From: Eledone cirrhosa
Taxonomy: Eukaryota
Direction of reading: 5' to 3'
Length of the DNA stretch: 25,354 nucleotides
Assembly: GCA_964016885.1 (NCBI GenBank)
Contig: CAXHJY010001271.1
Location: 1 to 25,354, forward strand
Below the pieces are notes generated by a model. That model worked only from the letters and a program-made list of their open reading frames with translations, was not told the DNA's origin and did no database searches. A program made the translations under genes and the position numbers. Of this stretch, positions 1 to 25,354 are shown in pieces (position 1 is the stretch's first letter; each line of letters starts with the position of its first letter).

Positions 1-8
1 TCTCGAAA

Positions 9-2270
<2,262 letters not shown>

Positions 2271-2351
2271 ACCTCTGGAACAAAAGGATGCCGTTGCCAT
2301 CTACCACGTGCTGTTTTATGAGGTTGTTTACTTGTAAACAAACCGAATAAT

Positions 2352-2477
2352 AATAATTGTTCTACTTTAGGCACAAGGCCAGCAGGTTACCCAGTGTATT
2401 ACTGGTACTTTATTTTATCGACCCCGTAAGGATGAAATGCAAAGCAAACCTCGGCGGCATTTGAACTCAGACCGTAA
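2352..2477 (-). mobile_element. 5'-truncated tRNA-derived SINE (same family as 19467-19647)
   Basis: The reverse complement reads CTGAGTTCAAATGCCGCCGAGGTT..TTTCATCCTTACGGGGTCGATAAAATAAAGTACCAGTAAT..TGCTGGCCTTGTGCCTAAAGTAGAACAATTATT. It aligns with the + strand copy at 19528-19647. The B-box is present; the A-box region is missing. Confidence 0.85.
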
Positions 2478-2633
2478 TAATAATATGATATTATTATTGT
2501 TATTCACTCTCAAATACATATATATGTATATATATATGTTTATATAGGAAAAAGTTCAAAGGATCTTGAACTTTTTCCTATTACCCACTCTACTACCCAA
2601 AGGTCCACCTGGTTCCTTACCACATTTCCTTCG

Positions 2634-2690
<57 letters not shown>

Positions 2691-2991
2691 CAGCTATACC
2701 CTCACAAAGTATAACAACACATCCATCCATACATATATATACACACACACACACATATATTCTATGTGTTTATATTAAAACCTATCACACATTTAACCCC
2801 CACTAACACAGCTGTCGTGTAGATCAGTATGATTATATCAATATAACATATTACAATATTTATAGTTGTTCCCCTAATTCCGCTGGCTCTCTCGTCAATT
2901 CTCTCATGTTTTATTTATAACATAGAACATTGATATAATGTGTGTTGCTTCTCTACCACAATTGTTATAGCTAACACACACATATATATAA

Positions 2992-2994
<3 letters not shown>

Positions 2995-3044
<50 letters not shown>

Positions 3045-3245
3045 GCACTCTCTCTCTCACACACATATGTAACACACACACTCTCTCTCTCACGCGCACA
3101 CATATATAACACATACACAAACACTCTCTCACGCACACATATATATATAGATATATAACACACATACACACTCTCTCTCACACACATATATAACATATAC
3201 ACACACATACATACACACACATACACATACACACACACATACACA
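2995..3245. repeat. Compound (CA)n/(CG)n/(CT)n microsatellite
   Basis: Seen directly: a (CA)n run joined to (CG)n and (CT)n, then a degenerate CA/TA mix. Confidence 0.95.
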
Positions 3246-3325
3246 TGAGGTAGACAGATCATCAGTCCTAGACTAGATGGGTCGGGGAGGGATATCTTGG
3301 ACTTACATTCCATATTTTGTTGCTA

Positions 3326-4005
3326 TATCTTCTCTACATGAGCTATGACACCAGCTGTGTCTTATCTCTCTACATGAACTATGACACCTGTTGTATTCTT
3401 GAGCTGTCCTATCTCTCTACATGAGCTATGATACCAGCTGTGTTCTTGAGCTGTCCCTATCTCTCTACATGAGCTATGATACCAGCTGTGTTGTTCAGTT
3501 GTCCTATCTCTCTACATGAGCTATGATACCAGCTGTGTTCTTGAGCTGTCCTATCTTTCTACATGAGCTATGATACCTGTTGTATTCTTGAGCTGTCCTA
3601 TCTCTCTACATGAGCTATGATACCAGCTGTGTTCTTGAGCTATCCTATCTCTCTACATGAGCTATGATACCAGCTGTGTTCTTGAGCTGTCCTATCTCTC
3701 TACATGAGCTATGATATCAGCTGTGTTCTTGAGCTATCCTATCTCTCTACATGAGCTATGATACCAGCTGTGTTCTTGAGCTGTCCTATCTCTCTACATG
3801 AGCTATGATACCAGCTGTGTTCTTGAGCTGTCCTATCTCTCTACATGAGCTATGATACCAGCTGTGTTCTTGAGCTGTCCTATCTCTCTACATGAGCTAT
3901 GATACCAGCTGTGTTCTTGAGCTGTCCTATCTCTCTACATGAGCTATGATACCAGCTGTGTTCTTGAGCTATCCTATCTCTCTACATGAGCTATGATACC
4001 TTCTG
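3326..4005. repeat. 47-bp minisatellite, ~14 copies
   Basis: Unit CTATCTCTCTACATGAGCTATGATACCAGCTGTGTTCTTGAGCTGTC. CTACATGAGC recurs at 3841 and 3888 (period 47). Confidence 0.97.
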
Positions 4006-4313
4006 TATTTTAGCCTTAATTTCTCCATAAGTTATGTTCCAGTCATGTCTTATAGTTTGTTGTTCTGTCATTTCCAGGCACCGTTTCTGTTGGTTGTTAT
4101 TTATTAATGTGTTTCTGTGCCAAATCTATTGAACTGGCACATTTTCTATAATATACAGTTACCATAGTAACTAACTTTACTTTGCCAATTTTTATATTTT
4201 AAAATAATTTCATTATTGTATTCCAGAAAATATGTAAATAAAGTTTCTCTATCATTTCATTCTATTTTTTGGCCAAGACTTCGTAATCATAGAGAATATG
4301 GTTAATGTTGTCT

Positions 4314-4600
4314 TTAACCCTTTCATTACCATATTTCTAATGTAAGACACTGTCTATATCTTTAACCCTTTCATTACCATATTTCTAATGTAAGACACTG
4401 TCTATGTTGTTTAACCCTTTCGTTACCATATTTCTAATGTAAGACACTGTCTATATCTTTAACCCTTTCGTTACCATATTTCTAATGTAAGACACTGTCT
4501 ATATCTTTAACCCTTTCATTACCATATTTCTAATGTAAGACACTGTCTATATCTTTAACCCTTTCATTGCGATATTTCTAATGAATGATACTGTCTATAA
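4314..4600. repeat. 48-bp tandem repeat, ~6 copies, made from a MITE terminus
   Basis: Unit TTAACCCTTTCATTACCATATTTCTAATGTAAGACACTGTCTATATCT, period 48 (4321 to 4369). Confidence 0.95.
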
Positions 4601-4816
4601 TTTTCAAATAATTTTGAAAATAATGAAGAATTTTGAGGGATTTAATAATCTTCTGTAATAAAGTTTCTCATTATTAAGCTGCTGTTTGGAACATAACTTA
4701 ACAAACATTCTTGGATAAAATTACAATGAGAGATTTTTAGATAAATATAAACAGTTTTAAAATAGCAAACAGCTTTGTATGGGAGAACCGGGAGCGGTTC
4801 CAAGTAAAAGAGTTAA
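4555..4816. mobile_element. piggyBac-like MITE (TTAA-flanked, CCCTTT...AAAG[A/G]G termini)
   Basis: Begins TTAA-CCCTTT (4555) and ends AAAGAG-TTAA (4816), a one-mismatch inverted terminus. A TTAA target and CCC/GGG ends are piggyBac hallmarks. No coding capacity. Confidence 0.6.
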
Positions 4817-5161
4817 TACATTGATGGTACAACTAATCAATTATATAGCTTTAATGAATTGGTTTTAGAAAATTAGATTTATTTCTTCGAAGATATCTCC
4901 AAACCAATCCTTTTTCTAAACCATTTAATTCAGTTTTTCTCTGTCTCTGCTCATAATGTCTCTTTTCAATATTGTCCTCCTTTCAAACTAGTTCTACACA
5001 ATTCTTAACCTTTCATTTATTTTATTCATTTATTTATTTATTTATTTGTTTATTTATTTATTTATTTTTCCAATTTCTAAATTTGTTTATTATTTATTTA
5101 TTTTTAAAATTTGAATTTCTAATTTTTATTTCAATTATATATATTTATTCTTTTAATTATA

Positions 5162-5230
<69 letters not shown>

Positions 5231-5278
5231 AGTATGTATGCGTACATACATATATGTATACAGACGTACAGTAGTATG

Positions 5279-5701
5279 TATATATATATACATACATGCA
5301 CACATATATATATATATGTACGTATGGATTCACCGAACATTTATTATAATGAAATTATGAAATGAAATTTCGTTTCATTTTTTCCGTTTATCGTTTTCGG
5401 TGCGCCCGGCCGATTAACTCACTCGATATACAAATAAGGCTGCTCAGCCGATAATATGCATAAGGAAAGTATATACTTTCAGACGTTCAATCATCTGGCA
5501 GGAAGGTATACGTTGCTGACGATAGCTAATAAGCTTGAAACTAGTACAGCGTTCCTTTGTCAGTGTTGAACAAATGAGCAACGATGTTTGCTAGACAATG
5601 TACGGCTTAATTCGGGATGTTTGTTTACAAACAAACCGAGCATTATAATAAATGTTCGGTGAATCCATACGTACATATATATATATATGTGTGCATGTAT
5701 G

Positions 5702-5713
<12 letters not shown>
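5279..5713. repeat. 73-bp perfect inverted repeat (5279-5351 / 5641-5713) enclosing a hammerhead-containing segment
   Basis: ...GTACGTATGGATTCACCGAACATTTATTATAATG is the exact reverse complement of CATTATAATAAATGTTCGGTGAATCCATACGTAC..., including the adjoining TA/CA tract. Confidence 0.95.
5510..5552 (+). ncRNA. Minimal type I hammerhead ribozyme (Penelope-type)
   Basis: ACGTTG-CTGACGA-T AGCT AATA AGCT T-GAAA-CTAG-TA-CAGCGT. Stem I is 6 bp with one G-U; core boxes are intact; stem III is a palindromic minimal ACTAGT; predicted GUA cleavage after 5546. Confidence 0.85.
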
Positions 5714-5732
<19 letters not shown>

Positions 5733-5752
5733 GTATATATATATAGTTTTGC

Positions 5753-6787
5753 GATATAACTATCGACTTCCCTTCCAAACACCCTAACAATAGACTACCT
5801 GTATTAGACACAAAACTCTGGATTAACACTATAGACGAGAGAGAGCCCAAATTCTCCACTCACACTATGCTAAACCCATGGCCTCCAAATACCTGATACT
5901 CAAAAACTCAGCAATGTCCAGTAGTGCTAAGTTTAATATTCTGATCGCAGATTTGGTACGAGTGATGAAGAATGTGTCCCGCATGTGCGACCCAACAGAA
6001 ATGGAAAGACACATCCAACACTTCATCAACCGCATGCAGTTCTCTGGCTACAACCAAAGAGACAGAGTCAGAGTATACGAAGGAGCCATGGAAAAGTATA
6101 AGACCCTCATAGAACTGGACATGAAAGGAATTTGCCCATTATACAGGAGCAAATCATGGAATAGCTTAGATAGGGTTAGACATAAGATACGGAAAGCCAC
6201 CTCATGGTACGACAACCAGAGATACCAGAGTGTCATGTTTGTGGACGCTACCCCTGGAGGGAAATTAGTTAACCAGTGTAGAAAGGCCCTGAGAAAGACC
6301 CACTTAAAAATAAAGGTGGTAGAAAAGCCAGGAACCACCATAAAATCCCCGACCAGCAAAATATACCCTTTTAAGAAAACCCACTGTACTAATAGGAAAT
6401 GTATCATATGTAAGGTGAACCCCCGGATAAACTGTAAAACTAGAAACGTAGTCTATAGCATAAGATGTACAGAGGGTACTTGCAGAAACATGACAACAAC
6501 ATACATAGGTGAGACAGCTTGTAGCATAGGTGAAAGGATAGACCAACACTGGGGGGAACTAAAAGGACGAAAAAACGGTTCAGTACTATACGAACATGCT
6601 AGACAACAACATGACGGTAACAGACAACATAGAAATTAGAATAATATCTAAACATAGAAATGACCCAGCAGATAGGCAAATCAGAGAGGCTAGTGAAATA
6701 GAAATTAGAAGGCCAAGACTAAACAGAAAGAATGAATGGAATAACAACAACACCCAAACAAACAACACTGACCTAAGAGAAGTATAA
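5753..6787 (+). pseudogene. PLE A: late RT/thumb + Cys linker + GIY-YIG endonuclease, two frameshifts
   Basis: An upstream frame gives DFPSKHPNNRLPVLDTKLWI (LPFLD-like RT motif), then shifts at ~5855 into HYAKPMAS. ORF 5878-6639 has CTNRKCIIC, NVVYSIRC..C..YIGET..SIGERIDQH and EHARQQH. A second shift at ~6620-6635 gives RQIREASEI..LNRKNEW. Confidence 0.85.
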
Positions 6788-7018
6788 ATAAGTAAATAGA
6801 ATAAAATAAATAAATACATACACAAACACAATAACAACAAGCACATAAACACACACTAGTCACCCATCACACAGCAAACAAAACACTATACACACACGCA
6901 AACGCATGCGCAAAGAAGACAAAATAAAATAAACAAACAAGCAAATAAATAAATATATATATAGACAGGCTGAATAAAAATGGCGTAGACATATAATACA
7001 ACAGGAGGAAACGATAAC

Positions 7019-7060
7019 ACCACTGACGATGTTGCAGATGTGCAACGAAAGATTTATGAT
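7019..7060 (+). ncRNA. Decayed minimal type I hammerhead in the PLE A 3' region
   Basis: ACCA-CTGACGA-T GTTGCA GATG TGCAAC-GAAA-GATT-TA-TGAT. Stem II is a perfect 6 bp and both core boxes are intact. Stem I has one mismatch and the stem III palindrome is imperfect (AGATTT versus AGATCT). Confidence 0.65.
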
Positions 7061-7265
7061 AAACTATATATATGTGTTTGTGTCTATATTGTATCTGTAT
7101 TATTTTTGACCGTCGGTCAGTCAATGGCAACATTGAGGACCGATTAAGTTAGATTACCGATATAAAAGACACAGAAGCGAGAAGCGAAAACCAACCAAAC
7201 AGTGAGTGTGTTCTGTTATTAATTCTGGCAATATTACACAAATATGACCCTCCCCAAATATAACA

Positions 7266-8885
<1,620 letters not shown>

Positions 8886-9054
8886 ATAGATAGGTAAATA
8901 TGCACGGGTGTGTATGATTGTGTATAGAAGATTATATTAATAAGAGGAATTCCAACTTTGTCTGATTTACTCGTTTTATTTACAATCCTTTAAAATATAT
9001 ATAATGGTACTATAATGAAATAGTATGATAGAATATTAAATTCTAAGTGTTAAT

Positions 9055-9093
9055 TGAACAAGTACTTTCATGCTTTCGCAATCTTCAGGTTCA
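9055..9093 (-). ncRNA. Minimal type I hammerhead ribozyme in the PLE B 3' pLTR
   Basis: Minus strand: TGAAC-CTGAAGA-T TGC GAAA GCA T-GAAA-GTAC-TT-GTTCA. Stem I is a perfect 5 bp, stem II is GNRA-capped, stem III is palindromic (AGTACT), and the predicted cleavage triplet is CUU at 9060. Confidence 0.9.
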
Positions 9094-9155
9094 TGATATG
9101 TGGTGACAGTCGAGTTTGCAATTTTCAACTGTAATGAGATGGGTAAATTTCCTAC

Positions 9156-9302
9156 CTTTTATACATTTTATACAGAGAAAAGTGGCTCCAGAATGCAAAG
9201 CCCTGTAAACTGTATTTCGACCAATCAGTGTGTAGTTTCACTGAATTACTACAGCTGATTGGTTTAAGCGTCACGGCTGGTTGAGCATGCTAACGACCAA
9301 TA
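9156..9302 (-). promoter_or_regulatory. Putative pLTR Pol II promoter (CCAAT boxes + TATA)
   Basis: CCAAT motifs at ~9221, ~9258 (opposite orientation) and ~9297. Minus-strand TATAAAA occurs twice at 9156-9172, ~60-80 nt upstream of the hammerhead. Confidence 0.45.
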
Positions 9303-9460
9303 GTCATATCCAACGTTTTGCTTTTTTTGAAATGATGAAAATAGCATTTTCTATTAATCATCACCATCAACATCACTTTTATTATTATTATTATTGTTGT
9401 TGTTGTTGTTGTTAGTGGTTGTGGTCATAGTGGTAGTAGAAGTAATACCCCTAGGCGTTA

Positions 9461-11647
9461 TTATTGTTCATTTAGCTTGGGTTTGAATTTATCAATAAAA
9501 TTCTTTTCTTTGATTTTTCTCTTGATTTCACTTGGGCTGTGTAATTTGTAGAATGGGAATATTATAAATATTCCCTGACCACATGTTGCCAGGTGGCCGC
9601 TTAGGGGTATCTGACGGACATTTGGGTCTCTGATTTGTTGACGGTGTACCCGTGCACGCTCCGATAGTGCATTTCCAGTTTGACCGACATATAGTTCTTC
9701 ACAATTCGGGCATTTAATGCAGTAAATTAGATTTCTGCTTTTGCAGTTCATATTTGCATTTGGGAATATTTTTCCAGTTTTTGTTTTCATATATTGACCG
9801 GCGTGTATGGATTGACATGTGCCGCATCGATTATCATTGCATTTAGATACAGTGAATGATTGGTCTTTGTTGTTAAGGTCAAACTTTGCTTTTGTTAGCA
9901 ATTGCTTCAAATTTTTTGGCTGTCTTTTACTAAGAGTCAAAGATCGATCTGTGATTAAACCTTTTAATTCATTACTTTGAGCAATGATCGGTAGGTTTGC
10001 TTTGGCAGTGTTGAAGATATTCTGGTGACATGGGTTGTGTGTCATTATAAATGGTATGACCAGTTCTTGGTTTCTTCTTCCTTGGGTTGTTCTAAGTTGT
10101 TGTATAGGTATTTTTATAGCCCGCTGTATGCCATTTTCTATAAGTAGAGATGGGTATTTTTGTTTGAGCAAAAATTCTCTTAGTTCTGTTAGGCGTTTGT
10201 ACCTGGTATTCGTATCTTCTACAATGGTACAAATTCTTCTGGCTAGGCAGTATGGGATGTTGCGTTTTGTATGAGGTGGATGGCACGACTTAAAATTCAG
10301 ATATTGATGGGTGTCTGTGTGTTTATAATATATATCCGTGGTAATGGTGGTGTCGTTTTTGATTATCATTATATCTAGGAATGGTAATTTGGTCCTACTC
10401 ATCTCTTTTGTGAATTGGAGAGATGGGTGTAGGTTATTCAGGAGGATATTGAACTCATCCAGAGTATCTAGAGATTCTGTCCAGATGATGAAACAGTCGT
10501 CAAGGTATCTCTTCCAAGATTTTTCAATGTACTTTCTAAAGTCAGTACTATATTTTTCCTCTATTTCTTGGTAGAGTTGTTGTTCTAAGTATCCCATTAC
10601 AGAGTTCGCGTAAACGGGAGCAAACTTCGTTCCCATCGCTGTGCCTCTAATTTGGATGTAATTCTTTCCATTGAAGAAGAAAGTGTTGTTTTCCAGAATA
10701 AGTTTAACTGCGTCTAATATAAATGGCGCTGTGAATCTAATGGGAATCACTTCTCTATGTTTTTCCACCCAGTATTTAACCGCCTTTATTCCTAAATCAT
10801 GTGTAATGTTGGTGTAAAGGCTTACCACATCAAAACTGAGTAGAAGTGAATTCGTTTCCGTGGTTTTGGGAAGATGGGACAGGAAGTCGATATCATCCCG
10901 GATGAAACTGGGTATGTGAATACATAGTGGTTTCAAAATAATGTCAACAAAATTGCTTAGACGGTGAGTGGGGCATGTTGGACCAGCTATAATAGGTCTA
11001 AGTTTTAAGTCTTTTGGGTGTAATAATTTAATGTACTCACTGTTTTGTTCTCTTACTGCCAGTTGTATTTCTTTTGACTTGTGAACTTTCGGTAGGCCAT
11101 ACAGGTTGCTGGGTTTCGGCTCAAAATTGGTGATGTAGTCTCTTTCCTTATCAGTAAATGAGTTGTGGGATTTTGAACCCAGGTTGTTGATCTTCTTCAT
11201 GATGTTGTGGTCTATATTTGACGGTATTTCATGATAGAATGTTGTGTCTTTCAGTTGTTCCTCAACCAAATCCTTGTAGTATTCAGTATCCATTATAACA
11301 ACTGCACCCCCTTTATTTGCTTGTTTAATTATTATTGTTTTATCATTTTGTATACGTTTAAGTGCAGACATTTCTGATTTGTTAATGTTTGGCCTAACAT
11401 TAGTATTATGTCTAAGAGGAAATTTAGACAGGATGTCAATGTATTGGTCGAGATAGATATTTCTTCCTTTTGGCGGAGTGAAATTTGATTTATTCTTTAC
11501 TAGTGATTCATCACTCTCATTATTTTTATCAGCGAAGAATTCTACAAGACGTAATTTTCGACAGAATTCTTGGGTATCCTCCTTCAGTTCTTGGTGGTTG
11601 ACTGTTGGAGTCGGTGTGAATTTCAGTCCTTTTGACAGAATTTGCAT
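9461..11647 (-). CDS. PLE reverse transcriptase + GIY-YIG endonuclease (728 aa from ATG; frame stays open upstream to 11788)
   Basis: LSKGLKFTPTP, IIKQANKGGAVV (DKG motif as NKG), YGLPKVHK, LRPII, FDVVSLYTNI, GTAMGTKFAP, RYLDD, LPFLD, SCHPPH, CNDNRCGTC linker, NLIYCIKCPNC..YVGQT..R..H, KE..I..LN. The in-frame upstream sequence encodes KIINLSKRDL before a TGA at 11789-11791. Confidence 0.93.
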   Translation of the reverse strand: MQILSKGLKFTPTPTVNHQELKEDTQEFCRKLRLVEFFADKNNESDESLVKNKSNFTPPKGRNIYLDQYIDILSKFPLRHNTNVRPNINKSEMSALKRIQNDKTIIIKQANKGGAVVIMDTEYYKDLVEEQLKDTTFYHEIPSNIDHNIMKKINNLGSKSHNSFTDKERDYITNFEPKPSNLYGLPKVHKSKEIQLAVREQNSEYIKLLHPKDLKLRPIIAGPTCPTHRLSNFVDIILKPLCIHIPSFIRDDIDFLSHLPKTTETNSLLLSFDVVSLYTNITHDLGIKAVKYWVEKHREVIPIRFTAPFILDAVKLILENNTFFFNGKNYIQIRGTAMGTKFAPVYANSVMGYLEQQLYQEIEEKYSTDFRKYIEKSWKRYLDDCFIIWTESLDTLDEFNILLNNLHPSLQFTKEMSRTKLPFLDIMIIKNDTTITTDIYYKHTDTHQYLNFKSCHPPHTKRNIPYCLARRICTIVEDTNTRYKRLTELREFLLKQKYPSLLIENGIQRAIKIPIQQLRTTQGRRNQELVIPFIMTHNPCHQNIFNTAKANLPIIAQSNELKGLITDRSLTLSKRQPKNLKQLLTKAKFDLNNKDQSFTVSKCNDNRCGTCQSIHAGQYMKTKTGKIFPNANMNCKSRNLIYCIKCPNCEELYVGQTGNALSERARVHRQQIRDPNVRQIPLSGHLATCGQGIFIIFPFYKLHSPSEIKRKIKEKNFIDKFKPKLNEQ

Positions 11648-11972
11648 TTCATCATTGTCAAGATCTCTTTTAGATAAATTAATTATTTTAGGATCTACGT
11701 GTACAGCTGTTTTGGGTATGTTTCCTCCTGAAGTTTTTCTTTTTCCGGTTTTTGTTGTCCTGACGTTAAAAAATGGATTTTTCTCTGTTCAGGATTTATA
11801 TTCCTGTTGGTGTTCGCTTGATGAAATTTTGGTCGTGATATTATATTTGGTTTCGTTATATATTTTGTCCTATTTTTGGTATTCTGTTAGCATTATTTTT
11901 AACAATCTGGGAAAATGACCTAGGTTTGCTTTCAGGTTTAGATCGTTTTTTCGTCCAGTTTCTTGTGGGCAA

Positions 11973-12066
11973 TCTCTGTTGAGATCTTGAGAGTGATCTG
12001 GTTATTCTACGTTTTGTTTCCACATTCTTTGTTGGTAGTCTCTGTTGAGATCTTGAGAATGATCTC
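11973..12066 (-). repeat. 66-bp-period in-frame duplication in the degenerate 5' part of PLE B
   Basis: TCTCTGTTGAGATCTTGAGA at 11973 and 12039. The minus strand encodes RS(F/L)SRSQQRLPT twice. Confidence 0.8.
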
Positions 12067-12148
12067 TTGGTTTTACTACTTCTCATGGTCTGGTCAAAGG
12101 AATATGTATATATGTATATATATATATGTATATATATATATATGTATG

Positions 12149-12221
<73 letters not shown>

Positions 12222-12228
12222 ATGTATG

Positions 12229-12282
<54 letters not shown>

Positions 12283-12302
12283 TATATACATACATATATA
12301 TA

Positions 12303-12638
12303 TCGTCGTTTCATTTTACGTCCACTTTTCCCTGCTTGCAAGGATGGGACGGGAACTGATTCTGGCTTGATTTCTACAGCTGGATGCCCTTCCTAACACC
12401 AACCTCATTTACAGTGAGTGCTGGTGCTTTTTTTTGCCGTGGCACCTCCACGACCACTTTGAAGTGGAATGATAGGGACCCCAGTCCCTATCATCTCATT
12501 TCTACAGCTGAGTAAACTGGAGCAATGTGAAATAAAGTGTCTTGCTCAAGGAAACAACACATCACCCGGTCTGAGAATTGAACTCACAACCTTTTGATTG
12601 CAAGGCCAATGCTCTAACCACTAAGCCATGTGCCTCCA
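12303..12638 (-). mobile_element. tRNA-derived SINE with an RTE-like 3' tail
   Basis: Minus strand: GGAGGCACA-TGGCTTAGTGG (A box)..GAGTTCAATTC (B box), body TCCTTGAGCAAGACACTTTATTTCAC, and tail GGTTGGTGTTAGGAAGGGCATCCAGCTGTAGAAA..GCAAGCAGGGAAAAGTGGACGTAAAA shared with the RTE 3' UTR at 19995-20165. Confidence 0.85.
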
Positions 12639-12640
12639 TT

Positions 12641-14815
<2,175 letters not shown>

Positions 14816-15421
14816 TGTCAGGTCACCAGTTGGTGCTACTGGTAACATGTATCCCAGTACAACCTGTCTCATGGTCGGGTCGTTGGCGACTAAACTGGCA
14901 ACCCCACCAAGGTTTCTTGGTGAGGAGGGTGACTTTGGACATCCTGCAGGACTAAAAACAAAACCTGTCAAAGGGCAAAGGTCTCTTAAGAGTCAATGGC
15001 CATCCAAAATCACTGGGAGAGATGACCCCTTAGCCTTTGTCAAGGCAGAATTCTAGGAGAAGGAAAACTCTGATATAACACCTGCAACCCTGATGGTATC
15101 CAATGATGTTGACTTGTTCTTCTTTTTGGTAAATATCATCTTGGTTAAGAGAGTGGGACTGGCTTTGTGCAGTGCCTTTGCTCACTATAAAAGCTTCACG
15201 GCACAGGCATTGCTTTATATCTGGAGATCTCTCTGCACTTGTCGTCACATGGTACCATGGGCCCAGCACTGTGTCAATAATTGACACAAGTGTAGTGTTT
15301 GTACCAGAGTTTTCAAGTCGCTGGCTGGACTAAAAATTCACAATCGTTCAGCGCATCGGTAGGGGTTCTCCTACATGGATATAAAGTAGTGGCCGTACTC
15401 GAAAACGAGTTGGCAGCCACC

Positions 15422-15422
<1 letters not shown>
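14816..15422 (+). mobile_element. Bipartite non-autonomous RTE derivative (5' UTR fused to ORF C-terminus and 3' end)
   Basis: RTE 5'-UTR-like motif CTAGGAGAAGGAAAACTCTGA (15053-15073). 15291-15362 encodes [23 protein letters not shown], a C2H2 finger like RTE ORF C-termini. A 3' stem-loop ACTCG-AAAA-CGAGT (15397-15410) lies just before (TA)n. Confidence 0.7.
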
Positions 15423-16461
<1,039 letters not shown>

Positions 16462-18351
16462 ATCAACCATACGATTTAAAATCGATAAAGGAAGATTCGG
16501 GCCAAACAGATAAAAAATATCAATAAAACAATACGTCAATAATTTAAATGAATGTAAAATCATACCCGGACCCACTAGAAAGGTGTTAAATCTAGCTTCA
16601 TGGGTTTCTGTAAATCCTTAGACAGTACTCTATCAGCTCACATATAAATATAAAAGCCTACTAGAATAAGTGGAACGGAGTTTACGTTGTCAACGAGTTT
16701 TATCCTGGCGGCGAAGGAGTCAACTAGCGGTGAAAAACGCACATGGCATTAGACAAGGGAGATGACCCCTATATCCGCGAAAATAATTCGAGTGAATGTG
16801 GAAATACACATATCGAATTAGAGTGCTCAATAGACATGTTAAAATAAAACAAAAGCTATTCATCACTCAATAGAATCGACAAAAAATGAGCAATAAAATT
16901 AACTGGTGGATAGCTATGTCCAGAGCTAAATATATTAGAAAGATCGAGTATCGAAAAATCGGCGCACGAGTTCACGAAAAACGAAATTCGATATGAGCGG
17001 CAGAGGGCTCAATAATTCAGATGAATCAGAGCTATAACTATCGTTAAAATACCGTCACATATAGAACAAGTCTACAATCAACCATACGATTTAAAATCGA
17101 TAAAGGAAGATTCGGGCCAAACAGATAAAAAATATCAATAAAACAATACGTCAATAATTTAAATGAATGTAAAATCATACCCGGACCCACTAGAAAGGTG
17201 TTAAATCTAGCTTCATGGGTTTCTGTAAATCCTTAGACAGTACTCTATCAGCTCACATATAAATATAAAAGCCTACTAGAATAAGTGGAACGGAGTTTAC
17301 GTTGTCAACGAGTTTTATCCTGGCGGCAAAGGAGTCAACTAGCGGTGAAAAACGCACATGGCATTAGACAAGGGAGATGACCCCTATATCCGCGAAAATA
17401 ATTCGAGTGAATGTGGAAATACACATATCGAATTAGAGTGCTCAATAGACATGTTAAAATAAAACAAAAGCTATTCATCACTCAATAGAATCGACAAAAA
17501 ATGAGCAATAAAATTAACTGGTGGATAGCTATGTCCAGAGCTAAATATATTAGAAAGATCGAGTATCGAAAAATCGGCGCACGAGTTCACGAAAAACGAA
17601 ATTCGATATGAGCGGCAGAGGGCTCAATAATTCAGATGAATCAGAGCTATAACTATCGTTAAAATACCGTCACATATAGAACAAGTCTACAATCAACCAT
17701 ACGATTTAAAATCGATAAAGGAAGATTCGGGCCAAACAGATAAAAAATATCAATAAAACAATACGTCAATAATTTAAATGAATGTAAAATCATACCCGGA
17801 CCCACTAGAAAGGTGTTAAATCTAGCTTCATGGGTTTCTGTAAATCCTTAGACAGTACTCTATCAGCTCACATATAAATATAAAAGCCTACTAGAATAAG
17901 TGGAACGGAGTTTACGTTGTCAACGAGTTTTATCCTGGCGGCAAAGGAGTCAACTAGCGGTGAAAAACGCACATGGCATTAGACAAGGGAGATGACCCCT
18001 ATATCCGCGAAAATAATTCGAGTGAATGTGGAAATACACATATCGAATTAGAGTGCTCAATAGACATGTTAAAATAAAACAAAAGCTATTCATCACTCAA
18101 TAGAATCGACAAAAAATGAGCAATAAAATTAACTGGTGGATAGCTATGTCCAGAGCTAAATATATTAGAAAGATCGAGTATCGAAAAATCGGCGCACGAG
18201 TTCACGAAAAACGAAATTCGATATGAGCGGCAGAGGGCTCAATAATTCAGATGAATCAGAGCTATAACTATCGTTAAAATACCGTCACATATAGAACAAG
18301 TCTACAATCAACCATACGATTTAAAATCGATAAAGGAAGATTCGGGCCAAA
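16462..18351. repeat. Tandem array of a 615-bp non-coding unit: 3 full copies + 45-bp partial
   Basis: ATCAACCATACGATTTAAAATCG starts at 16462, 17077, 17692 and 18307. The only difference I found between copies is G at 16713 versus A at 17328/17943. Confidence 0.97.
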
Positions 18352-18365
18352 TATATATATGTATG

Positions 18366-18396
<31 letters not shown>

Positions 18397-18417
18397 ATAT
18401 ATATATATATATGTATG

Positions 18418-18448
<31 letters not shown>

Positions 18449-18449
18449 G

Positions 18450-18521
<72 letters not shown>

Positions 18522-18525
18522 CATG

Positions 18526-18558
<33 letters not shown>

Positions 18559-18619
18559 ATATATACATATATATATGTATGTATATATATACATATATAT
18601 ATTTCGTTTCTGAATAACA

Positions 18620-18707
<88 letters not shown>

Positions 18708-18754
18708 GTATGTATATATATATATATATATGTATGTATAAATATATATATATG

Positions 18755-18825
<71 letters not shown>

Positions 18826-18870
18826 ATATATATATATATACATATGTATGTATAAATATATATATATATG

Positions 18871-18923
<53 letters not shown>

Positions 18924-18998
18924 GTATGTATACATATATATATATATATGTGTATGTATATATATATATATATACATACATATATATATATATGTATG

Positions 18999-19051
<53 letters not shown>

Positions 19052-19066
19052 ATATATATATATATG

Positions 19067-19107
<41 letters not shown>

Positions 19108-19150
19108 ATATATATATATATATGTATGTATATATATATATATATGTATG

Positions 19151-19186
<36 letters not shown>

Positions 19187-19199
19187 TGTATGTGTATAG

Positions 19200-19254
<55 letters not shown>

Positions 19255-19257
19255 TAC

Positions 19258-19307
<50 letters not shown>

Positions 19308-19324
19308 GTATATATATATATATG

Positions 19325-19393
<69 letters not shown>
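18352..19393. repeat. (TA)n/(TATG)n microsatellite
   Basis: Seen directly; anchor motif at 18601-18621. Confidence 0.97.
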
Positions 19394-19466
19394 TAAAAAA
19401 ATTATGAATAAAACAAAGAAACAGTTCCTTATATTAAACAAAAAAAGTTCATTATTTTTGTTTAAT

Positions 19467-19647
19467 TGGGAGTATCGGTAGAGGGTCGGACGCCATGCTT
19501 TCCAGCATAGTTACGTCCCTTTATGATCTGAGTTCAAATCCCGCCGAGGTTGACTTTGCCTTTCATCCTTACGGGGTCGATAAAATAAAGTACCAGTAAT
19601 GCACTGGCGTAATTGCTGGCCTTGTGCCTAAAGTAGAAACAATTATT
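19467..19647 (+). mobile_element. tRNA-derived SINE (central domain resembling the Meta/Sauria-type CTTTCATCCTT..GGGTCGATAAAAT..GTACCAG)
   Basis: B box GAGTTCAAATC at 19530-19540 and a degenerate A box near 19467. A second, inverted copy lies at 2352-2477. The domain name comes from recalled consensus. Confidence 0.85.
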
Positions 19648-19770
19648 TTTGTTTAATATAAGTAACTGTTTCTTTGTTTTATTCATTATTTTTTTTATAT
19701 TTTATCTTGACTCTGTATTCCGTTTATCTTTCACCGAAAGTGATTTTTGAATGCATCTCTTCTTTCCATG

Positions 19771-19925
19771 ATATATACATACATATATATATATATACAT
19801 GTATATATGTATGTATATATATATGTATATATATATACATACATATGTATGTATATATATATGTATGTATATATTTATATATATATATATGTATATATGT
19901 ATGTATATATATATATATATGTATG

Positions 19926-19958
<33 letters not shown>

Positions 19959-19963
19959 GTATG

Positions 19964-19994
<31 letters not shown>
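19771..19994. repeat. (TA)n/(TATG)n microsatellite
   Basis: Seen directly. Confidence 0.95.
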
Positions 19995-21613
19995 CATCAT
20001 CATCATCATCATCAACGTTTAACGTCCGTGTTCCACGCTTGCATGGGTTTGGACGGGGGTAGTCCCACTTGAGGCAAGAGTGATTGTCTTGCTCACATAG
20101 GACTGTCTGGCAGGTTTTCTACAGTTGGATGCCCTTCCTAACACCAACCACATTTACAGTGTGGGTCTGGGAGGTTTTTACCGTGTTGCCTACACGGCCA
20201 CATTACAGCGTGGACTGTGTGTTTTTTGTCGTGACACCTACACGATCTCATTTGTTTCGGCCTGGATGGTGTGGCACCAACATAACTTTACATAGAACGG
20301 GGTGGTGTGGATGGGATGGGGTGGGGTGTGTGTGTGTGGGGGGGGGGGTATTTTGTTAGAGATGCCTACTGGCTGTAGTAGGTTTTACTATGTATTTAGG
20401 TAAGGCGGGTCTTCTCTGTTACTGAGTACCGCCAAAGGTCTCGGTCCAGTGACATTGTCTTGGAGAGGTGTAAGTGTGTGAGGTCGGAGTTTATCAGCTC
20501 GTCCCAGGTTTTTCTAGGTCTGCCTATTCCGTGGCTACCGTCTATCTTTATTGCCCTGCACTTTGTTATACAGCTATCGACTTTCATGCGCATCACGTGT
20601 CCATACCAACGTAGCCTTCTCTCGAGTAAACAACATCTGATCCATCTTATTTCTAATTTTTTCCTTAGTTCGTTTATGCTTCGCCGTTCACGTATATTAC
20701 TGTTACACATCCAGCGGAGCATGCAAGCTTCGTTCCTCTCTAGTCTGCGTATATCCTCTGCACTCAATGCCCAGGTCTCACTGCCATGCAACATTGCTGT
20801 TCGTATGCAGGCATCGTACAACCTGCCTTTCATTTTTAGGGAGAACCCTTTAGCAGCTAATAGTGGTATAAGCTCTCTGAACTTTTTCCAACCAGTTCTG
20901 ACTCTAGCTACTGTACTTTCAGAGCACCCTCCCCCACTGCTGATTTTATCACCCAGGTAACGGGAACTGTCCACTATTTCTATAGAACCCTCTGCGCAAT
21001 TGAAAGAGCTAGTATTTTGTGGGCACTTGCTGCTACTTATTGCACCAGAGCACCGGCCACATGTAAAATCTATGTTCTTAGTTAGCTTACCTGTGATCCC
21101 ACTACATCTTTTATGCACCCATACTTTGCATTTAGGACATAAAATGGAGTTTCTACCTACGCCTTTCCTACACACTGAGCACGACCATTTCCCAGAAGGG
21201 ACCGCCGCCTTATTTTCTTTCCTACAAACTAGAACTTTAGTCTTAGCCAGGTTAATTTTAAGGCCTTTTGATTCTAGGCTGTGCTTCCATGTTTGGAATT
21301 TCTTCTCTAGCTCGGCCATTGATTCCGCTATGAGTGTCAGGTCGTCTGCGTATAGGAGTTCCCATGGGCAGCCTGTCTTGAACTCCTCTGTTATAGCCTG
21401 AAGGGCAATAATAAATAGTAGGGGGCTGAGAACAGAGCCCTAATGAACGCCAACTTTTACGCTAAACTCTTCACTATATTCGTTGTTAATTCTAACCTTG
21501 CTGACTGTTTCTTTATACATGGCTTGTATAGCTCTCACAAGCCATTCGTCAACGCCTTGTTTTCTAAGAGCCCACCAGATAATGGAGCGGGGGACTCTGT
21601 CGAAGGCTTTCTC
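19995..21613 (-). mobile_element. 5'-truncated RTE-clade LINE with 3' UTR and (ATG)n tail
   Basis: RT coding remnant, a ~400-bp 3' UTR ending GGACGTTAAACGTT-(GAT)n, and truncation just 5' of EKAFDRV. Confidence 0.9.
20396..21613 (-). pseudogene. RTE ORF RT domain and C-terminus, one premature stop, with an inserted PHD finger
   Basis: EKAFDRVPR..VGVH*GSVLSPLLF (TAG at 21440-21442 in place of the Q of QG), LLYADD (YADD at 21341-21352), GLKINLAKTK, RYLG, LHGSETW, RRLRWYGHVMRM, GRPRKTW, all in one frame. Confidence 0.92.
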
Positions 21614-21718
21614 TTGTGACAACACTAAGAGAATTATACAATTGACTGTCCAGCTACACGTGGGAGAGAGAAGTCACAGCGTGTTTAAGGGCAAGTGTTG
21701 TCTGAAATGTATAGCCTT

Positions 21719-21797
21719 ACACACGCTGATGAACCGAGACTACCATTTCTTTCAACAAATTTTCTGGTGAAACATATCTTTGGATTTGTACGTGTGT
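21719..21797 (+). ncRNA. Type I hammerhead ribozyme upstream of PLE C
   Basis: ACACACG-CTGATGA-ACC(G)AGA..TCTGGT-GAAA-CATATC TTTG GATTTG-TA-CGTGTGT. Stem I is a perfect 7 bp, core boxes are intact, stem III is extended with one mismatch, and predicted GUA cleavage is after 21790. Confidence 0.9.
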
Positions 21798-21979
21798 TAT
21801 ATAGTTATAGAGGTATTTATTTACGCTTTAATTTATATTTTTAATTATCGTGTCTATAGTCTGCCTTTCATAGGTTATAGATTCCATACACTGGTGGTTT
21901 TTTCCCTGTATTATTGATAACGCACTATATATCTCTCTCTGGTGTGTTACCTTCTCAACATATTATATATATATATATA

Positions 21980-24154
21980 TGCAAAAGTTTTATTTAAGAA
22001 CAAAGACTTTATTAAACAATTAATAGAAAAATCAGACTCTTTTATAAGAAGAATCAGGTGGCGTGCCTTCCACTTTGATAAATCTAATCTAAATGAAAAT
22101 GTTTCAGATTTGGATAAAGTTATCAAATCTAAAAAAAAATCCACCCCCCAACAAACTACTAATGGATTTTGAAAACGATATCATTTCTATCATCCAAGGA
22201 ATCAATTCAAGAGAAACTTCAAAGGCCAGGACTATCTAAGATGCATTAAGGATAATATTGAAGGCTTGGAGAGAACAGAGAAGATCTTGGTGAAATCGGA
22301 CAAAACCAATAACCTTTATGGAGTACAAAAGGACATGTATAATGGGCCTTATATTGAAAGAACTAAGGAAAAAGTACAAGGTAGCAAGTAAGGACGAACT
22401 GGAAAAAATGAATGCAGAGGCATCTTGTATAATGCATGAATTAGACATTGCGAATAAAACACAACCCTTCATGCCTAGGAAACCCAAGATCAATATGAAA
22501 GATCACAAAAGAAATTTTGAAAATGATTTGCCAGTCAGATTGATTGCACCATCAAAATCTGACCTGGGAAAACTTAGCAAAAACATTCTAGACAGGGTAA
22601 TACAGCAAATTAAAAACTTACATAATTTACCTTACTTAAAGTTATGGAAGGGGACTGGTGAGGTTATTGAGTGGTTTAAAGAAATTAAATATAACTATAA
22701 TAATAAATTTATTCAACTTGATATTGCTAACTACTATTCATCTATCACTCCTAATCTACTGAATAAGGCACTAAATTACGCATTTAAACATACAGACCTA
22801 ACTAGCAATGAAATGCACATTATATTATCGGCAAGGAAAACATTGATAGAATTTAATAACCAACTATGGACTAGGGCAGATAGAGATAATAATTTCGACA
22901 TAACTATGGGATCATCTGACTCAGCTCAGGTAACGGACCTTGTGGGCCTATTTATAATTAATTCGCCTGCATAGAAAAATACCAGGTGTAACCGGAGGAT
23001 TATATCGTGATGACATGCTTTTACTTATTGAAAATAATAGCTGTGAACTAAATAGAAAAAGAAAACAAATTATACAATTTTTTAATTACCTTAATCTAAA
23101 ATAGAAATAGAGAAATAACCATAGAATAGTCAATATCCTAGATGTAACACTAAATCTCAACACATGTCTTCACTATCCATTTCACAAACTAAATGAGAAC
23201 TTGAATTATGTCAATTTTAACTCTAATAACCCCAGATCTGTTAAAAATACTATAGTGAACTCTGTTCAAGAACGAATCTCAAGAATTTCATCTAATAAAA
23301 ATATTTTTGACGAAAAAGCGCAGTATTACAATGAAGCGTTAGCTAGAGCAGGATATAGTGATAAAATTAAGTACATCGATAATAATAAGCAAACTAACCA
23401 AAATAATAACAATTTTAATTACGGTAACAACATTAACAACTATAATAGAAAACATTACAATAATTCAAAAGCCGAAAAAGAAATAGAACTAGAATATAAT
23501 ATGGTTTGCCCCCCCCCCCCCTTTTTCACTAAAATATTAAAACCCATATTGCTAAACTATTCTTTAATGCTCTTGACAAACGCTTCCCTAGAACACATAA
23601 ATATCACTCAATTTTTAATAGACATACTATTAAATTAACTTACTCGTCACCAAAAATTTAGCACCAAAATATTAACAGAATTAATAATAGGAATTTAAAA
23701 CATAACCAAAATACCAATAATAACCCAAACAATATCAATTAAATAACTGTAAATGTAGAAATAAATCTAACTGTCCGTTAAATAACAATTGCTTAGTTAA
23801 AAATATAGTATACATTGTAATGTTAAAACTAACTTAAATTCTTTCAACTATGTTGGTTCCACCTCGACAGAATTTAAACTTCGCTTCAGTAATCATAAGA
23901 ATTCTTTCACAGATCCAACAAAAAATCCTCAACTTCGCTATCAAGCCTACTCTGGCAACTTAAACGAGATAATGTTGAGTATTCGATGTTTTGGAATATT
24001 GTCTCAAGAGGGATTCCTTAATTCCTCATCTGAGACATGTGATCTCTGTGTGGAGGAGATATTCTTTATATTAAAATCCAAAAATTCCCTTAATTTAAGG
24101 AGCAATTTATTCAGTTGCTGCAGACATAGATTGAACTCAACGTTTAAAATATAA
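21980..24154 (+). pseudogene. PLE C RT + GIY-YIG, multiple frameshifts
   Basis: Fragments in order: LIEKSDSFIRRIRWRAFHF, ILVKSDKTNNLY, KDHK..PVRLIAPSKSDLGKLSK, FIQLDIANYYSSI, FDITMGSSDSAQVTDLVG, GLYRDD (YRDD at 23003-23014), NILDVTLNL, CKCRNKSNCPLNNNCLVKNIVY, YVGSTSTEFKLRFSNHKNSF, CDLCVEE..LNLRSNLFSCCRH. Confidence 0.9.
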
Positions 24155-24728
24155 ATATAAATTTAAAATGTAGTATAATTAATTAAGAAATTTAATCAAT
24201 GTATGTAACCTGACGATAAATCTTTCGATTCCTTCGCCTTTTCTTTTTTAAACCTTACTTTCATAAATATAACTAAGATGTAATTAAACTACTCTAAAAT
24301 GTATATGCTCCCAATGTATTAAATAAATTTTACGCAAGATAAATTTCTATACTAAATATAAGGGCAGCTGTAGAACCACTGGGTCTTCTAAATCTTTTAA
24401 TAATTTTTGTTAAATAATTTTGTTTTTTTATTTGTTTTTTGACTCTGATTGCTTCTAAAAGACTTTGCAATATATTGTCTGAAAAATTGGAAGGATAGAT
24501 TTCTGTGGTAATATATGAAGCATATTGTTTTTGGCCTGAGATACTCTATAGTGTGTTGAAAATATTTAGCGTTTTGATGTTTCTGTGCTGGTATATTGAT
24601 ATTTGATTATCTCTATACAAAGGCCATATGTATATTAACATGCATATAGATGGCTTATAGAGTTTTATTTATGTGTTCATGGGTCTGTATGTGTGCATAG
24701 AGATGCTGGAATACTCACGCAGATATCT

Positions 24729-24759
<31 letters not shown>

Positions 24760-25354
24760 GTGTAGTTCTGTATATGTTACAGATATGCATAATATTATAT
24801 ACATGAACGGTAATCATATATGTGAGCGCATGAATATTAATCGTTTATTTTTTATGTATATATATAGTGAAATTTTTTATAACACAAGAATTCTTTTTAT
24901 GACACAAGAAATTATAGAGTTGATCAGGTAAAGTCATGTATATGTCTATATTATTGACTAGAGCTAGACATAACTTTCTCTTTTTCTTTTTTCAGAAAGT
25001 ACAAATACGTATATATATATATACATATATATTTCCGTATTTTTATAAATAGGGTAATTTTTTGAAGGTTTTATCTCAAATTTTGGTACATTGACCTCAG
25101 AGTGTTAAACTAAACATATGGTCATTATTGAACAAAGTTATTTTCTCATATTATATATCTATGTCTCATTCATGAATATTGATATTTACATTCTATTATC
25201 CATTTCATATGAATTGATAATGACATGACGTAAAGATGTAACTGTATCCTTCTCTCTCTATATATTGCTCTTTCTCCTCTTTCTTTATATATGATGAAGT
25301 ATTATCTATCTGTCGCTTTGGTTTTGCCTCTCATATTTCTCTCTTATTTCTCTC

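Follow-up and report, generated by a model that had tools for sequence, protein, structure and literature searches.

A 615-bp tandem unit in a TA microsatellite of Eledone cirrhosa: a candidate Penelope-dependent, retrozyme-like element with an irregular hammerhead-like motif

The window analysed here, a stretch of 25,354 nucleotides from Eledone cirrhosa (GCA_964016885.1, contig CAXHJY010001271.1), contains a short head-to-tail array of a non-coding 615-bp unit, and our analysis suggests, with a probability of roughly one half (about 0.52), that this unit is a young non-autonomous element of the non-LTR retrozyme type, which would be mobilized in trans by a Penelope-like element and would carry an irregular hammerhead that cuts slowly or with assistance. 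The Penelope-dependent, retrozyme-like reading is based on the multimer with its tail-sized extension, the (TA)n site, the other copies and their junctions, and the adjacent Penelope elements. The original prediction had proposed a non-autonomous, Penelope-dependent structured RNA without a canonical hammerhead, and the multimer, the TA site, the copies, and the neighbours fit this proposal; however, the RNA strand is probably the minus strand, a hammerhead-like motif is present, and the fold is marginal.

Results

Anatomy of the array

The array consists of three units of 615 bp plus 45 bp, with one ambiguous A counted per end:

16462–18351, minus strand (probable): whole insert, three units and a 45-bp extension in (TA)n, from the period-615 match
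16463–17077, minus strand (probable orientation): unit copy 1, G at 16713
17078–17692, minus strand: unit copy 2, from the period-615 match
17693–18307, minus strand: unit copy 3, identical to copy 2, from the period-615 match
18308–18351, minus strand: terminal redundancy of 44 bp, or 45 bp if the ambiguous A is included, similar in size to the 30–40 bp Penelope tail

In a self-comparison at period 615, 1273 of 1274 positions are identical, which bears out the three near-identical copies and the 45-bp partial in (TA)n that had been described. The sole difference between copies is position 16713, which is G in copy 1 and A in copies 2 and 3, and as this position is unpaired at p > 0.5 on both strands, the change does lie in a loop. 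The left end of copy 1 would be the RNA 3′ end and the point at which reverse transcription started. The unit has no internal ORF of 60 aa or more, as had been noted: the longest ATG-initiated ORF has 47 aa, and the longest stop-free stretch has 62 codons. Also the higher CpG content holds, with an observed/expected ratio of 1.40 in the array versus 0.24–1.06 (mean 0.64) in 28 windows of the same length from the non-microsatellite flanks.

Copies in public sequencing runs

Words of the unit were found in 17 of the 24 listed runs (13 studies), none of the listed holders being an RNA run, and 11 run rows from seven studies with eight organism labels hold 43–81% of the sampled unit words; the best-holding run may be the source of the window itself. 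Reads were assembled against the unit in four of the 24 runs (X3, X12, X14, and X18), with the small-share runs X13, X15, X16, and X17 left out. Rows of 0.00 (X20–X24) are no proof of absence, and run X18, with 0 matching reads in 1938 million letters, carries no weight as absence either. Run X3 gave 10 records, four at 99% identity or more, two at 90–95%, and four under 90% (8 of the 10 are listed), and relatives of 86–94% identity thus occur beside exact copies. The loose ends of X3 at 16718 and 16945 enter DNA that shares 12- and 16-nt motifs with window repeats at 20084 and 19530, and those at 16732 and 16848 read as more diverged homologues. The two clear junctions (16718 and 16945) are not TA, and there is no TA junction among the loose ends listed. 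Since run X3 contains exact and 86–94% identical copies with other junctions, the unit belongs to a multi-locus family, whose copies occupy several loci in different phases, outside TA as well. A single locus had been named beforehand as one outcome that would speak against the proposal; what X3 contains is multiple junctions and diverged copies.

The unit-to-unit joint is present in contigs of three of the four runs examined, including one exact contig across the joint each in X12 and X14 (depths 3.5 and 2.2), and this proves a tandem or permuted organization, not a circle. X12 and X14 were considered as holders of diverged relatives, but their low shares reflect partial exact cover, and their 37-nt matches at 16511–16551 look like AT-rich chance. 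In X14, the other loose ends are nearly without G, as in a converted library, and the matching piece is unconverted; contamination may therefore explain some of the holders. The contig depth in X3 is 3–20, near that of single variant records, contig depth being no copy number. For the labels B, C, and H, one sample holds 43–81% of the unit words and another near none, which does not prove absence there and could reflect polymorphism, mixed samples, or contamination.

Neighbouring elements

The window is an AT-rich animal region with many TA tracts, and its annotated neighbours of the array are the following:

3358–4000: minisatellite, 47 bp, 13.7 copies
4311–4599: minisatellite, 48 bp, 6 copies
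5506–5556 (plus strand), 7023–7060 (plus strand), and 9060–9088 (minus strand): minimal hammerhead motifs at ends of Penelope-like elements
9461–11788, minus strand: 775-codon stop-free frame with reverse transcriptase (RT) and GIY-YIG domain matches
12571–12628, minus strand: tRNA-like SINE head abutting a TA tract, Rfam tRNA 28.5 bits (threshold 29)
20396–21439, minus strand: RT fragment that contains a PHD-finger-like domain as an insertion (Pfam PHD, E 1.9e-06)
21719–21797, plus strand: complete type I hammerhead (stem I of 7 bp, loop II long, stem III extended), from the motif scan, missed by Rfam

The frame at 9461–11788 is, judged by its domain matches, a nearly intact Penelope-like element, and the RT fragment at 20396–21439 is presumably of the RTE type. 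Hammerhead motifs of the window lie at 5516, 7023, 9088, and 21726, and the complete hammerhead at 21719–21797 is directly upstream of a broken element at about 21900–24150 that has RWR and DKT motifs. As RWK and DKT motifs mark the Hydra clade (PMC8557442), this broken element appears to be a Hydra-like Penelope remnant. An Rfam scan of the whole window, of which we used the best 150 of 292 rows, was dominated by microsatellite matches. No alignable similarity of the unit to the neighbouring Penelope elements was found, which counts against our main reading.

A hammerhead-like motif on the minus strand

The minus strand of each unit carries CUGA-U-AGA, a 20-nt stem II region, GAAA, a 6-bp stem III, and GUC:

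16558–16646, minus strand: type I hammerhead-like motif, core CUGA-U-AGA at 16636–16629, predicted cut after 16569
17173–17261, minus strand: second motif copy, predicted cut after 17184
17788–17876, minus strand: third motif copy, predicted cut after 17799

The three copies bound two cut-to-cut monomers of 615 nt. Stem II is weak, stem III has 6 bp and a long cap, and stem I consists of one proximal pair, an internal loop, and then six AU/GU-rich pairs; in the core, CUGANGA contains one insertion, and an A is bulged before G12. With its poor stem I and its core insertion, the motif is not canonical, and a descriptor for canonical or minimal type I hammerheads (stem II of at least 2, stem III of at least 2, stem I of at least 3) had no match in the unit. 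The claim that there is no canonical hammerhead is therefore correct as such, but an irregular type I hammerhead-like motif is present on the minus strand, which the prediction had not examined, and a new ribozyme class is unnecessary. The best reading of the motif, as far as its sequence tells, is that of a variant or decayed hammerhead. It is found on one strand only; a type III reading and a plus-strand core CAGAUGA did not close (both judged by eye), and HDV-like and twister descriptors, which were run with no positive control, gave no match. Rfam gave no match on the motif alone and two chance matches on the unit (E 8.2), a blank that is weak, as the control hammerhead at 21719–21797 was missed as well.

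With a descriptor that was drawn up after the motif had been seen, the core with a stem II of at least 3, a stem III of at least 5, and UH was found in 3 of 3000 dinucleotide shuffles, and a relaxed core in 77 of 3000. The variant core pattern occurs at 16 viral loci and at least 120 genome loci. Among the matches listed, a stem III of at least 5 was seen in 1 of 120 distinct prokaryotic or viral core matches, and none of the 120 combined a stem III of at least 4 with a stem I of at least 3, which gives no indication that this core variant forms a prokaryotic family.

The distance from the predicted cut to the putative 3′ end is 106 nt, and the chance of falling into a range of 30–155 nt is about 1 in 5. 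By hand arithmetic from Files S1 and S2 of PMC8557442, this distance is about 30–155 nt in 23 of 25 Hydra families, and the remaining two have a hammerhead at the 5′ end in one case and at about 355 nt in the other. By eye, Hydra-1_Obim is alone among these 25 in having TGTCTA in the 5′ arm of stem II together with an acca/tggt stem III (PMC8557442), and the motif of the unit has TGTCTA in stem II and ACCCA/TGGGT in stem III. Record 12, a 92% relative, differs at no more than one position in the 35 nt that cover the core but has 11 substitutions in the next 90 nt, a contrast with P of about 0.07 by hand and a possible bias of contig ends.

The hammerhead fold of the motif lies 9.3 kcal/mol above the best fold, as compared to 3.6 and 6.8 for two control hammerheads of the window, and the core is predicted to be buried in an alternative stem. 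This penalty, together with the weak stem I and the core insertion, leads to the most serious alternative, a Penelope-dependent element whose motif is dead or coincidental and which moves as a linear multimer that stays uncut and is copied by internal initiation, neither a circle nor self-cleavage being involved. Findings in known systems fit such a state: hammerhead mutations had no effect on in vitro insertion by the anole Penelope protein (PMC11167929), one of nine predicted frog retrozyme dimers was active and the other eight stayed uncut (bioRxiv 10.64898/2026.07.22.740005), and Naiads, which like Hydra families occur in octopus, are described as spreading without canonical hammerheads (PMC8557442). 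A natural insertion after A6 goes along with low activity, and hits with such defects were rejected as mostly cryptic mutants in repeats (PMC3088659). Against a dead motif stand its position, its strand, and its likeness to Hydra-1_Obim, as well as the quiet core of record 12; we regard this alternative as unlikely, and we keep the irregular, slow hammerhead as the preferred reading.

Folding and the strand of the RNA

The linear fold of the unit has z-scores of −1.32 (plus) and −1.93 (minus) with 20 shuffles, and the circular fold has −1.54 on the plus strand and −2.2 on the minus strand, values that 8 and 1 of 100 shuffles, respectively, equal or better. Only one of 16 sliding 100-nt windows, 16783–16882, is below z −2 (−4.1 plus, −2.5 minus), and 7 of 74 window-strands in control windows from neighbouring elements are likewise. 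The description of the unit as hairpin-dense was thus overstated, and relative to shuffles the whole unit folds marginally, not strongly, better. Most of the plus-strand stems that had been listed are predicted at p > 0.5, but TCCT/AGGA and TGCTCA/TGAGCA are below. The circular fold is branched and 54–59% paired, and its annotated local structures are:

16708–16778, minus strand: stem-loop with helices 16708–11/16775–78 and 16715–22/16763–70 (p 0.99)
16784–16820, no strand assigned: hairpin that folds on either strand, in the only window with a clear z-score

The tabulated variants break 13 pairs on the minus strand versus 14.1 expected by random placement (P 0.40), and 11 versus 9.9 on the plus strand (P 0.76), and this chance-level tally on both strands is evidence against strong structural selection. 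In record 14 (run X3), all eight pairs of the minus-strand helix 16715–22/16763–70 are retained by hand reading, with double changes of 16717 with 16768 and of 16721 with 16764. In addition, one G·U is replaced by G-C and one A-U by G·U, and there is no change in the 4-bp helix next to it. The two wobble positions pair only on the minus strand, which is thereby favoured. This covariation comes from one 151-nt record at depth 2, to which 30 loose letters were added by hand (18 of 30 identical, in register at 16702–16731), and the rough chance estimate for the kept helix is 0.003–0.03, before any correction for the small number of helices considered. In record 15, positions 16785 and 16819 change together in a way that is valid on either strand, and several of its further changes fit the plus strand better. 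The plus strand is A-rich, and each of its ends has an AC-rich loop that would suit the start site of the anole element; this counts against the minus strand. On balance, the RNA sense of the 615-bp unit is likely the minus strand, not the plus strand.

Viroid- and HDV-like circular RNAs are rod-like and highly paired and have ribozymes in both polarities, and the unit, with its branched fold and its motif on one strand, was rejected as a member of this class. A related idea, which we consider improbable, is that an outside viroid-like circular RNA or a host-crossing retrozyme was recently written in as a concatemer by a Penelope RT: the CpG is undepleted, the 43–81% shares come from runs of seven studies with eight organism labels, the low-share runs X12 and X14 hold exact pieces of 144–231 nt, and the long stem III and buried core recall viroid-type arrangements (PMC7229834). 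However, the unit is only 59% paired, the 86–94% relatives with genomic junctions in X3 imply that the family is old there, and the labels may stand for close relatives, mixed samples, or cross-contamination, as the case of X14 illustrates. Searches of outside collections also gave no match beyond chance: plasmid and phage collections gave short AT-rich chance matches only, exact patterns had no occurrence in viral contigs or prokaryotic genomes, and a 16-mer of the unit met 76 metagenome loci, none extending past 23 nt. A bolder version is very improbable in our view, namely a circular RNA that spreads actively by a hammerhead whose core strands each contain an insertion and whose stem I is almost absent, perhaps activated by the Penelope protein, and that crosses hosts near-identical to be written into TA microsatellites by Penelope reverse transcriptase.

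Assignment to element classes

The retrozyme-type reading, which we prefer, agrees with the non-coding head-to-tail tandem, the multiple loci in run X3, and the Penelope-like elements in the same genome, and the traits of a Penelope insertion at this one locus are the (TA)n target, the partial tandem, and an extension of 44–45 bp, slightly over 30–40. Despite these retrozyme-like workings, the unit is not filed as a retrozyme, as it lacks the canonical hammerhead that defines the class. Other classes were rejected: the unit has no ORF with RT and GIY-YIG as in an autonomous Penelope-like element, and it has no tRNA-like head with A and B boxes as in a tRNA-derived SINE, with no tRNA found. CRESS-virus satellite DNAs have a NANTANTAC origin in a stem-loop, and the NANTANTAC origin stem-loop is absent from the unit.

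Helitrons have a 5′ TC, a 3′ CTRR with a GC-rich hairpin, and an A|T target. The left junction of the insert reads A|TC and the right flank begins with T, but neither the insert nor the unit ends with CTRR, and a GC-rich subterminal hairpin is absent. A DNA-level repeat, be it a Helitron-like rolling-circle product or a local tandem duplication as a nascent satellite, would be in line with the almost identical copies and the marginal folding of the whole unit, but the depth in X3 does not indicate a high-copy satellite there, and the conserved helix, which works only with G·U pairs and on one strand, points to the RNA rather than the DNA level; we find such an origin highly improbable.

Flanks and integrity of the locus

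The insert is embedded in a duplicated tract:

15423–15845, no strand: interrupted TA tract that is repeated to the right of the insert, like a target duplication, from alignment to the right flank
15846–16461, no strand: inverted (fold-back) repeat of the tract before it, reaching about 15960, followed by near-pure (TA)n with phase slips as far as the left junction
18352–18760, no strand: right-hand copy of the duplicated TA tract, from alignment to the left tract

Alignment of 15423–15850 with 18351–18760 gives 400 identities, 5 mismatches, and 28 gap positions; about 420 bp of TA tract are thus duplicated on either side, with the fold-back at the left junction, and either a long target duplication followed by repair of a hairpin or an error of the assembly may account for this. 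Least probable of all is that the unit is genuine and the locus an assembly or amplification artefact with a false TA-tract join or an inflated copy number, as the repeated flank, the fold-back with noisy (TA)n, and the absence of the junctions of this locus from the sequencing runs examined would allow, since copy 1 differs by one base from copies 2 and 3, the unit-to-unit joint is found in contigs of three runs from different studies, inverted and duplicated flanks are known at Penelope insertions (PMC8557442), and the unit itself would be left unexplained.

The (TA)n at 9–2141 has 120 phase slips in 2133 bp, and that at 15960–16461 has 7 in the final 303 bp before the array; such slips may mark low consensus quality. 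The TA tract that carries the array also contains a 608-bp non-TA segment at 14815–15422, which we take to resemble the 5′ region of an RTE retrotransposon and on which Rfam found chance matches only. Its right junction is at the same point of the duplicated tract as that of the array, and on its left side the tract recurs as an older copy at about 13400–14400.

Discussion

The multimer, the TA site, the minus-strand motif, and the other copies with their junctions are observed, and from these we infer the RNA steps. In the model that we favor, the tandem array would be transcribed on the minus strand, an irregular type I hammerhead would cut after 16569 and the equivalent position of each unit, slowly or with the help of a protein, and the 615-nt monomers would be circularized by a host ligase. 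A Penelope protein would then nick (TA)n, prime on the nick, and begin to reverse-transcribe at a point some 106 nt 3′ of the cut; 3.07 units would be copied, either round the circle or along an uncut multimer, and repair would leave the 45-bp extension and the flank duplication. The same structure would result from a circular template and from internal initiation on a linear multimer (PMC11167929). The mobilizing Penelope-like element most likely belongs to the (TA)n-targeting Hydra clade.

Metazoan retrozymes have been described as tandem hammerhead units that are expressed as circles, with Penelope machinery proposed for their mobilization (PMC7229834), and non-LTR retrozymes of 51–972 bp have been linked to pLTRs (bioRxiv 10.64898/2026.07.22.740005). 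Related literature includes PMC4209133, PMC6765202, and PMC10085705. The unit resembles metazoan non-LTR retrozymes as a non-coding tandem with less than 50% GC and few copies per array, with one type I hammerhead-like motif per unit and a length within this range, so that the remark that retrozymes are usually shorter needs qualification. In contrast to these elements, its motif has a core insertion, a bulge, a poor stem I, and a long stem III, and while retrozyme hammerheads mostly fold freely, that of the unit is predicted to be sequestered. An insertion after A6 exists in nature, but the known variant, which was not described in a retrozyme, has low activity (PMC3088659), and the unit motif adds the G12 bulge and the weak stem I.

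Penelope traits include partial tandems, tails of 30–40 bp, and (TA)n targeting (PMC8557442). With Hydra-clade elements, the unit shares the (TA)n target, a hammerhead about 30–155 nt from the 3′ end, and a U-rich 3′ region, and with Hydra-1_Obim the letters in stems II and III. Unlike Hydra-clade elements, it has no ORF, and Hydra hammerheads have an intact CUGANGA and a stem I of 3–7 bp or longer, whereas the unit motif has neither; the 3′ end of Hydra-1_Obim has no likeness to the unit outside the motif (by eye). The anole Poseidon element combines AT-rich nicking, internal initiation, a 30–40 nt tail, and a protein-assisted hammerhead (PMC11167929), and the likeness extends to the AT-rich target, an RT start 85–92 nt 3′ of the cut, and the tail. 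However, Poseidon is autonomous and its start site is AC-rich, whereas the minus-strand 3′ end of the unit is U-rich, and both ends of the Poseidon tail are start sites, whereas the second end of the array would be a 5′ end.

Screens for retrozymes start from tandem repeats and retain only those with canonical or minimal hammerheads (bioRxiv 10.64898/2026.07.22.740005), and the unit is therefore invisible to them. In the literature we found no description of the unit or of a CUGAUAGA hammerhead, subscription papers, Dfam, and Repbase being outside the scope. If the motif cuts, the known hammerhead fold is widened and a retrozyme is tied to the Hydra clade. If it does not, the element offers a natural way to test if a ribozyme or a circle is required by Penelope-dependent parasites at all, a question that the anole work leaves open (PMC11167929). 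That near-identical copies occur under many organism labels merits a check for horizontal spread, and short of cleavage or expression the unit counts as a further non-autonomous repeat of an animal genome rich in repeats.

As a side observation, the 3′ end of Naiad_Obim in the supplement of PMC8557442 has, by eye, GAAAC shortly before CTGATGA, and boxes in this order would be compatible with a permuted (type II) hammerhead; the element is described as having no hammerhead.
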